Below, in pieces: positions 1 to 64,000 of a DNA stretch of 64,000 nt. Source of the stretch: Escherichia coli (lineage in GTDB: Bacteria > Pseudomonadota > Gammaproteobacteria > Enterobacterales > Enterobacteriaceae); NCBI RefSeq assembly GCF_013122565.1, contig NZ_CP053258.1; one strand, written 5' to 3'. Positions within the stretch are counted from its first letter, which is position 1; each line of letters starts with the position of its first letter. The notes beneath the pieces were generated by a model. That model saw only the letters and a program-made list of their open reading frames with translations, searched no databases and had not been told where the DNA came from. The translations under genes were made by a program, and so were the position numbers.

Positions 1-286
1 TAACGAGATTGAAGATGTCGTCATGCAGCATCCTGGCGTACAAGAAGTCGCGGCTGTTGGCGTACCTTCCGGCTCCAGTGGTGAAGCGGTAAAAATCTTT
101 GTAGTGAAAAAAGATCCATCGCTTACCGAAGAGTCACTGGTGACTTTTTGCCGCCGTCAGCTCACGGGCTACAAAGTACCGAAGCTGGTGGAGTTTCGTG
201 ATGAGTTACCGAAATCTAACGTCGGAAAAATTTTGCGACGAGAATTACGTGACGAAGCGCGCGGCAAAGTGGACAATAAAGCCTGA
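1..286 (+). CDS. fadD: Long-chain-fatty-acid--CoA ligase, C-terminal end (5-prime truncated by window edge)
   Basis: Open frame from window start; C-terminus ...[20 protein letters not shown] typical of acyl-CoA synthetase; followed by rnd as in E. coli. Confidence 0.85.
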
Positions 287-304
287 GCGTTAAGTCAGTC
301 GTCA

Positions 305-331
305 GACGCCGGTTAATCCGGCGTTTTTTTT
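305..331 (+). terminator. Intrinsic terminator after fadD
   Basis: GC stem acgccgg/ccggcgt with 5-nt loop followed by T8 run. Confidence 0.6.
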
Positions 332-355
332 GACGCCCACTAAAGAGAATACAAT

Positions 356-1483
356 TTGAATTACCAAATGATTACCACGGACGATGCGCTGGCTTCTTTG
401 TGTGAAGCCGTCCGTGCCTTTCCGGCGATAGCCCTGGATACTGAATTTGTTCGTACGCGCACTTATTACCCGCAGCTGGGGTTGATTCAACTTTTCGATG
501 GCGAGCATCTGGCGCTAATTGATCCTCTCGGGATCACCGACTGGTCACCGCTGAAAGCGATCCTGCGCGATCCGTCCATCACAAAATTTCTCCATGCAGG
601 CAGTGAAGATCTGGAAGTGTTCCTCAATGTCTTTGGCGAATTACCACAACCCTTGATTGACACGCAAATCCTTGCTGCCTTCTGCGGACGCCCGATGTCA
701 TGGGGTTTCGCTTCCATGGTGGAAGAGTATTCCGGCGTTACGCTGGACAAGAGTGAATCGCGCACCGACTGGCTGGCCAGACCGCTGACCGAACGTCAGT
801 GTGAATACGCAGCGGCGGATGTCTGGTATCTGTTACCGATCACCGCCAAGCTTATGGTAGAAACGGAGGCCTCCGGCTGGCTACCTGCGGCGCTGGATGA
901 ATGCCGCCTGATGCAAATGCGTCGTCAGGAAGTCGTTGCGCCGGAAGATGCCTGGCGTGATATCACCAATGCCTGGCAGTTACGCACACGCCAACTGGCC
1001 TGTCTGCAACTGTTAGCCGACTGGCGACTGCGCAAGGCGCGAGAGCGCGATCTGGCGGTGAACTTTGTCGTGCGTGAAGAGCATTTGTGGTCGGTAGCGC
1101 GTTATATGCCGGGAAGTTTAGGCGAACTGGACAGCCTGGGTTTATCCGGTAGCGAAATCCGCTTTCACGGTAAAACGCTGCTGGCGCTGGTGGAAAAAGC
1201 GCAGACATTGCCGGAAGAGGCCTTACCGCAGCCGATGCTTAACCTGATGGACATGCCGGGTTATCGTAAAGCGTTTAAAGCGATTAAGTCGCTGATTACT
1301 GACGTGAGCGAAACGCACAAGATCAGCGCCGAATTGCTGGCATCGCGTCGGCAAATCAACCAACTGCTGAACTGGCACTGGAAACTGAAACCGCAGCACA
1401 ATTTGCCGGAGCTGATTTCCGGCTGGCGTGGTGAGCTGATGGCGGAAGCATTACACAATTTATTGCAGGAATATCCGCAGTAA
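356..1483 (+). CDS. rnd: Ribonuclease D
   Basis: 375-aa ORF, DEDDy exonuclease plus HRDC features; starts at TTG, consistent with the known UUG initiation of rnd. Confidence 0.92.
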   Translation: MNYQMITTDDALASLCEAVRAFPAIALDTEFVRTRTYYPQLGLIQLFDGEHLALIDPLGITDWSPLKAILRDPSITKFLHAGSEDLEVFLNVFGELPQPLIDTQILAAFCGRPMSWGFASMVEEYSGVTLDKSESRTDWLARPLTERQCEYAAADVWYLLPITAKLMVETEASGWLPAALDECRLMQMRRQEVVAPEDAWRDITNAWQLRTRQLACLQLLADWRLRKARERDLAVNFVVREEHLWSVARYMPGSLGELDSLGLSGSEIRFHGKTLLALVEKAQTLPEEALPQPMLNLMDMPGYRKAFKAIKSLITDVSETHKISAELLASRRQINQLLNWHWKLKPQHNLPELISGWRGELMAEALHNLLQEYPQ

Positions 1484-1489
1484 AATCTT

Positions 1490-1532
1490 CCGAAGCCGGA
1501 CTGGGCGCGCTCAGCGCCACATCCGGCTTCGG
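1490..1532. terminator. GC-rich stem-loop between convergent rnd and yeaX remnant
   Basis: ccgaagccgga ... tccggcttcgg inverted repeat with internal GC hairpin; no clean T-run. Confidence 0.35.
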
Positions 1533-1536
1533 CAAA

Positions 1537-2016
1537 CTACAAATCCAACACCAGGCGTTTACCCTTCGCACGCGAACAACAGATCAACATACTTTGCTGG
1601 CTGGCACGCTCTTCATCGCTAAAATACTGATCCCGATGGTCAGCTTCACCTTCCAGTATTGCCGTTTCGCAGGTTCCGCATACCCCTTCACGACATAAAC
1701 ATTCCACTTTCGCGGCTTTATTATTTTCAATAACCTGCAAAATAGTCATCTCTTCCGGCACCACAAACTCTTTTCCGGAACGGGCAAGCACCAGGGTAAA
1801 TGCATCGCCGGTTTTGTCTTCGATAGCAAATTGCTCAAAGTGCAGCGTATCGGCGGCGATGTCCAGACGCGCAGCTTCACTTCTTACCGCTTCAATTAGC
1901 GCCTCGGGGCCACAGGTATAAACGTGTGTGCCAGGTTCGATATCCGCCATTGACATCCTCCACGTCCTGAAGGACGAGGAGGATGTCAATGGCAGGGTAT
2001 GAGTTGTATATTGCAT
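1537..2016 (-). pseudogene. yeaX: 3-prime remnant of yeaX-type oxidoreductase (end of NAD-binding domain plus 2Fe-2S ferredoxin domain); N-terminal two thirds missing
   Basis: 159-aa ORF with CGP motif and CxxGxCGTC...C ferredoxin motif; full-length class is about 320 aa; N-terminus of the ORF is translated palindrome (PLTSSSSFRTWRMSM). Confidence 0.6.
1947..1992. repeat. 46-bp near-perfect palindrome (22-bp arms, 1 mismatch, 2-nt centre)
   Basis: ccattgacatcctccacgtcct-ga-aggacgaggaggatgtcaatgg read directly and checked against its reverse complement. Confidence 0.85.
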
Positions 2017-2138
2017 TTAACGAATTAATTATTTTTGTGTTATATAAATTAAACAATTAAGAATTCGGAAAGCCATAAAACACGAAACGGAAACAATAAA
2101 AGGTGAAATGACGCAGGTTATTAACTGCAAAGAACGAA

Positions 2139-2163
2139 TAAAAAAACCGCGTCAGTGACGCGG
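2139..2163 (-). terminator. Intrinsic terminator downstream of dmlA
   Basis: On minus strand: stem ccgcgtc/gacgcgg followed by T7. Confidence 0.6.
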
Positions 2164-2184
2164 TTCAAATAAACTGGTTTGACC

Positions 2185-3270
2185 TTAACGCAAAATAATT
2201 TTGCAAATCGCGTCGGCAACCTGTGGCGTGGTGGCACTGCCTTTCATATCCGGTGTTTTCGGCCCGTGAGCAATCACTTCTTCAATCGCTGCCAGAATAC
2301 CGTTATGCGCTTGCTGGAAACGCTCATCGCCATTGCCGAGAAAATCGAGCATCATTGCACCGGCCCAAATTGTGGCGATAGGGTTAGCAATATTTTTCCC
2401 GTAGATATCCGGCGCGGAACCGTGGACAGGCTCGAAGAGCGACGGGAAAGTGCGTTCCGGATTCAGGTTGGCGGATGGGGCAATGCCAATGGTGCCGGTG
2501 CAGGCCGGGCCAAGATCGGAAAGGATATCGCCAAACAAATTGGACGCCACTACCACATCGAAGCGTTCCGGCTGCATCACAAAACGCGCGCAGAGAATAT
2601 CAATATGCTGCTTGTCCCACCGGATCTCCGGATAATTCTCGGCCATTGCTTCCACTCGCTCATCCCAGTACGGCATGCTGATGGCTAAACCGTTCGATTT
2701 AGTGGCAGAAGTTAGTGTCTTACGTGGGCGGCTTTGCGCAAGTTCGAAGGCATAACGCAAAATGCGATCGACACCACGACGCGTAAATACCGATTCCTGA
2801 ATGACGACTTCATGCTCTGTACCTTCATTCACTCTACCGCCGAGCGAGGAATATTCGCCTTCGGTGTTTTCCCTGACCACGTAAAAATCGATGTCGCCAG
2901 GCTGTTTTCCCGCCAGCGGGCAGGGAACGCCAGGAAAGAGACGAACCGGGCGCAGATTGACGTACTGGTCGAATTCACGACGAAATTTCAGCAGCGAACC
3001 CCACAACGAAATATGGTCCGGAACGGTATCCGGCCAGCCGACGGCACCAAAATAGATGGCGTCGAAACGGCTAAGTTGCTCATGCCAGTCGTCCGGCATC
3101 ATTTTACCGTGATGGCTGTAATACTCGCAGCTCGCCCACTCCATTTGCTCAAAACTCAAGGCGAAGCCCCAGCGCTCAGCGGCAGCCTGTAACACGCGAA
3201 TCCCTTCAGGAAGGACTTCTTTGCCAATCCCGTCTCCCGGGATCGCAGCAATACGCATCGTTTTCATCAT
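2185..3270 (-). CDS. dmlA: D-malate / tartrate dehydrogenase (decarboxylating), isocitrate-isopropylmalate DH family
   Basis: 361-aa ORF; divergent from LysR regulator as at K-12 yeaU-yeaT. Confidence 0.9.
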   Translation of the reverse strand: MMKTMRIAAIPGDGIGKEVLPEGIRVLQAAAERWGFALSFEQMEWASCEYYSHHGKMMPDDWHEQLSRFDAIYFGAVGWPDTVPDHISLWGSLLKFRREFDQYVNLRPVRLFPGVPCPLAGKQPGDIDFYVVRENTEGEYSSLGGRVNEGTEHEVVIQESVFTRRGVDRILRYAFELAQSRPRKTLTSATKSNGLAISMPYWDERVEAMAENYPEIRWDKQHIDILCARFVMQPERFDVVVASNLFGDILSDLGPACTGTIGIAPSANLNPERTFPSLFEPVHGSAPDIYGKNIANPIATIWAGAMMLDFLGNGDERFQQAHNGILAAIEEVIAHGPKTPDMKGSATTPQVADAICKIILR

Positions 3271-3372
3271 TGGGTTCTCACTTCCTGACCATCAAAATTG
3301 ACAACATCACCATCCTATAATTGACTGAAAAGGAATTAATCCCCGTAACTGGTGAAACATAAAACACGAATC

Positions 3373-4296
3373 ATGAATAATTTACCGCTGCTGAATGATT
3401 TGCGCGTCTTTATGCTGGTGGCTCGCCGGGCTGGTTTTGCCGCCGTGGCGGAAGAACTGGGCGTTTCACCGGCGTTCGTCAGCAAGCGCATCGCCTTGCT
3501 GGAGCAAACGCTAAACGTGGTGTTGTTACACCGCACCACCCGCCGCGTCACCATTACCGAAGAAGGAGAGCGGATTTATGAATGGGCGCAGCGGATTTTG
3601 CAGGATGTCGGTCAGATGATGGACGAACTTTCTGACGTGCGTCAGGTGCCACAGGGGATGCTGCGTATTATCAGCAGCTTTGGTTTTGGACGACAGGTGG
3701 TGGCTCCGGCGTTATCAGCGCTGGCGAAGGCGTATCCGCAACTGGAATTACGTTTTGATGTGGAAGACCGGCTGGTCGATTTGGTCAATGAAGGTGTCGA
3801 TCTCGATATTCGCATTGGCGATGACATCGCCCCTAATTTAATCGCCCGCAAACTGGCGACCAATTACCGCATTCTCTGCGCGTCGCCGGAATTTATTGCG
3901 CAACATGGCGCGCCGAAACATTTAACCGATCTTTCTGCATTGCCGTGCCTGGTCATTAAAGAGCGCGATCATCCTTTTGGTGTCTGGCAATTACGCAATA
4001 AAGAAGGCCACCATGCGATTAAAGTCACCGGCCCACTGTCGTCTAATCATGGAGAAATTGTCCATCAGTGGTGTCTCGATGGGCAGGGGATTGCTCTGCG
4101 CTCCTGGTGGGATGTTAGCGAAAACATTGCCAGTGGTCATTTAGTGCAAGTGCTACCGGAATATTACCAGCCAGCGAACGTCTGGGCCGTTTATGTTTCA
4201 AGGCTGGCGACGTCAGCGAAAGTGCGGATAACGGTAGAATTTTTACGCCAGTATTTTGCCGAGCACTACCCGAATTTTTCACTGGAGCATGCCTGA
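3373..4296 (+). CDS. dmlR: LysR-family transcriptional regulator
   Basis: 307 aa from MNNLPLLNDLRVF; N-terminal HTH, LysR substrate domain. Confidence 0.9.
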   Translation: MNNLPLLNDLRVFMLVARRAGFAAVAEELGVSPAFVSKRIALLEQTLNVVLLHRTTRRVTITEEGERIYEWAQRILQDVGQMMDELSDVRQVPQGMLRIISSFGFGRQVVAPALSALAKAYPQLELRFDVEDRLVDLVNEGVDLDIRIGDDIAPNLIARKLATNYRILCASPEFIAQHGAPKHLTDLSALPCLVIKERDHPFGVWQLRNKEGHHAIKVTGPLSSNHGEIVHQWCLDGQGIALRSWWDVSENIASGHLVQVLPEYYQPANVWAVYVSRLATSAKVRITVEFLRQYFAEHYPNFSLEHA

Positions 4297-4353
4297 TTAA
4301 TGATTCAATTATCGGGTTGATATCAGGTTAAAACCTGATTTTCTCCTTTCTAA

Positions 4354-5061
<708 letters not shown>

Positions 5062-5144
5062 TGCTTTCAGCCCGCGTTGTCGCGGGCTTCCCATCTGTAA
5101 TTCTCCCTGATTCTTCTTTGATACGGTGCTAAAAAGTAACCAAT

Positions 5145-5167
5145 AAATGGTATTTAAAATGCAAATT
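5145..5167 (+). promoter_or_regulatory. Putative NsrR operator upstream of yeaR-yoaG
   Basis: aaatggtatttaaaatgcaaatt contains the TGCATTTTAAATAC core of the NsrR inverted repeat (on reverse complement). Confidence 0.45.
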
Positions 5168-5233
5168 ATCAGGCGTACCCTGAAACGGCTGGAATAAACC
5201 GTTTTCAGCGCATTCACCGAAGGAGGGAAAAGG

Positions 5234-5593
5234 ATGCTGCAAATCCCACAGAATTATATTCATACGCGCTCAACGCCTTTCTGGAATAAACAAACTGCGC
5301 CTGCCGGAATATTCGAACGTCATCTTGATAAAGGAACGCGCCCGGGGGTTTACCCACGCCTTTCCGTTATGCATGGGGCGGTCAAATATCTCGGCTACGC
5401 TGATGAACACAGTGCAGAGCCTGATCTGGTGATCCTTATCGAAGCGGGGCAGTTTGCGGTGTTCCCTCCAGAAAAGTGGCACAACATTGAAGCCATGACT
5501 GACGATACTTATTTCAACATTGACTTCTTCGTTGCTCCTGAAGTCCTGATGGAAGGCGCGCAACAACGGAAAGTCATTCATAACGGGAAATGA
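5234..5593 (+). CDS. yeaR: DUF1971 protein
   Basis: 119-aa ORF, position matches yeaR. Confidence 0.85.
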   Translation: MLQIPQNYIHTRSTPFWNKQTAPAGIFERHLDKGTRPGVYPRLSVMHGAVKYLGYADEHSAEPDLVILIEAGQFAVFPPEKWHNIEAMTDDTYFNIDFFVAPEVLMEGAQQRKVIHNGK

Positions 5594-5596
5594 ATC

Positions 5597-5779
5597 ATGG
5601 GCAAAGCAACGTATACCGTGACCGTCACCAATAACAGCAATGGCGTTTCTGTCGATTATGAAACAGAGACGCCGATGACTTTGCTGGTGCCAGAAGTGGC
5701 GGCTGAAGTGATAAAAGATCTGGTGAATACCGTGCGTTCTTATGACACGGAAAACGAACATGATGTTTGTGGTTGGTAA
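5597..5779 (+). CDS. yoaG: Small protein DUF1869
   Basis: 60-aa ORF 3 nt after yeaR. Confidence 0.85.
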   Translation: MGKATYTVTVTNNSNGVSVDYETETPMTLLVPEVAAEVIKDLVNTVRSYDTENEHDVCGW

Positions 5780-5926
5780 TTATCACTGATCGTTGATGGC
5801 GCAATTTCTGCGCCATCGCAAAAAAATCCTCCGTGATGCTCGTCACAAATCTTGCCCTCCCGATGTTGTGCTATGCTTTTTATCAGCGACTAACCCGCTA
5901 ATGCAAAACAGATAAGTGAGGAAACA

Positions 5927-6175
5927 ATGGGTATTCTGTCATGGATTATTTTTGGGCTTATTGCCGGTATTCTGGCGAAGTGGATCATGCCAGGTAAAGA
6001 TGGTGGTGGATTCTTTATGACTATCCTGCTGGGAATAGTCGGTGCCGTAGTCGGCGGATGGATCAGCACGCTGTTTGGCTTTGGTAAAGTCGATGGCTTC
6101 AATTTTGGCAGCTTCGTGGTTGCCGTTATTGGTGCGATTGTCGTGCTATTTATCTACAGGAAGATTAAAAGTTAA
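5927..6175 (+). CDS. yeaQ: Transglycosylase-associated (GlsB/YeaQ/YmgE) membrane protein
   Basis: 82 aa, Gly-rich TM helices. Confidence 0.88.
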   Translation: MGILSWIIFGLIAGILAKWIMPGKDGGGFFMTILLGIVGAVVGGWISTLFGFGKVDGFNFGSFVVAVIGAIVVLFIYRKIKS

Positions 6176-6189
6176 CGCGTAAATTGCAC

Positions 6190-6223
6190 AAAGGCTGCAC
6201 ACAGGCAGCCTTTGCTATTTTTT
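6190..6223 (+). terminator. Intrinsic terminator after yeaQ
   Basis: aaaggctgc-acacag-gcagccttt followed by gctatttttt. Confidence 0.55.
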
Positions 6224-6233
6224 AGAGGTGACG

Positions 6234-6308
6234 TTACCACCATCCCAGCTCAGTGCCGAGTACGACAATAATCGCCACACCCATCATAATGATCGTTGTT
6301 TTTTTCAT
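6234..6308 (-). CDS. yoaJ: 24-aa small membrane protein
   Basis: Minus-strand translation MKKTTIIMMGVAIIVVLGTELGWW; below ORF-track length cutoff. Confidence 0.8.
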   Translation of the reverse strand: MKKTTIIMMGVAIIVVLGTELGWW

Positions 6309-6310
6309 CT

Positions 6311-6409
6311 TTATGCTCCCGGGGCAGCATAGCCGCCAATAAAAAACCATGCTAAAAATACGACCGCTGTAATGAAGATTACAACCGGAAAAATAATACC
6401 GATTCGCAT
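6311..6409 (-). CDS. yoaK: 32-aa small membrane protein
   Basis: Minus-strand translation MRIGIIFPVVIFITAVVFLAWFFIGGYAAPGA, immediately upstream of yoaJ. Confidence 0.8.
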   Translation of the reverse strand: MRIGIIFPVVIFITAVVFLAWFFIGGYAAPGA

Positions 6410-6441
6410 GTTATCACCAATCAAAAGGATGTGAATACGCC

Positions 6442-7467
6442 TCAGGAATGTAGCGCTGGATGCGCGACAAAAGGTGTTTTCTGTTTGTGTTTTTTCTCCT
6501 GATACATCGCGATATCGGCAGCATGCAGGGCACTGTCTGCATCGGTTGTTTCAGGATCGACTTCTACTATGCCAAGACTGGCACCAGGATAATACAAATC
6601 AACATCACCTAAGTGATATTCTCCGCGTATTTGCTGCTGAATACGTTCTCGCAGCGACGAAATATCCGCATTCTCGTTGTTCAGTGAAACAACCAAAAAC
6701 TCATCACCGCCGAGACGACCAATAACTTCGCCATTTTGCTGGAGCGTATTAAGGCGCTCGCCAACCTGAATGAGGAACAAATCACCACTATTATGACCAA
6801 AACGATCGTTGATTAATTTGAAGTTATCCAGATCGATAAACGCGATCATTATCTTATGGTTAAGATGCCGGGCGAGGGAAAACAGCGTCGTCAGATTTTC
6901 AAAAATCGCCCGCCGATTCGGTAGCCCGGTTAACGAGTCGGTATACGATTGCGCAATCAGCGCAGCATTGGCTTCGCGCAGCTGTTCAACCAACGCCTCT
7001 TTTTGAATATATTGTGCAATCAGTCCGGCGAATAACTGTAAAACCTGTTCCGCGCGTTCACTCCACTGGCGCTTCTCACTGCTGGCGGCGCAAAGCGTGC
7101 CATAGAATGATCCATCCGGTAAGTGAATTGGCGTGCTCAGAAATGTGGTGATGCCAAGATTGCGTGCCGCAATACAGTCGCCCCAACGGTCAGGGACTTC
7201 ATCGCTGAAAAAGCAGTTTTCATCAATGGCGCGTTTGCATAACGAGTAATCCCACGAGACGGTAAAATTCTCCGGGATGTGCATTTTCTGGCTGTTACGG
7301 GCAAACATAATATGCTGCAGGCGCGCTTCGACATCCACTTTGGTCAGGTAGGTTGATTCCATATCAGTGACCATTTCCAGCATCTCCAGAAGCTGTCGGA
7401 CCAGACTTTCCAGTGACTGTTCTTTGGCAAGGGATTGCGAGACGCGGTCGATGATCTGATCTGACAC
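6442..7467 (-). CDS. dgcP: Diguanylate cyclase (GAF-like N-domain plus GGDEF)
   Basis: GGDEF motif (RLGGDEF); 341 aa from GTG start preceded by ggag. Confidence 0.88.
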   Translation of the reverse strand: MSDQIIDRVSQSLAKEQSLESLVRQLLEMLEMVTDMESTYLTKVDVEARLQHIMFARNSQKMHIPENFTVSWDYSLCKRAIDENCFFSDEVPDRWGDCIAARNLGITTFLSTPIHLPDGSFYGTLCAASSEKRQWSERAEQVLQLFAGLIAQYIQKEALVEQLREANAALIAQSYTDSLTGLPNRRAIFENLTTLFSLARHLNHKIMIAFIDLDNFKLINDRFGHNSGDLFLIQVGERLNTLQQNGEVIGRLGGDEFLVVSLNNENADISSLRERIQQQIRGEYHLGDVDLYYPGASLGIVEVDPETTDADSALHAADIAMYQEKKHKQKTPFVAHPALHS

Positions 7468-7649
7468 GAAACAACTCCAGGATACGGCGGGTAAATGCTG
7501 ATTATTTAATCTTTGCAGGCATGATAAAACATCATCAACAAAGATGAAACAATGCGTAATATGATTTGAGTGAATGTAATAAAAATAGTGCTGCAAAACA
7601 AAACGATACCGCGATACTCTAAGTCTGGATAAATATGTGAGATCAATAA

Positions 7650-7904
7650 ATGAAAATTATCAGTTTTGTTCTGCCTTGCTTGCTGGTCCTGGCTGGTTGT
7701 TCAACCCCTTCTCAGCCAGAAGCACCCAAACCGCCGCAGATTGGTATGGCAAATCCGGCGTCGGTCTATTGCCAGCAGAAGGGCGGGACGCTCATTCCAG
7801 TGCGGACAGCGCAAGGGGTCAGCAACAATTGCAAATTACCGGGCGGTGAAACGATTGATGAATGGGCATTGTGGCGACGGGACCATCCGGCTGGTGAAAA
7901 ATAA
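7650..7904 (+). CDS. yoaF: Lipoprotein DUF333
   Basis: 84 aa, signal peptide with lipobox LAGC. Confidence 0.85.
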   Translation: MKIISFVLPCLLVLAGCSTPSQPEAPKPPQIGMANPASVYCQQKGGTLIPVRTAQGVSNNCKLPGGETIDEWALWRRDHPAGEK

Positions 7905-7925
7905 CCGCCGGATGCTGTACTAAAA

Positions 7926-8273
7926 TCACAAGCTACGTAGCCAGTCGGCCAGCACCAGCGCATGGTTCTGCGTGGTGTTTTTGGCTGAGTAGAGCAGGGT
8001 CAGCGGCTGTTTTTTGGCGATGTCCGCCAGCCGCTTTCCTTCTTGCTCGTGTTGCGCCAGTTCTGCAAGATATTGCTCGCGAAAGGTTGCAAAATCGACG
8101 ACTTCGCCGTGAAAGGCTTTGCGCAGTTCCGTTGACGGTGTGATTTCTTTATCCCACTCATCAAGGGCTAAATCGGTTTTTTTGATACCGCGCGGCCAGA
8201 GGCGGTCGACCAGTACGCGATAACCATCGCTCTGTTCAGCCGGATCATAAACGCGTTTGCACTGAATATTCAT
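7926..8273 (-). CDS. yeaO: DUF488 protein
   Basis: 115 aa from MNIQCKRVYD. Confidence 0.85.
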   Translation of the reverse strand: MNIQCKRVYDPAEQSDGYRVLVDRLWPRGIKKTDLALDEWDKEITPSTELRKAFHGEVVDFATFREQYLAELAQHEQEGKRLADIAKKQPLTLLYSAKNTTQNHALVLADWLRSL

Positions 8274-8327
8274 CGTGTTTGTTCTCCCTTTCACGCATGA
8301 TTTGTCACGTCACTATAGCACCGGATA

Positions 8328-9509
8328 TTAGCGAATTTCTTTGTCTCTCCCGGCGCAAAGTCCGAAAATCGCCATCAGTAGTGACAGTATTGCAACACCC
8401 ATCAGTGGTGCGGACCAGTCACCGATAGCATCGTGTATTTTCCCCATCAGCGGCGGCCCACAGGCTGCCAGCAAATACCCGACGGATTGTGCCATCCCCG
8501 AGAGTGCCGCCGCCTGATGCGCAGAACTAGCCCGCAGACCAATGAACGTCAATCCCAGTATCATTGCTGCGCCGGAACCAAAGCCGAAAAGCAGAGTCCA
8601 GGTGATCGCGTGCGCTGGCATAAAGCAGAGCCCAACCGCGCCCACTGCGCACATCAAGGCAACGAACGCTGCAATACCACGCTGATCTTTCACATGATGT
8701 AAGAAAAGAGGGATCAGCAAACCGGGCGCTGCTGTGGCTAGTTGCAGCAAACCATGCAGTGAACCCGCCTGTGCTTCGCTATAGCCGTGACTGATGAGGA
8801 TCGCCGGAAGCCAGCCAATAATCACGTAATAGACCAGTGAGTTGATCCCAAGAAACAATGTTACCTGCCAGGCAAGCGGCGAACGCCAGATACCCCGAGT
8901 ATGTAAGGCGCGTGAAGTACTCAAATTTGCATGTTGTTGGCTTCGCCACTGTGGCAGCCATAAAAAAAGAGCCAGCAGAGGAAAACACATCAGCATGAGC
9001 AAGGCGCCTTGCCAGCCAAAACCGTTCAAAGCCAGCGGCACTACCATAGCCGATCCCAGGGCCGCCGCAGCTCCCATTGTCAGGGAATATGCGCCGGTAA
9101 GTCTGGCGACGGAATGAGGGAAATCGCGTTTAATTAATCCTGGCAGTAAGACATTACCTAATGCAATCCCACCACCAATGACCGCTGTACCGCCAAATAA
9201 TAAGTAAGGCGAAGGGAGAGAGCGAATTGCGATACCTGCACAGATCAAAAGTAACGCGGCAAACAGGCTACGTTCCATACCAAAACGTCGCGCCACCGGG
9301 GCAGCCAGAGGTGAGATTAGCGCAAAGGCCAATAATGGCAGGGTGGTTAATAAGCCGGTTTGCGCCGTCGTCAGCGAGTAAGCGGAACGAATCGTATCGA
9401 GTAACGGTGCTGCGCCGGTGAAGGTGACGCGTAATGTTGTGGCAATCATTAGAATGCCAGCGATAAGGACAATCCTGTTTTTGCCGCTTAATGAAGTTGA
9501 ACAGGTCAT
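8328..9509 (-). CDS. yeaN: MFS transporter
   Basis: 393-aa multi-TM ORF; convergent neighbour AraC regulator. Confidence 0.88.
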   Translation of the reverse strand: MTCSTSLSGKNRIVLIAGILMIATTLRVTFTGAAPLLDTIRSAYSLTTAQTGLLTTLPLLAFALISPLAAPVARRFGMERSLFAALLLICAGIAIRSLPSPYLLFGGTAVIGGGIALGNVLLPGLIKRDFPHSVARLTGAYSLTMGAAAALGSAMVVPLALNGFGWQGALLMLMCFPLLALFLWLPQWRSQQHANLSTSRALHTRGIWRSPLAWQVTLFLGINSLVYYVIIGWLPAILISHGYSEAQAGSLHGLLQLATAAPGLLIPLFLHHVKDQRGIAAFVALMCAVGAVGLCFMPAHAITWTLLFGFGSGAAMILGLTFIGLRASSAHQAAALSGMAQSVGYLLAACGPPLMGKIHDAIGDWSAPLMGVAILSLLMAIFGLCAGRDKEIR

Positions 9510-9605
9510 ATGCTTCTCATTGTTACAAACGAGGCTGTACCTTACCGTTTTTATTGTTATGTTGAATCAAGCTAAAATGACAAATTATCGCTAAATTCGG
9601 ACAAA

Positions 9606-10427
9606 ATGATGCACAGGTTGAATCTCAATGGCTATGAACCCGACCGACACCATGAAGCCGCGGTCGCATTTTGTATTCACGCCGGAACGGATGAGTTAAC
9701 CAGTCCTGTACATCAGCACCGCAAAGGACAGCTGATACTGGCATTACATGGTGCAATTACCTGTACGGTGGAAAATGCTTTGTGGATGGTGCCGCCACAA
9801 TATGCGGTTTGGATACCGGGCGGGGTGGAACATAGTAATCAAGTGACAGCTAACGCTGAACTCTGTTTTCTGTTTATCGAACCCAGCGCAGTGACAATGC
9901 CGACAACATGTTGCACATTGAAAATATCGCCCTTATGCCGGGAATTAATTTTAACTCTGGCAAACAGGACGACGACTCAGCGTGCTGAGCCGATGACCCG
10001 CAGATTAATTCAGGTCCTGTTTGATGAACTCCCTCAGCAGCCACAACAACAGCTGCACCTACCCGTTTCTTCTCATCCTAAAATCCGCGCGATGGTGGAG
10101 ATGATGGCGAAAGAGCCCGTCGAGTGGGGGTCATTGGGGCAATGGGCTGGCTTTTTTGCGATGAGTGAACGCAATCTTGCCCGACTGATAGTAAAAGAGA
10201 CGGGGTTGAGTTTTCGCCAGTGGCGACAGCAGTTACAGCTGATTATGGCGCTTCAGGGATTAGTGAAAGGCGATACTGTACAGAAAGTTGCTCATACGCT
10301 GGGGTATGATTCAACAACGGCCTTTATTACTATGTTTAAGAAAGGCCTGGGGCAAACGCCAGGCCGATATATTGCGGGATTAACTACTGTTTCCCCACAA
10401 TCAGCGAAACCAGACCCGCGGCAATAA
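9606..10427 (+). CDS. nimR: AraC-family regulator (cupin plus HTH)
   Basis: 273 aa, C-terminal AraC HTH. Confidence 0.88.
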
Positions 10428-10830
10428 GCGGGCCAACCGGTACGCCGCGAAACAGCGCTACGCCTAAAACAGTGCCCACCAGCAGCCCAGCAACCAGTTG
10501 CGGCTGGCTGCCCATTAACGTCACGCCGCGCCCACCCAGCCAGGAGACAATAACGCCTACTGCAATTGCCACCAGCGATTTCCAGTTCAGAAACGAGTGA
10601 ATCAAGGTTGAGGGCGGTAGCGTCCCGCTGGCGATGGGGGCCATAACGCCAATCGTCAGAATGATTATCCCGATACTTAGCCCCTGTTTTTCAATCCACG
10701 GGAAAAAGGTGCTTAACGGTGTGACGCGGACAATGATCAACACCAGAATTGAAACGGCGACAGTGGTGTTATGACTGATAAAGCCCAGCGCAGCTAACCC
10801 GAGCAGGATCAGCAAAGTGACATCAAACAT
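10384..10830 (-). CDS. yeaL: DUF441 membrane protein
   Basis: 148-aa hydrophobic ORF. Confidence 0.85.
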
Positions 10831-10999
10831 CGTGGTTTCCTTGCCAAAAAATAATAAGCCTGCTTACTTTACGCTTGCTGCAGGAAGGAAGTAGAAAATC
10901 TTTACGTTTTTTGCATAAAAAATCAGGCGAACTGTCATCAAACTGCCATTTGTGCACGCTAACAATAACGTGAAAACAGCTATCTCCCGGGGGCATGCT

Positions 11000-11104
11000 A
11001 TGAACGATCAAATGTTCGTCGAGACACTGATTATCACGTCATCGTTTTTTGCCATTGCGGTTGTGCTGGTTTTGTCCGTTCTGCTTATTGAACGGACAGG
11101 CTAG
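11000..11104 (+). CDS. yoaI: 34-aa small membrane protein
   Basis: Translation [34 protein letters not shown]; not in ORF track. Confidence 0.7.
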
Positions 11105-11608
11105 TTACGCAGTGCGGCGGAAATTGATCAGTTCTGGTTGCGCAATGCGCAAATAATCCGCGGTTTTCAAAATAACGGATTTATCCAGCATGCCTGCATT
11201 GAAGGCGATTTCATCAAATCGTTCGAAGAGTAGGGGGTCGGCAACCAGTTTGAGTTTTGGATGGAAGCTGAAAGGGGGGATCGCGCCGAAGACACAGCCT
11301 GTGAGTTCATCGACTTCCGCCGGGCTGGCCAACGAAGCGCGTAATCCGCCTATATGGCTGGCGAGTTGGCTCAGATCGGCCTGTTGATCGGCAGCGAGGA
11401 TCGCCAGAACATGTTGATTTACGCCATTGCCTTTGACTTTACATACCAGTGCCTTAGCCCCCTGGCCTAAAGCGGTGCCACGAATTTCTGACACCGCTTC
11501 GCATTTACCTACCGCTTCATGGGTAACGACGCGGAAGTCAGCACCTTCTTGTGATAATAAAGCGATTAACCGCTGATGCGTCACGCTTCCTTTAGCCATT
11601 TCAGTCAT
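11105..11608 (-). CDS. yeaK: YbaK/ProX-type aminoacyl-tRNA deacylase
   Basis: 167-aa ORF. Confidence 0.88.
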   Translation of the reverse strand: MTEMAKGSVTHQRLIALLSQEGADFRVVTHEAVGKCEAVSEIRGTALGQGAKALVCKVKGNGVNQHVLAILAADQQADLSQLASHIGGLRASLASPAEVDELTGCVFGAIPPFSFHPKLKLVADPLLFERFDEIAFNAGMLDKSVILKTADYLRIAQPELINFRRTA

Positions 11609-11650
11609 TTCACGCTCCTGAGATTACAAGCAAACAACCACAGAAGATTA

Positions 11651-13141
11651 TCATGAACGGCTGTTTTTGTTCTGCTTATTGACATATAAACGCTCATCGG
11701 AAGCTTTATACGCATCATGTAACGTATCGTTTTCTTTCATCGCGTAAATACCGGAAGAGAAGCCAATCTCTTTCTGCGGCGCGATATGTTGCAGACGTTT
11801 TTCGATACGTTCAGGCAGTTGTGCTGCAATTTGCGGCGTCGAATCGACAAGAATGATGCAGAATTCATCGCCACCGAGTCGGATGGCATAATCACTTTTA
11901 CGAATCGACAGTTTAATCGCCTGAGCTAATAACGTAATCGCTAAATCCCCCTCCTGATGACCGAGGGTGTCATTTATTTGCTTTAACTTGTCCATGTCAA
12001 TTGCAATAAACATCACCGAAGAACCGGATTGCACCAGTTTTTGCAACCGCTGCTCCAGTTCAGGGGTTAAAATTTTGCGATTATAGAGTCCAGTCATCGC
12101 ATCACTAATATTTTCTCGCGACACATTTTGGTATAAACGGAAGTGCATCCGCACCATATTCAGCAAAATTAACGCCGTCAAAATCCAGAACAGAACGCTT
12201 TTCCACGAAGACGTGATAAAGTAAAGAATATCAATGGATAACGAGACACGAATGCCGCCCGGTAAGTCATGGACGTAACTGACATACTGGAACAGATTAT
12301 CTTCGCTCTGGTTGATGATAATGTCGCGCCCCGAATCTGTATCGGTTAGCGTGACATTGAGAAAACGCCAGAGGAGAGGGCGGTCATGAGTGTAAAAGAT
12401 ATTCCGCAGATTGTTTTTGTTAATATCCAGCAGCACAATCCCTTTTAGCTGCCCTGCAACATACACCGGCGTCAGCAAACTCATCACGTTCTGTTTAGTA
12501 CGCTGATCCTGGTAAATGCTCGACAATACGGTACGCCCGGTAAATACCTTTTCAATATCTTTGCGATCGATGCCAATACTTCCTGACTGCAGGAAGGACC
12601 AGTTATTCATCGCAAAGTATTCAACATTAACCGGCTCATAAAAATAGACATAGCGGTCATTGAGATCGAGATAATAGTGAAATTTCTCTTCGGCCATCCC
12701 AAGACCTGAACCGTAATCATCCTGGTGGCGGTTGCCTTCCACTGCCTGATCAAAAGCGGGTAATAGTGCTGCAGCTTCCACAATTGTGTCGCAGTCAGTG
12801 GATGCGGTTTGTAGTGTGCCGCGTAAGCCCGGGTATTTATGGGCAGTCAGGTTTAAGCCATGGGTATTATTGGCAGACTCAAAAGCCTCGCAGATGGCGC
12901 GCCGCTGTTCTGGCGACACTTCCGACTGCTCAGCAGCGAGAGCGCGCATCACATGCGCGGCAATACTCTGATTCTGATACTTATCATAAAGAAAGGAGGA
13001 GTCTGCTTTCTGCACGATATAGCGCAGATAGGCACTCATTGCTCTGTCGCTGGCGACAAGTTCAAAAATAAGGAAGGAAGATGTCAGCACAATGACACTT
13101 GCGGCGATAAAATGCCGGAGCATTCTATGGTGCAATTTCAT
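11651..13141 (-). CDS. dgcJ: Membrane diguanylate cyclase (GGDEF)
   Basis: 496 aa from MKLHHRMLRH; C-terminal GGDEF (RLGGDEF). Confidence 0.88.
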   Translation of the reverse strand: MKLHHRMLRHFIAASVIVLTSSFLIFELVASDRAMSAYLRYIVQKADSSFLYDKYQNQSIAAHVMRALAAEQSEVSPEQRRAICEAFESANNTHGLNLTAHKYPGLRGTLQTASTDCDTIVEAAALLPAFDQAVEGNRHQDDYGSGLGMAEEKFHYYLDLNDRYVYFYEPVNVEYFAMNNWSFLQSGSIGIDRKDIEKVFTGRTVLSSIYQDQRTKQNVMSLLTPVYVAGQLKGIVLLDINKNNLRNIFYTHDRPLLWRFLNVTLTDTDSGRDIIINQSEDNLFQYVSYVHDLPGGIRVSLSIDILYFITSSWKSVLFWILTALILLNMVRMHFRLYQNVSRENISDAMTGLYNRKILTPELEQRLQKLVQSGSSVMFIAIDMDKLKQINDTLGHQEGDLAITLLAQAIKLSIRKSDYAIRLGGDEFCIILVDSTPQIAAQLPERIEKRLQHIAPQKEIGFSSGIYAMKENDTLHDAYKASDERLYVNKQNKNSRS

Positions 13142-13321
13142 GATAAATGGCACTCCTTCGGTTAGTGAAACGAGAAAACCAGATAAAGTTCGATTGCGGC
13201 CTGGCACAGGGGCGCTAATTATACTCATCTCTGCGCCGCTGGGGAGGGGAAATTTAGGGGTAATAGTAATAAATTGTATGCAAAAGCCACGCAAAAAGCA
13301 TGGCTCTGAATATTTTTGCAC

Positions 13322-14797
13322 TTAAATATGATGAATAATCACTTTGTTGCCCCCCTCGCTTTTCGCTTCGCGTAAGGCTTTATCTGCTTCCGTCATGACA
13401 AGCGAGATATTACGCGTGTCACCCGTTGAAAAAACCGTGCCAATACTGATGGTCATTTGTTCAGGAACATCATATCTGTTACTAAAGCCGGTCAGGAGTT
13501 CGACATTTTTACGCATACGTTCCGCAATGATTTTTGCCTGGGCACTATTGAGTTCGGTAAATAGCAAGCCAAACACCTCACCCTCCAGTCGCGCTAAAAT
13601 ATCATCGGGGCGGATGCTTTGCTGGATAATATCGACAATTGAAACCAGCACTTTATCACCCACACGATGTCCCCATTGGGCATTGATACGTTTGAACTGA
13701 TTAATATCAACCAGCATGACACAGAAGTCCTTAACAACAGGTCGCGACAATAATGACTCTACGCTGTTGAAAAAGTAGCGCCGATTATAAATATTGGTCA
13801 GCACATCATGAACTGCCAGTTTGCTGGAGAGTTGCAGTTCCTGAAAAATGTTATAAATCAGAAAAGACACAACAAACAGTTTACTGGAGACTTCAATCCC
13901 GCGACTGATATACCAGATGGTGTAATTATACTCATCCAGAGTCAGTAGAAGTAAGTTACAGCATAGCGATGCCAGACATAATAATGCTATTAACGGCCAT
14001 AGTTCGCTGGCTAATCGTGTACGCATGATAATAAAGAACAGTAAAAATGCCCACAAACAAACCAATATTTTTGTATAGTTGATTCCCCAGGTCGCAGTAT
14101 GGTTGTCCGGACAGTAATCGACGACATACAAAGAATAGTCAGCGTTATAACTGCTCAGATTGTGTGCCAGAAGGGGAAAAACTAAAAAAGGGATCAGCGC
14201 CAGCAACAGGATTGCCATTTTTTTCTTATTGTTGTCAAGGATGTTGTCTTTTCCATAACAAAAGAGCGCCAGCGAGGTTAAACAAATAAAACTGAGTTGG
14301 CGGAAAATATAGAAAATAGAAACATCATTCGACTTTGTCTGAATCAGTGTACTGTCGCTGATAGGTTTATGGATAACAACAATAGTTTCAACTAAATAGA
14401 TAAGGCCACTTAAAAACGCAAGACTTAAAATGAGTGTTGGTAGAATTTGTTTGTTAGTGAAATATTTCATTAACATGAAAAGAAAAATGATGGCGTTAAG
14501 GAAAAACAAAGCCACAACGACCATCAGATAATTCATCTGTGGGATGAGTTTTACATTCGTGTTTTCGTTATATAAGGTGGTGATGCAAAATAAAATTAAC
14601 GTCAGCAATAAACTGAAAATAAAAAAGCTTTGAGCTTTTAATTTTTGTGTACCCATAGAAACCATAAAAAGGAGAGCAATATGAGTGCTGGATTTTATTG
14701 ATGGCAGAGATATATAGTTTTGACCAGGATCAATTTTCGTTAACGATAAAAAATATTTAAAGAATAACCCCAGGGAAATACGTGTTGACCGAATCAT
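13322..14797 (-). CDS. cdgI: Membrane GGDEF-domain protein, degenerate active site
   Basis: 491 aa; very AT-rich; multi-TM N-terminus; GGDEF-like domain with EGEVF in place of GGDEF. Confidence 0.88.
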   Translation of the reverse strand: MIRSTRISLGLFFKYFLSLTKIDPGQNYISLPSIKSSTHIALLFMVSMGTQKLKAQSFFIFSLLLTLILFCITTLYNENTNVKLIPQMNYLMVVVALFFLNAIIFLFMLMKYFTNKQILPTLILSLAFLSGLIYLVETIVVIHKPISDSTLIQTKSNDVSIFYIFRQLSFICLTSLALFCYGKDNILDNNKKKMAILLLALIPFLVFPLLAHNLSSYNADYSLYVVDYCPDNHTATWGINYTKILVCLWAFLLFFIIMRTRLASELWPLIALLCLASLCCNLLLLTLDEYNYTIWYISRGIEVSSKLFVVSFLIYNIFQELQLSSKLAVHDVLTNIYNRRYFFNSVESLLSRPVVKDFCVMLVDINQFKRINAQWGHRVGDKVLVSIVDIIQQSIRPDDILARLEGEVFGLLFTELNSAQAKIIAERMRKNVELLTGFSNRYDVPEQMTISIGTVFSTGDTRNISLVMTEADKALREAKSEGGNKVIIHHI

Positions 14798-14943
14798 TTT
14801 TCCGAATGATTGTTTTCTGGAACTAAATTGTGTAAAGGTTATGCTGTCATATTTAAAACGATTGTAAGCTAATGTATGTAATAAATGAGATAATTTACAG
14901 TGAGCTAAAAATCAGCCAGGCGATAATGACCCGGCTGATAGTT

Positions 14944-16239
<1,296 letters not shown>

Positions 16240-16339
16240 CTACATTTGCCAACTGTATGCTACGCCTGTGTTGCCGCTTCTCTGGCCCACGGTTCGCTGT
16301 CGTTGTAGGCCCGGTAGCATGTATACCGGGCCAGGGTTG

Positions 16340-18274
16340 TTAAGACGATTTACGTACGCGCAAATACCATTCGCACAGTAAACGCACCTGTTTACGGGTG
16401 TAGCCTTTTTCCATCATACGGTCGACAAAGTCGTCATGTTTCTTCTGCTCGTCGGTTGACGTTTTGGCGTTAAACGAAATAACCGGCAACAGCTCCTCGG
16501 TATTGGAGAACATTTTCTTCTCGATAACCGTGCGCAGTTTTTCATAGCTGGTCCAGTTCGGATTGCGTCCGCTGTTATTCGCTCTGGCGCGCAGTACGAA
16601 GTTAACAATCTCGTTGCGGAAATCTTTTGGATTACTGATCCCCGCCGGTTTCTCGATTTTCTCCAGCTCGGCGTTAAGAGACTCGCGGTCAAACAGCTGC
16701 CCGGTATCCGGATCGCGATACTCCTGATCCTGAATCCAGAAATCCGCGTAGGTAACATAACGGTCGAAAATGTTTTGCCCATATTCGGAATAGGATTCAA
16801 GGTAGGCCGTCTGGATCTCTTTGCCGATAAACTCGGCATATTTCGGGATCAGATAACCTTTCAGGAACTCCAGATAGCGTTCTGCCTGCTCTTGCGGGAA
16901 CTGCTCGCGCTCGATCTGCTGTTCCAGGACGTAGAACAGATGGACCGGGTTTGCCGCCACTTCTACATGATCGAAGTTGAACACGCGGGAGAGGATCTTA
17001 AACGCAAAACGCGTCGACAGACCGTTCATCCCTTCATCGACACCGGCATAGTCACGATATTCCTGATACGACTTGGCTTTGGGATCGGTGTCTTTCAGAC
17101 TTTCGCCATCATAAACCCGCATCTTTGAATAAATGCTGGAGTTTTCTGGCTCTTTCAGGCGCGAAAGAATGGAAAAACGTGACAGTGTTTCGAGCGTGCC
17201 AGGGGCGCAGGGGGCGTGAGTCAATTCACTGTGATTAAGCAATTTCTCGTAGATTTTGATCTCTTCGGAAATGCGCAAGCAATACGGCACCTTTACGATG
17301 TAAACACGATCGAGGAAGGCTTCGTTGTTTTTGTTATTACGGAAAGTGACCCATTCGGATTCGTTCGAGTGGGCGAGAATAATCCCGTTGAACGGCAGGG
17401 CGGAGATACCTTCCGTCCCGTTGTAGTTACCTTCCTGAGTGGCGGTTAACAGCGGATGCAGCACTTTTATCGGTGCTTTAAACATCTCAACGAATTCCAT
17501 GATCCCCTGATTGGCGCGGCATAGTGCACCGGAATAGCCATAGGCGTCCGGGTCATTCTGCGCGTAGTGTTCGAGTTTACGAATATCGACTTTCCCAACC
17601 AGCGCGGAGATGTCCTGGTTGTTCTCATCACCGGGTTCCGTTTTGGCGATGGCAATTTGTTGCAGAATTGACGGCCAGACCTTCACTACCCGGAACTTAG
17701 TGATATCGCCACCAAATTCATGCAGGCGTTTTGCCGCCCACGGCGACATGATGGTGCCGAGATAACGGCGAGGAATGCCATACTCTTTTTCCAGAATCTG
17801 CGCATCTTCCTGCGGATTGAAAAGACAGAACGGATGATCGTTGACCGGGCTACGCTCACCGTTGGCGCTCAATACATAAATCGGTACGAGCTGCATTAAT
17901 GATTTCAGTCGCTCAGCAAGCGATGATTTACCCCCACCCACAGGCCCCAGCAGATACAGGATTTGTTTCTTCTCTTCCAGCCCCTGAGCCGCGTGTTTCA
18001 GATAAGAGACAATCTGTTCAATCGCGTCTTCCATGCCGTAAAACTCTTCAAATGCCGGATAACGTGCAATGACCCGGTTAGAAAAGAGTCGAGAAAGTCT
18101 GGGTTCCTGGGCTGTATCGACCATGACAGGCTCACCGATAGCCATCAATAGCCGCTCAGCCGCGTTGGCATAAGCACTGCGATCTTGCCGACAAGTGGTA
18201 AGAAACTCCTGCAGTGTGAACTCTTCGTCCTTGGCAGCTTCATATCGCTGGCGATAGTGATCGAATATATTCAT
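16340..18274 (-). CDS. yeaG: PrkA-family serine protein kinase
   Basis: 644 aa; P-loop GPVGGGKSS. Confidence 0.9.
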   Translation of the reverse strand: MNIFDHYRQRYEAAKDEEFTLQEFLTTCRQDRSAYANAAERLLMAIGEPVMVDTAQEPRLSRLFSNRVIARYPAFEEFYGMEDAIEQIVSYLKHAAQGLEEKKQILYLLGPVGGGKSSLAERLKSLMQLVPIYVLSANGERSPVNDHPFCLFNPQEDAQILEKEYGIPRRYLGTIMSPWAAKRLHEFGGDITKFRVVKVWPSILQQIAIAKTEPGDENNQDISALVGKVDIRKLEHYAQNDPDAYGYSGALCRANQGIMEFVEMFKAPIKVLHPLLTATQEGNYNGTEGISALPFNGIILAHSNESEWVTFRNNKNNEAFLDRVYIVKVPYCLRISEEIKIYEKLLNHSELTHAPCAPGTLETLSRFSILSRLKEPENSSIYSKMRVYDGESLKDTDPKAKSYQEYRDYAGVDEGMNGLSTRFAFKILSRVFNFDHVEVAANPVHLFYVLEQQIEREQFPQEQAERYLEFLKGYLIPKYAEFIGKEIQTAYLESYSEYGQNIFDRYVTYADFWIQDQEYRDPDTGQLFDRESLNAELEKIEKPAGISNPKDFRNEIVNFVLRARANNSGRNPNWTSYEKLRTVIEKKMFSNTEELLPVISFNAKTSTDEQKKHDDFVDRMMEKGYTRKQVRLLCEWYLRVRKSS

Positions 18275-18376
18275 GGTATGCCGTCCTTTCGTTTTTTAGC
18301 ACAGGTTAAGAGCCGTTCATATGAATAGTAGAGGCTCCCGGAAGAGGTAAACTGAACGACGTCTCTTGCTAAAACA

Positions 18377-18393
18377 CAGCAACTCTCATGCCA
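18377..18393 (-). promoter_or_regulatory. Putative sigma54 (-24/-12) promoter for yeaG
   Basis: Minus-strand TGGCATgagagTTGCTG; GG and GC 10 nt apart, about 100 bp upstream of yeaG start. Confidence 0.4.
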
Positions 18394-18709
18394 TTTTATC
18401 GACGATGAGAACAACGTGCCCGGTGATACACCTTCAAAATTAAGCGTAGATGGCAAATGGAAAACTTGCCTGCACGGCTTTCTTAATTTCAATGGCATAT
18501 CAACAACTCATCCATAAATTTTGCATAATTAATGTAAAGACCAGGCTCGCCAGTAACGCTAAATTCATTTGGCTGTAAGCGCGGTGTCATCCGCGTCAGG
18601 AAAATTAAACAGTTACTTTAAAAAATGAAAACGTAAAAAGGTTGGGTTTCGATGTATTGACGGGTAAACTTTGTCGCCCGCTAAACATTTGTTTAAGGAA
18701 TGATTAATT

Positions 18710-19456
18710 GTGACCAAACTCAAACTTCTGGCACTTGGAGTGCTTATCGCAACGTCTGCAGGCGTAGCGCACGCTGAAGGTAAATTTTCCCTGGGCGCAG
18801 GCGTAGGTGTCGTTGAACACCCATATAAAGATTACGATACCGATGTGTACCCAGTACCGGTAATCAACTATGAAGGCGATAACTTCTGGTTCCGTGGCTT
18901 AGGTGGTGGTTACTACCTGTGGAATGACGCAACGGATAAACTTTCAATTACCGCTTACTGGTCGCCGCTTTACTTCAAAGCTAAAGACAGTGGCAATCAC
19001 CAAATGCGTCACCTGGATGACCGTAAGAGCACCATGATGGCTGGTCTGTCTTATGCTCACTTTACCCAGTACGGTTACCTGCGTACCACCCTGGCTGGCG
19101 ATACCCTGGATAACAGCAACGGCATCGTCTGGGATATGGCCTGGTTGTATCGTTACACCAACGGTGGCCTGACCGTGACTCCGGGTATTGGTGTGCAGTG
19201 GAACAGCGAAAATCAGAACGAATACTATTATGGCGTATCGCGCAAAGAGTCCGCTCGCAGCGGTCTGCGTGGCTATAACCCGAACGACAGCTGGAGCCCT
19301 TACCTGGAGCTGAGCGCCAGCTACAACTTCCTCGGCGACTGGAGTGTTTACGGTACCGCGCGCTACACCCGTCTGTCTGATGAAGTTACTGACAGCCCGA
19401 TGGTGGATAAATCCTGGACTGGCCTGATTTCTACCGGGATCACCTACAAATTCTGA
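18710..19456 (+). CDS. mipA: MltA-interacting outer-membrane protein
   Basis: 248 aa, GTG start, signal peptide, beta-barrel-like. Confidence 0.9.
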   Translation: MTKLKLLALGVLIATSAGVAHAEGKFSLGAGVGVVEHPYKDYDTDVYPVPVINYEGDNFWFRGLGGGYYLWNDATDKLSITAYWSPLYFKAKDSGNHQMRHLDDRKSTMMAGLSYAHFTQYGYLRTTLAGDTLDNSNGIVWDMAWLYRYTNGGLTVTPGIGVQWNSENQNEYYYGVSRKESARSGLRGYNPNDSWSPYLELSASYNFLGDWSVYGTARYTRLSDEVTDSPMVDKSWTGLISTGITYKF

Positions 19457-19486
19457 TAATGCATCTTTCCAGGGCATTTTGTGCAT

Positions 19487-19514
19487 AAAAACAGGGCGTG
19501 ATGCCCTGTTTTGC
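19487..19514 (+). terminator. Intrinsic terminator after mipA
   Basis: cagggc-gtgat-gccctg followed by ttttgc. Confidence 0.55.
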
Positions 19515-19545
19515 ATTACGGTGGTGCAATACCTGGGAGGAAACA

Positions 19546-20400
19546 ATGCAACAAAAAATGATTCAATTTAGTGGCGATGTCTCACTGCCAGCCATAGGGC
19601 AGGGAACATGGTATATGGGCGAAGATGCCAGTCATCGCAAAACAGAAGTTGCTGCACTACGCGCGGGCATTGAACTCGGTTTAACCCTCATTGATACCGC
19701 CGAAATGTATGCCGATGGCGGTGCCGAAAAGGTGGTTGGGGAAGCATTAACCGGTCTGCGAGAGAAGGTCTTTCTCGTCTCTAAAGTCTATCCGTGGAAT
19801 GCTGGCGGGCAAAAAGCGATAAATGCATGCGAAGCCAGTTTACGCCGTCTCAATACTGATTATCTCGATCTCTACTTATTACACTGGTCTGGCAGTTTCA
19901 CTTTTGAAGAGACTGTCGCAGCGATGGAAAAATTGATCGCTCAGGGAAAAATCCGCCGCTGGGGCGTTTCTAACCTTGATTATGCCGATATGCAGGAACT
20001 CTGGCAGCTGCCGGGGGGAAATCAGTGTGCCACTAATCAGGTGCTTTACCATCTCGGTTCACGAGGGATTGAGTACGATCTACTCCCCTGGTGCCAGCAA
20101 CAACAGATGACGGTGATGGCTTACAGTCCATTAGCCCAGGCCGGGCGGTTGCGCAATGGGCTGTTAAAAAACGCGGTAGTCAACGAAATTGCACATGCTC
20201 ACAATATCAGCGCGGCACAAGTATTGTTGGCGTGGGTAATCAGCCATCAGGGTGTGATGGCGATTCCAAAAGCGGCCACGATTGCCCATGTCCAACAAAA
20301 TGCGGCTGTGCTTGAGGTCGAACTTTCTTCAGCGGAATTAGCTATGTTGGATAAGGCATATCCGGCACCAAAAGGAAAAACTGCGCTGGATATGGTGTGA
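19546..20400 (+). CDS. yeaE: Aldo-keto reductase
   Basis: 284 aa from MQQKMIQF. Confidence 0.88.
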   Translation: MQQKMIQFSGDVSLPAIGQGTWYMGEDASHRKTEVAALRAGIELGLTLIDTAEMYADGGAEKVVGEALTGLREKVFLVSKVYPWNAGGQKAINACEASLRRLNTDYLDLYLLHWSGSFTFEETVAAMEKLIAQGKIRRWGVSNLDYADMQELWQLPGGNQCATNQVLYHLGSRGIEYDLLPWCQQQQMTVMAYSPLAQAGRLRNGLLKNAVVNEIAHAHNISAAQVLLAWVISHQGVMAIPKAATIAHVQQNAAVLEVELSSAELAMLDKAYPAPKGKTALDMV

Positions 20401-20450
20401 TGTTGATGCGTGCCGGATGCATCGCACCCGGCACACAACATTAACGCAAA

Positions 20451-21335
20451 TTAACGTTTGGTAACGCGAATGGATTGCGCCAGATGTGCAGGTTTTTCTT
20501 TGGTCACTTTTTGCGTTTCTGAAGCGTAAGCCGTTTCTACACAAACAAAGGTCTTGTAGCCATCGTCCGGCATGTCGCCCATGCTAACTGAAAGCGCCGG
20601 TCCCGGGTTCCAGCCGACAACGTTCAGATGATGCTGGTGGCCTACGGCGATAATACGATTCAGCGCTTCATCATTAATTACGCTGCAATCTTGCGGATTC
20701 AGATACACGCGATCGGTACGGTCAGGGAAGGTCTGAATACCGTCGGTCAGTACATCTTCTTTCGCGTCATTTACTTTATCAATGAAGCGATCGCCCAGCC
20801 CACTGACGCTTACCTTAGCGATATCACCCACGTTAAAGTAGGTATGCAGGGCAGAGGTGGTTTCAAATTCGCCATGAGATTCAAGATCGATTTCACAGGT
20901 TTTACCCACGCGGAAATGCGCTAACAGCGTAAAGTCGTGCGGCCAGAATTTTTTCGTCTCGTCGCTTTGTGTCAATTCAAAAGTCAGCGCTACGCCATCA
21001 GCATCTTCATAATGTGATTTCAGCGTCCACGGCAGGTTGCGGGCAAAACCGTGCGCAGGCAGACCTTGTTCTGCAGCCGGACCAAACCACGGCCAGCAAA
21101 CCGGTACGCCACCGCGAATAGCGACGCCATTTTTGAACGGTGTGTTGTTGCTCAACCACAGAACTTCTTCTTCACTCGCAGGTTTCCACGAGAGAAGGTG
21201 TGCGCCCTGTAATGCAAAAGAGGCTTTTACCTGGGGATGATCGACCACAATGAGGTCCAGTTCATCCAGTTTACGACGGGAGAGGACAGGGGAGATTTGT
21301 TCGATGACCGGAAGGGCAAAAATTTTATTAATCAT
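20451..21335 (-). CDS. yeaD: Aldose 1-epimerase-family protein (glucose-6-phosphate 1-epimerase-like)
   Basis: 294 aa from MINKIFALP; downstream of gapA. Confidence 0.88.
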   Translation of the reverse strand: MINKIFALPVIEQISPVLSRRKLDELDLIVVDHPQVKASFALQGAHLLSWKPASEEEVLWLSNNTPFKNGVAIRGGVPVCWPWFGPAAEQGLPAHGFARNLPWTLKSHYEDADGVALTFELTQSDETKKFWPHDFTLLAHFRVGKTCEIDLESHGEFETTSALHTYFNVGDIAKVSVSGLGDRFIDKVNDAKEDVLTDGIQTFPDRTDRVYLNPQDCSVINDEALNRIIAVGHQHHLNVVGWNPGPALSVSMGDMPDDGYKTFVCVETAYASETQKVTKEKPAHLAQSIRVTKR

Positions 21336-21365
21336 GACGCAGTCCTTTAACTTCATTTTATCAGG

Positions 21366-21397
21366 TAAAAAAAAGAGCGACCGAAGTCGCTCTTTTT
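21366..21397 (-). terminator. Intrinsic terminator after gapA
   Basis: A8-agagcgac-cgaa-gtcgctct-T5; T-run follows hairpin on minus strand. Confidence 0.65.
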
Positions 21398-21418
21398 AGA
21401 TCACAGTGTCATCTCAAC

Positions 21419-22426
<1,008 letters not shown>

Positions 22427-22755
22427 CTATTTGTTAGTGAATAAAAGGTTGCCTGTAAAATTACAAAAACCTTACGCAGCGTCAAGCGGAATCGTGTCAA
22501 TCATTGCGACAAATCAATCCTGTGCCTAAGCATTACGCGACTGACTCGCCTCACTCTTCCTTTGGGCTTGAGACCACATGGGGTCGGCGCCCCGAATTTT
22601 AAAGGGCAATTACGATAAAAATGTGATTTTCATCACGATTTAGGTGCAGCCATTTCGTCGAGATCAAGTTTAGGACAAAATTTTACCAGTTGGTGTTAAT
22701 GTTTTGTTAGAATCAGTCACGTAATGTGAGCACGATTAAAGTGAGATGTGAGCAA

Positions 22756-23169
22756 ATGGCTAATAAACCTTCGGCAGAAGAACTGAAAAAAAATTTGTCC
22801 GAGATGCAGTTTTACGTGACGCAGAATCATGGGACAGAGCCGCCATTTACGGGTCGTTTACTGCATAACAAGCGTGACGGCGTATATCACTGTTTGATCT
22901 GCGATGCCCCGCTGTTTCATTCCCAAACCAAGTATGATTCCGGCTGTGGCTGGCCCAGTTTCTACGAACCGGTGAGTGAAGAATCCATTCGTTATATCAA
23001 AGACTTGTCACATGGAATGCAGCGCATAGAAATTCGTTGCGGTAACTGTGATGCCCATCTGGGGCATGTCTTTCCCGACGGGCCGCAGCCAACGGGCGAA
23101 CGTTATTGTGTTAACTCTGCCTCTTTACGCTTTACCGATGGCGAAAACGGCGAAGAAATCAACGGTTGA
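22756..23169 (+). CDS. msrB: Peptide methionine-R-sulfoxide reductase
   Basis: 137 aa with CxxC...CxxC zinc site. Confidence 0.9.
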
Positions 23170-23210
23170 AAAAACGATTCAGCAACTTATTCCACAGGAG
23201 CGGAAAAATT

Positions 23211-23483
23211 ATGAATCTTGATGACATTATCAACAGCATGACGCCTGAGGTATACCAGCGTTTGTCGACCGCCGTTGAACTGGGGAAATGGCCTGATGGC
23301 GTTGCGTTGACCGAGGAACAAAAAGAGAACTGCCTGCAACTGGTGATGCTGTGGCAAGCCCGCCATAATACCGAAGCACAGCATATGACAATTGACACAA
23401 ATGGTCAGATGGTCATGAAGAGCAAACAGCAGTTAAAAGAAGATTTTGGTATCTCAGCAAAGCCTATTGCCATGTTTAAGTGA
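23211..23483 (+). CDS. yeaC: DUF1315 protein
   Basis: 90 aa from MNLDDIINSM. Confidence 0.85.
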   Translation: MNLDDIINSMTPEVYQRLSTAVELGKWPDGVALTEEQKENCLQLVMLWQARHNTEAQHMTIDTNGQMVMKSKQQLKEDFGISAKPIAMFK

Positions 23484-23592
23484 ATGAGTTATCTAGTATT
23501 TAAGCCTGTTATTAAGGGAGGGCAAATATACTTGTTCGGACGTCGTGTTTTAGCTGCAAGTAGGTTAAATGCAACACTGACAAGTATTATCT

Positions 23593-23623
23593 GGCCTACA
23601 ATGTCATTGAGGAAATGTAGGCC
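23593..23623. repeat. Hairpin (REP-like fragment) in yeaC-pncA intergenic junction
   Basis: ggcctaca-N15-tgtaggcc. Confidence 0.4.
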
Positions 23624-23643
23624 AGAGATGAATTCAACTAAAA

Positions 23644-24285
23644 TTACCCCTGCGTCTCTTCCCAGTCTGCCAGCGTATATAGCGTTGCCCCAGCTGCTGA
23701 CATTTCCATAAACGCGTGCGCACTGTCCTGTGGCTGGATATTCACCCCACGACAGCCATCGATAATCACGTTTACCTTATAACCTAACTGTAACGCGTCC
23801 AGCACGGTAAACTTCACGCAATAGTCAGTCGCCAGGCCCATAACGATCAATTCATCGATTTCATGATCGCGTAACCAGTCATCAAGCGAGGTTTTCTGCC
23901 GACGGCCGTTATCAAAAAAGGCACTGTAACTGTCAACTAAAGGATTTTCGCCTTTATGGAACACCGCTGCGATCGCTTTTTGGTTCAGTAACGGATGTAA
24001 TTGTGCGCCTTCACTGTTCTGCACACAGTGATCTGGCCAGAAGGTTTGTGGCAAACCGTCGAGTTGGCCTGGCGTATAAGGCTCTACACCGTGCTGACTG
24101 GCAAAACTGCCGTGATTCGCCGGGTGCCAGTCCTGACTGGCGATAACCGCTTCACCGCGCGACTGGCACCAGTCAATCAGGCGGTTAGCGACATCCACCG
24201 TACTGTCACCTTCCGGCACGGCGAGCGCGCCACCAGCACAGAAATCATTTTGTAAATCGACCAGTAACAGGGCGCGAGGGGGCAT
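23644..24285 (-). CDS. pncA: Nicotinamidase / pyrazinamidase
   Basis: 213 aa from MPPRALLLVDLQNDF. Confidence 0.9.
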   Translation of the reverse strand: MPPRALLLVDLQNDFCAGGALAVPEGDSTVDVANRLIDWCQSRGEAVIASQDWHPANHGSFASQHGVEPYTPGQLDGLPQTFWPDHCVQNSEGAQLHPLLNQKAIAAVFHKGENPLVDSYSAFFDNGRRQKTSLDDWLRDHEIDELIVMGLATDYCVKFTVLDALQLGYKVNVIIDGCRGVNIQPQDSAHAFMEMSAAGATLYTLADWEETQG

Positions 24286-24295
24286 TGCAGTCTCC

Positions 24296-25312
24296 TTAAT
24301 CATCCGGCGTCAGTTCGCCGCGCAGGTTTTGGCTCATGGCCTTGCGAATGGTTTCAGTATCCAGTTCCTGGCTAAGCAGGTAATGCAGTTTGGTTAGCGT
24401 GGCTTCTACAGTCATATCTGCACCGCCAATTACGCCGGCATGGGCGAGGGCGTTACCGGTGGCATAACCACCCATGTTCACTTTACCGGACATACATTGT
24501 GTCAGGTTGACCACCACAATACCGCGATCGCTGGCTTCTTGTAATTCCTGCAGGAAGGCTTTGTTTTGTGGCGCATTACCCACGCCATAGGAGCGCAGAA
24601 TCAATGCTTTCACCGGTTGGCGCAGAAAATTGCGCACGACGTCAGCAGAAATCCCCGGATAAATCGTCACTACGCCAATTGGTTGCGGGGTGATTGGATG
24701 AACGATCAATTCCCCATCACCGTGCGGGGCGGGTGGCGTATTCAAACGACGAATATGGATACCTGCTTCCAGTAACGGAGGAAGGTTTGGAGAGGCAAAC
24801 GCATCAAAACCATCGGCATGGGCTTTGGTAGTGCGGTTGCCGCGATACAGTCGGTTATTAAAAAAGAGTGTTACTTCGTTGATCGGATAATTCGCCGCAA
24901 CGTACAACGCATTCAGCAGATTAATTTGTCCGTCAGAGCGTAGCTCAGCCAGCGGGATTTGTGACCCTGTCACAATGACCGGTTTACCGAGATTCTCGAG
25001 CATGAACGACAGCGCAGAGGCGGTATACGCCATCGTGTCGGTACCGTGTAGAATGACAAAACCATCATAGTCGTCATAGTGCGCTTTAATATCTTCAGCA
25101 ATATGCTGCCAGTCTTCCGGCGTCATATCTGAAGAATCCATCAGTGGCGTATATTCATGAATGGTGAAATCTGGCATCTCCGGGCGATGGAATTCCGGCA
25201 TCAGCGCCAGTTGGCGTTGTAGATGACCTGACACCGGTATATAACCCTGCTCGGAACGCTGCATCCCGATGGTCCCGCCCGTGTAGGCAACGTAAATTGA
25301 TTTCTTTTGCAT
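24296..25312 (-). CDS. ansA: Cytoplasmic L-asparaginase I
   Basis: 338 aa MQKKSIYVAYTGGTIGM... Confidence 0.92.
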   Translation of the reverse strand: MQKKSIYVAYTGGTIGMQRSEQGYIPVSGHLQRQLALMPEFHRPEMPDFTIHEYTPLMDSSDMTPEDWQHIAEDIKAHYDDYDGFVILHGTDTMAYTASALSFMLENLGKPVIVTGSQIPLAELRSDGQINLLNALYVAANYPINEVTLFFNNRLYRGNRTTKAHADGFDAFASPNLPPLLEAGIHIRRLNTPPAPHGDGELIVHPITPQPIGVVTIYPGISADVVRNFLRQPVKALILRSYGVGNAPQNKAFLQELQEASDRGIVVVNLTQCMSGKVNMGGYATGNALAHAGVIGGADMTVEATLTKLHYLLSQELDTETIRKAMSQNLRGELTPDD

Positions 25313-25390
25313 GATATTGATATGAATGATATCGAAAGAGCAAAAGTATATACGTGAGGGGCAGCGAGCGCACCTGGATACTCTGTGGAT

Positions 25391-25440
25391 ATGAGAAAAG
25401 TCCGGCAGGACGGAGGGATTAGTGTCCCGCCGGAGAAAAG
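25391..25440 (-). terminator. Stem-loop downstream of the extra lipoprotein gene
   Basis: Minus strand: tccggcgggac-12 nt loop-gtcctgccgga then cttttctc. Confidence 0.4.
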
Positions 25441-25443
25441 TGG

Positions 25444-26166
25444 TTAATCCTGCAACGCATAGGTTACGGTCGTGACTACGCGTACCGTTTTATTAATCGC
25501 CGTAGGATCATCTTCATCACTGCCACTGGCAAAGATCTGGAATACGCCTTGTGAGGCATCGCTAATTGACCCCACCTGGCTACCTGAGTCCGTTGCAAAT
25601 TGTAGTGCGGCGTTGCGTGCATCTTTGGTGGCGGCAGCAATCATCTCAGCGCGCAGTGCGCCAATACCATTAAAGCGATAGGCGACTTTGCTCTCAGCGA
25701 TAGCGCCATCTGTAGCGACTTGCAGTTCGTTTAATTTCGCGACGACTTTTTCGACAGCAGCAACATTATGGGTTTTTATCGTCACTGACCCGTCTGCGTT
25801 ATAGCGTGGCATTGTGGGATCATCTTTCAGATAGAAGGAATCTGTTCGCTTGCTTGTCCATTGGCCCAGGATTATCTCTTTCTCGTTAATCCCCTGAGCA
25901 TTGAGTTCGGCAACAATTTTTTTCTGCGCGTCTTCCAGTTTCGGGAACAGTTCGCCGGGAACATTACCTTTAAAGTTAAGCGCAATTATTAATTCTGCCG
26001 TATCTGCGCGAACTTCTTTTTCAGAAAGCCCGCGCACATTGACATAACGGTTGTTGGTTTTTAAATGTTTAACACCATCGCCAACAAAATAACCACAGGC
26101 GCTAATCCCCAGTCCGAGGACGATAGCGGCAATTAAAGAGGGGGCCTTGTTCACTGATGACTCCAT
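25444..26166 (-). CDS. Predicted lipoprotein, SIMPL/DUF541-like (BP26/YggE-type) domain; no K-12 counterpart at this position
   Basis: 240 aa from MESSVNKAPSLIAAIVLGLGISA|C (lipobox ISAC); SIMPL-like pattern VNVRG...ADTAEL..., C-terminal KTVRVVTTVTYAL; ORF stays open upstream to a GTG at 26256, so the start is uncertain. Confidence 0.7.
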   Translation of the reverse strand: MESSVNKAPSLIAAIVLGLGISACGYFVGDGVKHLKTNNRYVNVRGLSEKEVRADTAELIIALNFKGNVPGELFPKLEDAQKKIVAELNAQGINEKEIILGQWTSKRTDSFYLKDDPTMPRYNADGSVTIKTHNVAAVEKVVAKLNELQVATDGAIAESKVAYRFNGIGALRAEMIAAATKDARNAALQFATDSGSQVGSISDASQGVFQIFASGSDEDDPTAINKTVRVVTTVTYALQD

Positions 26167-26269
26167 ATCAGATGCTAAATGAGCAAGGGAATGTAGTGGA
26201 GAGAGGGAGTGAAAGACAGTCCGATTCAGGAGTGTGGCCGACAGCATATCGGCCACATTTTTGCAGGAT

Positions 26270-28126
26270 TTAACGCACGTTGGCGCAGGTCAGGCAAAAC
26301 GCATAACGGTTTTGTGGGTCGTTAAACGCCGCCAGCTTGTCGCTTTCACTTTTAACGGTAGAGGCTACCGAGGCCAGCGGTGCAGGTAACATGGCCTGGA
26401 ACGCATCTGGCAACATTGCCCGGACAGAACCAGACATGTTGTCCATCACTTTGTCGAAGAAGGTCGGTTCATCAACGTAGTATTCCAGATGCCACTGTTT
26501 CACTTTTGCCAGCTCTGCTGCTTTGGCGACCGCATCATCGAAATCCCCGAGACTATCGACCAGCCCGTTAGCTTTTGCGTCCTGACCGGTCCAGACGTGG
26601 CCCTGGGCGATTTTATCAATCTGCTCCGGCGTCGAATGACGCGCATCAGCAACCAGCGTGATAAAGCGTTTATAGCCATTCTCAATGCTTAACTGCATCA
26701 TCTGCTGCGCTTCCGGCGGCAGTGCCCTGGTGATAGAAACATCCGCCAGCGGTGAAGTTGAGACACCATCAGTATGAACACCAATCGAATCCAGACTATT
26801 TTCTACGGTGGTGATCACGCCGAAGATACCGATAGAACCGGTCAGGGTGCTGGGGTTAGCCACAATGTAATTAGCTGGCGTGGAAATCCAGTAACCACCA
26901 GATGCCGCCATGCCGCCCATCGATACAACCACAGGCTTACCCGCAGCCCGGGCTGCTGCCAGTTCAGCGCGAATCACTTCAGACGCGGTAACGCTGCCGC
27001 CTGGGCTATTAACACGCAGAACAATCGCTTTCACTTTCGGGTCAAGGCGAGCGTCGCGGATTTGTGCCGCAGTGGTATCACCGCCAACATTCCCCTGAGT
27101 TTCCTCGCCATCCATAATTGCGCCATTAGCGAAGACGACACCGATGCTGTCACCGGTATCTGCTGGCGTTTTCAATGCGTAATCGTAATAACTGATGGCG
27201 CGATAATTTTTATCAGTCTTACTCCAGCCGAACTCTTTGGTCAGAGCTTTTTCGATTTCGGCACTCGATGCCAGTGCATCGACCAGCTTGTTTTCCAGCG
27301 CATATTTCGCGGTATCGCCACCGGTTTTGGTTAAACCTTCAAGCAACCCTTGCGCGCCAGGAAATACCTGCTGAGCAGGGATCTGCCGGTTAGCGGCAAC
27401 AGTATTCAGATAGTTTTGCCACAGCTCACCAATCCAGCGGCTGTCAGCTTCGCGGGCTGCCGGTGACATATCATCACGAATAAACGGTTCAACGGCAGAT
27501 TTATACGTACCCACGCGGAACACATGGGTGGAAACTTTCAGCTTATCCAGCAACGATTTGTAGTACAGACCGTTGGTGGCAAAGCCGTGTAGATCAACCA
27601 CGCCTTGCGGAGACAGCCAAATTTTATTGGCGAAACTGGCGAGATAATATTGCCCCTGGCTGTAGTTCTCGCCAACGGCATAAACCGGTTTCCCGCTGTC
27701 ACGAAACTCTTTCAGGGCTTTGCCGATGTACTGCATAGACGGCTGGTCGCCGCCTGCGAAGTTTTTCAGATCCATCACGATACCGGTGATATTGCGGTCG
27801 TCCTTCGCCTGGCGAATGGTGTTGACGATATCAAACAGTGAGTTTTCCTGCAGACGATCGGAACTGGCACCAAGTAGTTGGCGGCTTAATTTACTAAACC
27901 GCTGAGAACTGTCGGGTTTATCGACGATTACACCAGAAATGTCCAGCAGCAGTGCACCACGACTGGCCGTTTCTTTCGAATCACCACCACTGACCTGCAT
28001 CCAGATCCCCACACCAACCAGCACGAGAAAAATAAAGAACAGGTTAAGTACCATTTCACGGACGAAATTCAGCAGACGCCACGTCCATTTAAAAAATCCG
28101 GCAATAAATCGCCAAAGGGTTCGCAT
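26270..28126 (-). CDS. sppA: Signal peptide peptidase A (protease IV)
   Basis: 618 aa from [12 protein letters not shown]. Confidence 0.9.
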
Positions 28127-28286
28127 GTATTCTCCCAACTTAAGGTCACACCTGTCACAGGCGCAATAGATGTGGTTATCGTAATGACCCAACCGACACT
28201 TGTCAGCAGGAATTGCGGACTGTGCTGTAACAAAATCCACTCTCGTGTTAATTTTGTGAATAAATATCATGACAGGAGTTAATCAA

Positions 28287-28838
28287 ATGGATGCACTCGA
28301 ACTATTGATCAATCGCCGTAGCGCCTCCCGCCTGGCTGAACCCGCGCCAACGGGTGAACAACTGCAAAACATCCTGCGTGCGGGTATGCGCGCGCCGGAC
28401 CATAAGTCCATGCAACCGTGGCATTTTTTTGTGATTGAAGGGGAAGGACGCGAGCGTTTCAGCGCCGCACTGGAACAGGGGGCGATTGCTGCCGGTAGTG
28501 ATGACAAAGCTATCGACAAAGCCCGTAATGCGCCGTTCCGCGCACCGCTCATCATCACGGTGGTGGCGAAATGCGAAGAAAATCATAAAGTCCCGCGATG
28601 GGAACAGGAAATGTCTGCCGGATGCGCGGTCATGGCGATGCAAATGGCAGCCGTTGCCCAGGGGTTTGGCGGCATCTGGCGCAGTGGCGCATTAACTGAA
28701 AGCCCGGTAGTGCGTGAAGCATTCGGTTGCCGTGAGCAGGATAAAATTGTCGGTTTTCTCTACCTCGGTACGCCGCAGTTGAAAGCATCTACGTCGATAA
28801 ACGTCCCGGACCCGACGCCGTTTGTGACTTATTTCTGA
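28287..28838 (+). CDS. ydjA: NAD(P)H nitroreductase
   Basis: 183 aa from [12 protein letters not shown]. Confidence 0.88.
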
Positions 28839-28954
28839 TAATTGTCGCGAAACTGTCTGGATTGTGAGCAAAGGCGCAGGAATTCAGACACTCTCACTTA
28901 TCACTTCACGGAATGAGGGTTACCATACCCGGATTGCATTGACAGGAGATGTCC

Positions 28955-29998
28955 ATGAGCGAGAACTCGATTCGTTTGACCCAATACAGCCACGGAGCTG
29001 GTTGCGGCTGTAAAATTTCCCCAAAAGTGTTGGAAACCATCCTGCACAGTGAGCAGGCGAAGTTTGTTGATCCGAATTTGCTTGTGGGTAATGAAACCCG
29101 CGACGATGCGGCGGTGTACGATCTGGGCAATGGCACCAGCGTTATCAGTACCACCGACTTCTTTATGCCGATCGTTGATAATCCTTTCGATTTTGGCCGC
29201 ATTGCGGCGACTAACGCCATCAGCGATATCTTCGCGATGGGGGGCAAACCGATTATGGCGATTGCGATCCTCGGCTGGCCGATTAACAAACTTTCCCCGG
29301 AAATTGCCCGCAAAGTAACCGAAGGTGGACGCTATGCATGCCGTCAGGCGGGTATTGCGCTGGCTGGCGGTCACTCCATCGATGCGCCGGAGCCGATTTT
29401 TGGTCTGGCGGTAACGGGGATCGTACCGACCGAGCGGGTGAAGAAAAACAGTACCGCACAAGCCGGATGCAAACTGTTCCTGACGAAACCGCTGGGGATC
29501 GGCGTTCTTACCACGGCTGAGAAAAAATCACTGTTGAAACCAGAACATCAGGGACTGGCGACGGAAGTGATGTGCCGGATGAACATCGCAGGCGCGTCCT
29601 TTGCCAACATTGAAGGCGTAAAAGCGATGACCGACGTAACGGGCTTTGGCCTGCTGGGCCATTTGAGCGAAATGTGTCAGGGCGCAGGTGTGCAGGCGCG
29701 CGTTGACTATGACGCGATCCCAAAATTGCCGGGGGTTGAAGAGTACATTAAGTTGGGCGCAGTGCCTGGCGGCACCGAACGTAACTTTGCCAGCTACGGT
29801 CATCTGATGGGTGAAATGCCGCGTGAAGTGCGCGATTTGCTGTGCGATCCGCAAACTTCTGGCGGTTTGCTGCTGGCGGTCATGCCGGAAGCAGAAAATG
29901 AGGTTAAAGCTACAGCCGCCGAGTTTGGCATTGAACTGACGGCGATTGGCGAACTGGTGCCAGCGCGCGGCGGTCGTGCCATGGTTGAGATCCGTTAA
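28955..29998 (+). CDS. selD: Selenide, water dikinase (selenophosphate synthetase)
   Basis: 347 aa [23 protein letters not shown]. Confidence 0.92.
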
Positions 29999-30002
29999 TT
30001 CA

Positions 30003-31964
30003 ATGCGGTTGTTTATTGCCGAAAAACCGAGTCTGGCGCGTGCCATTGCTGATGTCCTGCCCAAACCGCACCGGAAAGGCGATGGCTTTATTGAGTGCGG
30101 TAATGGTCAGGTGGTGACCTGGTGTATCGGTCACCTGCTTGAGCAGGCGCAGCCAGACGCCTACGACAGCCGCTATGCGCGCTGGAATCTTGCGGATTTG
30201 CCGATTGTCCCGGAAAAGTGGCAATTACAGCCCCGACCCTCCGTGACCAAACAACTTAATGTCATCAAACGCTTTTTGCATGAAGCCAGCGAAATCGTTC
30301 ATGCCGGGGACCCGGATCGTGAAGGGCAATTGCTGGTGGATGAAGTGCTGGACTATCTGCAACTGGCACCGGAAAAGCGCCAGCAGGTGCAGCGTTGCTT
30401 GATAAACGACCTGAACCCGCAGGCGGTTGAGCGGGCGATCGACCGTCTTCGTTCCAACAGTGAGTTTGTACCGCTGTGCGTTTCTGCGCTGGCGCGAGCG
30501 CGTGCCGACTGGCTGTACGGCATCAATATGACCCGTGCGTATACCATTCTCGGTCGCAATGCCGGTTATCAGGGCGTACTTTCCGTGGGACGCGTGCAGA
30601 CACCCGTGCTCGGGCTGGTGGTGCGCCGCGATGAAGAGATTGAAAACTTCGTGGCGAAAGACTTCTTTGAAGTCAAAGCACATATCGTGACACCTGCCGA
30701 TGAGCGGTTTACCGCTATCTGGCAACCGAGCGAAGCGTGTGAACCGTACCAGGATGAAGAAGGGCGCTTGTTACATCGTCCACTGGCGGAGCATGTGGTT
30801 AACCGCATTAGTGGTCAACCGGCTATTGTCACCAGCTATAACGATAAACGGGAATCAGAATCCGCGCCGCTGCCTTTTTCGCTTTCGGCGTTGCAGATTG
30901 AAGCGGCAAAACGCTTTGGTCTGAGCGCGCAGAACGTGCTTGATATCTGCCAGAAGCTGTACGAAACGCACAAGCTAATCACTTATCCGCGTTCCGATTG
31001 TCGCTATTTGCCAGAAGAACATTTTGCCGGACGCCACGCGGTGATGAATGCCATCAGCGTTCATGCACCGGGCTTGTTACCGCAGCCGGTGGTAGATCCG
31101 AATATGCGCAACCGCTGTTGGGATGACAAAAAGGTCGATGCGCACCACGCCATCATCCCGACCGCACGGAGTTCTGCGATCAACCTGACGGAGAACGAAG
31201 CGAAGGTCTATAACCTGATTGCCCGTCAGTACTTGATGCAGTTCTGCCCGGATGCGGTCTTCCGCAAGTGTGTTATCGAACTGGACATTGCCAAAGGCAA
31301 ATTTGTCGCTAAAGCCCGTTTTCTTGCTGAAGCAGGCTGGCGCACGCTGTTAGGCAGCAAAGAGCGCGATGAAGAAAACGACGGCACGCCATTGCCTGTG
31401 GTGGCGAAAGGCGATGAGTTGCTGTGTGAAAAAGGTGAAGTGGTAGAGCGGCAAACCCAGCCGCCGCGCCATTTTACCGATGCAACACTGCTTTCGGCGA
31501 TGACCGGGATCGCGCGCTTTGTACAGGACAAAGATCTGAAAAAGATCCTCCGTGCTACCGATGGTCTGGGGACAGAAGCAACGCGTGCCGGGATTATTGA
31601 ACTGCTGTTCAAGCGTGGCTTCCTGACCAAAAAAGGGCGCTATATCCACTCTACCGACGCCGGAAAAGCGTTATTCCATTCGCTGCCGGAGATGGCGACG
31701 CGACCGGACATGACCGCTCACTGGGAATCGGTGCTGACGCAAATCAGCGAAAAGCAGTGTCGCTACCAGGACTTTATGCAGCCGCTGGTGGGGACGCTAT
31801 ATCAGCTTATTGATCAAGCCAAACGTACTCCGGTGCGGCAGTTTCGCGGCATTGTGGCTCCGGGCAGTGGTGGCAGTGCTGATAAGAAAAAGGCTGCAAC
31901 GCGTAAACGTAGTGCGAAAAAAAGTCCGCCAGCAGATGAAGCCGGAAGCGGGGCGATAGCGTAA
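30003..31964 (+). CDS. topB: DNA topoisomerase III
   Basis: 653 aa [20 protein letters not shown], Toprim and topo IA domains. Confidence 0.92.
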
Positions 31965-32091
31965 GCAAGCGAATCTTTCGTGCTATTCGAGTCATATTCT
32001 GAAATATCCAGCGGATCAAGAAAATTCGTTGGATATTTTTTTCGCATGGATAAAATTATCGCCTCTAAAGTATGTAATAACAGGGAATGTG

Positions 32092-33123
32092 ATGAAAAAA
32101 GTTTTATTACAAAACCATCCAGGGAGTGAAAAGTATTCTTTTAACGGCTGGGAAATATTTAATATTAATTTAGACCAGGTGATTAAAGAAAATAAACCTA
32201 TGCTGCTTTGTAAGTGGGGGTTTTATATAACCTGTACTTTCGCTGCACTGTTAGTTTGTGCAGGCCTTACAGCAAATGGTTTAAGTGATAAAGGCAAAGT
32301 GACCGCTGGCTATGCTTTTCTTTATCTTTTAATTATGGCGGCTTTGGTTATTCGAGCTGGCTTCAGGGCAAAAAAAGAACAGTTACACTATTATAAGGCA
32401 AAGGGTATTGAGCCGCTGAGTGAAGAAAAGTTGCAGGCATTGCGGCTGATTGCACCCAATCGCTTCTATAACCAACAGTGGTCTGAATCGCTTGAATTTT
32501 GGCCACGGAAGCCTGCATTGGGAACGGATACTTTTCGCTATCATGTTTTACGTTTTGAGTCTGTCGGAGTGACTCGCCAGCGTCGCAAGTCTTTGGATGA
32601 CAGCTGGGGGATAGTCGATAGCCAAAGTTATATCGCTTTAATGGAATATTTTCTTTCAGGTGAGCATGGCTCAAATGCATTTAAAGAACACATGGAAGAA
32701 AATCCGCAAGAAGTGATTGCGATGTTAAGTAAAGTTAAGGATTTTCCTGAGGATTATCTTTATGACTGTACCATCCGTCGAATTGATAAGTCATCTCCAC
32801 GCTTGATATGGGCTGCCGAGATAGCATGGATAATAGGCTTAACCTGCTCGACATACCAGAATGGAACGATTGAGGAAGATCTGGCCTGGCACTATATTTT
32901 GGCTGCCTCGAAAAAAGCCTATGAACTCTTTGAGAGCGAAGAAGAGTTCCATCGAAACAGTTTGATGGGGTCATGGTACTGGCATGCTTTCTGCTATCGA
33001 ATGAAACTCATGGACGCTGAGCTGGAAGAAGGTCATCTCTACGACGTGGAAATTCTGGAACATTACCGAAAGAAGTGTCGTTGGCCCATTAAAAACCTTC
33101 CCTGGGGCACATCCTCAAACTGA
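32092..33123 (+). CDS. ynjI: DUF1266 inner-membrane protein
   Basis: AT-rich ORF; start ATG at 32092 or GTG at 32089. Confidence 0.8.
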   Translation: MKKVLLQNHPGSEKYSFNGWEIFNINLDQVIKENKPMLLCKWGFYITCTFAALLVCAGLTANGLSDKGKVTAGYAFLYLLIMAALVIRAGFRAKKEQLHYYKAKGIEPLSEEKLQALRLIAPNRFYNQQWSESLEFWPRKPALGTDTFRYHVLRFESVGVTRQRRKSLDDSWGIVDSQSYIALMEYFLSGEHGSNAFKEHMEENPQEVIAMLSKVKDFPEDYLYDCTIRRIDKSSPRLIWAAEIAWIIGLTCSTYQNGTIEEDLAWHYILAASKKAYELFESEEEFHRNSLMGSWYWHAFCYRMKLMDAELEEGHLYDVEILEHYRKKCRWPIKNLPWGTSSN

Positions 33124-33129
33124 CCTCTT

Positions 33130-33225
33130 TGCCGGGGGCGCTGCGCTTGCCCGGCCTACATTAGAGCGTAACTGCAATGAATCGTGCCCATTTGTAGGCT
33201 GATAAGCGTAGCGCCATCAGGCATT
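33130..33225. repeat. REP (BIME) element
   Basis: gcccggcctaca ... tgtaggctgataagcgtagcgccatcaggc, classic REP consensus. Confidence 0.7.
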
Positions 33226-33231
33226 TACAAC

Positions 33232-34575
33232 TTAAATCACACCCTGCGCCAGCATCGCATCGGCAACCTTCACAAAACCGGCAATGTTCGCGCCCTGCAC
33301 GTAGTTGGTTTGCTCACCTTCACCACCATGCTCAACACAGGCATGGTGGATATCCAGCATGATGTGATGCAAACGTGCGTCAACTTTCTCGGCTTTCCAG
33401 CCCAGGCGCGCAGCGTTTTGCGCCATTTCAAGGCCTGACGTTGCTACACCGCCAGCATTAGCCGCTTTACCCGGTGCAAACAGTACGCCTGCCTGCTGGA
33501 ACAGTTCAGTCGCTTCGATGGTGGTCGGCATATTTGCCCCTTCGGCGACGGCTTTAACGCCATTGGCGATAAGCTGATGCGCGGCGTCAACATCCAGTTC
33601 GTTCTGGGTGGCGCAAGGCAGGGCGATATCAACCGGTACAGACCACGGCTGTTGGCCTTCGAGATAGACCAGACCAAATTCTTTGGCGTAATCTGCCACT
33701 CGACCATCGCGGCTGGCTTTGATTTCGATAAGACGTGCCAGTTTCTCTTTCGTGAATCCGCTTTCATCAACTACAGTGCCGCTGGAGTCTGACGCAGTGA
33801 TCACACGAGCACCAAATTCCATCGCTTTTTCGATAGCGTACTGGGCGACGTTGCCGGAGCCAGAAACGGAAACGCGCATCCCTTCAAAACCCATACCGTG
33901 GCGTTTTAGCATTGCTTCTGTGAAATAAACCAGACCGTAGCCGGTAGCTTCCGGGCGAATAAGACTACCGCCAAATGAAAGGCCCTTACCGGTGAAGACG
34001 CAGGCGGTATTGTTGGAGAGCTTTTTCATCATCCCCGCCATAAAGCCGACTTCACGACCACCAACCCCGATATCACCTGCCGGAACGTCGGTATCCGCGC
34101 CCAGGTGACGATACAGTTCAGTCATCAGCGCCTGGCAAAAACGCATCACTTCACCTTCACTTTTTCCTTTCGGATCGAAATCGCTGCCGCCTTTACCACC
34201 GCCCATCGGCAGAGTAGTCAGGGCATTTTTGAAGGTTTGTTCGAAGCCGAGGAATTTAAGAATGGAGAGGTTAACTGACGGATGGAAGCGCATACCGCCT
34301 TTGTACGGGCCGATGGCAGAGCTGAACTGCACACGCCATGCACGGTTGACCTGTACCTGATTGCGATCATCAACCCATACCACGCGAAACTGGATCACGC
34401 GCTCCGGTTCAACCAGACGCTCCAGTAATGACATCTGGCGATATTTTGGATTTTGTTCAAGAAAAGGCCAGAGTGTGGTCATTACTTCACGAACGGCTTG
34501 CGCGAACTCGGTTTGATTCGGGTCGCGCTTTTGGACATGGTTGAGGAATGACTCCAGAGAATATGTCTGATCCAT
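33232..34575 (-). CDS. gdhA: NADP-specific glutamate dehydrogenase
   Basis: 447 aa MDQTYSLESFLNHVQKRDP... Confidence 0.95.
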   Translation of the reverse strand: MDQTYSLESFLNHVQKRDPNQTEFAQAVREVMTTLWPFLEQNPKYRQMSLLERLVEPERVIQFRVVWVDDRNQVQVNRAWRVQFSSAIGPYKGGMRFHPSVNLSILKFLGFEQTFKNALTTLPMGGGKGGSDFDPKGKSEGEVMRFCQALMTELYRHLGADTDVPAGDIGVGGREVGFMAGMMKKLSNNTACVFTGKGLSFGGSLIRPEATGYGLVYFTEAMLKRHGMGFEGMRVSVSGSGNVAQYAIEKAMEFGARVITASDSSGTVVDESGFTKEKLARLIEIKASRDGRVADYAKEFGLVYLEGQQPWSVPVDIALPCATQNELDVDAAHQLIANGVKAVAEGANMPTTIEATELFQQAGVLFAPGKAANAGGVATSGLEMAQNAARLGWKAEKVDARLHHIMLDIHHACVEHGGEGEQTNYVQGANIAGFVKVADAMLAQGVI

Positions 34576-34810
34576 AGATATAAAACCCTTATATATTAAT
34601 ACGATTGTGCTTATGTTGTTTATGTCATGTGCTTTTGCAGTTTTCGACTATACCATCAAGAATGTGACGGTAAGCAAGAAAAAAATGACCCAGGAAAGCA
34701 AATTAATAACGAGAGTAATCTCATAACCAAATGCGATAACTCAGACGCTAAAGTTTTGCCGCCCGGCTACCGTTATCAGTAGCAGAGACAATAACGTTAA
34801 GGAGTTCCCT

Positions 34811-35083
34811 GTGAGTCGAGCATTGTTCGCCGTAGTATTAGCATTTCCATTTATTGCACTGGCTAACCCGCATTATCGTCCGGACGTGGAGGTTAACGTA
34901 CCGCCAGAAGTGTTCAGTTCAGGCGGGCAGTCAGCGCAGCCCTGTACTCAGTGCTGCGTTTATCAGGATAAAAATTATTCTGAAGGAGCGGTAATTAAAG
35001 CCGAGGGAATACTGCTGCAATGCCAGCGTGATGACAAAACCCTTAGCACTAATCCGCTGGTCTGGCGGCGCGTAAAGCCATAA
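34811..35083 (+). CDS. ynjH: DUF1496 secreted protein
   Basis: 90 aa with signal peptide. Confidence 0.8.
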   Translation: MSRALFAVVLAFPFIALANPHYRPDVEVNVPPEVFSSGGQSAQPCTQCCVYQDKNYSEGAVIKAEGILLQCQRDDKTLSTNPLVWRRVKP

Positions 35084-35456
35084 ATGCCTCTAATAGTGGA
35101 ATGTCAGCAGGGGCCAGCGGATATTGCAGCGCCTCTTCAGGTGAGCACCAGACCAGCGCCTGATGTTCATGTGCCTGTAACGTCCCGTGGAAGTCGGGTA
35201 CGTGCCAGGCATGAAGATGGATAATCCGCCCCGAAACTTCTCGCTGATGGCTGGCAACATACTCACCCACAGTTGCTTCGATGCCCAGTTCTTCGTTTAA
35301 CTCACGCACCAGCGCCTGCTGCTGGCTTTCATCCAGCTCGACTTTACCACCGGCAAACTCCCATAATCCCGCCTGATCGCTCTGGGCGGATCGTTGCGCG
35401 AGTAAAATTTTGCCATCACGTTCAATGATGGCGGCAACAACTTCAATCATTTTCAT
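35049..35456 (-). CDS. nudG: Nudix hydrolase (CTP pyrophosphohydrolase)
   Basis: 135 aa, Nudix box GGKVELDESQQQALVRELNEELG. Confidence 0.88.
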   Translation of the reverse strand: MKMIEVVAAIIERDGKILLAQRSAQSDQAGLWEFAGGKVELDESQQQALVRELNEELGIEATVGEYVASHQREVSGRIIHLHAWHVPDFHGTLQAHEHQALVWCSPEEALQYPLAPADIPLLEAFMALRAARPAD

Positions 35457-35542
35457 AAATTACACACGGGCAGATAAGCGAAAAATGCCATAATATCCGC
35501 ACTGTTGCTCAATCAGAAAGGCTTTATATTTAAGGAGTGCCT

Positions 35543-36163
35543 GTGCTAGACCGCCATCTTCATCCCCGGATTAAACCGTTGTTGCATCAGTGCGTGCGGG
35601 TTCTTGATAAACCGGGCATTACGCCAGATGGTTTAACATTAGTGGGATTTGCCATCGGCGTGCTGGCTCTGCCGTTTCTGGCTCTGGGCTGGTATCTGGC
35701 GGCGCTAGTCGTCATTTTGTTGAATCGTCTGCTTGATGGTCTGGATGGCGCACTGGCGCGGCGCAGAGGGCTTACCGACGCGGGCGGCTTTCTCGATATT
35801 TCTCTCGATTTTCTCTTTTACGCGCTGGTGCCGTTTGGTTTTATTCTTGCTGCACCGGAGCAAAATGCGCTGGCAGGCGGCTGGCTGCTGTTTGCGTTTA
35901 TCGGCACGGGCAGCAGTTTTCTCGCTTTTGCTGCGCTGGCGGCGAAACATCAGATTGATAATCCCGGTTATGCGCATAAATCGTTTTATTATCTGGGCGG
36001 GTTAACCGAAGGCAGCGAGACGATTTTGCTATTTGTTCTGAGTTGCCTCTTTCCGACGTGTTTTCCGTGGTTTGCATGGGTATTTGGTGCGTTGTGCTGG
36101 ATGACGACCTTTACGCGGGTGTGGAGTGGGTATCTGACGCTGAAGTCGCTCCAGCGTCAGTAA
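35543..36163 (+). CDS. ynjF: CDP-alcohol phosphatidyltransferase-family membrane protein
   Basis: 206 aa from GTG 5 nt after taaggag SD; motif DGxxAR...G. Confidence 0.85.
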   Translation: MLDRHLHPRIKPLLHQCVRVLDKPGITPDGLTLVGFAIGVLALPFLALGWYLAALVVILLNRLLDGLDGALARRRGLTDAGGFLDISLDFLFYALVPFGFILAAPEQNALAGGWLLFAFIGTGSSFLAFAALAAKHQIDNPGYAHKSFYYLGGLTEGSETILLFVLSCLFPTCFPWFAWVFGALCWMTTFTRVWSGYLTLKSLQRQ

Positions 36164-36171
36164 TTGCAATG

Positions 36172-37479
36172 TTATTTGCTGCTGTCCGGGCCGCGTTCAC
36201 CGGTTGCAACCGGATTTTTTGGATCGCTGCTCCATTCGTACCAGCCGCCGTCGTAAACGGAGACGTTATTCCAGCCCATTGCTCGTGCGTACATAAAGGT
36301 TTCGGACGCGCGCCAGCCGGTGCCGCAGTAGAATGAAACTTGCTGATCTGGTTTGATATTCCATGCTTTCCACATAGCCGTAATATCATCGGCGCTGCGC
36401 ATGGTGCCATCCGGGTTATGGAAATCTTCCATATGCGTCGAGTCGCTACCAGCGTGTCCCCAACGTGCTCCGGCTATTTCACCTTTTGGTTTAATATAGC
36501 TGTAACCGCTGGTCGTACCGATAAATTCTGGCCACGAACGAATGCTCACCAGCGATGAATCCTGGCGATGCAGCAGTCCACGCGCCTGTTCCATATCAAG
36601 CATCAGTTGCGGTTGTGCCGGGATCTTCACGCCGAAATCCGGTTCCGCTTTCACTTTCGGTGGCGTTCCTCGCTCAACAGGCAGTCCCGCGTCGGACCAG
36701 GTTTGCCAGCCGCCATCCAGCAGGCGCACATCTTTCACGCCGGCATAAAGCATAATCTGCGCCACACGCGCTGCAGCGTATACGTCACGCCCATACAGAA
36801 TGACCGTGGTGTCATGGCGAATGCCGTGTTTTGCCAGCATCGCTTTTAGTTGTGCATCAGAAACTTTGTTCCACAGCGGTTCGCTTTCCACTTCGTTGGT
36901 ATCGATGTAGTCAGCACCGGGAATATGGCTGATAAGGTAAAGCTTAGGAGCGCCCCAGGCCGCTTCAATGACTTTCCAGTCACCGGCAGGTTTCGCCGTA
37001 ACCTCTTTACCTTGTTGCAGGTCGTGCAGCCATTGCGGATAAACCAGCTGCTCAAAGTGCGGCAGTTTTTGTAGACGGGAAGGTTCGCTTAGCGCGTCAC
37101 TCAGAATGGAGATATGCGTAAAACCTGCTTTTTGCAGTCGCGTTTTGACGGCGTCGACATCTTTGTCATTACCGTACAGCGCCACCGGGGCATCGGCTTT
37201 CAGGTTATGTTGCTTGATCCACGCGTTGAGCTGTTCGGTGCTCATTTTGTCAAGCCAGCTAGCAGAGAGGTTTAAGGCGGCAGGTTCATGACCAGAAGGG
37301 CCATTTAAGGTTTGTGGCCAGCCGTTATAAAACGCGCTGGGGCGAGTATCTATCGCTTTGCCATTTTGTTGTTGAAGCTGGTCAAGTGTAAGAGGCTTCG
37401 CCAGTTCAGCGGCCCACGAAGAAGCGCAAGCCAGCCCTAAAGCCATTGCCAGCGCGGTCATTTGAGAAACACGTTTCAT
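36172..37479 (-). CDS. ynjE: Periplasmic thiosulfate sulfurtransferase (multi-rhodanese)
   Basis: 435 aa, signal peptide, rhodanese active-site Cys (CGTGWR). Confidence 0.88.
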   Translation of the reverse strand: MKRVSQMTALAMALGLACASSWAAELAKPLTLDQLQQQNGKAIDTRPSAFYNGWPQTLNGPSGHEPAALNLSASWLDKMSTEQLNAWIKQHNLKADAPVALYGNDKDVDAVKTRLQKAGFTHISILSDALSEPSRLQKLPHFEQLVYPQWLHDLQQGKEVTAKPAGDWKVIEAAWGAPKLYLISHIPGADYIDTNEVESEPLWNKVSDAQLKAMLAKHGIRHDTTVILYGRDVYAAARVAQIMLYAGVKDVRLLDGGWQTWSDAGLPVERGTPPKVKAEPDFGVKIPAQPQLMLDMEQARGLLHRQDSSLVSIRSWPEFIGTTSGYSYIKPKGEIAGARWGHAGSDSTHMEDFHNPDGTMRSADDITAMWKAWNIKPDQQVSFYCGTGWRASETFMYARAMGWNNVSVYDGGWYEWSSDPKNPVATGERGPDSSK

Positions 37480-37545
37480 CGAAAATCCCGACATTGTAGT
37501 TTTGAGTGCGCCATTCTGAACTGACGCATTGAGAAAAACTTTGCG

Positions 37546-38199
37546 TTATCGCAGTTTGTTGTAATTTTCTGACCACTGCGCCATATCCAGAACAGAACTA
37601 TCAGCAGGAACATCCTGGAGATCGTGCGTTACCTGAACGACGGGGATCGCCAGGGCGCGAACTTCGCTGAACACCCACTGGCGAAAATTATCGCGCAGAG
37701 CCACATCAAGACGGCTGAATGGCTCATCCAGGAGTAACGCTTTTGGCTGGGCGAGAAGGGCGCGTAGTAGAGCAACGCGCGCTCGCTGACCGCCAGACAA
37801 AGTGGCAGGATCCTGATGGAAAGCTCCGTCAAGGCCTGAACGCTCAAGTGCATCATTCACGGCATTACGTCGGGCATTCCCTTTAAGTGTCGCCGGTAGC
37901 GCCAGCAGTAAATTTTGCCCGACGCTGAACTGGTCAAATAACAGTGCATCCTGGAAAAGAATGCCAATCTGACGCTGTGCGGTGGGTAGCATGTCAATCC
38001 GTTGCTCATTGAGCCATAGCTCACCTGTACAAGAAAACTGTCCAGCCAGTGCACCAATCATCCATGAAAACAGAGTGGATTTTCCACAGCCAGACGGCCC
38101 CATTAACGTGACGATGTCACCTTTATCAACTGTAAAGTTAACGTTTGTCAGCAAGCGGCTTTCTGGTAAACGTAGCGAAACATTTTTCACGCAGAGCAT
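37546..38199 (-). CDS. ynjD: ABC transporter ATP-binding protein
   Basis: 217 aa, Walker A GPSGCGKST, signature LSGGQ. Confidence 0.88.
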   Translation of the reverse strand: MLCVKNVSLRLPESRLLTNVNFTVDKGDIVTLMGPSGCGKSTLFSWMIGALAGQFSCTGELWLNEQRIDMLPTAQRQIGILFQDALLFDQFSVGQNLLLALPATLKGNARRNAVNDALERSGLDGAFHQDPATLSGGQRARVALLRALLAQPKALLLDEPFSRLDVALRDNFRQWVFSEVRALAIPVVQVTHDLQDVPADSSVLDMAQWSENYNKLR

Positions 38200-39734
38200 T
38201 AGCGGAGTCCTTGTCTGACATAACCTACCCATTTTGCGACTAACGCGGTCAGGGCAAAAATAATAAGCGGTAACAACTGTTGCCATAAAGCCTGGGCGGC
38301 GAGAATACCGTTGCTGCCGCCGCTGCTTAATGCCACCGCCTCAGTGGTGAGCGTCGGAAAACGCCCCGCGCCCAGCCACAGCGTCGGCATATACTGCGCA
38401 ATACTGACTGAAAATCCCACCGCGAAGGCAATCAGCGTAGGGCGTAGCATAAGCGGACATTTCACGTAAAAGAAGATTTTGGCCCGCGACCAGCCCAGTG
38501 TTTGCGCAATCAAAATTAACCGTGAATCAATGCGCTGCCAGGCGGGTTGCAGGATAAACAGCATCCACGGCATTACCCACAGCAGATGCCCCCAGACCAC
38601 CGCCGTCCAGCTTCCATCCAGGTTCAGCCATAGCGCCAGCGTGTACTGGCCCGCCACCAGTGGCAGAGCGGGTAATAAAATGGGCAACCATAGCCACAAC
38701 TGGCGACGCTGTGGCCCCCATTCCAGCCACAGCAGTAACAGGAGCAAAGCGATGAATGTCGCCACCAGCCCAATTGTCAGGCTGTTGATGAGCGCTTCAC
38801 TATTGATCGTCGACTGATCCGCGAGGATCGCCAGCAGAACCACACACAGCACACCGGTTAAGGGTAAAAAAATCGCCAGCGTAGTGCCTGGTAATAAAGG
38901 TGTGGCAGGCTTGCGAATGCCATCTACGCGGGGAATAGTGCGCCGCCAGCTGCGCCATAGCAGATAGCTCAGCAAAACGTAGGCGGCGAGTAACAGCATC
39001 AGCAGCAGACTGGCGAGTGCGCCTTTCGTTTGGTGATCCGCGTCGCCCTGAGTTAACCACTGCCAGCTAATTACTGCCAGCGTCGGTGGATTACCTGGCC
39101 CAAGAATAATCGCCACATCCACGACCGAAAGCGACCAGGCAACAATCGCCAGCATCGCCATTGCCAGCGCGGGCGCGATGGAGGGCAACAGCAGCCAGTT
39201 CAAACATTGCCAGCGGCTGTAGCCCAGCGAATCCAGCACAATGAGTTGCTGCAACAGCCGTTTTTCGCTCAATACTGCCGCTAAGATCCACAGCAGAAAT
39301 GCGCTTTCTTTCACTGCAAGGGTGAGGCCCAGACCGATGCCAAATCGGTCCATTGGCGGAGTGAAATACGGGAAATAGTCATAAAGCAGCCCTCCGTCAG
39401 CAAAGAGCAGAAGGGCGCTGGTGGCAAAAGCCACATGGGGAATGGCGAGCAGCCACGGCAGACGGGCACACATACGCTGCCATTTCGGCCCAGGCCACAG
39501 CGCCACAATCACCAGCAGAGCAATCAACAACGCCCCCACCGCCGCGATGGTTGTCGACACCAGCGTTGCCAGTAATGCCTGCGGTAACTGTGGATCGGCA
39601 AATAACGCCTGCCAGTGTGTCAACGACAAAGCAGGCGATATCAGCGTGAGAGCTGCCGGGATCAGCGGTGCATAAATCACCGCCACCATCGCCCACAGCA
39701 AAAAGATTAATGCGTACCGTAACGGTGTAGCCAT
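38199..39734 (-). CDS. ynjC: ABC transporter permease (fused two-domain)
   Basis: 511-aa multi-TM ORF overlapping ynjD start. Confidence 0.88.
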   Translation of the reverse strand: MATPLRYALIFLLWAMVAVIYAPLIPAALTLISPALSLTHWQALFADPQLPQALLATLVSTTIAAVGALLIALLVIVALWPGPKWQRMCARLPWLLAIPHVAFATSALLLFADGGLLYDYFPYFTPPMDRFGIGLGLTLAVKESAFLLWILAAVLSEKRLLQQLIVLDSLGYSRWQCLNWLLLPSIAPALAMAMLAIVAWSLSVVDVAIILGPGNPPTLAVISWQWLTQGDADHQTKGALASLLLMLLLAAYVLLSYLLWRSWRRTIPRVDGIRKPATPLLPGTTLAIFLPLTGVLCVVLLAILADQSTINSEALINSLTIGLVATFIALLLLLLWLEWGPQRRQLWLWLPILLPALPLVAGQYTLALWLNLDGSWTAVVWGHLLWVMPWMLFILQPAWQRIDSRLILIAQTLGWSRAKIFFYVKCPLMLRPTLIAFAVGFSVSIAQYMPTLWLGAGRFPTLTTEAVALSSGGSNGILAAQALWQQLLPLIIFALTALVAKWVGYVRQGLR

Positions 39735-40873
39735 TCTTGTTCCAGCGCATTTACCCAACCTGCGTGCGGTTCAGCCAGTACCGGCGGCAGATCTTGCGGC
39801 ATTCTTGATTGCAATGTTTCGCGCTGCCCATCAGGCAGTTTTTGCGGATCGAGAACAGAAGGATCGCCCCAGACAGCGGGATCTGCTTTACGCAATTGCG
39901 CATCGGGTGAGAGCAAGAAATTGGCAACTACCTTCGCCGCAGCACTGGCATTCGCGTTGGCAGGAATGGTGACGAAATGCACGTTGCCAATCATCCCCTC
40001 GCGAAAGCCAAAACTGTAACTGCTTGCAGGCAAATCGCCGCTGGCGATTTTTTGCTGCGCATGCGCGGGGTTAAAGGTCAGCGACAGGCGCAATGTGCCG
40101 GCTTTCAGCAGAGCATCCATCCGCGCGGGCGAAGGCGGGAAATCCTTTCCTTCGCGCCACAAATACGGATGCAGCGCATCAAGATATTGCCACAAGGGAG
40201 CAGTGACACGGGCGAAAGTCGCATCGTCCGGCGCTTCTTTTAATGCGGCGGGATCGGGCGTCAGCATAATCAGCAACTGTTCAAGAAACGCCGTGCCGGT
40301 AAAGTCCGGTGGGCGCGGATAGGTAACCGTGCCGGGATTGGCTTTAGCAAACTCCAGTAAGGCTTGCGGCGTTTGTGGTGGCTGTGGCGTAACATCGCGG
40401 CGGGCGATAAATGTCAGTTGTGCGCCCCCCCAGGGCGATTCAGCCCCTTCTGTAGGCACTGAAAAATCTTCCCGCACCGGCAGCCGTGTGTCGACATAGC
40501 GCCAGTTGGGCAGAGTCTCCGCCCAGCCCGTTTGTAATAAATTGGCCTCTTTTAAGGTGCGGAAGTTTTCGCCGTTCACCCAGAGCAGATCCACCGAGCC
40601 GCCCGTTTTACGTCCGGCTGCGGCTTCGGTCTGAATGCGCTTCACCGCGTCTGCGGCATCCGCCAGACGGACAATCTTCAGGTTTATAGCGTAATGGGTT
40701 TTAATCTCGCCGCTAACCCAGTCGAGATAGCGGTTAATTGCGGTATCGCCGCCCCAGGCGTTAAACCAGACGGTTTGCCCTTTGGCCTCATTTTTAATTT
40801 CCTGCCAGTCACTGGCATGTGTTGCCAGAGAAAACAGCGATAACAATCCCAGCAACCACCCACAATGGCGCAT
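39707..40873 (-). CDS. ynjB: ABC transporter periplasmic binding protein
   Basis: 388 aa with signal peptide. Confidence 0.88.
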   Translation of the reverse strand: MRHCGWLLGLLSLFSLATHASDWQEIKNEAKGQTVWFNAWGGDTAINRYLDWVSGEIKTHYAINLKIVRLADAADAVKRIQTEAAAGRKTGGSVDLLWVNGENFRTLKEANLLQTGWAETLPNWRYVDTRLPVREDFSVPTEGAESPWGGAQLTFIARRDVTPQPPQTPQALLEFAKANPGTVTYPRPPDFTGTAFLEQLLIMLTPDPAALKEAPDDATFARVTAPLWQYLDALHPYLWREGKDFPPSPARMDALLKAGTLRLSLTFNPAHAQQKIASGDLPASSYSFGFREGMIGNVHFVTIPANANASAAAKVVANFLLSPDAQLRKADPAVWGDPSVLDPQKLPDGQRETLQSRMPQDLPPVLAEPHAGWVNALEQEWLHRYGTH

Positions 40874-40882
40874 CATCTCTCC

Positions 40883-41431
40883 TTAAGAACGTTTTTCAGG
40901 AATACGGCACAGCCCCTGAGCGGGAATGTCCATGGCAGAATTAAAACGGGCTGACAGATTTTGCAGGCCGATCAATGCCGTCAGTTCGGTGAGCGCCTGA
41001 GCGTCAAAATGCGCAGCCAGTCGGGTGCGCAGGGCATCATCGACCGTAGGCGGTGTGACGCTTGCGGCTTCGGCGTACTCCAGCGCCAGCCGTTCTTCAT
41101 CGCTGAAGAGCGGGCTTTGCCGCCAGTCAGCCACTGCCAGCAGTTTATCGCTGCTGCCGGTGCGCTCGGCGACTTTCATACTGGTGATATCCACACAAAA
41201 CTCACACAGGCACATTTGCGCAATGCGCGCGCTGACAAGCGATCGTACTACCGGATCGAGCGGTGAGCGTTTGCGCTCCAGCCAGCCAACAAACATCGAC
41301 ACCAGATAAAAGATAAACGGGATCCGCCCCCACCAGCGAATGGGGCTTAGCACCTCGCCGTAATGGCGACGATGCAGCCACGCCTGCGGACGTAAAATGA
41401 AAGGAATTTTGCTAAGCGGCGGTAAACCCAT
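40883..41431 (-). CDS. ynjA: Carboxymuconolactone decarboxylase / AhpD-like protein
   Basis: 182-aa ORF. Confidence 0.85.
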   Translation of the reverse strand: MGLPPLSKIPFILRPQAWLHRRHYGEVLSPIRWWGRIPFIFYLVSMFVGWLERKRSPLDPVVRSLVSARIAQMCLCEFCVDITSMKVAERTGSSDKLLAVADWRQSPLFSDEERLALEYAEAASVTPPTVDDALRTRLAAHFDAQALTELTALIGLQNLSARFNSAMDIPAQGLCRIPEKRS

Positions 41432-42138
41432 CAGGCATTCCTCTTCTGGCGCTCAAGCCATATTTTCTTCGCCATAAAAATCACCACGGTCAGGGCAAAC
41501 AGAATAAACAGTCCGGTGACAAACCAGAAGGTACCGCCTGTTAACATGCTGCCCGCCCAGGAATAAACAATAGTCGCCGGTAACTGACCAAGCCCGGTGG
41601 CGATAAAAAACGAGCGAAAACGGATTGAAGTCAGACCGGCAGCATAGCTGATTGGATCGAAAGGGACAAAAGGCAATAACCGACAGACCAGGATGGTGTG
41701 TTTGCCGTAGCGAGTGAAAAAGCCGTCCATACTGTCAAGTACTGTTTTGCCGGTTAATTTTTCCACCACTTCGCGGCCCATCACTCTGGCGATAAAAAAG
41801 CACAGTGCCGCGCCGGCCATCGAACTGGTCCACGACAGCAAGCCGCCCCAGAACGCGCCAAATAGCGACGCATTGGCAAAGGTGATCAAAAACGCAGGTA
41901 GCGGTGCAGCAATGGCCTGTAAAATCATCAACAAGAACGAGACAACTGCCGCCAGTGCGCCGTAAGACTGAATAAAGCGTTCTATACCCTGTTGGTCCAC
42001 GGCGGCAAACGCCGCAACGCTGCGATTGATAAACTCATGGACGCCGGGAAGCAGCGCCCATGCCAGCAGCATAGCGAACAACAGGATGATGAGGGTTATA
42101 CGGTAGTACCAGATTTTACGCGATTGCATATTCATCAT
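41431..42138 (-). CDS. ydjZ: DedA/TVP38-family membrane protein
   Basis: 235-aa multi-TM ORF. Confidence 0.85.
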   Translation of the reverse strand: MMNMQSRKIWYYRITLIILLFAMLLAWALLPGVHEFINRSVAAFAAVDQQGIERFIQSYGALAAVVSFLLMILQAIAAPLPAFLITFANASLFGAFWGGLLSWTSSMAGAALCFFIARVMGREVVEKLTGKTVLDSMDGFFTRYGKHTILVCRLLPFVPFDPISYAAGLTSIRFRSFFIATGLGQLPATIVYSWAGSMLTGGTFWFVTGLFILFALTVVIFMAKKIWLERQKRNA

Positions 42139-42152
42139 CCTTTATCCTGGCT

Positions 42153-42830
42153 TTATTCGGTGATTTTAAAGGTAACCGTTGCCAGCGTGTTATCCGCCGG
42201 GAGAACCGAGGCATTGCCTTTGAATTTAACTTCACCTCGTTTTTCAACTGCACCATAAGTGTATGTTGCATTGCTGACGATGCCGACCGGGCAGCTATCC
42301 AGACACACCAGGCAGCCCGTTTTCTTCTCTTCTGCTGCCGTTAAATTACCGCCAAAGCGCATGTCCAGTTTCTTGCCATTACTGTCAACAATCACTTCAT
42401 CGAAGGAATACGTTTTTGCCGCCCCTTGCCAGTTGACCGAAATATCCAGTTTGCTGCCTGTGACATGAGTCGTTTCTTTATTATCCATCGTCATGTTTTC
42501 GCCCGGTGTACCACCTGCCTCTTTCAGGGCTTCATAAAATGCTTTCGGGGTCGCATAACCCATAAACAGCGATTTATGTCCGTTGGAGCCATCTTTAAAC
42601 ACAATACCGTGACGAGTGTCGTCGGTGAGGAAACGACCATTAATTTGCACCAGCATGGTTACCGTATGGTTATTGGCATCGACGCGCAGCGGTTGGCTGT
42701 TCGAAAGTCCGTCGTATTCCACTTTTGCCGCCGCATTCTCTTTTTGATCGCAGCCGCTAAGCCCAGCAACAGCCAGTAAGCAGAGTGCAGTCAGTCCTTT
42801 TTTCCATGACACTGAATAATGTTGCAACAT
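42153..42830 (-). CDS. ydjY: Lipoprotein with Cys cluster (CxxCxxxCP)
   Basis: 225 aa from MLQHYSV; lipobox LSGC; CLVCLDSCP. Confidence 0.85.
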   Translation of the reverse strand: MLQHYSVSWKKGLTALCLLAVAGLSGCDQKENAAAKVEYDGLSNSQPLRVDANNHTVTMLVQINGRFLTDDTRHGIVFKDGSNGHKSLFMGYATPKAFYEALKEAGGTPGENMTMDNKETTHVTGSKLDISVNWQGAAKTYSFDEVIVDSNGKKLDMRFGGNLTAAEEKKTGCLVCLDSCPVGIVSNATYTYGAVEKRGEVKFKGNASVLPADNTLATVTFKITE

Positions 42831-42834
42831 CGTT

Positions 42835-43545
42835 CTATCCTTCATTTTTTGGGTGAGTAAGTGGGTTGCGGCGCGAAGCAGACAGATCCACATGTTTGTG
42901 TCGGGCGTAGAGTTTTGCGAGCTGGACGAGAATAAACAGCGCCAGGCCCGCCAGACAGAGTTGTAAAATAAAGCGCAGCGTAATGCCTTCATTGGCGAGA
43001 TCGCTTGCCATCACGGTATAAATAACAATACCGGGCAGGGTCGTGAGTGCCGAAATAAGGGTATAAGGCCAGAAGGCGATTGTGGTTAATCCGTAAGCGT
43101 AATTTTGAATATTGTAAGGAAACAACGGGATTAAGCGGGTCAGAATAAGAAAATCAATACCGTTACGCGCAATGCCTTTTTCAATGGCCTGGAAGGTATG
43201 GCTATGGCCAACGTATTTCAGCAGTAAATCACGTCCCAGCCAGCGCGCCAGCAGGAATGAGCACGAGGAGGCCAGCGTGGCGGCAATTAATGAGAGTAGT
43301 GTCCCTAAGAGCGGGCCAAAAACTATTCCTCCAGCGATCACCAGTATGCTTCCTGGTAACAGAAAGAGGGTGGCAATGATGAATAACAGAATATAGAGGC
43401 TATAACCGAACAATCCGCTCTGGCGGATGAGTGTCTGTAAGTGGGGTAAATCGGTGAGCAGATCGAATAAACCGAAAGCGTGGATAGCGTAAATGACCAG
43501 CGCAAAAATAAGACAGGCAAAAAGAAATTTACGCTCAGCGTTCAT
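42835..43545 (-). CDS. ydjX: DedA/TVP38-family membrane protein
   Basis: 236 aa from MNAERKFLFACLIF. Confidence 0.85.
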   Translation of the reverse strand: MNAERKFLFACLIFALVIYAIHAFGLFDLLTDLPHLQTLIRQSGLFGYSLYILLFIIATLFLLPGSILVIAGGIVFGPLLGTLLSLIAATLASSCSFLLARWLGRDLLLKYVGHSHTFQAIEKGIARNGIDFLILTRLIPLFPYNIQNYAYGLTTIAFWPYTLISALTTLPGIVIYTVMASDLANEGITLRFILQLCLAGLALFILVQLAKLYARHKHVDLSASRRNPLTHPKNEG

Positions 43546-43711
43546 CGTGGAGTTTCCTATATCAAACTTGATAATAGAGAAGTGGTCAGACAACTAAAAA
43601 CGCAGTGACGGTATAACAAAGGACGGCAGGCAACAAATCATTACTGACAGTTTGTTGATTTTTCTCAAGGTTAATTCTCCTGACCCAGTTTGAGCCAGGA
43701 GAGCTGCTAAA

Positions 43712-44518
43712 TTAGCGGCGGAAGGTCGCCCAGACGGGGGCGTGATCGGACGGTTTTTCCATGCTGCGAATTTCATAGTCGATGCCGGTTTCTACGCAAC
43801 ATTCTGCCAGCGGTTGGCTGGCGAGCAGCAGGTCGATGCGCAGACCACGGTTATCGTCAAAACCTTTTGAGCGGTAATCAAACCATGAGAAACGATCTGC
43901 TGTTTGCGGATTCGCATGGCGGAAGGTATCGACCAACCCCCAGCTCATCAGTCTCTCCATCCATTCGCGCTCTTCCGGCAGGAAAGAGCATTTACCGGTA
44001 CGCAGCCAGCGCTTACGGTTTTCTTCGCCAATGCCGATATCCAGATCTGTAGGGCTGATATTCATATCGCCCATAATCAGTACCGGATTATCACGTTTGA
44101 GTTCGGTTTCCAGATAGTTTTGCAGATTCTGATAAAACTGCGCCTTTGCCGGGAATTTTATCGGATGGTCGCGGCTTTCACCCTGCGGGAAGTAACCGTT
44201 GATCACGGTGACATTGCCCAGCGGCGAGGGGATTTCCGCCATAATAATCCGCCGTTGCGCCTCTTCGTCGTCACCGGGAAAGCCGCGACGCACGGCAATC
44301 GGCGTCTCTTTGGTCAGCAGCGCCACGCCATAATGGCCTTTCTGCCCGTGATAAAACACGTTGTAGCCAAGCTTCGCCACCTCTTCGAGCGGAAACATAT
44401 CGTCATGAACTTTTGTCTCCTGCAGGCCAATCACATCCGGCTGGTGCTTTTCGACGATGGCTTCAAGCTGGTGGGGTCTGGCGCGCAGGCCGTTGATATT
44501 AAAAGAGACAAATTTCAT
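43712..44518 (-). CDS. xthA: Exodeoxyribonuclease III
   Basis: 268 aa [19 protein letters not shown]... Confidence 0.95.
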
Positions 44519-44875
44519 AGTCGCTGCCATTTATTCAGATAAAGAGTGCGTGGATGGTAGCAGAATTTCGCTGTGCTTACCGCCTGTTGTTAAGTGATTT
44601 GATCGATGGTTGTTAATGATGTCAACGATGGCGCAAAAAATGCCCGCTTTTGGTGCGCGCTGCGTCAGAATGGCGCAGTAATTTCCAGTAAATTTCGTCA
44701 ATGATCACAATTCCAGAATTATATTTTACTTTTGCATAACATTGCGTTTTTTATTCTTTTTATCCATCCACATCACAAACGTATTCACTTTATATGCACT
44801 TTTAGTGCATATCGTCCGGTTGTAACTCCTTGATTAACAGTTAATCGCTCCCTTTTATGCACTTTTATCACTGGC

Positions 44876-44891
44876 TGGCACGAACCCTGCA
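44876..44891 (+). promoter_or_regulatory. sigma54 (-24/-12) promoter of ast operon
   Basis: TGGCACgaaccCTGCA about 75 bp upstream of astC start. Confidence 0.55.
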
Positions 44892-44927
44892 ATCTACATT
44901 TACAGCGCAATCATTACTTATTATTAA

Positions 44928-50991
<6,064 letters not shown>

Positions 50992-51320
50992 TACTTACCC
51001 GCAGAAATCTTTCTGCGGGTATTAAGTTACCTTCTTATAAATTAATACAGATTAATCCTGGTTATTTGCTTTATTTATCACCAGTCATCCGGTATAGTTC
51101 TTCATAATCTCTGCAAAATCATGGTGTTGTAATATTCTCTTATCACTCTCCATCAAATTTTCTTTTTTTCTCCATAATTGGCGCAAAAGTGTTTTTTACA
51201 CTTTCATTGTTTTACCGTTGCTCTGATTAATTGACGCTAAAGTCAGTAAAGTTAATCTCGTCAACACGGCACGCTACTTAAGAAAGCCGTAATAAATAAC
51301 TGAAAGGAAGGATATAGAAT

Positions 51321-51806
51321 ATGCGTAAATTAACTGCACTGTTTGTTGCCTCTACCCTGGCTCTTGGCGCGGCTAACCTGGCCCATGCCGCAGACACCAC
51401 TACCGCAGCACCGGCTGACGCGAAGCCGATGATGCACCATAAAGGCAAGTTCGGTCCGCATCAGGACATGATGTTCAAAGACCTGAACCTGACCGACGCG
51501 CAAAAACAGCAGATCCGCGAAATCATGAAAGGCCAGCGTGACCAGATGAAACGTCCGCCGCTGGAAGAACGCCGCGCAATGCATGACATCATTGCCAGCG
51601 ATACCTTCGATAAAGCAAAAGCTGAAGCGCAGATCGCAAAAATGGAAGAACAGCGCAAAGCTAACATGCTGGCGCACATGGAAACCCAGAACAAAATTTA
51701 CAACATCCTGACGCCGGAACAGAAAAAGCAATTTAATGCTAATTTTGAGAAGCGTCTGACAGAACGTCCAGCGGCAAAAGGTAAAATGCCTGCAACTGCT
51801 GAATAA
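51321..51806 (+). CDS. spy: Periplasmic ATP-independent chaperone Spy
   Basis: 161 aa MRKLTALFVASTLALGAANLAHA... Confidence 0.95.
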   Translation: MRKLTALFVASTLALGAANLAHAADTTTAAPADAKPMMHHKGKFGPHQDMMFKDLNLTDAQKQQIREIMKGQRDQMKRPPLEERRAMHDIIASDTFDKAKAEAQIAKMEEQRKANMLAHMETQNKIYNILTPEQKKQFNANFEKRLTERPAAKGKMPATAE

Positions 51807-51829
51807 TCTTTCAGCCAAAAAACTTAAGA

Positions 51830-51890
51830 CCGCCGGTCTTGTCCACTACCTTGCAGTAATGCGGTGGACAGGATCGGCGGTTTTCTTTTC
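51830..51890 (+). terminator. Intrinsic terminator after spy
   Basis: Long stem ccgccggtcttgtccac / gtggacaggatcggcgg followed by ttttcttttc. Confidence 0.6.
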
Positions 51891-51930
51891 TCTTCTCAAA
51901 TAGTTGTAAAAAAAGCCTGATCGCCACTAA

Positions 51931-53431
<1,501 letters not shown>

Positions 53432-53444
53432 TGTTGACTCCGAA

Positions 53445-53460
53445 TGCTGGTTATCTATCC
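53445..53460. promoter_or_regulatory. LexA box (SOS operator) upstream of cho
   Basis: CTGGTTATCTATCCAG fits CTG-N10-CAG with AT-rich centre, 14 bp upstream of cho start. Confidence 0.5.
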
Positions 53461-53509
53461 AGTGTAACAGGCGGGGAGCGATTAAAAAAGAGGCGGGTCG
53501 ATGACAAAG

Positions 53510-53620
53510 GTTACACCGTCAGACGTGCTACGCCTGTCAGGCCTATTCGACTCATGCAATGTATTGAATTTGCATAGTTTTGTGGGGCGAATAAGGCGTT
53601 CACGCCGCATCCGGCGTGAA
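53510..53620. repeat. REP/BIME element between cho and nadE
   Basis: cgcctgtcaggcc ... ggcgttcacgccgcatccggcg, REP-like palindromic units. Confidence 0.6.
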
Positions 53621-53660
53621 CAAATTACTCTTTTTCGCACAAACCAGTATGTGCAAATTA

Positions 53661-54488
53661 TTACTTTTTCCAGAAATCATCGAAAACGGTAATTGGCGGA
53701 CGGCGTTTGTGTTCGGTTTTCAGATACCAGTTCTCTATTGTTCTGGCGACCTGTTCAGGTAGGTTTTTCCCTTCCAGATAGTCGTCGATATTGTCATAGG
53801 TCACGCCGAGTGCCACTTCATCTGGCAGAGAAGGGCGATCATCTTCCAGATCGGCAGTTGGGGCTTTCTTATAAAGGTGTTCCGGGCAACCTAATGCCGC
53901 CAGTAACTGTTTACCCTGACGTTTGTTGAGACGATACAGTGGATTAATGTCCGTACCGCCGTCACCATATTTAGTGAAGAATCCGGTAATGGCTTCTGCT
54001 GCATGATCGGTGCCCACCACGACACCGCTGGTCATACCCGCAATGCTATATTGTGCTTTCATCCGCTCACGCGCTTTTTCATTGCCACGGACAAAATCGC
54101 TCAGTTCAATTCCTGCTTCCCGCAATGCCTGCTCGCTGGCCAATACCGCGCCCTTGATATTAACGGTTAATACGCGATCCGGTTGAATAAAGGCAATGGC
54201 ATCCTGGCAATCTTGTTCGTCGGCCTGAACACCATAGGGCAGGCGTACGGCAATAAATTGCAGTGATTCGTTGCCGGTTTCCTGGCGCAGCTCATTAATC
54301 GCCATCTGGCACAGCTTTCCGGCAAGCGTGGAGTCCTGACCGCCGCTGATCCCTAGCACCAGTGATTTAATGAACGGATAAGTTTGCAGGTAGCTTTTCA
54401 GAAAATCGACACTACGACGAATTTCCTCTTCAGCATTAATCTGCGGTTTTGCGCCCAGCGCCTTTATTATTTGTTGTTGCAATGTCAT
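53661..54488 (-). CDS. nadE: NH3-dependent NAD+ synthetase
   Basis: 275 aa, PP-loop SGGQDS. Confidence 0.92.
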
Positions 54489-54689
54489 TGAACCCCTCCA
54501 GACAGAAAAGACAAAACTTCCTTAAAGCTAACCCGTTGCTACTGAAACGACAAGCGACAGCGGGTTGAATGGTGGTTAAAACGTCATACAGGAATCCTCT
54601 GAAAGCGGAGCCGTTTCGTTCACGGGCTTGAAAAAGCGCCCAATGTATTCCAGGCTTATCTAACACGCTGATAAACAAGAGGACGGAAT

Positions 54690-55028
54690 ATGAACAAGAA
54701 TATGGCAGGAATTCTGAGTGCAGCGGCGGTATTAACCATGCTGGCGGGTTGTACGGCTTATGATCGTACCAAAGACCAGTTTGTACAGCCTGTGGTGAAA
54801 GACGTCAAAAAAGGCATGAGCCGGGCGCAGGTTGCACAAATTGCGGGTAAACCTTCGTCTGAAGTGAGCATGATCCATGCTCGTGGTACTTGCCAGACCT
54901 ACATCCTGGGTCAACGTGATGGTAAAGCAGAAACCTACTTTGTCGCGTTAGATGATACCGGACATGTCATCAACTCCGGTTATCAAACCTGTGCTGAATA
55001 CGACACTGATCCACAGGCTGCGAAGTAA
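54690..55028 (+). CDS. osmE: Osmotically inducible lipoprotein E
   Basis: 112 aa, lipobox LAGC. Confidence 0.9.
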
Positions 55029-55060
55029 TCACTTCGTCTGACAGCTTGAGTAACAACGGA

Positions 55061-55087
55061 AACCGGCCATTGCGCCGGTTTTTTTTG
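55061..55087 (+). terminator. Intrinsic terminator after osmE
   Basis: aaccggc-cattgc-gccggtt followed by T8. Confidence 0.65.
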
Positions 55088-55326
55088 GCCTGTGTTCTTA
55101 ATTATCTTCGCGAATTATTTGCCCGAAATGTGAAGAGGGTCATAACCACAGGTCAAGCAGAGACAATTTATAAGGTCAAAGAAATACTATTGCTCAGGTC
55201 TATACCGTATACTCCTTTCAGCCACAAAAAAAGTCATGTTGGTTTCGCAAGTTACCCAGAGCATGGAAGCAGGTTAAGGCTTGCGGAGTGTCTGGCTGAC
55301 AGATAATCGTCGATGAGGGCAGTTTT

Positions 55327-55647
55327 ATGGAAAAGAAACACATTTATCTGTTTTGTTCTGCGGGCATGTCTACCTCTTTACTGGTATCAAAAATGCGCGC
55401 ACAGGCAGAAAAATATGAAGTTCCGGTCATTATTGAAGCATTTCCGGAAACACTGGCTGGTGAAAAAGGTCAGAATGCCGATGTCGTGTTATTAGGGCCG
55501 CAGATTGCTTATATGTTGCCCGAAATCCAGCGTTTGTTACCCAACAAACCGGTTGAAGTAATTGACTCGCTGCTTTATGGCAAAGTCGATGGTTTAGGCG
55601 TGCTTAAGGCTGCGGTTGCAGCGATTAAAAAAGCCGCAGCAAATTAA
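55327..55647 (+). CDS. chbB: PTS chitobiose EIIB
   Basis: 106 aa, active-site Cys near N-terminus ([11 protein letters not shown]). Confidence 0.9.
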
Positions 55648-55731
55648 TTTATTTTAAATTTTCCCGTCAAAGAGTTATTTCATAAATCAATACCGCAATA
55701 TTTAAATTGCGGTTTTTAAGGGTATTTTTCT

Positions 55732-57090
55732 ATGAGTAATGTTATTGCATCGCTTGAAAAGGTACTCCTCCCTTTTGCAGTTAAAATAGGAAAGCAGCCA
55801 CACGTTAATGCAATCAAAAATGGCTTTATTCGCTTAATGCCGTTAACCCTTGCGGGGGCCATGTTTGTATTAATTAACAACGTTTTTCTAAGCTTTGGGG
55901 AGGGGTCGTTTTTTTATTCTTTAGGTATTCGCCTCGACGCCTCAACCATTGAAACACTTAATGGTCTGAAAGGTATTGGCGGCAACGTATATAACGGAAC
56001 ATTAGGGATAATGTCTTTAATGGCACCGTTCTTCATTGGTATGGCGCTGGCAGAAGAGCGTAAAGTCGATGCGCTGGCGGCTGGGTTGTTATCCGTTGCA
56101 GCATTTATGACCGTCACCCCATATAGTGTCGGTGAGGCCTATGCGGTTGGCGCAAACTGGTTAGGTGGGGCGAATATCATCTCCGGGATTATTATTGGCC
56201 TGGTGGTGGCAGAAATGTTTACCTTTATTGTCCGCCGCAATTGGGTGATTAAATTGCCCGACAGCGTACCTGCTTCAGTATCGCGTTCCTTCTCGGCATT
56301 AATTCCCGGCTTTATTATTCTTTCCGTGATGGGGATTATTGCCTGGGCGTTGAATACCTGGGGCACCAACTTCCATCAGATCATTATGGATACCATCTCA
56401 ACCCCACTGGCATCGTTGGGTAGTGTGGTGGGCTGGGCCTATGTGATCTTTGTTCCACTGCTCTGGTTCTTCGGTATTCATGGTGCGCTGGCGCTGACCG
56501 CACTGGACAACGGCATTATGACGCCTTGGGCGCTGGAAAATATCGCGACCTATCAGCAATATGGTTCCGTCGAAGCGGCGCTGGCAGCCGGTAAGACCTT
56601 CCATATCTGGGCCAAGCCGATGCTGGACTCCTTTATTTTTCTTGGGGGCAGTGGTGCGACTTTAGGCCTGATCCTGGCTATCTTTATCGCCTCTCGCCGT
56701 GCTGATTATCGTCAGGTGGCAAAACTGGCGCTGCCGTCCGGCATCTTCCAGATTAACGAACCGATTCTGTTTGGTTTGCCAATTATCATGAACCCGGTGA
56801 TGTTTATCCCGTTTGTACTGGTACAACCGATTCTGGCGGCAATCACCCTGGCAGCGTACTACATGGGCATTATTCCTCCGGTGACCAATATTGCACCGTG
56901 GACCATGCCAACCGGTCTGGGAGCCTTCTTTAACACCAACGGTAGCGTCGCCGCATTGCTGGTCGCACTCTTCAACCTTGGCATCGCAACGTTAATTTAT
57001 CTGCCCTTTGTTGTGGTGGCTAACAAAGCACAAAATGCGATTGATAAAGAAGAGAGCGAAGAAGATATCGCTAACGCCCTGAAATTTTAA
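55732..57090 (+). CDS. chbC: PTS chitobiose EIIC permease
   Basis: 452-aa multi-TM. Confidence 0.9.
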
Positions 57091-57140
57091 TCGATGCCGG
57101 TACGGGTAACGCTGTACCGGGAATAAATGAGGAACGATAT

Positions 57141-57491
57141 ATGATGGATCTTGACAATATTCCTGATACGCAAACAGAAGCTGAAGAGCTGGAAGAAGTG
57201 GTGATGGGGCTTATCATCAACTCCGGACAAGCGCGCAGCCTGGCGTATGCCGCACTGAAACAGGCGAAGCAGGGCGATTTTGCCGCAGCAAAAGCCATGA
57301 TGGATCAGTCACGGATGGCATTGAATGAAGCGCATCTGGTACAGACGAAACTGATTGAAGGCGATGCGGGCGAAGGTAAGATGAAAGTGAGTCTGGTGCT
57401 GGTCCACGCTCAGGATCATTTAATGACGTCTATGCTTGCGCGTGAACTGATTACTGAATTAATTGAGCTTCATGAAAAACTGAAGGCATAA
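57141..57491 (+). CDS. chbA: PTS chitobiose EIIA
   Basis: 116 aa. Confidence 0.9.
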
Positions 57492-57498
57492 GGAGTCG

Positions 57499-58341
57499 AT
57501 GATGCAGCCAGTGATTAACGCGCCGGAAATTGCCACTGCCCGGGAACAGCAGTTGTTTAATGGCAAAAACTTCCATGTGTTTATCTATAACAAAACTGAG
57601 AGTATCAGCGGACTGCATCAGCACGACTATTATGAATTTACTCTGGTATTAACCGGGCGTTATTTCCAGGAGATTAACGGTAAGCGCGTTTTACTGGAAC
57701 GGGGCGATTTTGTTTTTATTCCGTTAGGTTCGCACCATCAAAGCTTTTATGAGTTTGGTGCCACGCGCATATTGAACGTTGGGATCAGTAAACGCTTTTT
57801 TGAGCAGCATTACCTGCCGTTGTTGCCTTATTGCTTTGTAGCTTCGCAGGTATACCGGACCAATAACGCTTTTCTCACCTATATGGAAACAGTGATTTCT
57901 TCATTGAATTTCCGCGAAACAGGGCTGGAAGAGTTTGTTGAGATGGTTACTTTTTATGTCATTAACCGTTTACGTCATTACCGCGAAGAACAGGTGATTG
58001 ATGATGTACCGCAGTGGCTGAAAAGTACGGTAGAAAAGATGCATGATAAAGAGCAGTTTAGTGAATCGGCGCTGGAGAATATGGTGACGTTGTCAGCCAA
58101 ATCACAGGAATATTTGACGCGAGCGACCCAACGATATTATGGCAAAACGCCAATGCAGATTATTAATGAAATCCGTATTAATTTTGCCAAAAAACAACTG
58201 GAAATGACTAACTATTCAGTGACGGACATTGCGTTTGAGGCCGGTTATAGTAGCCCGAGTTTGTTTATTAAAACGTTTAAGAAATTAACGTCCTTTACGC
58301 CTAAGAGCTATCGTAAGAAATTGACTGAATTTAATCAGTAA
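57499..58341 (+). CDS. chbR: AraC-family dual regulator of chb operon
   Basis: 280 aa, cupin plus AraC HTH. Confidence 0.9.
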
Positions 58342-58444
58342 GTCGTTATACCTGACAATTCACATATCTGTCCTGTTGCTGGATTATTTATGTCCGGGGG
58401 GCAGATATGCAAGATATCAGTATTCTGTACTGAAGGGAGAAATT

Positions 58445-59797
58445 ATGAGCCAGAAATTAAAAGTCGTCACTATTGGTGGCGGGAGCAGCTATACCCCGGA
58501 GTTACTGGAAGGATTTATTAAGCGATACCACGAATTGCCGGTCAGCGAATTATGGCTGGTGGATGTCGAAGGTGGTAAAGCTAAACTGGATATTATTTTT
58601 GATCTCTGCCAACGGATGATTGATAACGCTGGCGTCCCGATTAAGCTTTATAAAACGCTGGATCGCCGCGAAGCATTGAAAGATGCTGATTTCGTTACTA
58701 CCCAACTGCGCGTTGGCCAATTACCGGCGCGCGAACTGGATGAACGTATTCCATTAAGTCATGGTTATCTTGGTCAGGAAACCAACGGCGCGGGCGGTCT
58801 GTTTAAAGGTCTGCGTACCATTCCGGTGATTTTTGACATCGTAAAAGATGTCGAAGAACTTTGTCCGAATGCATGGGTGATTAACTTCACTAACCCGGCG
58901 GGAATGGTCACTGAAGCCGTTTATCGTCATACCGGATTTAAACGCTTTATCGGCGTGTGTAATATTCCGATCGGCATGAAGATGTTTATTCGCGATGTTC
59001 TGATGCTGAAAGACAGCGATGATTTATCTATCGATCTGTTCGGCCTCAACCATATGGTATTCATTAAGGATGTGCTGGTAAATGGCAAATCTCGCTTTGC
59101 CGAATTACTTGATGGTGTGGCATCCGGGCAGTTAAAAGCATCTGGCGTTAAAAATATTTTCGATCTGCCATTTAGCGAAGGCTTAATTCGTTCTCTGAAT
59201 CTGTTGCCGTGTTCTTATTTGCTTTATTACTTCAAGCAAAAAGAGATGTTGGCTATTGAAATGGGCGAATACTACAAAGGTGGCGCACGAGCGCAGGTAG
59301 TACAGAAAGTCGAGAAACAACTTTTTGAGCTGTATAAAAACCCGGAGTTGAAAGTTAAGCCGAAAGAACTGGAACAGCGCGGTGGGGCTTATTACTCTGA
59401 TGCAGCGTGCGAAGTGATCAACGCTATCTACAACGACAAGCAAGCAGAACATTACGTTAATATCCCGCATCATGGGCATATTGATAATATTCCGGCAGAC
59501 TGGGCGGTAGAAATGACCTGTAAGCTGGGGCGCGATGGCGCGACGCCACATCCGCGCATTACGCATTTCGATGATAAAGTGATGGGGCTGATTCACACCA
59601 TTAAAGGCTTCGAGATTGCTGCCAGCAACGCCGCACTTAGCGGAGAATTTAACGATGTGTTACTGGCGCTAAACCTTAGTCCGTTGGTGCATTCCGATCG
59701 CGATGCTGAGCTGCTGGCACGCGAGATGATTCTGGCGCACGAGAAATGGCTGCCAAATTTTGCCGACTGCATCGCAGAGCTTAAAAAAGCACATTAA
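58445..59797 (+). CDS. chbF: Phospho-chitobiase (family 4 glycosidase)
   Basis: 450 aa from MSQKLKVVTIGGGSSYTPE (NAD-binding). Confidence 0.9.
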   Translation: MSQKLKVVTIGGGSSYTPELLEGFIKRYHELPVSELWLVDVEGGKAKLDIIFDLCQRMIDNAGVPIKLYKTLDRREALKDADFVTTQLRVGQLPARELDERIPLSHGYLGQETNGAGGLFKGLRTIPVIFDIVKDVEELCPNAWVINFTNPAGMVTEAVYRHTGFKRFIGVCNIPIGMKMFIRDVLMLKDSDDLSIDLFGLNHMVFIKDVLVNGKSRFAELLDGVASGQLKASGVKNIFDLPFSEGLIRSLNLLPCSYLLYYFKQKEMLAIEMGEYYKGGARAQVVQKVEKQLFELYKNPELKVKPKELEQRGGAYYSDAACEVINAIYNDKQAEHYVNIPHHGHIDNIPADWAVEMTCKLGRDGATPHPRITHFDDKVMGLIHTIKGFEIAASNAALSGEFNDVLLALNLSPLVHSDRDAELLAREMILAHEKWLPNFADCIAELKKAH

Positions 59798-60559
<762 letters not shown>

Positions 60560-60574
60560 GTGAGGATGTTTGCC

Positions 60575-60790
60575 AGATGCGGCGTGAACCTTGCATCCGG
60601 CGATTAATTCCTACAAAGGCGGCGTAACTGCGCCGCTTGAGACTGCTGACAAACGCAAAACTGCCTGATGCGCTTCGCTTATCAGGCCTACGCGTTTCCT
60701 GCAATATATTGAATTTGCACAGTTTTGTAGGCCGGATAAGGCGTTCACGTCGCATCCGGCATAAACAAAGCGCACTATGTAAATCATTTG
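60575..60790. repeat. BIME: cluster of REP units between chbG and katE
   Basis: gcctgatgcgcttcgcttatcaggcctac and tgtaggccggataaggcgttcacgtcgcatccggc. Confidence 0.7.
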
Positions 60791-60812
60791 AGGCGGCGCA
60801 ACTGCGCCGCCT
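60785..60812 (-). terminator. GC hairpin immediately downstream of katE stop
   Basis: Minus strand ggcggcgc-agtt-gcgccgcc then tcaaatgattt. Confidence 0.45.
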
Positions 60813-60816
60813 TCCA

Positions 60817-63078
60817 TCAGGCAGGAATTTTGTCAATCTTAGGAATGCGTGACCACACGCGGTGTGCTGCCATCAGCGTTAGCAGTTCATCCATAAAACT
60901 ACCGTCAGCGCTGTCAGCTTCCACAATCCCTTCTTCACCCTGGTCAGCGACCTCGATTGTTGCTTTAAACTTGCGCGCGTCTCCCGCAAGCGCAATCGGT
61001 TTAAGGTGTTTGTAGGCTTCCATCAGGTAGTAGTTGGCATCGCCGTTGTCAGCGATATCCGCGATATTGCCGCAAGGGACAATGACCGCATCGACCGTCA
61101 GCGAAGGTGCACCGGCAAAGGTAGCGGCTATAGGCAACACCGTACCGTCATCCGCAGTCACTTCACCCATTCGGGAGTAGAGCAGTTTGGCATGAACGCC
61201 TTTGGCCTTCAGCGCCTTGAGAATGGCCAGAAGGTCTGCCGATCTCACCTCATCATTAAGCAAAATCGCTACCACGCGACCTTTCACATCACCGTCAGGA
61301 ATGGCGTACAAACTTAAGGATGGATCCTTTTTCAGACCGTTGACGTCCGGAGGCGGGGTGATATTCAGCTGGTCGTCCGTCAGCTCGATACCGAGATTTT
61401 TCGCCACCGCCTGGGCCAGAGTGAGATCAATATGCGCCAGCTGGTCAACAACGCGCTCACGAATATACGGACGAACGACTTTGCTTAACTCAAAACTGAA
61501 ACCATCGACAATATGGCGCTGCTCGAATGGCGTCTGACTTAGCCAGAACAGACGCGGATGGGAATAATATTCGCCAAACGATGGACTGCGCTCGCGAACT
61601 TTATTTCCTTCCACGCGTTCCTGATATGATTCAAAACCGCCGCGTTTCGGCCCCGGCGGTGTTTCGCGCGGCCAGTTATCGTTGATCGAGTTCGGTTCGT
61701 AATTCGCCGGGTTAGTGTCGATCCCCATACGATGCATGCCGTCACGCTGGAAGTTGTGGTAAGGGCAGGTCGGGCGGTTAATCGGAATTTCATGGAAATT
61801 CGGCCCACCAAGACGACTGATTTGTGTATCGGTATAGGAGAACAAACGTCCCTGCAACAGCGGATCGTTGGTGAAGTCCAGTCCCGGCACGATATGCCCA
61901 GGATGGAAAGCTGCCTGTTCGTTTTCAGCAAAGAAGTTATCCGGGTTGCGATTGAGCACCATTTTGCCGACACGCTGAACGGGCACCAGTTCTTCCGGGA
62001 TAAGTTTGGTTGGATCAAGAAGGTCGAAGTCGAACTTGAATTCGTCTTCTTCAGGAATCAACTGGAAGCCCAGTTCGTATTCCGGAAAATCGCCTGCTTC
62101 AATGGCTTCCCACAACTCGCGGCGGTGGAAGTCCGGGTCACGTCCGGTGAGTTTTTGTGCTTCATCCCAAACGAGTGAGGCTTTACCTGCCAGTGGTTTC
62201 CAGTGGAAACGTACGAACGTTGCCTTCCCTTCGGCATTAATCAGGCGGAAGGTGTGAATACCGAAGCCTTCCATGGTGCGGTAACTGCGCGGGATCCCGC
62301 GATCCGACATCGCCCACATCACGTTGTGCAGAGTTTCAGGTTGCAGAGAAACGTAATCCCAGAAAGTATCGTGGGCGCTTTGCCCTTGTGGGATTGCCCA
62401 GTGTGGTTCTGGTTTTACCGCATGGACAAAATCAGGGAATTTATGCGCATCCTGAATAAAGAAGATCGGCGTGTTGTTACCAACAAGGTCAAAAATACCC
62501 TCTTCGGTATAGAACTTGGTGGCAAAACCACGGATATCTCGCACCGTGTCAGCAGAGCCTGCACCACCCTGAACGGTTGAAAAACGGACAAACACTGGAG
62601 TGATTTTATTCGGATCAGACAGGAAATCTGCTTTGGTGATATCGCTTAAGCTTTTATACGGCTGGAAATAACCATGAGCCGCAGATCCTCGCGCATGAAC
62701 AATACGCTCAGGGATACGTTCATGGTCAAAGTGAGTGATTTTCTCGCGCAGAATAAAATCTTCCAGCAGCGTTGGACCACGGTTACCGGCGCGCAGGGAG
62801 TTTTGATCATCGGCGATGCGCACACCCTGATTAGTGGTCAGCGCATAATTTTCACTGCCTTTGCGTACGTCTTCCAGAGAATTAAGTTTTTCGTTACGCG
62901 TATCAGGGGCTTTCAGACTCCCTGGGGCGGTAGGTTGTGCACCTGGCGGTGTTGGTTCAGCCGCTGGACGATGAGATCCGTCCTCAGGTGCCAGTGAGTC
63001 CATCCCCGGTTTCGCTTCGCTGGAATCGTGTAGTGGTGACTGGTGCTGATGTGGGTTCTTTTCGTTATGTTGCGACAT
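60817..63078 (-). CDS. katE: Catalase HPII
   Basis: 753 aa [19 protein letters not shown]..., large-subunit catalase. Confidence 0.95.
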
Positions 63079-63281
63079 TGAACTCGTCTCCTTAATTTAA
63101 TACTGAAAGGGCCGCTGTTTTGGTCAAAAAACTCTCTAACTATAGACCACCAGCCAGATCCCGCTTCGGAGACTATTCTGGAAACGGTGTTATGAAATAC
63201 ACGCAAAGCGGGACGTACAGGGGCTAGATCGGCTAAACTACAGTTTTTCTGATTTTTAATATGCGTTTAGTGAAGCCAGTA

Positions 63282-63524
63282 ATGAAGAAACCGCTCCGCC
63301 AGCAAAACCGCCAGATTATTAGCTATGTCCCACGCACGGAACCCGCGCCGCCAGAACATGCGATAAAGATGGATTCGTTTCGTGATGTCTGGATGCTGCG
63401 TGGCAAATATGTTGCGTTTGTACTGATGGGAGAGTCATTTCTGCGCTCACCGGCGTTTACTGTGCCTGAATCCGCCCAGCGTTGGGCAAATCAGATCCGC
63501 CAGGAAGGGGAAGTGACTGAGTAA
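63282..63524 (+). CDS. cedA: Cell division modulator CedA
   Basis: 80 aa MKKPLRQQNRQIISYVPRTEPAPPEH... Confidence 0.9.
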   Translation: MKKPLRQQNRQIISYVPRTEPAPPEHAIKMDSFRDVWMLRGKYVAFVLMGESFLRSPAFTVPESAQRWANQIRQEGEVTE

Positions 63525-63812
63525 GGATTACGTATCTCCCGGTTTTGCCGGGAGTTACATGACCTGAAATTTTGTATTTCATTGCTACATTCATTCAAAC
63601 CACCTGTAACAAAAAGCTGCCTTTGACGATCTATTGCTATAAATAAGTGATCTTTTTTCTTTAATTGCTTATTTATTTTAAAATGGTTAAGTTTTGCTAA
63701 TCATGATGAGCTATTTTTGATAGTTCATCCTGTGGCGTCGCTCTTAAACTTATATTGTAAATGACTTAGATTCAAATGAGATAATAATTTTGTTGACAAT
63801 ATGAGGCGGGAG

Positions 63813-64000
63813 ATGTTTTCTACAAACTTAATACAGAGTAATTATGGTGATTTAAATATTAAAAGCCTGGCTTTCGACTCTTTTAAAGAAAGGCTGCAGT
63901 CTACTATGACAGCACTCACTTTCTTTATATCAACGGGTCAATGTGACTGCGATGAAATAGCAGAATCAAACTTTAATTATATGATTGCCTATATGTCTAA
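63813..64000 (+). CDS. ydjO: Start of putative regulator YdjO (3-prime truncated by window edge)
   Basis: Open frame from ATG 63813 (or 63801) to window end, Cys-rich N-terminus, AT-rich upstream; assigned by position after cedA. Confidence 0.45.
   Translation, partial: MFSTNLIQSNYGDLNIKSLAFDSFKERLQSTMTALTFFISTGQCDCDEIAESNFNYMIAYMS

Follow-up and report, generated by a model that had tools for sequence, protein, structure and literature searches.

Evidence for UUG initiation of rnd (RNase D) downstream of the fadD/SroD hairpin-U tract in Escherichia coli

The window analyzed here is a stretch of 64,000 nucleotides from an Escherichia coli genome (contig NZ_CP053258.1), and the locus under study is its fadD-rnd-yeaX region. 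An open reading frame of 375 aa runs from 356 to 1483 on the + strand and its first codon is TTG (356-358), as given by both the sequence and the list of open reading frames. The product was compared with structure and profile collections. It is identical to PDB 1YT3 (1yt3_A) at 373 of 375 residues, with residues 1-375 aligned (E=1e-254) and the PDB sequence opening with MNYQM. The NCBIfam model NF008089 (ribonuclease D), which has 375 positions, matches residues 1-375 from residue 1 onward with 750 bits (cut-off 516), and the rnd profile TIGR01388 scores 545 bits with a match that begins at residue 5. Pfam places DNA_pol_A_exo1 (PF01612), HRDC (PF00570) and RNAseD_HRDC_C (PF21293) on the protein. 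A DEDD 3'-5' exonuclease domain with two HRDC domains behind it, together with the equivalog-level match, identifies the frame as the RNase D (rnd) orthologue. A 501-nt query from the locus found a match at fadD-rnd in 5425 of the 5426 complete E. coli genomes. The exact-sequence look-up of the 375-aa form of this allele gave no match; the allele is rare (one contig) and this result was given no weight. The features of the region are listed below together with what each rests on.

1-286, + strand: 3' end of fadD (long-chain-fatty-acid--CoA ligase), stop TGA at 284-286; open reading frame list and RefSeq annotation of matching E. coli genomes
245-330, + strand: SroD sRNA (Rfam RF00370), overlapping the last 40 nt of fadD and ending in the U-tract
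249-277, + strand: candidate sigma-70-like rnd promoter, GTGACG (249-254), 17 nt, GACAAT (272-277); own scan
304-326, + strand: GC-rich hairpin AGACGCCGG-TTAAT-CCGGCGTTT; terminator scan and RNA fold, present in 79/79 species
324-331, + strand: U8 tract, the terminator tail and, by the account in PMC5934652, a U-rich translational enhancer of the rnd mRNA; sequence, Term-seq and that source
341-343, + strand: TAA closing the rnd frame upstream; sequence
344-348, + strand: Shine-Dalgarno-like AGAGA; anti-SD pairing, near-invariant in 79 species (-12..-8)
350, + strand: common SNP of E. coli between the SD and the start codon, T in the window (2149 genomes) and A in K-12 (3263)
356-358, + strand: TTG initiation codon of rnd; open reading frame, 79-species comparison, INRI-seq and curated b1804 start
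356-1483, + strand: rnd CDS, RNase D, 375 aa; PDB 1yt3_A, NCBIfam NF008089 and Pfam
359-367, + strand: rnd codons 2-4 (Asn-Tyr-Gln), translated; codon-position entropy
368-370, + strand: ATG codon 5, the RefSeq/PGAP start in E. coli and probably an internal Met; no SD in range, ATT in Enterobacter sp. RIT418

An intergenic region of 69 nt lies between the fadD stop (284-286) and the TTG of rnd, and the opening codons of the gene are TTG AAT TAC CAA ATG (M N Y Q M). The original prediction held that the rnd frame opens at TTG 356-358 with no in-frame ATG before codon 5, and the sequence and the open reading frame list agree with it, codon 5 (368-370) being the earliest in-frame ATG. Upstream, the frame is closed by the TAA at 341-343, so that no start-type codon can lie earlier than the TTG, which is the first one after this stop with none between. 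The bare presence of a TTG here proves nothing, because the chance of an in-frame TTG or GTG among the eight codons between the TAA and the ATG is about 1 in 4 (own estimate, with uniform codons). The case for UUG therefore rests on SD spacing, conservation, codon periodicity and experiment.

The only favourable anti-SD pairing in 320-371 is that of AGAGA at 344-348 (-2.9 kcal/mol), and its spacing is 7 nt to the TTG and 19 nt to the ATG. An SD-like element serving ATG 368-370 was searched for in the same pairing scan of 320-371 and none was found. This bears on the view that translation starts only at ATG 368-370, with the TTG and codons 2-4 forming an untranslated leader, for which an ATG lacking any SD within range is a difficulty. 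A small hairpin (AUUUG/CAAAU, 354-369), with the UUG and part of the AUG inside it, was also predicted, in the minimum-energy as well as the centroid fold. Its pairing is preserved by the CAA/CAG synonymous variation (U-A or U-G). This hairpin may well be incidental.

The comparison was made over 79 loci, each from a different species of Enterobacteriaceae, which were collected by six peptide patterns; one of these was MNYQMITT, and this gives the set a slight bias to conserved N-termini. All 79 species have a start-type codon as codon 1 of rnd: 75 have TTG and 4 have GTG. At codon 5, 78 species have ATG, a constancy that would suit initiation at the ATG alone, and the remaining one, Enterobacter sp. 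RIT418, has ATT, which argues against it; that species has kept the TTG, and the next ATG in its frame comes at about codon 49, after the first exonuclease motif. Hardly any change is seen across the set in the SD (-12..-8), while the spacer (-7..-1) is variable at every position. In codons 2-4 the entropy is 0, 0.13 and 0.94 bits at the first, second and third codon positions, respectively, and the changes observed (AAT/AAC, TAC/TAT, CAA/CAG) are synonymous except for one N-to-T clade and one Q-to-H. Three-base periodicity begins at codon 2. Periodicity together with synonymous change in codons 2-4 therefore marks them as translated sequence and not as leader, which, along with a first codon restricted to TTG or GTG, stands against a start confined to the ATG. 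Within E. coli itself, two alleles of 341-372, distinguished by position 350 alone, account for 2149 + 3263 = 5412 of 5426 genomes, and 345-368 is kept exactly in at least 5412 of the 5426 complete genomes.

Published initiation profiling gives experimental evidence on the same point. In Table S2 of the INRI-seq study (PMC9825163) the rnd start (b1804) at K-12 1887991, which is the TTG, carries a peak in 5/5 replicates, with 13-26 CPM against a threshold of 5. In that study, peaks were assigned from footprint 3' ends 12-18 nt from the annotated start, and a ribosome bound at the ATG would give 24-30 nt; in these tables the rnd peak is thus at the TTG and not 12 nt further on, contrary to what initiation at the ATG alone would give. 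In INRI-seq a synthetic E. coli transcriptome is translated in a cell-free system in the presence of retapamulin, from constructs with just 30 nt of leader (PMC9825163). The in vivo Ribo-RET values of Meydan et al., as tabulated in the same source, show zero signal at rnd, which is as expected for a scarce protein, so that the in vivo footprints favour neither start. Profiling with initiation inhibitors had been proposed as a check in the original prediction, and in these tables the check comes out at the TTG in vitro (5/5 replicates) with a Ribo-RET value of zero in vivo. A reporter study that cites the rnd work places UUG and AUU 6-8 fold below AUG and GUG (PMC3592434).

The N-terminal peptide expected is (f)MNYQMITTDDALASLCEAVR for a UUG start and MITTDDALASLCEAVR for an AUG start. 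RNase D was absent from the entries of the two N-terminomics supplements that were searched (TRAINSPOTTER and Salmonella riboproteogenomics), and a full-text literature search for RNase D with UUG found nothing discussing the rnd start codon. The N-terminal sequence of RNase D was reportedly determined by Zhang and Deutscher in 1988 (NAR) and is said to match MNYQM..., and the same authors are said to have raised rnd expression by changing UUG to AUG.

The database records are in conflict over this start. The curated K-12 gene (NC_000913.3, b1804) has 1128 nt, which corresponds to the TTG. In RefSeq/PGAP records of E. coli, rnd begins from the ATG of codon 5 (371 aa) in 62/62 of those sampled (H1, H8, H76-H135), the two that were inspected (H1, H8) giving a gene of 1116 nt, and the segment 338-367 is without any annotation in 60/60 genomes sampled evenly from the 2149. 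The large E. coli protein clusters have 371 aa, and the Salmonella and most of the Citrobacter entries have 375 aa; the listing of protein homologues covered Escherichia, Citrobacter and Salmonella only. The uniform PGAP start, the predominance of 371 aa in the E. coli clusters and the TIGR01388 match beginning at residue 5 may all be read in favour of the ATG as the sole start. Against this stand the 375 residues of curated K-12, PDB and NCBIfam NF008089 alike, and the Salmonella rnd locus, which has the same arrangement of hairpin, U8, AGAGA and TTG AAT TAC CAA ATG and is annotated with 375 aa by the same pipeline. The ATG start is thus an inconsistency of automated start selection and is not evidence against UUG. 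The automated RefSeq records of E. coli begin rnd four codons late and the Salmonella equivalent is annotated correctly; the error passes to users in N-terminal proteomics, start-codon statistics and RBS modelling. The UUG had been described as preserved here, which is true of the DNA and fails for most database records, where the RefSeq start in E. coli is the ATG. The Salmonella locus (L084, 1850-2328) also has minE/minD downstream of rnd in place of the yeaX of E. coli, so synteny breaks immediately 3' of the gene.

It is also possible that both codons are used, the UUG for the main 375-aa form and AUG 368 for a minor 371-aa proteoform alongside it. The AUG is placed in an A/U-rich, weakly structured stretch 12 nt downstream of a poor start codon, and initiation profiling in E. 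coli often reveals alternative starts in the same frame (PMC9825163). This AUG is nevertheless without an SD, one species does without it altogether, and among the INRI-seq supplement entries listed the gene appears in just two places, the annotated-TIS table and a per-gene table, and has no alternative site there (PMC9825163); we regard such dual use as unlikely. An exclusive start at the ATG is hardly credible in view of the evidence set out above. We therefore hold with high confidence that UUG 356-358 is the main start of rnd and gives the 375-residue MNYQM... protein, and the AUG of codon 5 is probably an internal methionine. UUG initiation of rnd, as originally predicted, is borne out by the placement of the SD, by conservation and periodicity over 79 species, by the species with ATT at codon 5, by the 5/5 replicates in the INRI-seq table and by the curated K-12 and PDB sequences. 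Neither the UUG start of rnd nor its U-rich leader is new; both were characterised in the 1980s-90s and are part of the curated K-12 annotation. The rnd papers of Zhang and Deutscher (NAR 1988, J Biol Chem 1989, PNAS 1992) are said to cover the UUG start, the leader hairpin and the U8. The by-products of the present analysis are the annotation inconsistency and the comparative support for an rnd-linked role of the hairpin-U tract, which is considered in the following.

The GC-rich hairpin at 304-326 with its run of eight T, in which published 3' ends fall, is an intrinsic (rho-independent) terminator. Strong Term-seq 3' ends at K-12 1888017, 1888018 and 1888020 correspond to 330, 329 and 327 of the window (PMC7815308 supplement), where these ends in the U-run are assigned both to sroD and, as its primary 3' end, to fadD. 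The covariance model of SroD matches here over its full length (1-86 of 86), scoring 115.2 bits (gathering score 50; E=3.5e-24). One more strong 3' end, internal to the open reading frame, was reported about 108 nt inside rnd (K-12 1887883, minus strand; window ~464) in one condition (PMC7815308 supplement). The U-rich region upstream of rnd is described, in the passage of PMC5934652 that cites Zhang & Deutscher 1992, as a translational enhancer which binds 30S subunits. One sequence would thus have three roles, as gene terminator, as sRNA 3' end and as translational enhancer of the next gene. Between the last T of the U8 (331) and the TTG there are 24 nt. The statement that the start lies 25 bp after the fadD terminator was hence right in its distance, counted from the last T at 331, and too narrow in its label, the hairpin-U8 being also the terminator of SroD and a part of the rnd leader, to whose U-tract the cited account gives the enhancer role. 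Directly after the U-run there is a conserved GC-rich box (332-337), reading GACGCC in E. coli and GGCGC in most other genera; it is able to pair with one arm of the hairpin, and an alternative structure is possible.

The canonical form of this intrinsic terminator and the strong Term-seq ends classed as the primary fadD 3' end would suit a plain reading, in which the hairpin-U8 does no more than terminate fadD, plays no part in rnd expression and lies 25 nt before the UUG by coincidence. The comparison between species was examined with respect to this reading. The stem is kept in 79/79 species and has undergone compensatory change twice independently (CGCCAG/CTGGCG and TGCCGG/CCGGCA), and the U-run is U8 or U6AU in 79/79 species, at 23-29 nt from the start codon; a distance held so closely in 79 species is not what an incidental position would lead one to expect. 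In Dryocola (L082, 1298-1480) a separate hairpin-U terminator belonging to fadD lies about 150 nt further upstream and the rnd-proximal hairpin-U6 is still kept, which again speaks against a function for fadD alone. Both Dryocola hairpins were missed by the standard terminator scan, apparently since the stem extension consumes the shorter U-run, and were folded directly instead. In the Citrobacter amalonaticus group (L013, 1288-1500; L021) an insertion of 141 nt is flanked by two copies of the hairpin, of which the copy beside fadD is U-less and the copy beside rnd has U8, so the U8 copy has stayed with rnd, contrary to a terminator serving fadD only. Inverted repeats (GAGGTGATC...GATCACCTC) occur within the insert, which is possibly a small mobile element. 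Together with the enhancer role in the rnd mRNA described in the relevant passage of PMC5934652, these observations make the terminator-only reading improbable, and the comparative data support a tie of the hairpin-U element to rnd.

In Enterobacter, Klebsiella, Kosakonia and relatives (L026-L083 and others) the U-run reads U6AUGGGCGC, which creates an ATG. This ATG is in frame with the TTG in some species (24 nt) and out of frame in others (23 nt; with a TAA in Klebsiella). It was considered as an upstream extension of rnd and rejected, the distance to the TTG being 23 or 24 nt by genus and a TAA intervening in Klebsiella. In one such locus (L050, 1459) the mechanical open reading frame call extends rnd to 389 aa, and a 396-aa gene call in public data (P0036) may reflect a similar upstream over-extension.

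The sequences which may drive rnd were then considered. In our own sigma-70 scan of 150-350, no promoter-like sequence was found between the hairpin and the TTG. The best candidate in 150-350 is the pair at 249-277, within the end of fadD, which scores 8/12 and is below the standard scan threshold; judged by its position, it would place the TSS near 284, for a leader of some 72 nt. Among the rows listed from the Cappable-seq and SMRT-Cappable-seq supplements, no TSS of rnd was matched by coordinates or gene names. The last 15 codons of fadD (239-277) were compared in 74 species, and their synonymous third positions show no variation in CGA GAA. CGT GAC GAA (239-256) and hardly any in AAA. GAC AAT (266-277), against a background third-position entropy of 1.18 bits. 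These invariant blocks overlap the unpaired 5' 14 nt of SroD and the weak sigma-70-like -35/-10 pair. Either a seed region of SroD or an rnd promoter could explain the invariant synonymous sites.

From these observations a mechanism may be outlined for the expression of rnd. Its transcripts would come from the weak putative promoter inside the end of fadD or from fadD read-through, and, because no promoter-like sequence lies downstream of the hairpin, rnd would be reached only by reading through the hairpin-U8. The rnd mRNA would accordingly run through the GC-rich hairpin and the U8, 25 nt upstream of the UUG. Many transcripts end in the U-tract and form the fadD 3' end and SroD, as the published Term-seq ends and the Rfam match show. 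In those which read through, the U-tract may serve as a single-stranded landing site of the 30S subunit, probably via ribosomal protein S1, as the literature would have it. Zhang and Deutscher (PNAS 1992) reportedly proposed the rnd U-tract as a landing site that aids 30S binding. The weak SD AGAGA with its 7-nt spacer would then set the UUG in the P site, in keeping with its spacing and conservation. Its imperfect pairing with the initiator tRNA makes UUG a several-fold poorer start than AUG, and initiation here would likewise be several-fold less efficient, with RNase D kept scarce.

We may therefore suggest, tentatively, that the hairpin-U tract has been selected as a part of rnd and not of fadD, as a combined attenuator and enhancer in which the terminating U-run becomes the ribosome landing site for the UUG on read-through. 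We regard this as possible but less likely than not. It is compatible with the lineages that have a separate fadD terminator and with the synonymous sites that are invariant among the final 15 codons of fadD. If the suggestion is true, RNase D output would be the product of read-through and UUG efficiency, and RNase D synthesis could be tied to the induction of fadD/SroD at stationary-phase entry.

The locus may finally be compared with known systems. The K-12 rnd (b1804) is at the same locus, and its TTG, SD, hairpin, U8 and codons 2-5 are identical to those of the window; a single base differs over 200-399 (T350A), and RNase D has two amino-acid substitutions relative to PDB 1YT3. The strain of the window is nearer to non-K-12 lineages, and an O157:H7 record is identical to it over 200-399. 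SroD (RF00370) is matched in full length, with the same hairpin-U tract at its 3' end. Among other genes with weak non-AUG starts, such as infC with AUU and UUG starts generally, translation is held at a low rate by a rare start codon, as in rnd. We know of no IF3-type feedback for rnd; infC is autoregulated through IF3 discrimination of its start codon, whereas rnd would depend also on the U-tract upstream.

Follow-up and report, generated by a model that had tools for sequence, protein, structure and literature searches.

A palindrome of two IS609-type right ends at a probable IS-mediated deletion of yeaV-yeaW-yeaX in Escherichia coli

The window analysed here is a stretch of 64,000 nucleotides from the Escherichia coli contig NZ_CP053258.1. 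Near its beginning, the end of rnd (position 1483) and the end of the minus-strand gene dmlA (position 2185) are separated by an interval of only 701 bp. In K-12 DH10B, the same rnd-dmlA interval contains yeaX, yeaW and yeaV. Both the length of about 700 bp and the K-12 gene order, both given in a preliminary description of this DNA, proved to be right. The following features were distinguished:

368-1483, plus strand: rnd (ribonuclease D), intact left neighbour; an ORF, with the rnd annotation in matching E. coli records
1490-1532: native inverted repeat at the point where rnd and yeaX converge; 19-nt arms, 84% complementary
1537-1949, minus strand: 3' remnant of yeaX, comprising two bases of codon 185, codons 186-321 and the stop; collinear with the gene in K-12 and N96
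1537-2016, minus strand: 159-aa ORF, in which the yeaX remnant is preceded by 22 codons derived from the filler and from sequence upstream of yeaV
1946-1993: full palindrome; 23-nt arms (1946-1968 and 1971-1993), 96% complementary, 2-nt loop
1949/1950, junction: left junction of an IS609-type right end (RE) against yeaX; on the minus strand ...GGAGGATGTCAA abuts yeaX TGGCGGATATC
1950-1989: 40-bp core of the double-RE palindrome, TTGACATCC + hairpin + GGATGTCAA
1990-1991: filler dinucleotide TG, which separates the RE tail from recognisable yeaV upstream sequence
1992-2184, minus strand: the 193 bp (of 249) that remain of the dmlA-yeaV intergenic region; 8 substitutions clustered at 1992-2061
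2144-2166, minus strand: dmlA intrinsic terminator; 10-bp stem, then a T-run
2185-3270, minus strand: dmlA, intact right neighbour; an ORF, in K-12 gene order

BLAST placed window positions 1300-1949 on positions 7001-7650 of the K-12 locus L001 (rnd and the last 413 nt of yeaX) and window positions 2038-2500 on positions 10904-11366. In K-12-type alleles, yeaV is 5'-truncated; strain N96, with a YeaV of 536 aa, provides the intact reference allele. Here, window 1300-1949 corresponds to positions 920-1569 of locus L003 and window 1992-2500 to positions 5001-5509. Thus, L003 1570-5000 (3,431 bp) has been exchanged for 42 bp of filler, found at window 1950-1991. The lost segment comprises the first 553 nt of yeaX, both yeaW and yeaV in full, and 56 bp of yeaV upstream sequence; the supposed absence of yeaV and yeaW was borne out against K-12 and N96 alike. 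The inverted repeat at 1490-1532 occupies the same place in K-12 and lies outside the rearrangement, and the exact DmlA protein of the window is very common in E. coli. The retained intergenic sequence shows 88.6% identity over its first 70 nt and 98.4% over the remainder, and the best match to window 1992-2060 among 5,426 complete E. coli genomes reached 88.4%. The dmlA terminator isolates the yeaX remnant, shielding it from dmlA read-through.

The preliminary description saw in the remnant only the ferredoxin part of the reductase, in a 159-aa ORF with a translated palindrome as its N-terminus, and both statements hold: the first 22 codons stem from filler and yeaV upstream sequence, while the other 137 are yeaX residues 185-321, the codon for L185 now being ATG. 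A Pfam search recovered a complete Fer2 domain (E=8e-15, ORF residues 78-151), with NAD_binding_1 and DmmA-like_N matching only as C-terminal tails with weak scores. All three domains are present in full-length relatives, the YeaX/CntB-type reductase having 321 aa. The remnant falls outside this type of reductase: its N-terminal flavin- and NAD-binding domains are incomplete, and the 2Fe-2S domain alone is kept whole. In a collection of 15 billion proteins, the exact 159-aa and 139-aa sequences are absent; a 137-aa form does occur, and 10 of 10 cases among the matches listed were frameshifted full-length yeaX loci. Among these matches, database proteins of that length are pieces of frameshifted yeaX rather than products of a short ferredoxin gene. 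A reference with the same 700-bp interval and a complete short ferredoxin gene, the counter-case named in the preliminary description, occurs in none of the 5,426 genomes.

One might still ask if the rearrangement created a functional gene for a small 2Fe-2S ferredoxin (137-159 aa), whose transcription would start in the retained yeaV promoter region and whose translation would use the palindrome, where GGAGG sits 6 nt upstream of an ATG at 1950-1948. Its Fer2 domain is whole, 193 bp of the yeaV upstream region are retained, and the reading frame is uninterrupted, most other alleles examined differing from it by 1-3 nt per 414 nt; however, an open frame would be expected anyway after a recent event. 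Moreover, neither YeaW, the oxygenase partner, nor the flavin/NAD half of YeaX is left, a simple scan of the minus strand of the retained yeaV upstream region gave no sigma-70-like promoter, and the allele comes from a single strain only. The ribosome-binding site and both downstream ATGs lie within a very stable hairpin, which in RNA would bury GGAGG and the two ATG directly upstream of the retained yeaX sequence. We consider such a gene very improbable. Judging by sequence, what is left of yeaX (137 codons) amounts to a pseudogene fragment, because it holds the full 2Fe-2S domain but no flavin/NAD module.

The palindrome had been treated as incidental, yet it is the key feature of the locus: an IS609-type right-end scar, pointing to the origin of the deletion. 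As DNA, it folds with -25 kcal/mol (z about -10.6; 0 of 200 shuffles as good), and in its full form it reaches 4 nt into each flank (GCCA/TGGC). Its sequence identifies it as two inverted RE copies of an IS609-type insertion sequence of the IS200/IS605 family, with one common hairpin. On the minus strand, hairpin and tail match the IS609 RE of IAI39 at 30/31 positions and that of ETEC H10407 at 29/31; on the plus strand, the agreement is 26-27/31. By BLAST, 30 of 32 filler positions matched the element end beside the insQ (tnpB) 3' end at ydcO. All six IS609-family copies examined, as well as one 51-nt mini-element, finish their right end in ...GGAGGATGTCAA, and in all of them, in different contexts, the left end is preceded by TTAT. 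The scar shares with the IS200/IS605 family a subterminal hairpin homologous to a known end and an RE ending at TCAA. Its hairpin is nearly all of one parental type, and therefore any crossover must lie at its extreme edge. The 64-kb window contains no IS609-type left end (CCGGTGCGCC...), and the scar is therefore a remnant, not an element; tblastn of InsQ against the window gave no match, and no ORF in the 701-bp interval fits tnpA or tnpB.

Further explanations of the palindrome were rejected. An intrinsic terminator does not fit, as the palindrome lacks a T-run on either strand and the terminator scan gave only that of dmlA (2166-2144). Chance similarity was dismissed on the coincidences of boundary and TTAT. 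Rfam yielded weak, sub-threshold HgcC matches to the real RE region and chance miRNA matches to the palindrome.

The left junction lies directly 3' of a TTAT whose last base is nt 553 of the intact yeaX gene; there, the uninterrupted sequence reads GCGCGATTAT/TGGCGGATATC (also given as GATTAT/TGGCGGATATC; slashes mark the junction). The yeaX sense strand has 6 TTAT in 966 nt, and the chance of an exact junction match is about 0.006. At the upstream junction, native AATTAT/TTGCAGGG stands against GTCAA/TGGCAGGG in the window. This junction falls 0-2 nt past a TTAT, with 3 TTAT in the 249 nt of the yeaV upstream region; the position of the filler bases TG is TT in 14 of 14 intact alleles, straight after a TTAT. 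From the junction sequences and IS608 biochemistry, we infer TnpA cleavage and strand transfer at TTAT and TCAA. The target of IS608 is reportedly TTAC. That of IS609 would be TTAT, to judge from the junctions and the likeness to IS608 rather than from experiment.

Because the TCAA cleavage site at the end of the minus-strand RE coincides exactly with the point where yeaX starts again, 3' of a TTAT, and because the other junction lies near a TTAT too, the most likely explanation is an IS-mediated event. We put at roughly 70% the probability that this is a real and recent 3.43-kb deletion, own to the strain's lineage, which inactivated yeaV-yeaW-yeaX and was mediated by an IS609-type IS. In its first step, which is strongly supported, an IS609-like element would have entered the yeaX sense strand 3' of the TTAT occupying nt 550-553, the site where the Y1 transposase TnpA would put it; the left junction hairpin-GGATGTCAA/TGGCGGATATC is still there. 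In the second step, a rearrangement centred on the RE hairpin may have removed the IS body, 5' yeaX, yeaW, yeaV and the 56 bp upstream, producing a hairpin with a 9-nt RE tail on either side, or a "double-RE" palindrome. As to the exact route, we favour one in which a second IS609 copy would have inserted in opposite orientation 3' of a TTAT in the yeaV upstream region, whereupon the two inverted copies, right ends outward, would have collapsed by slippage between their self-complementary hairpins.

Such a route would be akin to the "nearly precise excision" reported for Tn10. There, too, the segment between inverted IS copies is said to be lost via short repeats near their outer ends, leaving a palindromic remnant of both termini of about 50 bp. 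In contrast to Tn10, IS609-type elements lack terminal inverted repeats, the "direct repeat" would be the RE hairpin itself, and the inverted pair is hypothetical. In form, the scar is compatible with a Tn10-type remnant, and both junctions lie beside TTAT. The right flank of a double-RE unit in P1-like plasmids follows TTAT in the empty allele, and for a pPCP1-type unit it is the left flank that comes after a TTAT, on the opposite strand and with a single mismatch. Against the two-copy route, it demands two independent insertions 3.4 kb apart, as well as a T-to-G change at 1991 relative to all 14 intact alleles, in a stretch carrying 8 other unique substitutions; the almost uniform parental type of the hairpin speaks against it as well. 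Neither the 5,426 complete E. coli genomes nor the JGI metagenomes contained an inverted IS pair or a precursor allele, with IS609 inserted either in yeaX or upstream of yeaV.

The present junction occurs in 0 of the 5,426 complete genomes, and scans of JGI metagenomes for both junctions gave no match. A Logan contig of run SRR11451224, which may share the source genome's own reads, is 100% identical over 7,483 bp including the junction. Since this second assembly has an identical junction, the latter did not arise as an error of a single assembly pipeline. The allele was encountered in the source genome and this one run only, and to that extent the deletion is lineage-specific, as had been proposed; the loss of yeaX itself is not, the gene being missing from 1,049 of the 5,426 genomes (~19%). 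In the one yeaX-less genome examined, that of the B2 strain SE15, yeaXWV and most of dmlA and dmlR are gone. The SE15 deletion differs from the present one in being larger, in its other breakpoints and in having no IS609 palindrome at the junction. It might be argued that the allele is non-biological, either an assembly chimera or an engineered deletion scar, for sequencing artefacts can take the form of fold-back palindromes and no complete RefSeq genome carries it. Nevertheless, besides the second assembly, the filler is a member of a sequence family that occurs naturally and has exact boundaries, and it presumably does not resemble the scars of FRT, loxP or I-SceI. An artefact is hardly conceivable.

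The family in question was defined by TTGACATCC(T)CC, a covarying inner stem and GGAGGATGTCAA, about 40 bp in all, within unrelated flanks. Window 1950-1989 has this composition and aligns without gaps to 73 other distinct 40-nt units; the core architecture is common to loci L027, L028 and L030 and 122 further loci. Compensatory changes were seen in 6 of 6 variable stem pairs (107 doubly changed cells against 40.5 in shuffled alignments; 0 of 500 shuffles as high), the outer 12 bp being invariant only through the requirement of the search pattern. Double-RE palindromes are present in 286 of the 5,426 E. coli genomes, on Y. pestis pPCP1 and at 104 loci across bacteria and archaea. The taxa include haloarchaea, Chlamydiae, Actinobacteria, cyanobacteria and enterobacteria, and tnpB lies nearby at just one of the 104 genome loci. 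Copy number is low, the median E. coli genome having 3 hairpin-related places. Besides intergenic sites, the units sit within genes and at module junctions. In two lambdoid prophages, the unit directly follows a cI-like repressor gene, with restriction-modification or toxin-antitoxin cargo on its other side; P1-like plasmids of two lineages carry it upstream of lydA; in pPCP1, it is located between a toxin-antitoxin module and pla. Viral contigs gave no match to the strict double-RE pattern and some matches to a relaxed one. No empty allele was found for the prophage unit of strain A34 or for the left flank of the P1-like unit. A mirror-image double left-end palindrome, flanked by TTAT and ATAA, exists as well.

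No motif was found in 247 flanks of family members, and the palindrome extends at least 4 nt into the flanks in 5 of 103 members, extension being near chance in most. Motif-free flanks, together with family-wide ends at TCAA on both strands, would be expected for two RE-target joints. The same data bear on another scenario, in which one IS609 copy in yeaX was followed by a fold-back replication error that deleted the IS body and 3.4 kb at once. The nascent plus strand would pass the RE hairpin, fold back and copy its own 5' side (GGATGTCAA and the yeaX-flank TGGC), and then, at a GC microhomology, jump to the yeaV upstream region as its new template. A single insertion suffices here, the observed parental asymmetry of the hairpin is preserved, and all bases of 1946-1993 are explained mutation-free, including the TG at 1990-1991 and the GCCA/TGGC extension. 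Family-wide, units extending at least 3 nt into their flanks are also in excess (8 observed, ~1.6 expected). On the other hand, 87 of 103 members extend by 0-1 nt, stopping at the RE cleavage site on both sides, which this scenario does not predict. It would also make the TTAT beside the upstream junction a coincidence (~4%); the junctions of other double-RE units follow TTAT too. We regard it as rather unlikely.

Solitary double-RE units without an IS are evidently common, and tnpB is hardly ever near them. Hence one could imagine that the 40-bp palindrome was ancestral, residing, for instance, upstream of yeaV, and that a later, unrelated spontaneous deletion ended at its edge. In this case, however, the yeaX breakpoint would have to match the RE cleavage site and the yeaX TTAT to the base (~0.006), and none of the intact loci examined has a palindrome at that position. 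Such a history seems highly improbable, and deletion mediated by the IS609-type element remains our preferred reading.

Compared with known systems, the scar resembles the RE of IS609 and IS608—also the 3' end of the TnpB guide RNA (omegaRNA)—in its imperfect subterminal hairpin, the tail of about 10 nt to TCAA and the junction directly 3' of a 4-nt target. It differs from them in lacking tnpA, tnpB and a left end, and from IS608 in the target (TTAT instead of TTAC). The 4 nt 5' of the hairpin are GAAT or GGAT in real REs, whereas in the scar they are the reverse complement of the tail; therefore both strands look RE-like and neither has the normal 5' context. PATEs, reportedly MITE-like derivatives of IS200/IS605 elements, are likewise short, non-coding and made of the element's end hairpins. 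The 51-nt example in prophage Sp5 of O157 Sakai consists of a left-end start, one hairpin and an RE tail. However, PATEs keep a left end beside the target motif together with a right end and could be mobilised by TnpA, whereas the double-RE unit has two right ends. Having no left end and no retained target motif, it was rejected as a PATE or MITE. The REP/BIME sequences are also short palindromic repeats scattered in enterobacterial genomes and tied to HUH Y1 transposases (RAYT). REP/BIME carry a GTAG head. The double-RE sequence is different, lacks this head, is low in copy number and is not only intergenic, and a REP/BIME identity was rejected on the difference in sequence.

By itself, the loss of yeaVWX is routine gene decay. 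Since the locus is already gone from about a fifth of E. coli genomes, a new loss allele changes little, and the strain is predicted to be without YeaWX-dependent conversion of carnitine to trimethylamine. The palindrome deserves more attention. The double-RE palindromes form a widespread family, of which we found no description in literature searches; neither such palindromes nor the IS609 target turned up there, the matches being AMR surveys and PCR primers. The units tend to occupy places of DNA loss or swapping, such as the yeaVWX deletion, prophages, P1-like plasmids and pPCP1, and each looks like a dead-end product. Only tentatively would we suggest that they constitute a distinct class of IS200/IS605 by-product, so far missing from catalogues, or perhaps an active site, which marks or promotes TnpA-dependent deletion and cargo exchange and may have kept the ability to bind TnpA, or TnpB with its guide RNA.

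Excision and insertion of IS200/IS605 elements have been described as precise and footprint-free. In the present case, a 40-bp signature that can still be recognised seems to remain from an IS609-type element at the site of a deletion, and the same signature is found in hundreds of E. coli genomes, in plasmids including pPCP1 and in bacteria and archaea alike, in most cases without an IS in the vicinity. If it is a reliable mark of past IS605-family rearrangements, such events could be traced long after the element itself has been lost. If true, this would also raise the question of how a single-strand transposase, or replication over hairpins, makes right-end joints on both strands.

The gap between rnd and dmlA measures 701 bp in the window, close to the 700 bp or so given in the preliminary description. 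Its surroundings are as follows.

Window start: end of fadD, preceding rnd
368-1483, plus strand: rnd, left neighbour of the deletion
2185-3270, minus strand: dmlA, right neighbour of the deletion, with dmlR and leuE next

In K-12 DH10B (L001), the corresponding interval contains yeaX, yeaW and yeaV, the genes named in the preliminary description: yeaX is annotated as the reductase subunit of carnitine monooxygenase, yeaW as the oxygenase subunit and yeaV as a BCCT transporter. Pairwise BLAST aligned window 1300-1949 to L001 7001-7650 and window 2038-2500 to L001 10904-11366. Since the 5' end of K-12 yeaV is itself truncated, strain N96 (L003), whose yeaV encodes 536 aa, serves better as a reference; here window 1300-1949 corresponds to L003 920-1569 and window 1992-2500 to L003 5001-5509. 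It follows from this collinearity that 3,431 bp are missing and that a 42-bp filler (window 1950-1991) stands in their place. The lost segment comprises yeaX nt 1-553, the entire yeaW and yeaV genes, and 56 bp 5' of the yeaV start codon. Thus, alignments and breakpoints against both K-12 and N96 bear out the claim that yeaV and yeaW are absent and yeaX is a 3' remnant. K-12-type alleles (L001 10880-10910; L005, L007-L010, L012, L014) have their own deletion of the yeaV start and upstream sequence, and their yeaV is a RefSeq pseudogene missing its N-terminus, meaning that the reference strain locus is itself decayed. The sroD small RNA, expected for E. coli, lies at the fadD 3' end (window 245-330; Rfam 115 bits at 5878-5963 of the identical contig L025).

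Together with 4 nt on either side, the filler forms a palindrome with 23-nt arms, 1946-1968 pairing with 1971-1993, whose DNA fold reaches -25 to -26 kcal/mol (z about -10.6 to -11.0). Window 1949-1980 is identical at 30/32 positions to the sequence adjoining the insQ (tnpB) 3' end of the IS609 copy found beside ydcO in most E. coli genomes. We compared the ends of six IS609-family copies from different contexts (chromosomal in ETEC H10407 and IAI39; plasmid-borne in Salmonella, Klebsiella and E. coli; a truncated copy with a right end only) and of one 51-nt mini-element. All left ends read TTAT followed by CC(G/A)(G/A)TGCGCC and a hairpin, while all right ends (REs) consist of GAAT or GGAT, a hairpin and AGGATGTCAA, followed by the flank. 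This is the layout of IS608, in which the target is reportedly TTAC and the RE is said to be cleaved after TCAA about 10 nt beyond the hairpin; by analogy, the aligned ends point to TTAT as the IS609 target. The filler runs from a reverse-complement RE tail (TTGACATCC) through one RE hairpin to an RE tail (GGATGTCAA) and then TG. Judging from this comparison, we count it as shown that the filler is a "double right end" derived from an IS609-type RE. Against the IAI39 IS609 RE, its hairpin and tail match at 30/31 positions when read on the minus strand and at 26/31 on the plus strand; therefore, the top strand of the original element would have been the yeaX sense strand. The 51-nt mini-IS609, from prophage Sp5 of O157:H7 Sakai (L029 ~3010-3060), combines a left-end start, one hairpin and an RE tail, and follows TTAT on its top strand. 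A related single-hairpin derivative occurs on an mcr-1 plasmid (L004 2501-2545), and each of the two lies a few hundred bp from hok/mok genes.

At the left junction, read on the minus strand, the RE tail (GGATGTCAA) is followed by TGGCGGATATC, and intact yeaX reads GCGCGATTAT followed directly by TGGCGGATATC. The RE cleavage site thus coincides exactly with the base after TTAT, a motif present six times in the 966 nt of the yeaX sense strand, so that a random breakpoint would fall there with p ~0.006. Such a junction has the form expected from an IS609 insertion, that is, of a putative TnpA RE-target joint, and we count this as shown too. At the right junction, on the plus strand, the second RE tail is followed by TGGCAGGG, and 14/14 readable intact alleles have AATTAT followed by TTGCAGGG. 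This junction lies 0-2 nt past one of three TTAT motifs in the 249-bp intergenic region, a coincidence of about 4%, and position 1991 is mismatched. Eight substitutions seen in no other E. coli allele lie in the 70 nt to its right (1992-2061); identity to the best match is 88.6% over these 70 nt and 98.4% over the following 123 nt. Given this cluster, a private T/G difference at 1991 is unsurprising. The cluster could stem from mutagenic repair, from relaxed constraint or from a foreign allele.

How might the deletion have arisen? Most likely, an IS609-like element inserted into yeaX at TTAT (550-553), and a later hairpin-centred event would have removed the element body and 3.4 kb. We favour a route with two copies, the second lying inverted at the TTAT upstream of yeaV, with right ends outward. 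As the RE hairpin is nearly its own reverse complement, the two hairpins would form short direct repeats at the base of a long inverted repeat, and slippage between them would delete the intervening DNA and leave tail-hairpin-tail. The same logic is reportedly behind nearly precise excision of Tn10. Two copies come at a cost: two insertions, the base difference at 1991 and a precursor of which none was observed. The main rival takes a single insertion, after which a nascent strand folds back at the hairpin and switches template to the upstream region at a GC microhomology; it reproduces all bases of 1946-1993, including the 4-nt extension of the palindrome, but leaves the upstream TTAT a coincidence. 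The two-copy route accounts for three observations described below: on either strand, the boundary of related units is the RE cleavage site itself, their flanks follow TTAT, and there is a double left-end counterpart.

Double-RE units turned out to be widespread. In 286 of 5,426 E. coli genomes, a place covers at least 80% of the consensus 40-bp unit. The search pattern TTGACATCCTCC-N14-18-GGAGGATGTCAA matched 18 IMG/VR phage contigs and 104 loci in representative genomes of 100,044 species, among them haloarchaea, Chlamydiae, cyanobacteria, Actinobacteria, Desulfovibrio, Legionella and many Proteobacteria. The invariance of the outer 12 bp is imposed by this pattern; all six variable inner-stem pairs covary, with 107 doubly changed cells vs 40.5 in shuffles (0/500 shuffles reach 107). 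Of the 104 genome loci, one has a tnpB gene nearby, as do a few of the 18 phage contigs, and in two phage contigs the true RE of a resident element shares its hairpin variant with a solitary unit, which suggests that the units derive from local elements.

The palindrome usually ends exactly at the TCAA site: it extends into the flanks by 0 nt at 67 loci, 1 nt at 20, 2 nt at 8, 3 nt at 3, 4 nt at 3, 5 nt at 1 and 23 nt at 1. This exact stop in most family members is left unexplained by fold-back of a single copy. Extensions of at least 3 nt number 8 loci vs about 1.6 expected, and the 4-nt extension of the window falls in that tail. The 23-nt case, at the start of a Streptomyces sp. F001 contig (L133 1-86), runs into both flanks and may be naturally long, mark the end of a replicon or result from misassembly. 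No motif was found in the flanks of double-RE units. An empty P1-like allele reads TCTCTTAT before GCAACAT, where the unit-bearing plasmid has GTCAA before GCAACAT, so the flank follows TTAT; a toxin–antitoxin (TA) module allele without the unit reads TCTAAC before ATAA; on the opposite strand this gives TTAT, apart from one mismatch. A double left-end palindrome, mirroring the double RE, occurs on E. coli plasmid NZ_CP148386.1 (L165 1501-1560) as TTAT, CCAGTGCGCCGTAAAA, hairpin, ATATAAGGCGCACTGG and ATAA.

Two P1-like plasmid lineages each carry a unit just upstream of lydA. These are separate units (L027 3001-3040; L164 2008-2047) at nearly the same spot with differing adjacent sequence, and insertion or recombination may recur there. 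The prophages of A34 and O103:H2 12009 (L028 3001-3040; L167 2001-2040), lambdoid but unrelated, both have the unit directly after a cI-like (LexA family) repressor gene. Beyond the unit, one of them continues with a relE/parE module and the other with a restriction-modification system, a difference that hints at a link between this position and cargo exchange. A prophage of strain MB46 also carries a unit. On small pla/pst plasmids, including Y. pestis pPCP1 (L030 1790-1829), it lies between a RelE/ParE-family TA pair and pla, and in pPCP1 the TA-module homology to E. coli plasmids ends at the unit edge. On plasmid NZ_CP059910.1 (L032 1999-2482), an ORF-less group II intron (Rfam group-II-D1D4-3, 96.9 bits; D1D4-1, 46.8 bits) sits within the left arm of a double-RE palindrome; some group II introns home next to stem-loops, and this position fits.

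No place covering the window junction was found among 5,426 complete RefSeq E. coli genomes, that is, no reference sharing the 700-bp interval, and two JGI metagenome scans gave no match to the deletion junctions. The first 25 kb of the window reach at best 98.7% identity to any of these genomes, and several window proteins are present in one NCBI E. coli genome only. The allele is nevertheless real, because a contig of run SRR11451224, from a different assembly pipeline, encodes the identical Rnd allele and matches the window at 100% over 7,483 bp that span the junction. The deletion had been called lineage-specific: this stands for the allele, known from one strain or lineage only, but not for loss of yeaVWX in general, which is common (yeaX is missing from 1,049/5,426 complete genomes). 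B2 strain SE15 (L031 5185-5440) has lost yeaXWV and the greater part of dmlA and dmlR; remnants of 20-170 nt persist there as a patchwork, with no IS609 palindrome at that deletion. This loss is an independent, older event.

The predicted 159-aa ORF is present at 1537-2016 on the minus strand, and its N-terminus is indeed translated palindrome, the first 22 codons being filler and yeaV upstream sequence. The last 137 codons correspond to YeaX residues 185-321; the junction turns the Leu codon at position 185 into ATG. By Pfam, the 2Fe-2S domain is complete and only the last residues of the NAD-binding domain remain. The yeaX remnant retains an open frame and differs from most other alleles examined by 1-3 nt per 414 nt, which fits a recent event and is uninformative on function. 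The palindrome furnishes a GGAGG 6 nt 5' of the ATG at 1950-1948, although in an RNA the predicted hairpin would bury both. For the ATG at 2016, no ribosome-binding site is recognisable; a predicted dmlA terminator (2166-2144) would block read-through, and a simple scan of the minus strand from there to the junction found no promoter-like site. We regard the remnant as a probable pseudogene fragment. YeaWX, whose function we take from the annotation, reportedly converts carnitine to TMA. Since the deletion took away the oxygenase and the transporter, and with them the part of the reductase that binds flavin and NAD, this activity should be lost.

Overall, the feature behaves like an IS-mediated deletion that left a terminal remnant as its scar. 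Without a left end or genes, it differs from IS200/IS605 elements proper and is no member of them. We rejected a PATE, because both ends of the feature are right ends and the target motif is not retained, as well as REP/BIME and a terminator reading of the palindrome. The literature searched, incomplete in coverage, yielded no account of either double-RE palindromes or the IS609 target, which amounts only to absence of evidence. As a deletion, the event is ordinary, and the loss of yeaVWX belongs to an already familiar sort of event; the new part would be the IS-derived scar type and its broad occurrence, which look new as a variant on a known theme.

Follow-up and report, generated by a model that had tools for sequence, protein, structure and literature searches.

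Introduction

IS200/IS605 elements insert with strand bias, and one member of the family, IS609, is already known together with its ends and its PATE-like derivatives. IS609 is cleaved at a left TTAT and a right TCAA (PMC6906374), and in the established model the element excises from, and inserts into, single strands 3' of a motif recognised by a guide in the left end (LE) (PMC10055086). The PATEs and single-hairpin mini elements of the family (e.g., 'L0135' of phage 933W) are gene-less and built from end hairpins, and they remain mobilisable by keeping both an LE with its TTAT and a right end (RE). A transposon of another family also leaves a palindromic remnant: after nearly precise excision of Tn10, ~50 bp derived from its two inverted IS10 outer ends stay behind.

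Here we describe a palindromic insert at a deletion junction in Escherichia coli (contig NZ_CP053258.1, assembly GCF_013122565.1), where "the window" denotes the whole 64,000-nt stretch of DNA that was analysed. The 40-base insert consists of two mirrored REs of an IS609-type (IS200/IS605 family) insertion sequence. Like an IS609 RE, it has the terminal 31 nt (30 of 31 identical), a subterminal hairpin with a roughly 10-nt tail ending in TCAA, and a position 3' of TTAT with no target duplication; unlike an intact end, it keeps these last 31 nt only, and a mirrored tail replaces the guide-RNA scaffold inside the hairpin. It shares with PATEs and mini elements the absence of genes and the construction from end hairpins, but differs from them in having two REs and no LE, with neither TTAT kept; whereas PATE- or MITE-like elements combine LE and RE in multiple copies, we found one copy in the window and, for related 40-mers, one per genome in 18 species. 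The route proposed below would resemble Tn10 nearly precise excision in that an inverted repeat collapses by slippage at short repeats near the stem base and leaves a palindromic remnant, while differing from it in transposon family and chemistry, in using one self-complementary hairpin as the repeats, and in also losing the chromosomal DNA between the insertions. Finally, quasipalindrome and fold-back junctions would be comparable in the hairpin-guided strand switch and perhaps in the 2-4 flank bases that prolong the palindrome; in contrast to them, the scar does not consist of native locus sequence and its ends coincide with transposon cleavage motifs.

The deletion junction between yeaX and dmlA

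Genes in this part of the window are ordered fadD, rnd, a 3' fragment of yeaX on the minus strand, the palindrome, dmlA (yeaU), dmlR, and leuE (Table 1). A first-pass annotation, made from the letters of the window, had noted a near-perfect palindrome (1947-1968/1971-1992) at the yeaX truncation boundary. Both observations were borne out: a repeat search recovered two 23-nt arms (1946-1968 and 1971-1993, one base longer per side) that are 96% complementary around a 2-nt centre, with A1962 versus A1977 as the sole mismatch, and among 5,426 complete E. coli genomes all left-side matches ended at 1949 and right-side matches started at 1992. The 48-mer occurs once in the 64-kb window and in none of 100 dinucleotide shuffles, with up to 3 mismatches allowed. 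It folds to -27 kcal/mol as single-stranded DNA (z = -8.2, 0 of 200 shuffles) and to -45 kcal/mol as minus-strand RNA (z = -9.7). Intact yeaX genes lack the palindrome, which is thus not a native internal part of the gene.

Table 1 Features at and around the deletion junction (window coordinates; L-numbers denote comparison records)
Feature	Position	Strand	Evidence or remarks
yeaX 3' remnant (C-terminal 2Fe-2S part, carnitine monooxygenase reductase)	1537..1949	-	up to 100% identity to E. coli yeaX; aligns with L002 1157-1569
Full palindrome, 23-nt arms, 2-nt centre, one mismatch	1946..1993		repeat search, shuffles, folding
"Double-RE" 40-mer: tail' TTGACATCCT, 20-nt hairpin, tail AGGATGTCAA	1950..1989		absent from intact loci; family of discrete 40-mers
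Terminal 31 nt of IS609-type RE; terminus ...GTCAA abuts yeaX at 1950/1949	1950..1980	-	RE alignment
Subterminal hairpin CCACGTCCT-GA-AGGACGAGG, A/A mismatch 1962/1977	1960..1979		same hairpin and mismatch in IS609 of L007
Mirrored RE tail GGATGTCAA, second RE terminus, TCAA at 1986-1989	1981..1989	+	reverse complement of 1950-1958
yeaV-dmlA intergenic remnant, starting right after the native TTAT position	1990..2184	+	comparison with intact locus
dmlA intrinsic terminator, context outside the scar	2144..2166	-	terminator scan
dmlA (yeaU), intact right neighbour	2185..3270	-	gene list and genome comparison

In the intact locus of E. coli LH50-c (L002), yeaX, yeaW, and yeaV lie between the two break points. 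Relative to this allele, the window has lost 3,429 nt of native DNA (L002 1570-4998), i.e., the 5' half of yeaX, yeaW, yeaV, and the yeaV promoter, and has gained about 40 nt instead. The intact left joint reads ...GATATCCGCCA/ATAATCGC (minus strand TTAT/TGGCGG; also written GATATCCGCCA/ATAATCGCGC). The intact right joint reads ...GTAATTAT/TTGCAGGGTAATG, where the window has TCAA/TGGCAGGGTATG. The flanks at the two joints are TGGCGGATATCG on the yeaX side and T(G/T)GCAGGGTA on the yeaV-upstream side. The lost DNA starts with ATAA, on the minus strand a TTAT that immediately precedes TGGCGG, and ends with a plus-strand TTAT that immediately precedes T(T/G)GCAGGG; both edges are therefore IS609 target motifs, on opposite strands. 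From local motif frequencies, the chance of finding TTAT motifs at both edges is 3e-5 to 7e-5. The yeaX joint is a canonical IS609 insertion joint, with the RE exactly 3' of the minus-strand TTAT, and the mirrored tail is joined to the yeaV upstream region exactly where the plus-strand TTAT ends.

A search of related genomes for the palindrome gave a divided answer: 40-mers of the same family occur elsewhere (see below), whereas none of the 5,426 complete E. coli genomes spans the junction, and neither the left junction nor the lineage-specific right flank had any match in metagenome scans (0 each). Such uniqueness would be expected of an assembly or sequencing artefact, for instance a chimeric fold-back read. 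This explanation is nonetheless highly improbable, since an artefact would give neither a 30/31 match to the IS609 RE, nor two breaks at TTAT, nor a family of 40-mers in independent assemblies.

The sequence to the right of the junction has diverged locally. Ten substitutions or indels relative to E. coli LH50-c crowd into 1992-2065 (74 nt beside the junction), whereas divergence outside this stretch is about 1%; transitions, running in both directions, make up most of the ten, and 8 of the 10 are absent from both intact alleles read (LH50-c, N96). No complete E. coli genome matches the first 90 nt of this flank at 90% identity or more. These changes could represent lineage polymorphism of the yeaV promoter or repair-associated mutation. 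In a K-12 MG1655 derivative (L032, L034), yeaV is annotated as a pseudogene without its N-terminus, and the K-12 sequence upstream of yeaV is wholly unlike that of other E. coli up to window position 2038. A putative 159-aa ORF (2016..1537, minus strand) starts in the former yeaV-dmlA spacer, crosses the palindrome, and continues in frame into the 2Fe-2S C-terminal domain of YeaX.

The insert and the right end of IS609

Two IS609 copies, at the ydcO and yedK sites, fix the ends of the element: the top strand of the RE ends ...hairpin-AGGATGTCAA, and TTAT precedes the LE. Window positions 1950-1980 are identical to the RE of the yedK copy (L007 3001-3031) at 30 of 31 positions, including the A that causes the stem mismatch, and to the RE of the K-12 ydcO copy at 29 of 31. 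Similarity to IS609 ceases at 1981, from where IS609 proper continues TCCCTGC and the window has the mirrored tail. Both strands of the 40-mer consequently read hairpin-AGGATGTCAA and end in TCAA; the top strand of the IS corresponds to the minus strand of the window, where its terminal TCAA adjoins TGGCGGATATC. By its likeness to the subterminal hairpin of the element, 1960-1979 is a putative TnpA binding site. As an aside, the ydcO and yedK coding sequences (L006, L007 3001-3004) are annotated with a stop codon, TGA, taken from the first IS609 RE bases.

These alignments change how the two arms should be read. The yeaX-proximal arm had been taken for continuous native coding sequence, yet only 4 nt of it (1946-1949, GCCA) are yeaX, 1950-1968 being the IS609-type terminus. 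The distal arm had been described as an inverted copy, which is correct for 1981-1989 and at most also for 1990-1993, whereas 1971-1980 is the native half of the IS609 hairpin. Nor does the single mismatch represent decay of a perfect copy, as it was inherited from an IS609 variant (the yedK copy).

The window otherwise holds nothing of the element. No tnpA or tnpB was detected in its 64 kb by tblastn with InsQ and TnpA, and pattern matching with up to 3 mismatches gave 0 matches to the LE in the same 64 kb, so that the constituents of an intact IS609-group element (tnpA and/or tnpB, and a left end with hairpin and DNA guide) are missing. What is present, namely a subterminal imperfect hairpin with a TCAA tail, joined 3' of TTAT without target duplication, is characteristic of an IS609-group RE remnant. 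We conclude that the palindrome is very probably the IS609-RE-derived scar of a TTAT-bounded deletion.

Several other sources were considered and rejected for sequence mismatch: engineering scars (FRT, loxP, I-SceI), the ends of IS1, IS2, IS3, IS5, IS10, and Tn3, and cix/hix invertase sites, dif, N15 telRL, integron attC, and REP. Full-text searches with 12-14-mers of the palindrome returned only primers and one Shigella indel table. This table lists a 62-mer insertion starting TTGACATCCTCCACGCCCTGAATGACGAGGACCCC... (PMC12671091), and the 62-mer corresponds to the 3' end of IS609 insQ/tnpB in most E. coli genomes.

Double-end palindromes in other genomes

We defined a family of double-RE 40-mers by the succession of TTGACATCCT, a 20-nt hairpin, and AGGATGTCAA, forming a discrete unit between unrelated flanks, a pattern that the window copy fits. 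A degenerate-pattern search identified exact TTGACA...TGTCAA 40-mers in 18 species, one per genome and with unrelated flanks, spanning Nitrosomonas, Comamonas, Legionella, Pseudomonas, Chlamydiales, Chlorobiaceae, and Acidimicrobiales; no IS609-like genes were found within the flanks examined. Sequences related to the 40-mer are held by 3,217 plasmid records, the largest group being Klebsiella IncF plasmids, and further hosts include P1-like phage-plasmids, the pPla plasmid, Yersinia pestis pPCP1, lambdoid prophages, and phage contigs. In all of these copies, palindromy stops exactly at both TCAA ends. Across 17 distinct variants, 94.4% of stem cells are paired, compensatory changes occur at 3 stem pairs (including 13:28 and 16:25; 2 of the 3 unconstrained by the search pattern), and the covariation score was reached by no shuffle. 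When RE termini alone were scanned for, most of the 141 termini recovered were ordinary REs (GGAAT-hairpin-AGGATGTCAA), about 15 were 46-nt single-hairpin mini elements preceded by TTAT, among them the one at 933W L0135, and 7 loci were double-REs.

The 40-mers mark joints between modules. That of pPCP1 stands at the exact point where homology with a RelE/HTH toxin-antitoxin module of other plasmids comes to an end (native ...tctaac/ATAA). Inverted TTATs bound the replaced DNA in the window (ATAA...TTAT, 3,429 nt), and the left joint in pPCP1 carries ATAA with 1 mismatch. The double-RE of the pPla plasmid (L005 1790-1829; same in Y. pestis pPCP1) marks the joint between the RelE/HTH module and pla, and another related hairpin, in shortened form, follows pla immediately on its 3' side (L005 1926-1950; also L031 1553-1577). 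Downstream of lambdoid cI, one left flank with its left-arm variant is joined to at least 3 different right arms or flanks, always exactly at TCAA/, such that the left-arm variant keeps its flank while right arm and right flank vary. One "empty-like" allele of this site has ATAA 4 nt from the break; had "type 2" of the lambdoid joints come from "type 1" through a simple deletion, a matching flank would be expected, and none was found. Viral scans for the P1-like left flank and the R-M right flank yielded no allele that was independent or empty. Upstream of fecI, the joint TCAA/TAATAGCAGACC is occupied in K-12 by an ordinary RE-type hairpin cut by IS1 and in Klebsiella-type DNA by a perfect double-RE (L028 and L004 at the right joint); in the K-12-type record (L063 2495-2530), the IS1-truncated hairpin ends AGGATGTCAA and adjoins the small gene ykiE.

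As the unit is discrete, ends exactly, carries TCAA 3'-terminally on either strand, and has unrelated flanks in different phyla, it could also be a minimal mobile hairpin element, moved by TnpA in trans and inserted here together with a deletion. We consider this improbable. The 40-mer has neither an LE nor the DNA guide that the established mechanism needs for recognition of TTAT (PMC10055086), genomes hold one copy rather than many, the arms change independently and travel with their flanks, and the variants at the E. coli sites compared all differ from each other.

Other structures in the collection suggest instead that two ends were combined. L066 holds a double-RE and, at a distance of 70 nt, a complete tnpA-tnpB element that carries the same hairpin. 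A phage contig (L141 1407-2104) contains two tnpB 3' fragments in inverted orientation, REs outward and centre deleted, which together form a quasi-palindrome of roughly 700 nt. Its arms match over 242 nt at 90% and 44 nt at 100%; at only 90% likeness they must stem from two copies rather than from a fold-back duplicate, and we read this contig as a long version of the double-RE structure, a precursor-like state derived from two diverged copies. The mirror-image product was also encountered: BLAST detected double-LE palindromes, TTAT/CCAGTGCGCCGTAAAA-hairpin-ATATAAGGCGCACTGG/ATAA, in E. coli chromosomes and plasmids, with palindromy stopping at the TTATs (e.g., L189 1501-1560 and L190 1501-1560, one E. 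coli plasmid and one E. coli chromosome). BLAST gave additional matches to the whole double-LE query in other E. coli genomes, but those covering at least 80% of it may mostly be ordinary extended IS609 LEs like that of IAI39, and a scan of viral contigs with the strict double-LE pattern gave 0 matches. A single-hairpin relative, the 50-nt mini IS609 (RE tail, hairpin, LE, and TTAT) of Stx phages, forms the 3' end of ORF L0135 in phage 933W (L003 2511-2560).

Possible routes to the scar

The best explanation of these data is probably a double right-end scar, formed when two inverted IS609-type ends collapsed at their shared hairpin and the intervening DNA was deleted; for the collapse of two ends as the specific route, we regard the case as evenly balanced. 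Two IS609-type ends would have stood at the two TTATs, inverted and with their REs outward, as the result of two insertions or of one element hopping locally onto a strand that still bore the complement of the first copy. The inverted pair would fold on itself as a long intrastrand stem, and replication or repair could then switch template at the near-palindromic TnpA-binding hairpin, removing both IS bodies and the DNA between them. The predicted product is tail'-hairpin-tail with both canonical outer joints kept. Collapse would lose both TTATs in the RE-outward case and keep both in the LE-outward case, which matches the family data for double-REs and double-LEs, respectively. A one-step strand exchange by TnpA alone was also worked through on paper and rejected, as it yields inversions or hairpin-capped arms and not the observed product.

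At the locus itself, the collapse of two ends is supported by the RE joined to yeaX at one TTAT and the mirrored tail at the second TTAT on the other strand, and beyond it by the inverted pair of the phage contig with its 90%-alike arms, the double-LE forms that stop at TTATs, and the L066 double-RE, whose hairpin is shared by a complete element nearby. Several observations weigh against it. The precursor is unobserved here, with a full IS609 at neither TTAT of the locus in the 5,426 complete E. coli genomes and metagenome contigs searched, and the window has no tnpA, tnpB, or LE. The 1960-1979 hairpin is wholly of the "bottom strand" type of a single IS609 copy, and a two-copy crossover would therefore sit at the very edge of the hairpin, at a GGA microhomology. 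Given the strand bias of the family, two opposite insertions 3.4 kb apart are unlikely a priori, and the ATAA of the one lambdoid "empty-like" allele lies 4 nt away from its break and not at it.

The main rival for this particular copy, which we judge unlikely though worth serious weight, starts from a single IS609 in yeaX. If the DNA broke, or a 3' end stalled, immediately inside the RE, that end would fold back on the subterminal hairpin and prime its own extension, copying the 9-nt tail and 2-4 nt of yeaX flank, before joining to the yeaV upstream region through GC microhomology. Positions 1990-1993 (TGGC) lengthen the palindrome by 4 nt (GCCA/TGGC), such that 1981-1993 could be fully templated by 1946-1958; in particular, TG (1990-1991) complements the CA of the yeaX flank, as folding back of a single IS would give. 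Three of these 4 nt are already complementary natively, and the fourth hangs on one T/G difference, the right flank reading TGGC in the window versus TTGC in the intact E. coli alleles read (LH50-c and N96). That TG is missing from these alleles, with no complete genome close to the flank, favours the fold-back and counts against two collapsed ends, although the T-to-G change at 1991 could equally be a lineage polymorphism or a quasipalindrome-templated correction. A single-copy origin would also account for the hairpin being entirely of one type, mismatch included, and for the canonical IS609 joint on the left.

Against the fold-back, the right break would have to fall 2 nt past a TTAT by coincidence (about 0.04 locally). 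All other members of the family end exactly at the IS terminus, with flanks devoid of palindromy, the double-LE forms end exactly at TTATs, and the arms of the phage contig are 90% alike rather than identical. The earlier suggestion of a hairpin or template-switch scar of the deletion survives in part: this is a junction scar, and both the collapse of two ends and the fold-back involve a strand switch, but the arms are not native locus sequence. The same annotation had found the persistence of so long a palindrome surprising. Instability through SbcCD concerns much longer palindromes, and the 19-23 bp stem here is like other IS and REP hairpins; with so short a stem, and the 40-mer stably inherited on many plasmids, persistence needs no special explanation.

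Present function and wider significance

The stability of the fold, the compensatory stem changes, and the frequent location of 40-mers directly after stop codons at module boundaries could together indicate a hairpin selected for function, whether in ending or stabilising transcripts, in binding a protein, or as the orphan end of a TnpB guide RNA. Like REP/BIME elements and intrinsic terminators, the scar is a short G+C-rich intergenic hairpin; unlike them, it is single-copy in 64 kb and has no REP consensus and no U-tract. Terminator and promoter scans returned nothing at the palindrome, where TTGACA is not followed by a -10 box, the only terminator being that of dmlA (2144-2166), and an Rfam scan of 1500-2300 in E-value mode gave only sub-threshold matches to generic hairpins (miRNA). 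Neither a promoter nor a terminator signature speaks for the 5' RNA hairpin of a remnant transcript that the first-pass annotation had raised as a possibility. The TnpA hairpin of the parent IS family suffices to explain the covariation, and the window copy has a dead gene fragment on one side and, on the other, a dmlA that already has its own terminator. Selection for function is thus very improbable, and the 40-mer, with no present function evident, looks like an inert scar.

In our literature search, which was incomplete in coverage, neither double-end palindromes nor TTAT-bounded deletions bearing such marks were found described. We tentatively propose that double-RE (40-mer) and double-LE (52-60-mer) palindromes may be a general, so far uncatalogued by-product of IS200/IS605 (TnpA/TnpB) elements, arising when an element lands inverted beside an existing copy of itself, with subsequent collapse of the pair at the TnpA hairpin. 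If so, these palindromes would be durable markers of TTAT-bounded deletions and module joints across phyla, phages, and plasmids, such as the joint beside pla in Y. pestis pPCP1 and the region upstream of fecI. Should the collapse of two ends prove correct, a transposon family that is described as scarless in other respects would have a side reaction that creates deletions. In the window, the loss of the carnitine-to-trimethylamine (TMA) genes yeaV, yeaW, and yeaX is very probably an IS609-associated deletion with target-motif edges and not a random one. The consequences are those of an ordinary IS scar, while its form is unusual, recurrent, and informative: past activity of IS200/IS605 (TnpA/TnpB) elements has left in the 40-base signature a fossil that is simple to search for and that, at module junctions in phages and plasmids of many phyla, could help to date and explain mosaic joints. 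It could also avert spurious gene calls for ORFs that overlap or end in IS609-derived hairpins or their stop codons, as in 933W L0135, the end of a DUF1353 gene, and the extended ydcO and yedK ends.

K-12 and the window (1-64000) share gene order throughout at 97-99% identity, being collinear, and no IS element is present in the window. An 8-kb segment (23300-31300) reaches a best identity of 98.2% among the 5,426 complete E. coli genomes, yet 1450-1949 is 100% identical to one strain, which points to a divergent or mosaic lineage outside this collection. Two further differences from K-12 were noted in the window. At 23481-23639, the K-12 ydjL-ydjE operon (about 9.2 kb) is absent and about 157 nt stand in its place, at a junction with neither palindrome nor IS end. 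At 25398-26233, the window has about 835 nt between ansA and sppA that are missing in K-12 and in which other E. coli annotate a SIMPL domain protein.

Follow-up and report, generated by a model that had tools for sequence, protein, structure and literature searches.

The small membrane protein genes yoaK and yoaJ of Escherichia coli form a conserved tandem, and YoaK has relatives in temperate phages

Two adjacent open reading frames on the minus strand between yeaQ and dgcP are the known Escherichia coli genes yoaK and yoaJ, and their reading as real protein-coding genes for short single-helix peptides of the inner membrane is very probably the right overall explanation of the locus. They lie in a 64,000-nucleotide stretch of E. 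coli DNA, referred to here as the window. The locus consists of the following features.

5927-6175, plus strand: yeaQ, encoding a GlsB/YeaQ/YmgE family membrane protein; convergent neighbour and anchor of the comparative scan
6189-6214, no strand assigned: G+C-rich hairpin between the convergent genes yeaQ and yoaJ; shared terminator
6234-6308, minus strand: yoaJ CDS, ATG to TAA, 24 aa plus TAA, MKKTTIIMMGVAIIVVLGTELGWW; one TM helix, N-terminal MKKTT and C-terminal GWW
6299-6305, minus strand: A7 homopolymer directly after the yoaJ ATG; prone to loss of one base
6306-6313, minus strand: junction of yoaK stop and yoaJ start, TAA-AG-ATG, with a 2-nt gap; a translational-coupling arrangement
6311-6409, minus strand: yoaK CDS, ATG to TAA, 32 aa plus TAA, MRIGIIFPVVIFITAVVFLAWFFIGGYAAPGA; one TM helix and a short GGYAAPGA tail
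6316-6320, minus strand: Shine-Dalgarno (SD) sequence GGGAG for yoaJ, within the Pro-Gly-Ala codons of yoaK, 7 nt before the yoaJ ATG
6410-6441, minus strand: spacer of 32 nt from the dgcP stop to the yoaK start
6413-6418, minus strand: SD-like GGTGAT for yoaK, 3 nt before the yoaK ATG
6442-7467, minus strand: dgcP (yeaP), encoding a GAF-GGDEF diguanylate cyclase; upstream gene of the operon, annotated in RefSeq, with its stop codon TGA at 6442-6444

The coordinates, lengths, strand, neighbours and gene identities given for yoaJ and yoaK in the initial annotation were exact when compared with the ORF scan, the NCBIfam models and RefSeq. YoaK scored 69.1 bits against NF033821 (cut-off 32), with residues 1-32 of the 32-position profile covered, and YoaJ scored 60.4 bits against the NF011343 equivalog (cut-off 54), with residues 1-24 of 24 covered. 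These scores, together with the published tagged proteins, bear out the proposed match to experimentally detected small proteins. Pfam PF28021 was assigned to YoaK homologues in precomputed hits. YoaK and YoaJ of the window are 100% identical to the RefSeq proteins WP_001219350.1 and WP_001386836.1 of E. coli PCN033. They show no protein-level difference from those of E. coli K-12, where the yeaQ and dgcP neighbours, the gene order and the strand are also the same. Of 5426 complete E. coli genomes, 5418 contain an 801-bp region with yoaK-yoaJ, at 95-99% identity, and in 5402 it is at least 80% covered. The highest identity of the window DNA around the pair to a complete genome of the collection is 99.0%. 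The initial annotation described the two genes as missed by the ORF track. This is correct for a simple length cut-off but not for the NCBI pipeline, which calls yoaJ, yoaK and yoaI in all full-coverage E. coli records among those listed because dedicated HMMs exist for them. The RefSeq product names are 'protein YoaJ' and 'YoaK family small membrane protein'.

An ORF of 24-32 codons is not significant alone, since 45 ORFs of at least 20 aa overlap a 2-kb stretch around yoaK-yoaJ. YeaQ was used as an unbiased anchor, and 80 species loci from species-representative genomes were searched with both peptides (tblastn). In 30 of the 80 loci the tandem was complete, with the two full-length genes side by side and in unchanged order; these loci belong to Escherichia, Citrobacter, Salmonella enterica arizonae, Enterobacter, Leclercia and two MAGs. 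In Klebsiella, Raoultella, Pantoea, Yersinia, Serratia, Erwinia and others, a search up to 3 kb from yeaQ found neither gene. Loss of the frames in related genomes had been proposed as the observation that would count against the genes, and the frames of both hold. Frame openness was rejected as a coding test, as two non-coding frames, the +2 frame of yoaK and one antisense frame of yoaJ, are also open in every species because of their skewed codon make-up. The pattern of selection, not frame openness, is therefore decisive. Over the 30 species, pooled dN/dS against the window copy is 0.026 for yoaK and 0.138 for yoaJ, and synonymous change is near-saturated. Variable sites at codon positions 1, 2 and 3 number 13, 7 and 30 of 31 in yoaK and 14, 9 and 21 of 23 in yoaJ. 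Both amino-acid sequences are under strong purifying selection. A DgcP orthologue is located upstream of yoaK in 28 of the 30 loci. Salmonella arizonae carries yoaK-yoaJ without dgcP and divergent from yoaF, and C. sedlakii keeps the pair while dgcP is absent, which indicates that the pair is selected for its own sake. A search for a promoter of its own upstream of the Salmonella pair gave no convincing candidate. In C. sedlakii NBRC 105722 (locus L013) and in a metagenome contig (L087), the homopolymer after the yoaJ start has six A residues, which puts the yoaJ ATG out of frame.

The arrangement of the genes points to joint expression with dgcP. The operon yeaP-yoaK-yoaJ has been called from RNA-seq data (PMC4620388), and no terminator-like site was predicted between dgcP, yoaK and yoaJ. 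The hairpin downstream of yoaJ has a stem of 10-11 pairs followed by a T run on the plus strand, and the same hairpin is predicted for the RNA of the minus strand (-21 kcal/mol, z = -2.5). A promoter scan of the locus gave sites no more numerous than in shuffles. A -35/-10-like match overlapping the yoaK start was discarded, being at chance level and not conserved. Expression of dgcP is under vegetative control and relatively strong in all growth phases, with a lower level in stationary phase (PMC5635695). This report contradicts the view that dgcP is RpoS-dependent. Both SD sequences are suitably spaced from their start codons. Most Escherichia and Enterobacter loci and several from Citrobacter retain AGGTGAT or GGTGA before yoaK, and the GGTGAT of the window could pair with the 3' end of 16S rRNA, judging from the known anti-SD sequence. 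The SD of yoaJ is GGGAG or GGGGG in nearly all species loci shown and GGAG in a third, very common lineage. In all species examined, yoaJ starts 0-2 nt after the yoaK stop or overlaps it. The junction varies in form, with TGATG in Citrobacter sp. MGH106, TAAATG or TAAGTG in Enterobacter, TAATG in the third lineage and ATGA in locus L088, and the yoaJ start codon is GTG in 8 of the 30 species loci. The geometry is classical, and yoaJ is probably translationally coupled to yoaK.

The description of both products as single-TM peptides is supported by hydropathy and, for YoaK, by an AlphaFold2 helix. The best 15-residue hydropathy windows are 3.10 for YoaK, 2.52 for YoaJ and 3.29 for YoaI, which fits one TM helix each. 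The AlphaFold2 model of YoaK, made from the family alignment, has a helix at residues 3-25 (mean pLDDT 89.7) followed by a non-helical GYAAPGA tail. Eight residues are invariant in 25 chromosomal and 33 phage sequences of the YoaK family (M1, F7, P8, A15, W21, F22, G26 and Y27), and YoaK of the window carries all of them. The seven-residue spacing of P8, A15 and F22 puts them on a single face of the helix and suggests a surface for specific packing. In YoaJ, K3-T4-T5, A12, G18, G22 and W24 are invariant, and W23 is present in 29 of 30 sequences. A lone Arg at position 2 is the basis of the predicted YoaK topology, and some small proteins have been reported to show dual topology. The small proteins were originally detected by Hemm et al. 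2008, as cited in PMC4597795. The same source credits Fontaine et al. 2011 with confirming the N-in/C-out topology of YoaJ. It also describes HA-MBP-YoaJ as an integral membrane protein and reports co-precipitation of YoaJ with RseP, an intramembrane protease (PMC4597795). YoaJ and YoaK were both placed among the 'class II' RseP substrates; each was cleaved in vitro, and in vivo the outcome depended on the tag. The Hok toxins are likewise degraded by RseP (PMC10470546). Because of this inconsistency between tags, YoaJ and YoaK count only as class II candidates. Immunoblots show a detectable but weak signal for tagged YoaK, which ranks among the more weakly expressed small proteins (10.1101/511675). 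YoaJ is raised by diamide (PMC12542507). The initial annotation regarded the function of YoaJ, YoaK and YoaI as unknown. A paper of 2022 still lists YoaJ and YoaK as proteins of unknown function (PMC9769844), whereas a role has now been described for YoaI (PMC11429745; PMC12648545).

By analogy with other small membrane proteins, YoaK and YoaJ may be produced together and act in the membrane by binding a larger inner-membrane protein. We regard this as quite plausible, if still short of probable. The two peptides would be made from the transcript shared with dgcP, and they would contact their partner through the conserved helix face and through the periplasmic GGYAxPG tail of YoaK. RseP might limit their lifetime. 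DgcP contains the Pfam domains GAF_2 and GGDEF and no membrane segment. As a soluble GAF-GGDEF protein, it leaves the operon without an obvious membrane partner for the peptides.

A search of 1.84 billion representative proteins with YoaK gave only 25 clusters. The divergent clusters come from prophages, where the gene immediately follows a CI-type or RacR-like repressor gene in the same orientation. A tblastn search of cultured phage genomes found a YoaK-like ORF in the lambdoid phages mEp234, HK106 and mEp506, where it is not annotated, and in a Klebsiella phage, whose annotation wrongly names it 'CI transcriptional regulator'. In mEp234, HK106 and mEp506 the homologue has 32 aa and is located between cI and hicA; it maps to the complement of 2543-2641 in mEp234 (EF120460) and to the complement of about 30467-30559 in HK106 (NC_019768). 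The mEp234 sequence is MRIGIVFPILVFIVAMGFMAWFIIDGYATPSG. In mEp234 it lies upstream of the annotated immunity terminator (Timm), and no other terminator was predicted on this strand. The absence of a predicted terminator before Timm places the YoaK-like ORF in the cI transcript. Scanning IMG/VR with the family alignment gave 89 contigs, and among the best 80 of these 89, 52 had a phage context and 28 were host DNA at provirus edges. In most of the 52 phage contexts the homologue immediately follows a CI-type repressor gene. The upstream ORFs (n=46) matched HTH_3 in 40 of 46 cases, Peptidase_S24 in 22 and Phage_CI_repr in 18. They fall into 10 clusters at 50% identity, 7 of which are repressor-like. 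Seven phage-context contigs have no adjacent repressor. Among the downstream neighbours of the phage genes are a HipA-like gene and HicAB. A single phage lineage has a 39-aa hydrophobic ORF, different from YoaJ, after the yoaK-like gene, and a search for a YoaJ counterpart in phages found none. The 28 provirus-edge contigs have a different layout, namely a DgcP orthologue, then a 33-aa YoaK and then a coupled 24-aa YoaJ, and in the same lineage a P2-like prophage is inserted between yoaF and dgcP.

The phage yoaK-like genes have a dN/dS of 0.115, with 16, 11 and 27 of 28 variable sites at codon positions 1, 2 and 3, which indicates purifying selection. Phage YoaK is more diverse than the chromosomal clade (mean identity 0.70 compared with 0.83), and the mean cross-identity between the two is 0.64. 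Position 23 is F in 24 of 25 chromosomal sequences and I or V in all phage sequences. The prophage copy in E. coli genomes is already named 'YoaK family small membrane protein' by NCBI, so that the link between chromosome and phage is implicit in the databases. A literature search found no paper that discusses it. These data allow a tentative proposal. Temperate phages might harbour the larger and more diverse branch of the YoaK family, in the form of a 32-aa gene that has gone unnoticed in the cI transcript, with the chromosomal pair as a domesticated relative. The family would then be a new class of lysogen-expressed membrane peptides acting on a host inner-membrane protein, for example in superinfection exclusion. 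If true, this would provide a testable function for YoaK, which has been without an assigned role since its detection in 2008. For the partner model, the position of the phage relatives behind a repressor raises the possibility, which we consider somewhat doubtful, that the target of the YoaK family is a membrane protein with a part in phage entry or in the physiology of the lysogen.

A related rival reading concerns the chromosomal genes. YoaK, and with it the chromosomal pair, would be a lysogen-expressed membrane peptide of phage type, made from the repressor transcript and protecting the lysogen, for example by blocking the entry of superinfecting DNA. The chromosomal copy would be domesticated, with its activity kept or turned to a host purpose. 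The homologues directly behind repressors in prophages, cultured phages and IMG/VR contigs are consistent with it, as are the location of the mEp234 ORF in the cI transcript, the purifying selection on the phage copies and the HicAB and HipA-like genes downstream. The position is the same as that of rexAB in lambda. The Qin immunity region encodes DicB, which keeps phages from entering at inner-membrane receptors (10.1101/708461). However, yoaK of the window is chromosomal and belongs to the dgcP operon, and location in a prophage within a repressor transcript was found for the phage homologues only. The chromosomal gene is expressed with a housekeeping-type cyclase and not with a repressor. 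The chromosomal clade is also distinct at position 23 and in its cross-identity to the phage clade, and chromosomal YoaK always occurs together with YoaJ, a protein without a homologue in phages. No PADLOC or PHROGs model was matched, and comparison of the YoaK family with PHROGs, PADLOC and PDB sequences gave only chance-level matches. Together with the seven phage-context contigs that have no neighbouring repressor, these points make a phage-type role of the chromosomal pair unlikely.

The linkage of dgcP, yoaK and yoaJ in Escherichia, Citrobacter, Enterobacter, Leclercia and a further very common lineage, and the published transcription of the operon (PMC4620388), might instead mean that the peptides are diguanylate cyclase accessories that tether or tune DgcP or c-di-GMP signaling at the membrane. 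In one further case a chromosomal phage-like YoaK follows a MASE5-GGDEF cyclase at a distance of 11 nt. This cyclase is unrelated to DgcP, sharing only 32% identity with it across the GGDEF domain. The case points in the same direction, but it is a single example in a region where GGDEF genes lie to either side. The pair persists without dgcP in Salmonella arizonae and C. sedlakii, the more diverse phage branch is linked to repressors and not to cyclases, and DgcP has no membrane segment. An accessory role for the cyclase is therefore distinctly unlikely in our judgement.

Small and very hydrophobic single-helix peptides could also be membrane-damaging toxins of the type I kind, or perturb the bilayer without a specific partner, and RseP, which cleaves YoaK and YoaJ in some assays, also degrades Hok (PMC10470546). 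The locus has no RNA gene in Rfam or RefSeq, the only Rfam hits in the window being sroD and ES036, which are elsewhere, and the opposite strand has one weak promoter-like match at chance level. The genes are co-transcribed with a constitutively expressed cyclase (PMC4620388, PMC5635695), no toxicity of YoaK or YoaJ was reported in the literature examined, and the invariant face-specific residues suggest specific packing over bulk hydrophobicity. Toxicity or partner-free perturbation of the bilayer is thus highly improbable. There is a negligible chance that the ORFs are fortuitous, or that only the act of translation matters (for example for dgcP mRNA stability) and the peptides are functionless: ORFs of 24-32 codons are common by chance, some alternative frames are open in all species and YoaK is among the more weakly expressed small proteins (10.1101/511675), but dN/dS is 0.03 for yoaK and 0.14 for yoaJ with near-saturated synonymous change, the motif is invariant across chromosomal and phage members, the pair is retained without dgcP in Salmonella, and the tagged proteins are detected and membrane-inserted (PMC4597795, PMC10470546, 10.1101/511675).

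A third small gene, yoaI, lies on the other strand of the window.

10932-10949, plus strand: Pho-box-like direct repeat CTGTCATCAAACTGCCAT, 50 nt upstream of yoaI
11000-11104, plus strand: yoaI CDS, 34 aa, annotated in RefSeq; not homologous to YoaK or YoaJ

It had been called similar to the tandem genes. This is true in kind, as YoaI is a small membrane protein, but it belongs to a separate family and matches the NF041475 equivalog over its full length with 79.8 bits (cut-off 45). The repeat was called Pho-box-like by comparison with the Pho-box consensus; it is the sole match in the window, and none was expected in shuffles. Its position is consistent with the published control of yoaI by PhoB. 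YoaI binds and activates the sensor kinase EnvZ and rises under low magnesium (PMC11429745; PMC12648545).

The genes yoaJ, yoaK and yoaI are already known, annotated and experimentally detected, and the finding as first stated adds nothing new. It shows once more that length cut-offs hide real genes. The gain from the comparative analysis is the strong selection on the pair, its constant coupled arrangement and its persistence in Salmonella arizonae without the cyclase. The phage lead turns 'function unknown' into experiments on cultured phages such as mEp234 and HK106, and the YoaK-like ORFs indicate that published phage immunity regions contain unannotated genes.

Compared with known systems, YoaK and YoaJ resemble the type I toxins Hok, Ldr, Ibs and TisB in being short, hydrophobic and single-helix, and some of these toxins are RseP substrates as well. 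Unlike the toxin genes, yoaK and yoaJ are part of an ordinary operon at a locus without a listed antisense RNA. In lambda, rexA and rexB are expressed in the lysogen downstream of the repressor, which is the usual slot for exclusion genes. Phage YoaK occupies the same slot as lambda rexA/rexB, 434 hex and DicB, after cI and before the immunity terminator, and has no sequence similarity to them; the window copy differs from these lysogen-expressed genes in being chromosomal and outside a prophage. HK97 gp15 is reportedly a YebO-like moron with superinfection-exclusion activity. Like YoaK, gp15/YebO is a small enterobacterial membrane family common to the host chromosome and temperate phages, again with no sequence similarity. 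MgrB with PhoQ, AcrZ with AcrB and CydX with cytochrome bd are cases in which a small membrane protein binds a larger membrane protein. YoaK and YoaJ are similar to these three, and to YoaI with EnvZ, in size, in having one TM helix, in their conserved face residues and in stress- or condition-linked expression. They differ from them in sequence and in forming a coupled tandem, and the partners of YoaI, MgrB, AcrZ and CydX are known.

The YoaK family extends into the immunity regions of lambdoid phages. In the cultured phages mEp234, HK106 and mEp506, a 32-aa YoaK-family ORF without annotation lies in the immunity region, flanked by cI and hicA. The homologous ORF of a Klebsiella phage carries the wrong label 'CI transcriptional regulator', and the family is absent from PHROGs. 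Among the best 80 of 89 IMG/VR matches to the YoaK family alignment, 52 contigs had phage context, and 40 of the 46 ORFs scanned upstream of the YoaK homologue in these were similar to helix-turn-helix (HTH) repressors. The phage loci are as follows.

EF120460 (L086), 1562-1660: YoaK-family ORF of phage mEp234
NC_019768 (L084), 2501-2593: YoaK-family ORF of HK106
MK448237 (L085), 2480-2599: YoaK-family ORF
L092-L143: further YoaK-family phage loci

One phage lineage has a second small ORF about 100 nt after the yoaK-like gene. It encodes a hydrophobic peptide of 39 aa, MSDLVIPILITLLIIGLVGIVLRLDKIFFKRRSGRDDFE, with a positive C-terminus, and was found at L085 2705-2824 and at 20 further IMG/VR loci. 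This peptide and YoaJ are unrelated.

A P2-like prophage (Cox, integrase) sits between yoaF and dgcP in an enterobacterial lineage that is very common and encodes a YoaK of 33 aa (L171 and L172, 1-2200), which is why the provirus calls in IMG/VR terminate precisely at the stop codon of yoaK.

Seven A residues directly follow the yoaJ ATG (window 6299-6305). Two unrelated assemblies have six here, so that their ATG no longer shares the reading frame of the conserved YoaJ body. These versions could reflect sequencing error, a pseudogene or phase variation.

L013 (Citrobacter sedlakii), 3376-3390: A6 version after the yoaJ ATG
L087 (metagenome contig), 3230-3334: A6 version after the yoaJ ATG

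Frameshift fusions were also seen at the G run in the Pro-Gly codons of yoaK, for example P0002, a 57-aa YoaK-YoaJ fusion. A sigma-70-like match (TTCACA, 16 nt, TG-TAACAT; window 6408-6435, minus strand) has a -10 element that overlaps the start codon of yoaK. Transcription from this site would yield an RNA with yoaJ but without a translatable yoaK; the match was rejected, being not above chance in shuffled sequence and not conserved beyond Escherichia.

Elsewhere in the window, a Pho-box-like direct repeat, CTGTCATCAAACTGCCAT (10932-10949), lies 50 nt 5' of yoaI; no other such match occurs in the window, and shuffled sequence is expected to give none. Compared with most complete E. coli genomes, about 3.4 kb is absent at 1950-1991, comprising the 5' part of yeaX and the whole of yeaW (carnitine monooxygenase) and yeaV. 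In its place stand 42 nt between rnd and dmlA, and the yeaX remnant is an ORF of 159 codons (1537-2016, minus strand). Over the 801-bp and 12-kb stretches compared, the identity of the window to the complete E. coli genomes of the collection reached at most 99.0%. The window therefore comes from a lineage absent from that collection, possibly Shigella or an E. coli clade that has not been sampled. Rfam placed two small RNAs.

245-330, plus strand: sroD small RNA (115 bits)
60684-60726, minus strand: ES036/CssrF small RNA (52.8 bits)

At locus L089 (1883-3135), a phage-like YoaK, MKIGVLFPIAIIVAAIVFITWFIVGGYATQAS, is encoded 11 nt downstream of a MASE5-GGDEF cyclase, and a second GGDEF gene lies downstream in convergent orientation. 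The MASE5-GGDEF cyclase is unrelated to DgcP except in the GGDEF domain, and this locus could represent a second, independent link between the YoaK family and diguanylate cyclases.

Follow-up and report, generated by a model that had tools for sequence, protein, structure and literature searches.

The window analysed here is a 64,000-nucleotide stretch of an Escherichia coli chromosome (NZ_CP053258.1), and the locus under study is the known E. coli pair cdgI (yeaI) and dgcJ (yeaJ). The pair is part of the arrangement yeaG-yeaH-cdgI-dgcJ-yeaK, which is conserved in Escherichia and lies in inverted orientation in the window. Compared with K-12, identity is 98.6% over 20 kb and the gene order is unchanged. 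All genes, domains, motifs and promoter elements given with coordinates below are on the minus strand. dgcJ occupies positions 11651..13141 and encodes a probable active-type diguanylate cyclase of 496 aa, in agreement with RefSeq, and cdgI, as annotated in RefSeq, spans 13322..14797 (491 aa). The initial annotation had described the genes as adjacent, co-stranded and both ending in a GGDEF domain, and this was found to be correct. The Pfam GGDEF domain lies at the end of both proteins (PF00990, 134.6 bits in DgcJ and 152.8 bits in CdgI, cut-off 23.8; TIGR00254, 119.7 and 123.1 bits, respectively, cut-off 37.4). The spacer between them measures 180 bp with 45% GC (13142..13321), and no terminator-like hairpin was detected in it. 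A terminator-like hairpin with a T-run does occur just past the yeaH stop codon (14911..14939; 11-bp stem with 6 GC pairs, then TTTTAGCTCA). It is kept across Escherichia and sets the yeaGH operon apart from cdgI. A third GGDEF gene nearby, dgcP (yeaP; 6445..7467), encodes a soluble cyclase with Pfam GAF and GGDEF domains and 99.4% identity to K-12 DgcP; it had been placed about 4 kb away, and the distance to the dgcJ stop is 4.18 kb. In a gene-order simulation with 19 GGDEF genes, the chance of an adjacent GGDEF pair was P = 0.077, and that of a pair with a third member within 8 genes was P = 0.005.

DgcJ is readily assigned. The NCBIfam equivalog model NF040885 (DgcJ) scored 745.3 bits (cut-off 500) and was covered from position 1 to 492 of 493, and a 556-aa ORF with a GTG start reaching 13321 is an extension of dgcJ made by the ORF lister. 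It is the same gene as K-12 dgcJ (YeaJ, b1786), with a single substitution (L411; Q in K-12) and otherwise nothing notable. The periplasmic sensor GAPES1 covers residues 31-304 (12230..13051; PF17155, E = 5.9e-151), and a hydropathy scan placed hydrophobic helices on either side of it, at approximately residues 11-29 and 312-334. Both proteins had been called multi-TM, which holds for CdgI, with about seven hydrophobic segments in its MASE4 region, but not for DgcJ, which has two helices around the 274-residue GAPES1 domain. The GGDEF domain of DgcJ covers residues 346-494 (11660..12106; PF00990, E = 3.4e-39). As in K-12 DgcJ, RxxD and GGDEF are intact: the I-site RKSD and the A-site GGDEF are found at 11861-11902 (RKSD-x5-GGDEF; translation RKSDYAIRLGGDEF). 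The guanine-binding IND motif is present as INDTLGH. In the MAFFT alignment the GRN column is not matched by DgcJ, whose C-terminus reads ...RLYVNKQNKNSRS, and the placement of its phosphate-binding Arg is uncertain. DgcJ would be a conventional membrane diguanylate cyclase, its periplasmic GAPES1 domain lying between two helices and governing a GGDEF domain in which both the A-site and the I-site are intact.

CdgI consists of a MASE4 integral-membrane sensor at residues 88-319 (13841..14536; PF17158, 165.5 bits, cut-off 28.4, E = 1.7e-48; 36-37% GC) followed by a degenerate GGDEF domain at residues 328-485 (13343..13816; PF00990, E = 9e-45), which aligns to solved active cyclases with E = 4e-22. 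The report of EGEVF instead of GGDEF was confirmed, as CdgI reads RPDDILARLEGEVF (RPDD-x5-EGEVF). In the GGDEF-domain alignment, EGEVF, INA and GGN stand in CdgI where solved cyclases and paralogs have GGEEF, IND and GRN. The degenerate A-site EGEVF (residues 405-409; 13571..13585) replaces GG(D/E)EF in translation and in alignment with both solved cyclases and Citrobacter orthologs, and the residue string given for YeaI in the literature is KNAHDREGEVF (Spurbeck et al., 2012). Five residues N-terminal to it lies an intact I-site, RPDD (RxxD; residues 396-399; 13601..13612), giving the string RPDD-ILARL-EGEVF. At residues 371-377 (13667..13687), INAQWGH aligns to INDTYGH of active cyclases, with the guanine-binding Asp changed to Ala; IND is retained by the Citrobacter orthologs, DgcT, DgcJ and DgcP. 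At residues 477-484 (13346..13369), EAKSEGGN carries Gly for the phosphate-binding Arg of GRN, and upstream of GGN the segment ALYEAK has become ALREAK. The conserved Arg of AERMR lies at 13511-13525. Also kept are the DxLT...NRR segment, which contacts Mg and GTP, and the Glu at position 3 of the motif. Measured against catalytic GGDEF domains of the PleD/WspR type, CdgI lacks the combination of GG(D/E)EF, IND and GRN that marks an active cyclase.

Comparison of CdgI orthologs revealed that the A-site drifts (EGEVF, EGEEF, EGNVF, EGKRF). All orthologs examined keep RxxD, which is RPDD or RPED in all of the degenerate ones. Omega for cdgI is 0.06-0.11 (codons 45-491), compared with 0.02-0.04 for dgcJ and approximately 0.01 for yeaH, and cdgI is under purifying selection. 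Compared with K-12 CdgI (YeaI, b1785), the protein in the window is the product of the same gene, with the same length of 491 aa, 98.4% identity and 8 substitutions, none of them in the GGDEF domain; EGEVF, RPDD, the MASE4 and GGDEF domains and the flanking genes are all alike. At the nucleotide level 30 of 1,476 positions differ, every one before codon 196, and across 5,426 complete E. coli genomes the best match to the allele in the window is no more than 98.9% identical. The window itself reaches no more than 98.7-98.9% identity with any complete RefSeq E. coli genome, and in one segment its nearest matches are O157:H7 and O55:H7.

The two genes had further been described as tandem paralogs. 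This is misleading because cdgI and dgcJ encode different GGDEF architectures, and the GGDEF domains of CdgI and DgcJ are 27% identical, against 28-31% for either with DgcP. The implied history is tandem duplication followed by subfunctionalisation of one copy into a pseudo-enzyme, and it draws on the position of the genes as neighbours on one strand, each encoding a membrane-anchored protein with a C-terminal GGDEF domain, and on the adjacency of two of the 19 GGDEF genes (P = 0.077, as above). The similarity is nevertheless confined to the GGDEF domain, and the N-terminal sensors come from different Pfam families (MASE4 in CdgI, GAPES1 in DgcJ). Moreover, a tree placed CdgI with DgcT, DgcX-like proteins and syntenic Citrobacter MASE4 proteins, with DgcJ as the outgroup, and cdgI is missing from many genera, whether or not they have dgcJ. 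The tree, the domain content and the pairwise identities all speak against tandem duplication, which was rejected and which we consider barely credible.

DgcT (YcdT) and DgcX of E. coli are full-length paralogs of CdgI with the same MASE4 and GGDEF domains (for DgcT, 38% identity over 448 residues, E = 9e-101), and the grouping of YcdT, DgcX and YeaI in one MASE4-GGDEF family has already been published. DgcT and DgcX keep GGEEF, IND and GRN, as active MASE4-GGDEF cyclases, whereas none of the three survives in CdgI. The yeaH-dgcJ slot of Citrobacter sp. Awk 4/NCU1-type genomes encodes MASE4-GGEEF proteins with 57-61% identity to CdgI (P0020, P0024 and P0025). Unlike CdgI, these syntenic orthologs have intact GGEEF, IND and GRN motifs; with an intact A-site, they are therefore presumably still cyclases. 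In the tree the degenerate CdgI clade is sister to them and nested within the MASE4-GGDEF family. CdgI descends from an active MASE4-GGEEF cyclase that is still found in the yeaH-dgcJ slot of some Citrobacter. The evolutionary polarity is clear, from active cyclase to receptor in the Escherichia branch, with four coordinated active-site losses and continuing purifying selection.

Base composition was also examined. cdgI had been noted as AT-rich, and indeed no gene in the reference set of 48 has a lower GC than its 38.6% (set mean 51.2%, sd 3.7, z = -3.4); GC3 is 0.429 (z = -2.2). The proposed AT-rich block essentially covers cdgI and its upstream spacer (33% GC) but does not extend to dgcJ, which is merely mildly low (45.8% GC, z = -1.5). 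Rare codons, which had been claimed for cdgI, were not found in excess: ATA makes up 7.8% of Ile codons (z = 0.0) and AGA plus AGG 5.6% of Arg codons (z = +0.3), and with ATA, AGA and AGG at average usage, rare-codon enrichment was rejected. Only TTA plus CTA among Leu codons is raised (z = +1.9). Amino-acid composition accounts for 0.090 of the 0.136 GC deficit, and synonymous sites account for the other 0.046. dgcT equals cdgI in AT-richness (38.6% GC), the Citrobacter orthologs have 37-38% GC, and every MASE4-GGDEF relative is similarly AT-rich. The low GC of cdgI is best understood as an old, family-wide trait, mostly due to a composition rich in Ile, Leu, Phe, Asn and Lys, and not as the mark of a recent transfer. 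Membrane-protein composition as the sole cause was rejected, as the membrane proteins NimT and YeaL of the same window are not AT-rich. A family trait of this kind calls for caution with composition-based calls of horizontal transfer.

Horizontal origin, as put forward in the initial annotation, is weakly supported as an ancient event by low GC and GC3, patchiness and a variable slot, whereas presence, synteny and dS speak against a recent one. The stronger form of the idea, in which cdgI would be foreign DNA gained recently, an AT-rich island placed between yeaH and dgcJ and kept under xenogeneic silencing, would account for the lowest GC of the reference set, the low GC3, the 33% GC spacer and the near silence of the gene in laboratory conditions. 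It would also fit the distribution across genera: of 80 species representatives of the Enterobacteriaceae, only those of Escherichia yielded a full-length ortholog, and the slot between yeaH and yeaK is occupied, depending on the genus, by a methyltransferase-like ORF, a LysR-type regulator, a glycosyltransferase-like ORF or a Usp-like ORF. However, 5,418 of 5,426 complete E. coli genomes (99.9%) carry cdgI, the gene is syntenic in every Escherichia lineage found, E. albertii and E. whittamii among them, its dS matches that of the flanking core genes and is similar across cdgI, dgcJ and yeaH, and a syntenic ortholog with an intact A-site (GGEEF) exists in some Citrobacter-type genomes or contigs. 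Two thirds of the GC deficit come from amino-acid composition and are shared family-wide, including by dgcT at its separate locus, and classical rare codons are at average frequency. In the ORF and annotation listings we saw no IS, integrase, tRNA or flanking repeat, and the yeaI FNR site has no H-NS overlap (Myers et al., 2013, Table S6; PMC3688515). A literature search for yeaI together with H-NS returned nothing specific. Composition is atypical, but presence, dS, synteny and the absence of mobility genes from the ORF lists point the other way, and a recent island is improbable. In Citrobacter, empty and occupied sites align only in the flanking coding sequences; because the spacers are unalignable, this comparison was uninformative as to an insertion or deletion footprint. 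S. flexneri 2457T is without cdgI.

That CdgI acts as a receptor and not as a cyclase, as the initial annotation proposed, had already been published (Sarenko et al., 2017). In that work the purified K-12 GGDEF domain of CdgI bound c-di-GMP in vitro (Fig. S4B), and CdgI was described as having a degenerate A-site, an intact I-site and multiple GGDEF-GGDEF contacts; cdgI expression was undetectable and its overexpression toxic (PMC5635695). The GGDEF domain encoded in the window is identical in amino-acid sequence to the K-12 domain. The receptor reading fits the sequence, with its loss of four catalytic positions, its retained I-site and a dN/dS of 0.06-0.11. CdgI is a MASE4-family membrane protein that has probably lost GGDEF catalysis and has kept its RxxD I-site, most likely a c-di-GMP-binding receptor or modulator, and other proteins' GGDEF domains have been proposed as its partners in heteromeric contacts. 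Both the absence of cyclase activity in vivo and the heterodimer mechanism are inferred.

YeaI is nonetheless treated as an active cyclase in some papers, and CdgI might, EGEVF notwithstanding, still act as a diguanylate cyclase, weakly or under certain conditions, and feed the c-di-GMP pool directly. Later papers cite Sanchez-Torres et al. (2011) for raised c-di-GMP upon yeaI expression in BW25113. In CFT073, a ΔyeaI strain has a biofilm defect in no-salt LB that the cyclase WspR complements; WspR did not rescue its defect in glycerol medium. Changes in c-di-GMP might be explained by indirect effects via other cyclases. The retained DxLT...NRR contacts and third-position Glu, one ortholog lineage with EGEEF (P0007), and reports that Shigella GGDEF genes with premature stop codons contribute to c-di-GMP levels would also agree with residual activity. 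Against this, four conserved substrate or catalytic positions are altered together, positions 3 and 4 of the A-site drift freely in orthologs (EGNVF, EGKRF), and specialists class CdgI as inactive. Residual cyclase activity is therefore very improbable.

The sole FNR box in the window, TTGATCCTGGTCAA, lies inside the annotated cdgI ORF (14720..14733), matches 9 of 10 consensus positions (TTGAT-N4-ATCAA) and stands 22 nt before the -10 hexamer TAAAAT (14692..14697) in class II geometry. From this, FNR would be centred at -41.5, with transcription predicted to start near 14685. The FNR half-sites are kept in 10/10 orthologous upstream regions, and the spacing and the hexamer (TAAAAT or TAGAAT) in 9/10, with a 1-nt shift in E. 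albertii; the syntenic Citrobacter orthologs have the same box and -10 geometry. ChIP-seq found an FNR peak here, with the site called 'Within yeaI' (Myers et al., 2013, Tables S5 and S6; PMC3688515). Omega is 0.6-0.86 in codons 1-44, and the conserved coding part, as delimited by omega, covers 13322-14665 (from M45) or 13322-14656 (from M48). The first 44 annotated codons are probably non-coding and, because the promoter sits inside the annotated ORF, CdgI probably starts at M45 or M48. No Shine-Dalgarno sequence was found ahead of either in E. coli, whereas the Citrobacter orthologs have a recognisable AAGAG. cdgI is probably driven from this class II promoter, with activation by FNR as the predicted input. 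A site filed as lying within yeaI thus looks like the true, conserved promoter of cdgI, and the annotated start codon would therefore be incorrect.

Occupancy by sigma70 at yeaI is greater anaerobically, and no FNR-dependent change in yeaI expression was seen in glucose minimal medium (Myers et al., 2013, Table S9; PMC3688515). A sigma70 ChIP peak lies approximately 80 bp upstream of the annotated ATG, and a second promoter and a translated 44-codon extension are therefore possible in E. coli. Basal RNA-seq counts for yeaI are 1-9 reads, with a 34-fold rise under AppY overproduction (PMC10057817). Aerobic expression of cdgI is very low, and AppY may supply a second input to its transcription. 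An intragenic AppY and sigma70 peak was also observed approximately 844-888 nt into cdgI, and no productive internal start for a soluble GGDEF fragment was evident.

These observations allow a more specific proposal, in which CdgI is an anoxia-specific c-di-GMP sensor, expressed from the FNR promoter with a start at M45 or M48, evolved from an active cyclase and serving as a c-di-GMP-gated 'anti-cyclase'. As such it might titrate active GGDEF proteins, its neighbour DgcJ perhaps among them, by way of heteromeric contacts between GGDEF domains. We hold this proposal to be speculative and rather unlikely as a whole. If true, it would name the 'still-unknown conditions' of CdgI expression left by Sarenko et al. 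(2017), and anaerobiosis is a concrete condition under which to seek CdgI function.

We consider it highly likely that cdgI and dgcJ are two independent, vertically inherited core c-di-GMP genes of Escherichia, one encoding the cyclase DgcJ and the other a catalytically dead receptor or modulator, CdgI, whose AT-richness is old and family-wide. The pair itself is real but ordinary and adds nothing new, as both genes already have names, annotations and experimental work behind them, and for CdgI the degenerate A-site, the intact I-site and c-di-GMP binding have been published. The analysis adds to this the IND to INA, GRN to GGN and ALYEAK to ALREAK losses, the drift of the A-site with RxxD constant, and purifying selection on the gene. 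Degenerate GGDEF domains that bind c-di-GMP through the I-site are also found in PopA of Caulobacter and PelD of Pseudomonas. Both differ from CdgI in architecture and output and have no specific sequence relationship to it. What they would have in common with CdgI is the concept of a GGDEF fold with a dead A-site, in which RxxD is used as a c-di-GMP sensor.

Two genes on the minus strand, dgcJ (yeaJ) and cdgI (yeaI), account for positions 11651-14797, an identification based on the listed ORFs, on Pfam and on annotated genomes used for comparison. dgcJ (11651-13141) encodes 496 aa with GAPES1 and GGDEF domains; a 556-aa ORF that begins with GTG and reaches 13321 was set aside as a mere extension by the ORF lister. 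cdgI, as annotated (13322-14797), encodes 491 aa with MASE4 and GGDEF domains. The two genes lie in a conserved Escherichia region, yeaG-yeaH-cdgI-dgcJ-yeaK-yoaI-yeaL-nimR-nimT-yeaO-yoaF-dgcP, which is inverted relative to K-12, and alignment of the window gave 98.6% identity to K-12 across 20 kb. The initial annotation correctly described them as same-strand neighbours with a third cyclase gene about 4 kb away: dgcP (6445-7467, GAF and GGDEF domains) is separated from the end of dgcJ by 4.18 kb. What was noticed is genuine, but it concerns two genes that are already known, annotated and characterised by experiment. With 19 GGDEF genes, an adjacent pair would not be very surprising by chance (P = 0.077), while a pair with a third member within eight genes is surprising (P = 0.005).

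The proposal that cdgI and dgcJ are tandem paralogs, each with a multi-spanning membrane sensor, was not sustained. CdgI does have about seven hydrophobic segments, but in DgcJ two helices bracket a 274-residue periplasmic domain. Their GGDEF domains share 27% identity, and each shares 28–31% with that of DgcP, so the pair is no closer than either is to the third protein. CdgI resembles the MASE4-GGDEF cyclase DgcT more (38% identity over 448 residues), and neighbour-joining placed DgcJ outside the entire MASE4 group. Taken together, the architectures, the low identity, the similarity to DgcT and the tree rule out a tandem duplication.

AT-richness and rare codons had been taken as signs of horizontal origin. 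Of the 48 reference genes in the window, cdgI does have the lowest GC (0.386, z = -3.4; the mean is 0.512 and the sd 0.037), with a GC3 of 0.429 (z = -2.2), but enrichment in classical rare codons was dismissed, as ATA (7.8% of Ile codons, z = 0.0) and AGA+AGG (5.6% of Arg codons, z = +0.3) are at ordinary levels and TTA+CTA among Leu codons is alone raised (z = +1.9). Its 5' part is the most extreme, with 32% GC in codons 1-87, 37% in the MASE4 region and 33% in the yeaH-cdgI spacer; dgcJ is only mildly low (GC 0.458, z = -1.5). Of the GC deficit of 0.136, amino acid composition contributes 0.090 and synonymous sites 0.046, and CdgI is rich in Leu (15.7%), Ile (10.4%), Phe (6.9%) and Asn (5.7%) and poor in Ala, Gly and Pro. 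Other membrane proteins of the window, NimT and YeaL, show no AT-richness. Equally low GC was found in dgcT (0.386), the Citrobacter orthologs (0.374–0.383) and the homolog P0012 (0.361). Elsewhere in the window, low GC was also noted in a gene for a DUF1266 protein (32092-33123, plus strand; GC and GC3 both 0.42), in one for an AraC-type regulator with a cupin domain (57499-58341, plus strand; GC 0.415) and in the PTS IIB gene beside the latter (55327-55647; GC 0.44).

Distribution and synteny argue against a recent acquisition. cdgI is present in 5,418 of 5,426 complete E. coli genomes, and among 80 Enterobacteriaceae species loci fetched with YeaH as anchor, every Escherichia lineage found has a full-length CdgI with yeaH on one side and dgcJ on the other. 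Synonymous divergence within Escherichia is 0.52–0.73 for cdgI, 0.42–0.75 for dgcJ and 0.53–0.67 for yeaH, which indicates that cdgI has diverged together with its neighbours. A homology search further revealed MASE4-GGDEF proteins with 57–61% identity to CdgI in Citrobacter of the sp. Awk 4 and NCU1 type (P0020, P0024 and P0025), whose contigs have the order yeaG-yeaH-[MASE4-GGDEF]-dgcJ-yeaK-yeaL, as in Escherichia. Most Citrobacter have dgcJ after yeaH, directly or past other genes, and dgcJ itself is also missing from Enterobacter and others. The yeaH-yeaK slot is empty, or holds dgcJ alone or cdgI plus dgcJ, depending on genus. Other contents, also genus-dependent, are a LysR regulator, a glycosyltransferase-like ORF and a Usp-like ORF, and several Citrobacter carry a methyltransferase-like ORF of 256 aa in the opposite orientation. 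Because the slot varies between genera, an ancient gain, or an exchange between Escherichia and Citrobacter, is possible; horizontal origin holds at most for such an older event. When empty Citrobacter sites were compared with occupied ones, the coding regions on either side could be aligned and the spacers could not.

At the strain level, S. flexneri 2457T lacks cdgI. Segments 11000-15200, 13322-14797 and 24000-32000 reach at most 98.7–98.9% identity to any of the 5,426 complete RefSeq E. coli genomes, those nearest to the 24-32 kb segment being O157:H7 and O55:H7. Besides the full-length CdgI cluster (10,877 member sequences), there are clusters truncated to MASE4 only, P0013 (345 aa, 639 members), P0019 (295 aa, 249) and P0023 (281 aa, 934), a hint that truncation alleles may recur in some E. 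coli lineages.

The annotated start of cdgI is probably wrong in E. coli. Codons 1-44 (14666-14797, minus strand) have a dN/dS of 0.6–0.86 and look non-coding, and E. whittamii, E. albertii and two further Escherichia lineages have lost the ATG or the frame of this extension. PGAP annotates 447-aa proteins in other Escherichia species, and homologs have their first residue where CdgI has M45 or M48; that of DgcT aligns with M48. No Shine-Dalgarno sequence was found before the ATG of M45 (14665) or M48 (14656) in E. coli. Inside the annotated ORF lies the sole match to TTGAT-N4-RTCAA in the window, the FNR box TTGATCCTGGTCAA (14720-14733, minus strand). A -10 hexamer, TAAAAT, follows 22 nt past the box (whole element 14692-14733, minus strand), a class II FNR geometry with its centre at -41.5, which would put the transcript start near 14685 (about 1,870,497 in K-12 U00096.3). 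All ten orthologous upstream regions keep the half-sites and nine of them, the distant Citrobacter type included, keep TAAAAT or TAGAAT at a spacing of 22 nt, although the bases in between have diverged; in Citrobacter Awk 4 the box is a perfect consensus, TTGATCCTAATCAA. Exactly this site was found to be FNR-bound by ChIP-seq ("Within yeaI"), without H-NS overlap, and sigma70 occupancy at yeaI was higher anaerobically, although an FNR-dependent expression change was absent in glucose minimal medium (Myers et al., 2013). A sigma70 peak is also present upstream of the annotated ATG. It is plausible that cdgI is induced anaerobically from this putative internal promoter, with the protein starting at M45 or M48. 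The c-di-GMP papers examined, for which the condition of CdgI expression is "unknown", make no link to the FNR site.

Several other regulators have been reported for the gene. AppY has a ChIP-seq summit within cdgI (+844; U00096.3 1871229), and on AppY overproduction yeaI reads rose from 1–9 to 62–259 with yeaJ unchanged. For SrsR there are a gSELEX site and qRT-PCR data, RstA was shown by EMSA at the yeaI promoter, and repression by CsrA is cited by Sarenko et al. (2017). An intragenic sigma70 peak at +888 rises 26-fold anaerobically, so that signals of two published data sets nearly coincide at about 13909-13953, the MASE4/GGDEF boundary, near which promoter-like hexamers occur on both strands. 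Directly after the yeaH stop, a strong terminator-like hairpin (11-bp stem, then a T-run; 14911-14939, minus strand) is conserved across Escherichia, so cdgI is transcribed separately from yeaGH.

The degenerate active site of CdgI was borne out. Translation gave RPDDILARLEGEVF for CdgI and RKSDYAIRLGGDEF for DgcJ, and alignment to solved active cyclases placed EGEVF where GGEEF is found at the A-site and INA for IND. The family alignment added GRN to GGN and ALYEAK to ALREAK. In PleD numbering we take the altered positions to be G368, E371, D344 and R446. A-sites drift among orthologs: E. coli and P0012 have EGEVF, P0007 has EGEEF, E. albertii EGNVF and P0018 EGKRF. CdgI keeps the RxxD I-site and, downstream, the arginine of AERxR, and RxxD is kept in all orthologs compared, as RPDD or RPED. 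Against five other Escherichia lineages, codons 45-491 have a dN/dS of 0.06–0.11; cdgI is clearly under purifying selection and not decaying, under weaker constraint than dgcJ (0.02–0.04) or yeaH (about 0.01).

The suggested role as a c-di-GMP receptor is in line with specialist literature. Sarenko et al. (2017) described a degenerate A-site and intact I-site and found that the purified GGDEF domain binds c-di-GMP and that CdgI contacts other GGDEF domains strongly in heteromeric combinations; expression was undetectable and overexpression toxic. CdgI was likewise considered catalytically non-functional and grouped with YcdT and DgcX (Cimdins-Ahne et al., 2023). In dissent, YeaI has been counted as a "verified" cyclase on citation of Sanchez-Torres (2011), and WspR rescued a delta-yeaI strain in one medium but failed in another (Spurbeck, 2012). 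The GGDEF domains of the degenerate clade have 3–8 points lower identity to every outgroup than those of the intact Citrobacter orthologs, which fits a moderate acceleration following loss of catalysis. These orthologs, of the Awk 4 and NCU1 type, retain GGEEF, IND and GRN, unlike CdgI.

Follow-up and report, generated by a model that had tools for sequence, protein, structure and literature searches.

The ydjLKJIHGFE cluster of Escherichia coli K-12 codes for a kinase, YdjH, and an aldolase, YdjI, whose substrates are long-chain acid sugars (Huddleston & Raushel 2019, as cited in PMC9602453). A polymorphism of this cluster, uneven across the E. coli phylogroups, has already been published (PMC9602453): among 700 isolates, ydjI was found in 96.6% of those of phylogroup A, 29.9% of B1, 50% of C, and 100% of each of B2, D, and E (Table 2 therein), the ydj-null state being concentrated in B1. 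The same polymorphism is met in the window, i.e., the 64-kb stretch of E. coli DNA analysed here, which carries the null allele of the locus occupied by the cluster in K-12, between pncA and yeaC. The survey gives gene prevalence only; how the junction is built, how old the haplotype is, and what the site looks like in other genera were worked out in the present analysis; a literature search on the pncA–yeaC junction itself yielded only a genome-reduction announcement. Like integrase-mediated genomic islands, the K-12 ydj cluster is a multi-gene block present or absent at a fixed chromosomal site, but unlike them it is accompanied by no tRNA, integrase, IS, or direct repeat, and the divergence of its cargo tracks that of the flanking core genes.

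The gene order in the window is yeaD(−), gapA(−), msrB(+), yeaC(+), pncA(−), ansA(−), an extra ORF(−), and sppA(−). YeaC matches Pfam DUF1315 and is 97% identical to its K-12 counterpart, and PncA, matching Pfam Isochorismatase, is 99% identical to that of K-12. In MG1655 (NC_000913.3) the annotated order is pncA-ydjE-F-G-H-I-J-K-L-yeaC, just as given in the initial annotation of this DNA; ydjE–L are not placed elsewhere relative to yeaC and pncA in that reference. The 160 bp reported there between the two stop codons (23484–23643) and the hairpin within them (23593–23623) were confirmed, as was the absence of the cluster: none of the eight ydj genes is present and no ydj homologue was found within the 64-kb window. 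The sole match, a 27%-identical paralogue of YdjG, is yeaE and not a ydj gene. A 75-aa ORF (23484–23711, plus strand), overlapping pncA in antisense and having no support, was dismissed. The features of the junction are collected in Table 1.

Table 1. Features of the ydj-less yeaC–pncA junction (positions in the window)
Feature	Position	Strand	Remarks
yeaC (DUF1315)	23211–23483	+	last gene of the msrB–yeaC pair; stop codon TGA at 23481–23483
yeaC–pncA spacer, ydj-less haplotype	23484–23643		exactly 160 bp from stop codon to stop codon
yeaC-proximal part of the spacer	23484–23530	+	weak homology to the first ~47 bp downstream of yeaC in K-12
Indel point, approximate	23531–23549		in K-12 ~9.05 kb: ydjE stop codon through ydjL plus ~320 bp upstream of ydjL
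pncA-proximal part of the spacer	23550–23643	−	homologous to the 92-bp pncA–ydjE intergenic region of K-12; 72–75% identity, 3 indels
ATCTGGCCTAC	23589–23599	+	10/11 match to the natural IS621 target ATCAGGCCTAC; mismatch at position 4
Palindrome	23590–23626		11-bp stem, 15-nt loop, 21 nt downstream of the pncA stop codon
pncA (nicotinamidase)	23644–24285	−	last gene of the ansA–pncA pair; convergent with yeaC

At either end, the spacer can be aligned with the K-12 piece that flanks ydj on that side, its last ~94 bp with the pncA–ydjE intergenic region almost to the ydjE stop codon, and therefore the ydj block maps to the indel point given in Table 1. The K-12 stretch just 3' of yeaC forms a hairpin, ATCCCCTT..AAGGGGAT, which is degenerate in the window counterpart. 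Neither a duplication nor a ydj remnant was found at the indel point. The target-site duplications or REP units that the initial annotation had suggested looking for at the K-12 borders of ydj are not there either: the longest word common to both junction neighbourhoods is a chance 6-mer, and no integrase, transposase/IS, or tRNA lies at these borders, only ydj genes being annotated between pncA and yeaC in MG1655. The G+C content of the ydj block is 46.4% against 47.5–51.9% (51.9% in ansA–pncA), a modest difference. Another inverted repeat within the spacer, ATACTTGT..ACAAGTAT (~23538–23585), is not kept in L007, a contig of another Escherichia species, and was dismissed as chance.

The ydj-less junction is common. 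The msrB–yeaC–spacer–pncA–ansA segment forms one contiguous piece in 1090 of the 5426 complete E. coli genomes (~20%) and is split in two in the other 4335 matching genomes of this set, while the K-12 ydj block occurs in exactly 4336 genomes, the complement of the 1090. Because the two counts are complementary, ydj is missing from the whole of the junction-bearing genomes and not relocated in them. The 160-bp spacer itself was found in 1089 complete genomes, in 945 of them at an identity of at least 99%, and that of the window is identical to the spacer of MB53, which assigns it to the ydj-null haplotype. This state extends beyond B1, as the window and MB53 share, besides the spacer, a SIMPL gene 99.1% identical to that of O157:H7. 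Moreover, JNE120442, which is ydj-null, and 47538, a ydj+ urinary isolate, have the same YeaC, PncA, and AnsA proteins.

The pncA-proximal ~94 bp of the spacer give an idea of the age of the empty haplotype, all the estimates being based on fewer than 100 aligned non-coding bases. In this stretch the empty haplotype shows 72–75% identity to ydj+ E. coli and differs from it by three indels (one of 11 bp); ydj+ E. coli of different backgrounds are 92–100% identical to each other, K-12 is 81% identical to E. whittamii and 77.5% to Escherichia sp. E1V33, and the window is 80% identical to L007. The flanking genes of the latter are 89–94% identical to those of the window, and its ydj-less spacer of 167 bp aligns end to end with the 160 bp of the window at 78–80%. 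These values point to an empty haplotype whose age is similar to that of the splits between Escherichia species and not to a fresh deletion from the E. coli ydj+ allele. The implication of the initial annotation that no recent deletion is involved is right in this respect, as the empty spacer differs greatly from the ydj+ flanks and another Escherichia species has it too. All four ydj-null E. coli examined end yeaC with TGA, and all five ydj+ ones with TAA (L001 and L083–L086 among those compared); since the codon differs by state, the diverged haplotype starts at the yeaC stop codon itself.

Within E. coli, the diversity of the empty spacer is low but real, with 0, 2, and 7 differences from the window in MB53, H15, and JNE120442, respectively. 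MB53 has a spacer identical to that of the window, yet its adjacent pncA–ansA flank differs at 30 of 1408 positions, and H15 (empty) and STEC367 (ydj+) have the same PncA and YeaC proteins. The exact PncA protein of the window was found in only 3 contigs of the collection, one of which (L087, GCA_018838375.1) is ydj+ and has no SIMPL gene: there the window's PncA is linked to ydjE-F-G, and the ansA–sppA gap is free of SIMPL. The same pncA allele therefore occurs with the opposite ydj state. The best identity to positions 14000–34000 of the window among the 5426 complete E. coli genomes is 98.3%. Judging from these sequence comparisons, the spacer is uncoupled from its flanks, a pattern that would arise if the core genes on either side had undergone homologous recombination again and again.

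Another ydj-less spacer, 102 bp long, is found in Escherichia sp. MOD1-EC7003 (L003, 10274–10375). It keeps the K-12-type yeaC-proximal hairpin (61 of 67 positions identical) and differs in its pncA-proximal sequence, having an unrelated hairpin, AAATGCCCG..CGGGCATTT, where the GGCCTACA palindrome would be. It represents a third Escherichia haplotype and shows that the site has undergone at least one further independent event; it resembles the product of a separate deletion from a ydj+ allele.

The site was also surveyed in 80 species-representative Enterobacteriaceae loci, a set that does not include E. fergusonii, E. marmotae, or the E. coli type genome. yeaC and pncA converge directly in 23 of the 80 species, including Salmonella arizonae/diarizonae, Kosakonia, and Phytobacter; an HNH gene alone lies between them in 3, a GH18 chitinase-like gene with or without HNH in 28 (3 of these being Kluyvera with ~6 kb of additional cargo), and ydj in 17, belonging to Escherichia, Citrobacter, the K. 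oxytoca group, Raoultella, and Intestinirhabdus, the content being other or not determinable in the remaining 9. The content of the yeaC–pncA interval varies throughout the family. Of the 17 ydj loci, five contain ydj alone (E. whittamii, E. sp. E1V33, C. amalonaticus S646, Intestinirhabdus, and UBA3516) and 12 contain it together with GH18 (the C. freundii complex, the K. oxytoca group, and R. planticola); the orientation of ydj is the same in all of them, and in every locus reaching pncA it adjoins that gene. The GH18 gene, with or without the small HNH endonuclease gene, is found in many species of Citrobacter, Enterobacter, Klebsiella, Raoultella, Lelliottia, and Kluyvera (L009 10334–12068, L021, L072, and others), and the extra cargo in Kluyvera comprises a sigma-54-type regulator and monooxygenase-like genes. 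In E. albertii NBRC 107761 (L004, 8882–9330), ~180 bp downstream of yeaC resemble the ydjL–yeaC intergenic region of E. whittamii and are followed by unrelated sequence; this contig stops 449 bp after yeaC.

The nucleotide identity of ydj between K-12 and other genera is 72–83%, and that of msrB together with yeaC 74–84%. Because the divergence of ydj matches that of msrB and yeaC, a long vertical residence of the cluster is indicated and not a recent gain by the K-12 lineage. The marks of a mobile island, i.e., cargo younger than its flanks or of atypical composition, are absent from the ydj block on both counts (identities as above; G+C 46.4%). The cluster, treated in the initial annotation as an accessory island of the K-12 lineage, would instead be an old resident, with the empty state more likely an old loss allele. 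Nevertheless, the ydj genes of C. braakii (L023) and K. oxytoca (L050) are 85–87% identical versus 78–81% for their flanks, and when R. planticola (L067) is compared with C. braakii as well, the ranges are 85–89% for ydj and 77–82% for msrB and yeaC next to it, a hint that the GH18–ydj segment has to some extent been exchanged between genera.

The window is thus probably best read as the ydj-null haplotype of a long-standing presence/absence polymorphism, with an old loss allele favoured, by a modest preference, over a site that was never filled. The ydj cluster would have resided at the site before Escherichia, Citrobacter, and Klebsiella diverged, and a single clean deletion, long ago in an Escherichia lineage, would have given rise to the empty haplotype. 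Homologous recombination in the conserved genes on either side may then have swapped the two haplotypes between E. coli lineages, B1 now being mostly ydj-null, and the consequence would be the loss of the YdjH/YdjI pathway for catabolism of long-chain acid sugars. Against an old deletion speak its very clean endpoints, within ~15 bp of the ydjE stop codon and ~50 bp from the yeaC stop codon, with no gene remnant, as left by insertion of a cassette into an existing spacer and less expected of a random deletion. Many independent losses are also required, because yeaC and pncA converge directly in 23 of the 80 species, and the lower G+C content of ydj (46.4% vs 51.9%) and the greater likeness of the C. 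braakii and K. oxytoca ydj genes than of their flanks count against this reading too.

The strongest competitor, clearly less probable though still deserving attention, is an ancestral, never-occupied site, as proposed in the initial annotation: the 160-bp spacer would be the pre-insertion state, and the ydj cassette would have been inserted mid-spacer in the lineage leading to most E. coli. The collinearity of the spacer with both K-12 flanks agrees with this, as do the clean mid-spacer position of a ydj block having its own promoter region, the presence of the empty haplotype in the other Escherichia species represented by L007, the direct junction in 23 of 80 species, and the slightly lower G+C content of the block; this reading keeps its share of probability because the indel endpoints are very clean and the ydj-less species many. 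It is at odds with the fact that E. whittamii, E. sp. E1V33, Citrobacter, the K. oxytoca group, Raoultella, and Intestinirhabdus carry ydj at exactly this site and oriented alike, and since ydj is as diverged as the flanking genes, any insertion predates the genus. No target-site duplication or mobile-element gene accompanies the block, and ydj is near-universal in A, B2, D, and E, its absence being concentrated in the derived phylogroup B1. With ydj at this site in several genera and as diverged as its neighbours, the notion of an ancestral empty site is left unsupported.

Still more tentatively, the ydj+ and ydj-null states could be a trans-species polymorphism in Escherichia, older than E. 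coli, in which niche-dependent selection on some acid-sugar substrate would keep both states while they are shuffled between phylogroups. A recent deletion of ydj from a K-12-like allele in the strain's own lineage is very improbable: nothing speaks for it beyond the absence of ydj itself, and it would leave flanks ~99% identical to those of ydj+ E. coli, whereas the pncA-proximal 94 bp reach only 72–75% and contain three indels, one of them of 11 bp; yeaC has a different stop codon in each ydj state, and 1089 genomes of varied background share this spacer. An assembly or scaffolding artefact joining yeaC to pncA has nothing in its favour and can practically be dismissed, an identical junction being found in 1090 independently finished genomes.

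The variant is an ordinary one, a common and already reported gene-content difference involving no new kind of element or mechanism. The ydj-null junction marks the E. coli lineages without the partly characterised YdjH/YdjI sugar-acid pathway, and the locus would offer a clear instance of a chromosomal presence/absence polymorphism transferred by homologous recombination and not by a mobile element. Simple typing could make use of the junction, and studies of introgression in Escherichia could draw on the old, diverged haplotypes.

The palindrome downstream of pncA, GGCCTACA-N15-TGTAGGCC, occurs only once in the 64-kb window, and 100 shuffles yielded no such match. Its stem is formed by TCTGGCCTACA and TGTAGGCCAGA (23590–23600 and 23616–23626), and its folding energy is −18.9 kcal/mol (z = −5.2 vs shuffles). 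The same palindrome lies 10–21 nt downstream of the pncA stop codon in ydj+ E. coli, E. whittamii, and Escherichia sp. E1V33, and it is thus not the mark of an island border. The arms, TGGCCTACA and GTAGGCCA, are invariant in 9 Escherichia haplotypes, with variation in the loop and surroundings. As the stem does not vary, there is no covariation, and conservation of an RNA structure is inseparable from that of a sequence motif. A scan of 23100–24400 for Rho-independent terminators found no terminator-like site; the stem is there, but no U-tract follows it on either strand. A search of 23300–23800 with Rfam covariance models gave no match up to E = 10. The palindrome probably acts as a 3' stem-loop stabilising or ending the convergent ansA–pncA and msrB–yeaC transcripts.

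The description of this hairpin as REP-like holds in part. Its left arm matches the REP 3' tail CTTATCMGGCCTAC (motif CTTATC[A/C]GGCCTAC) at 12 of 14 positions and its right arm at 11 of 14 (counted by eye), the real REPs in the window matching at 14 of 14. For comparison, two canonical tail-to-tail REP pairs (BIMEs) at 60664–60762 and 33135–33220 were used; the arms of the palindrome are arranged tail-to-tail as in these genuine BIMEs, but its linker is 15 nt long vs about 33 nt, and, unlike REP/BIME, it is single-copy and keeps its position across Escherichia species. The 5' half (GCCGGATG..CG) of the ~35-nt imperfect palindrome of a REP is lacking, no REP internal stem is found in it, and the sequences upstream of the arms (…CACTGACAAGT and …TTGAATTCATC) contain no complement to ATTATCTGGC. 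The palindrome is accordingly REP-like and not a canonical REP. The REP annotation of MG1655 was dropped as a test, the copy of NC_000913.3 used being uninformative, with no repeat features listed in 65 kb.

One arm of the palindrome is also a target of IS621, an IS110-family element with a bridge-RNA recombinase, whose natural target is ATCAGGCCTAC and which tolerates a mismatch at position 4 (PMC11208160). In E. coli 2011C-3911, IS621 (L090, 4115–5391) sits at the hairpin arm, at the place corresponding to 23596–23597 of the window, exactly at the CT of ATCTGGC-CT-AC and with CT on both sides. The palindrome arm hence shares with REPs the targeting by IS621 at the CT core of ATCAGGCCTAC, and ATCTGGCCTAC, with T at the tolerated position 4, is a non-canonical REP-tail target used naturally by this element. 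Taken as a whole, the palindrome would be a conserved feature of the pncA 3' flank composed of two REP-tail motifs and an incidental IS621 target.

Adjoining the ydj junction, the SIMPL/DUF541 insert constitutes a third presence/absence difference from K-12. It is ~840 bp long, lies between ansA and sppA (25392–26232), and codes for a SIMPL/DUF541 protein (ORF 25444–26256, minus strand). The insert is present in 943 of the 5426 complete E. coli genomes, and absent from K-12 and H15; the gene of the window is 99.1% identical to that of O157:H7/O55:H7 and 97.8% to those of other lineages.
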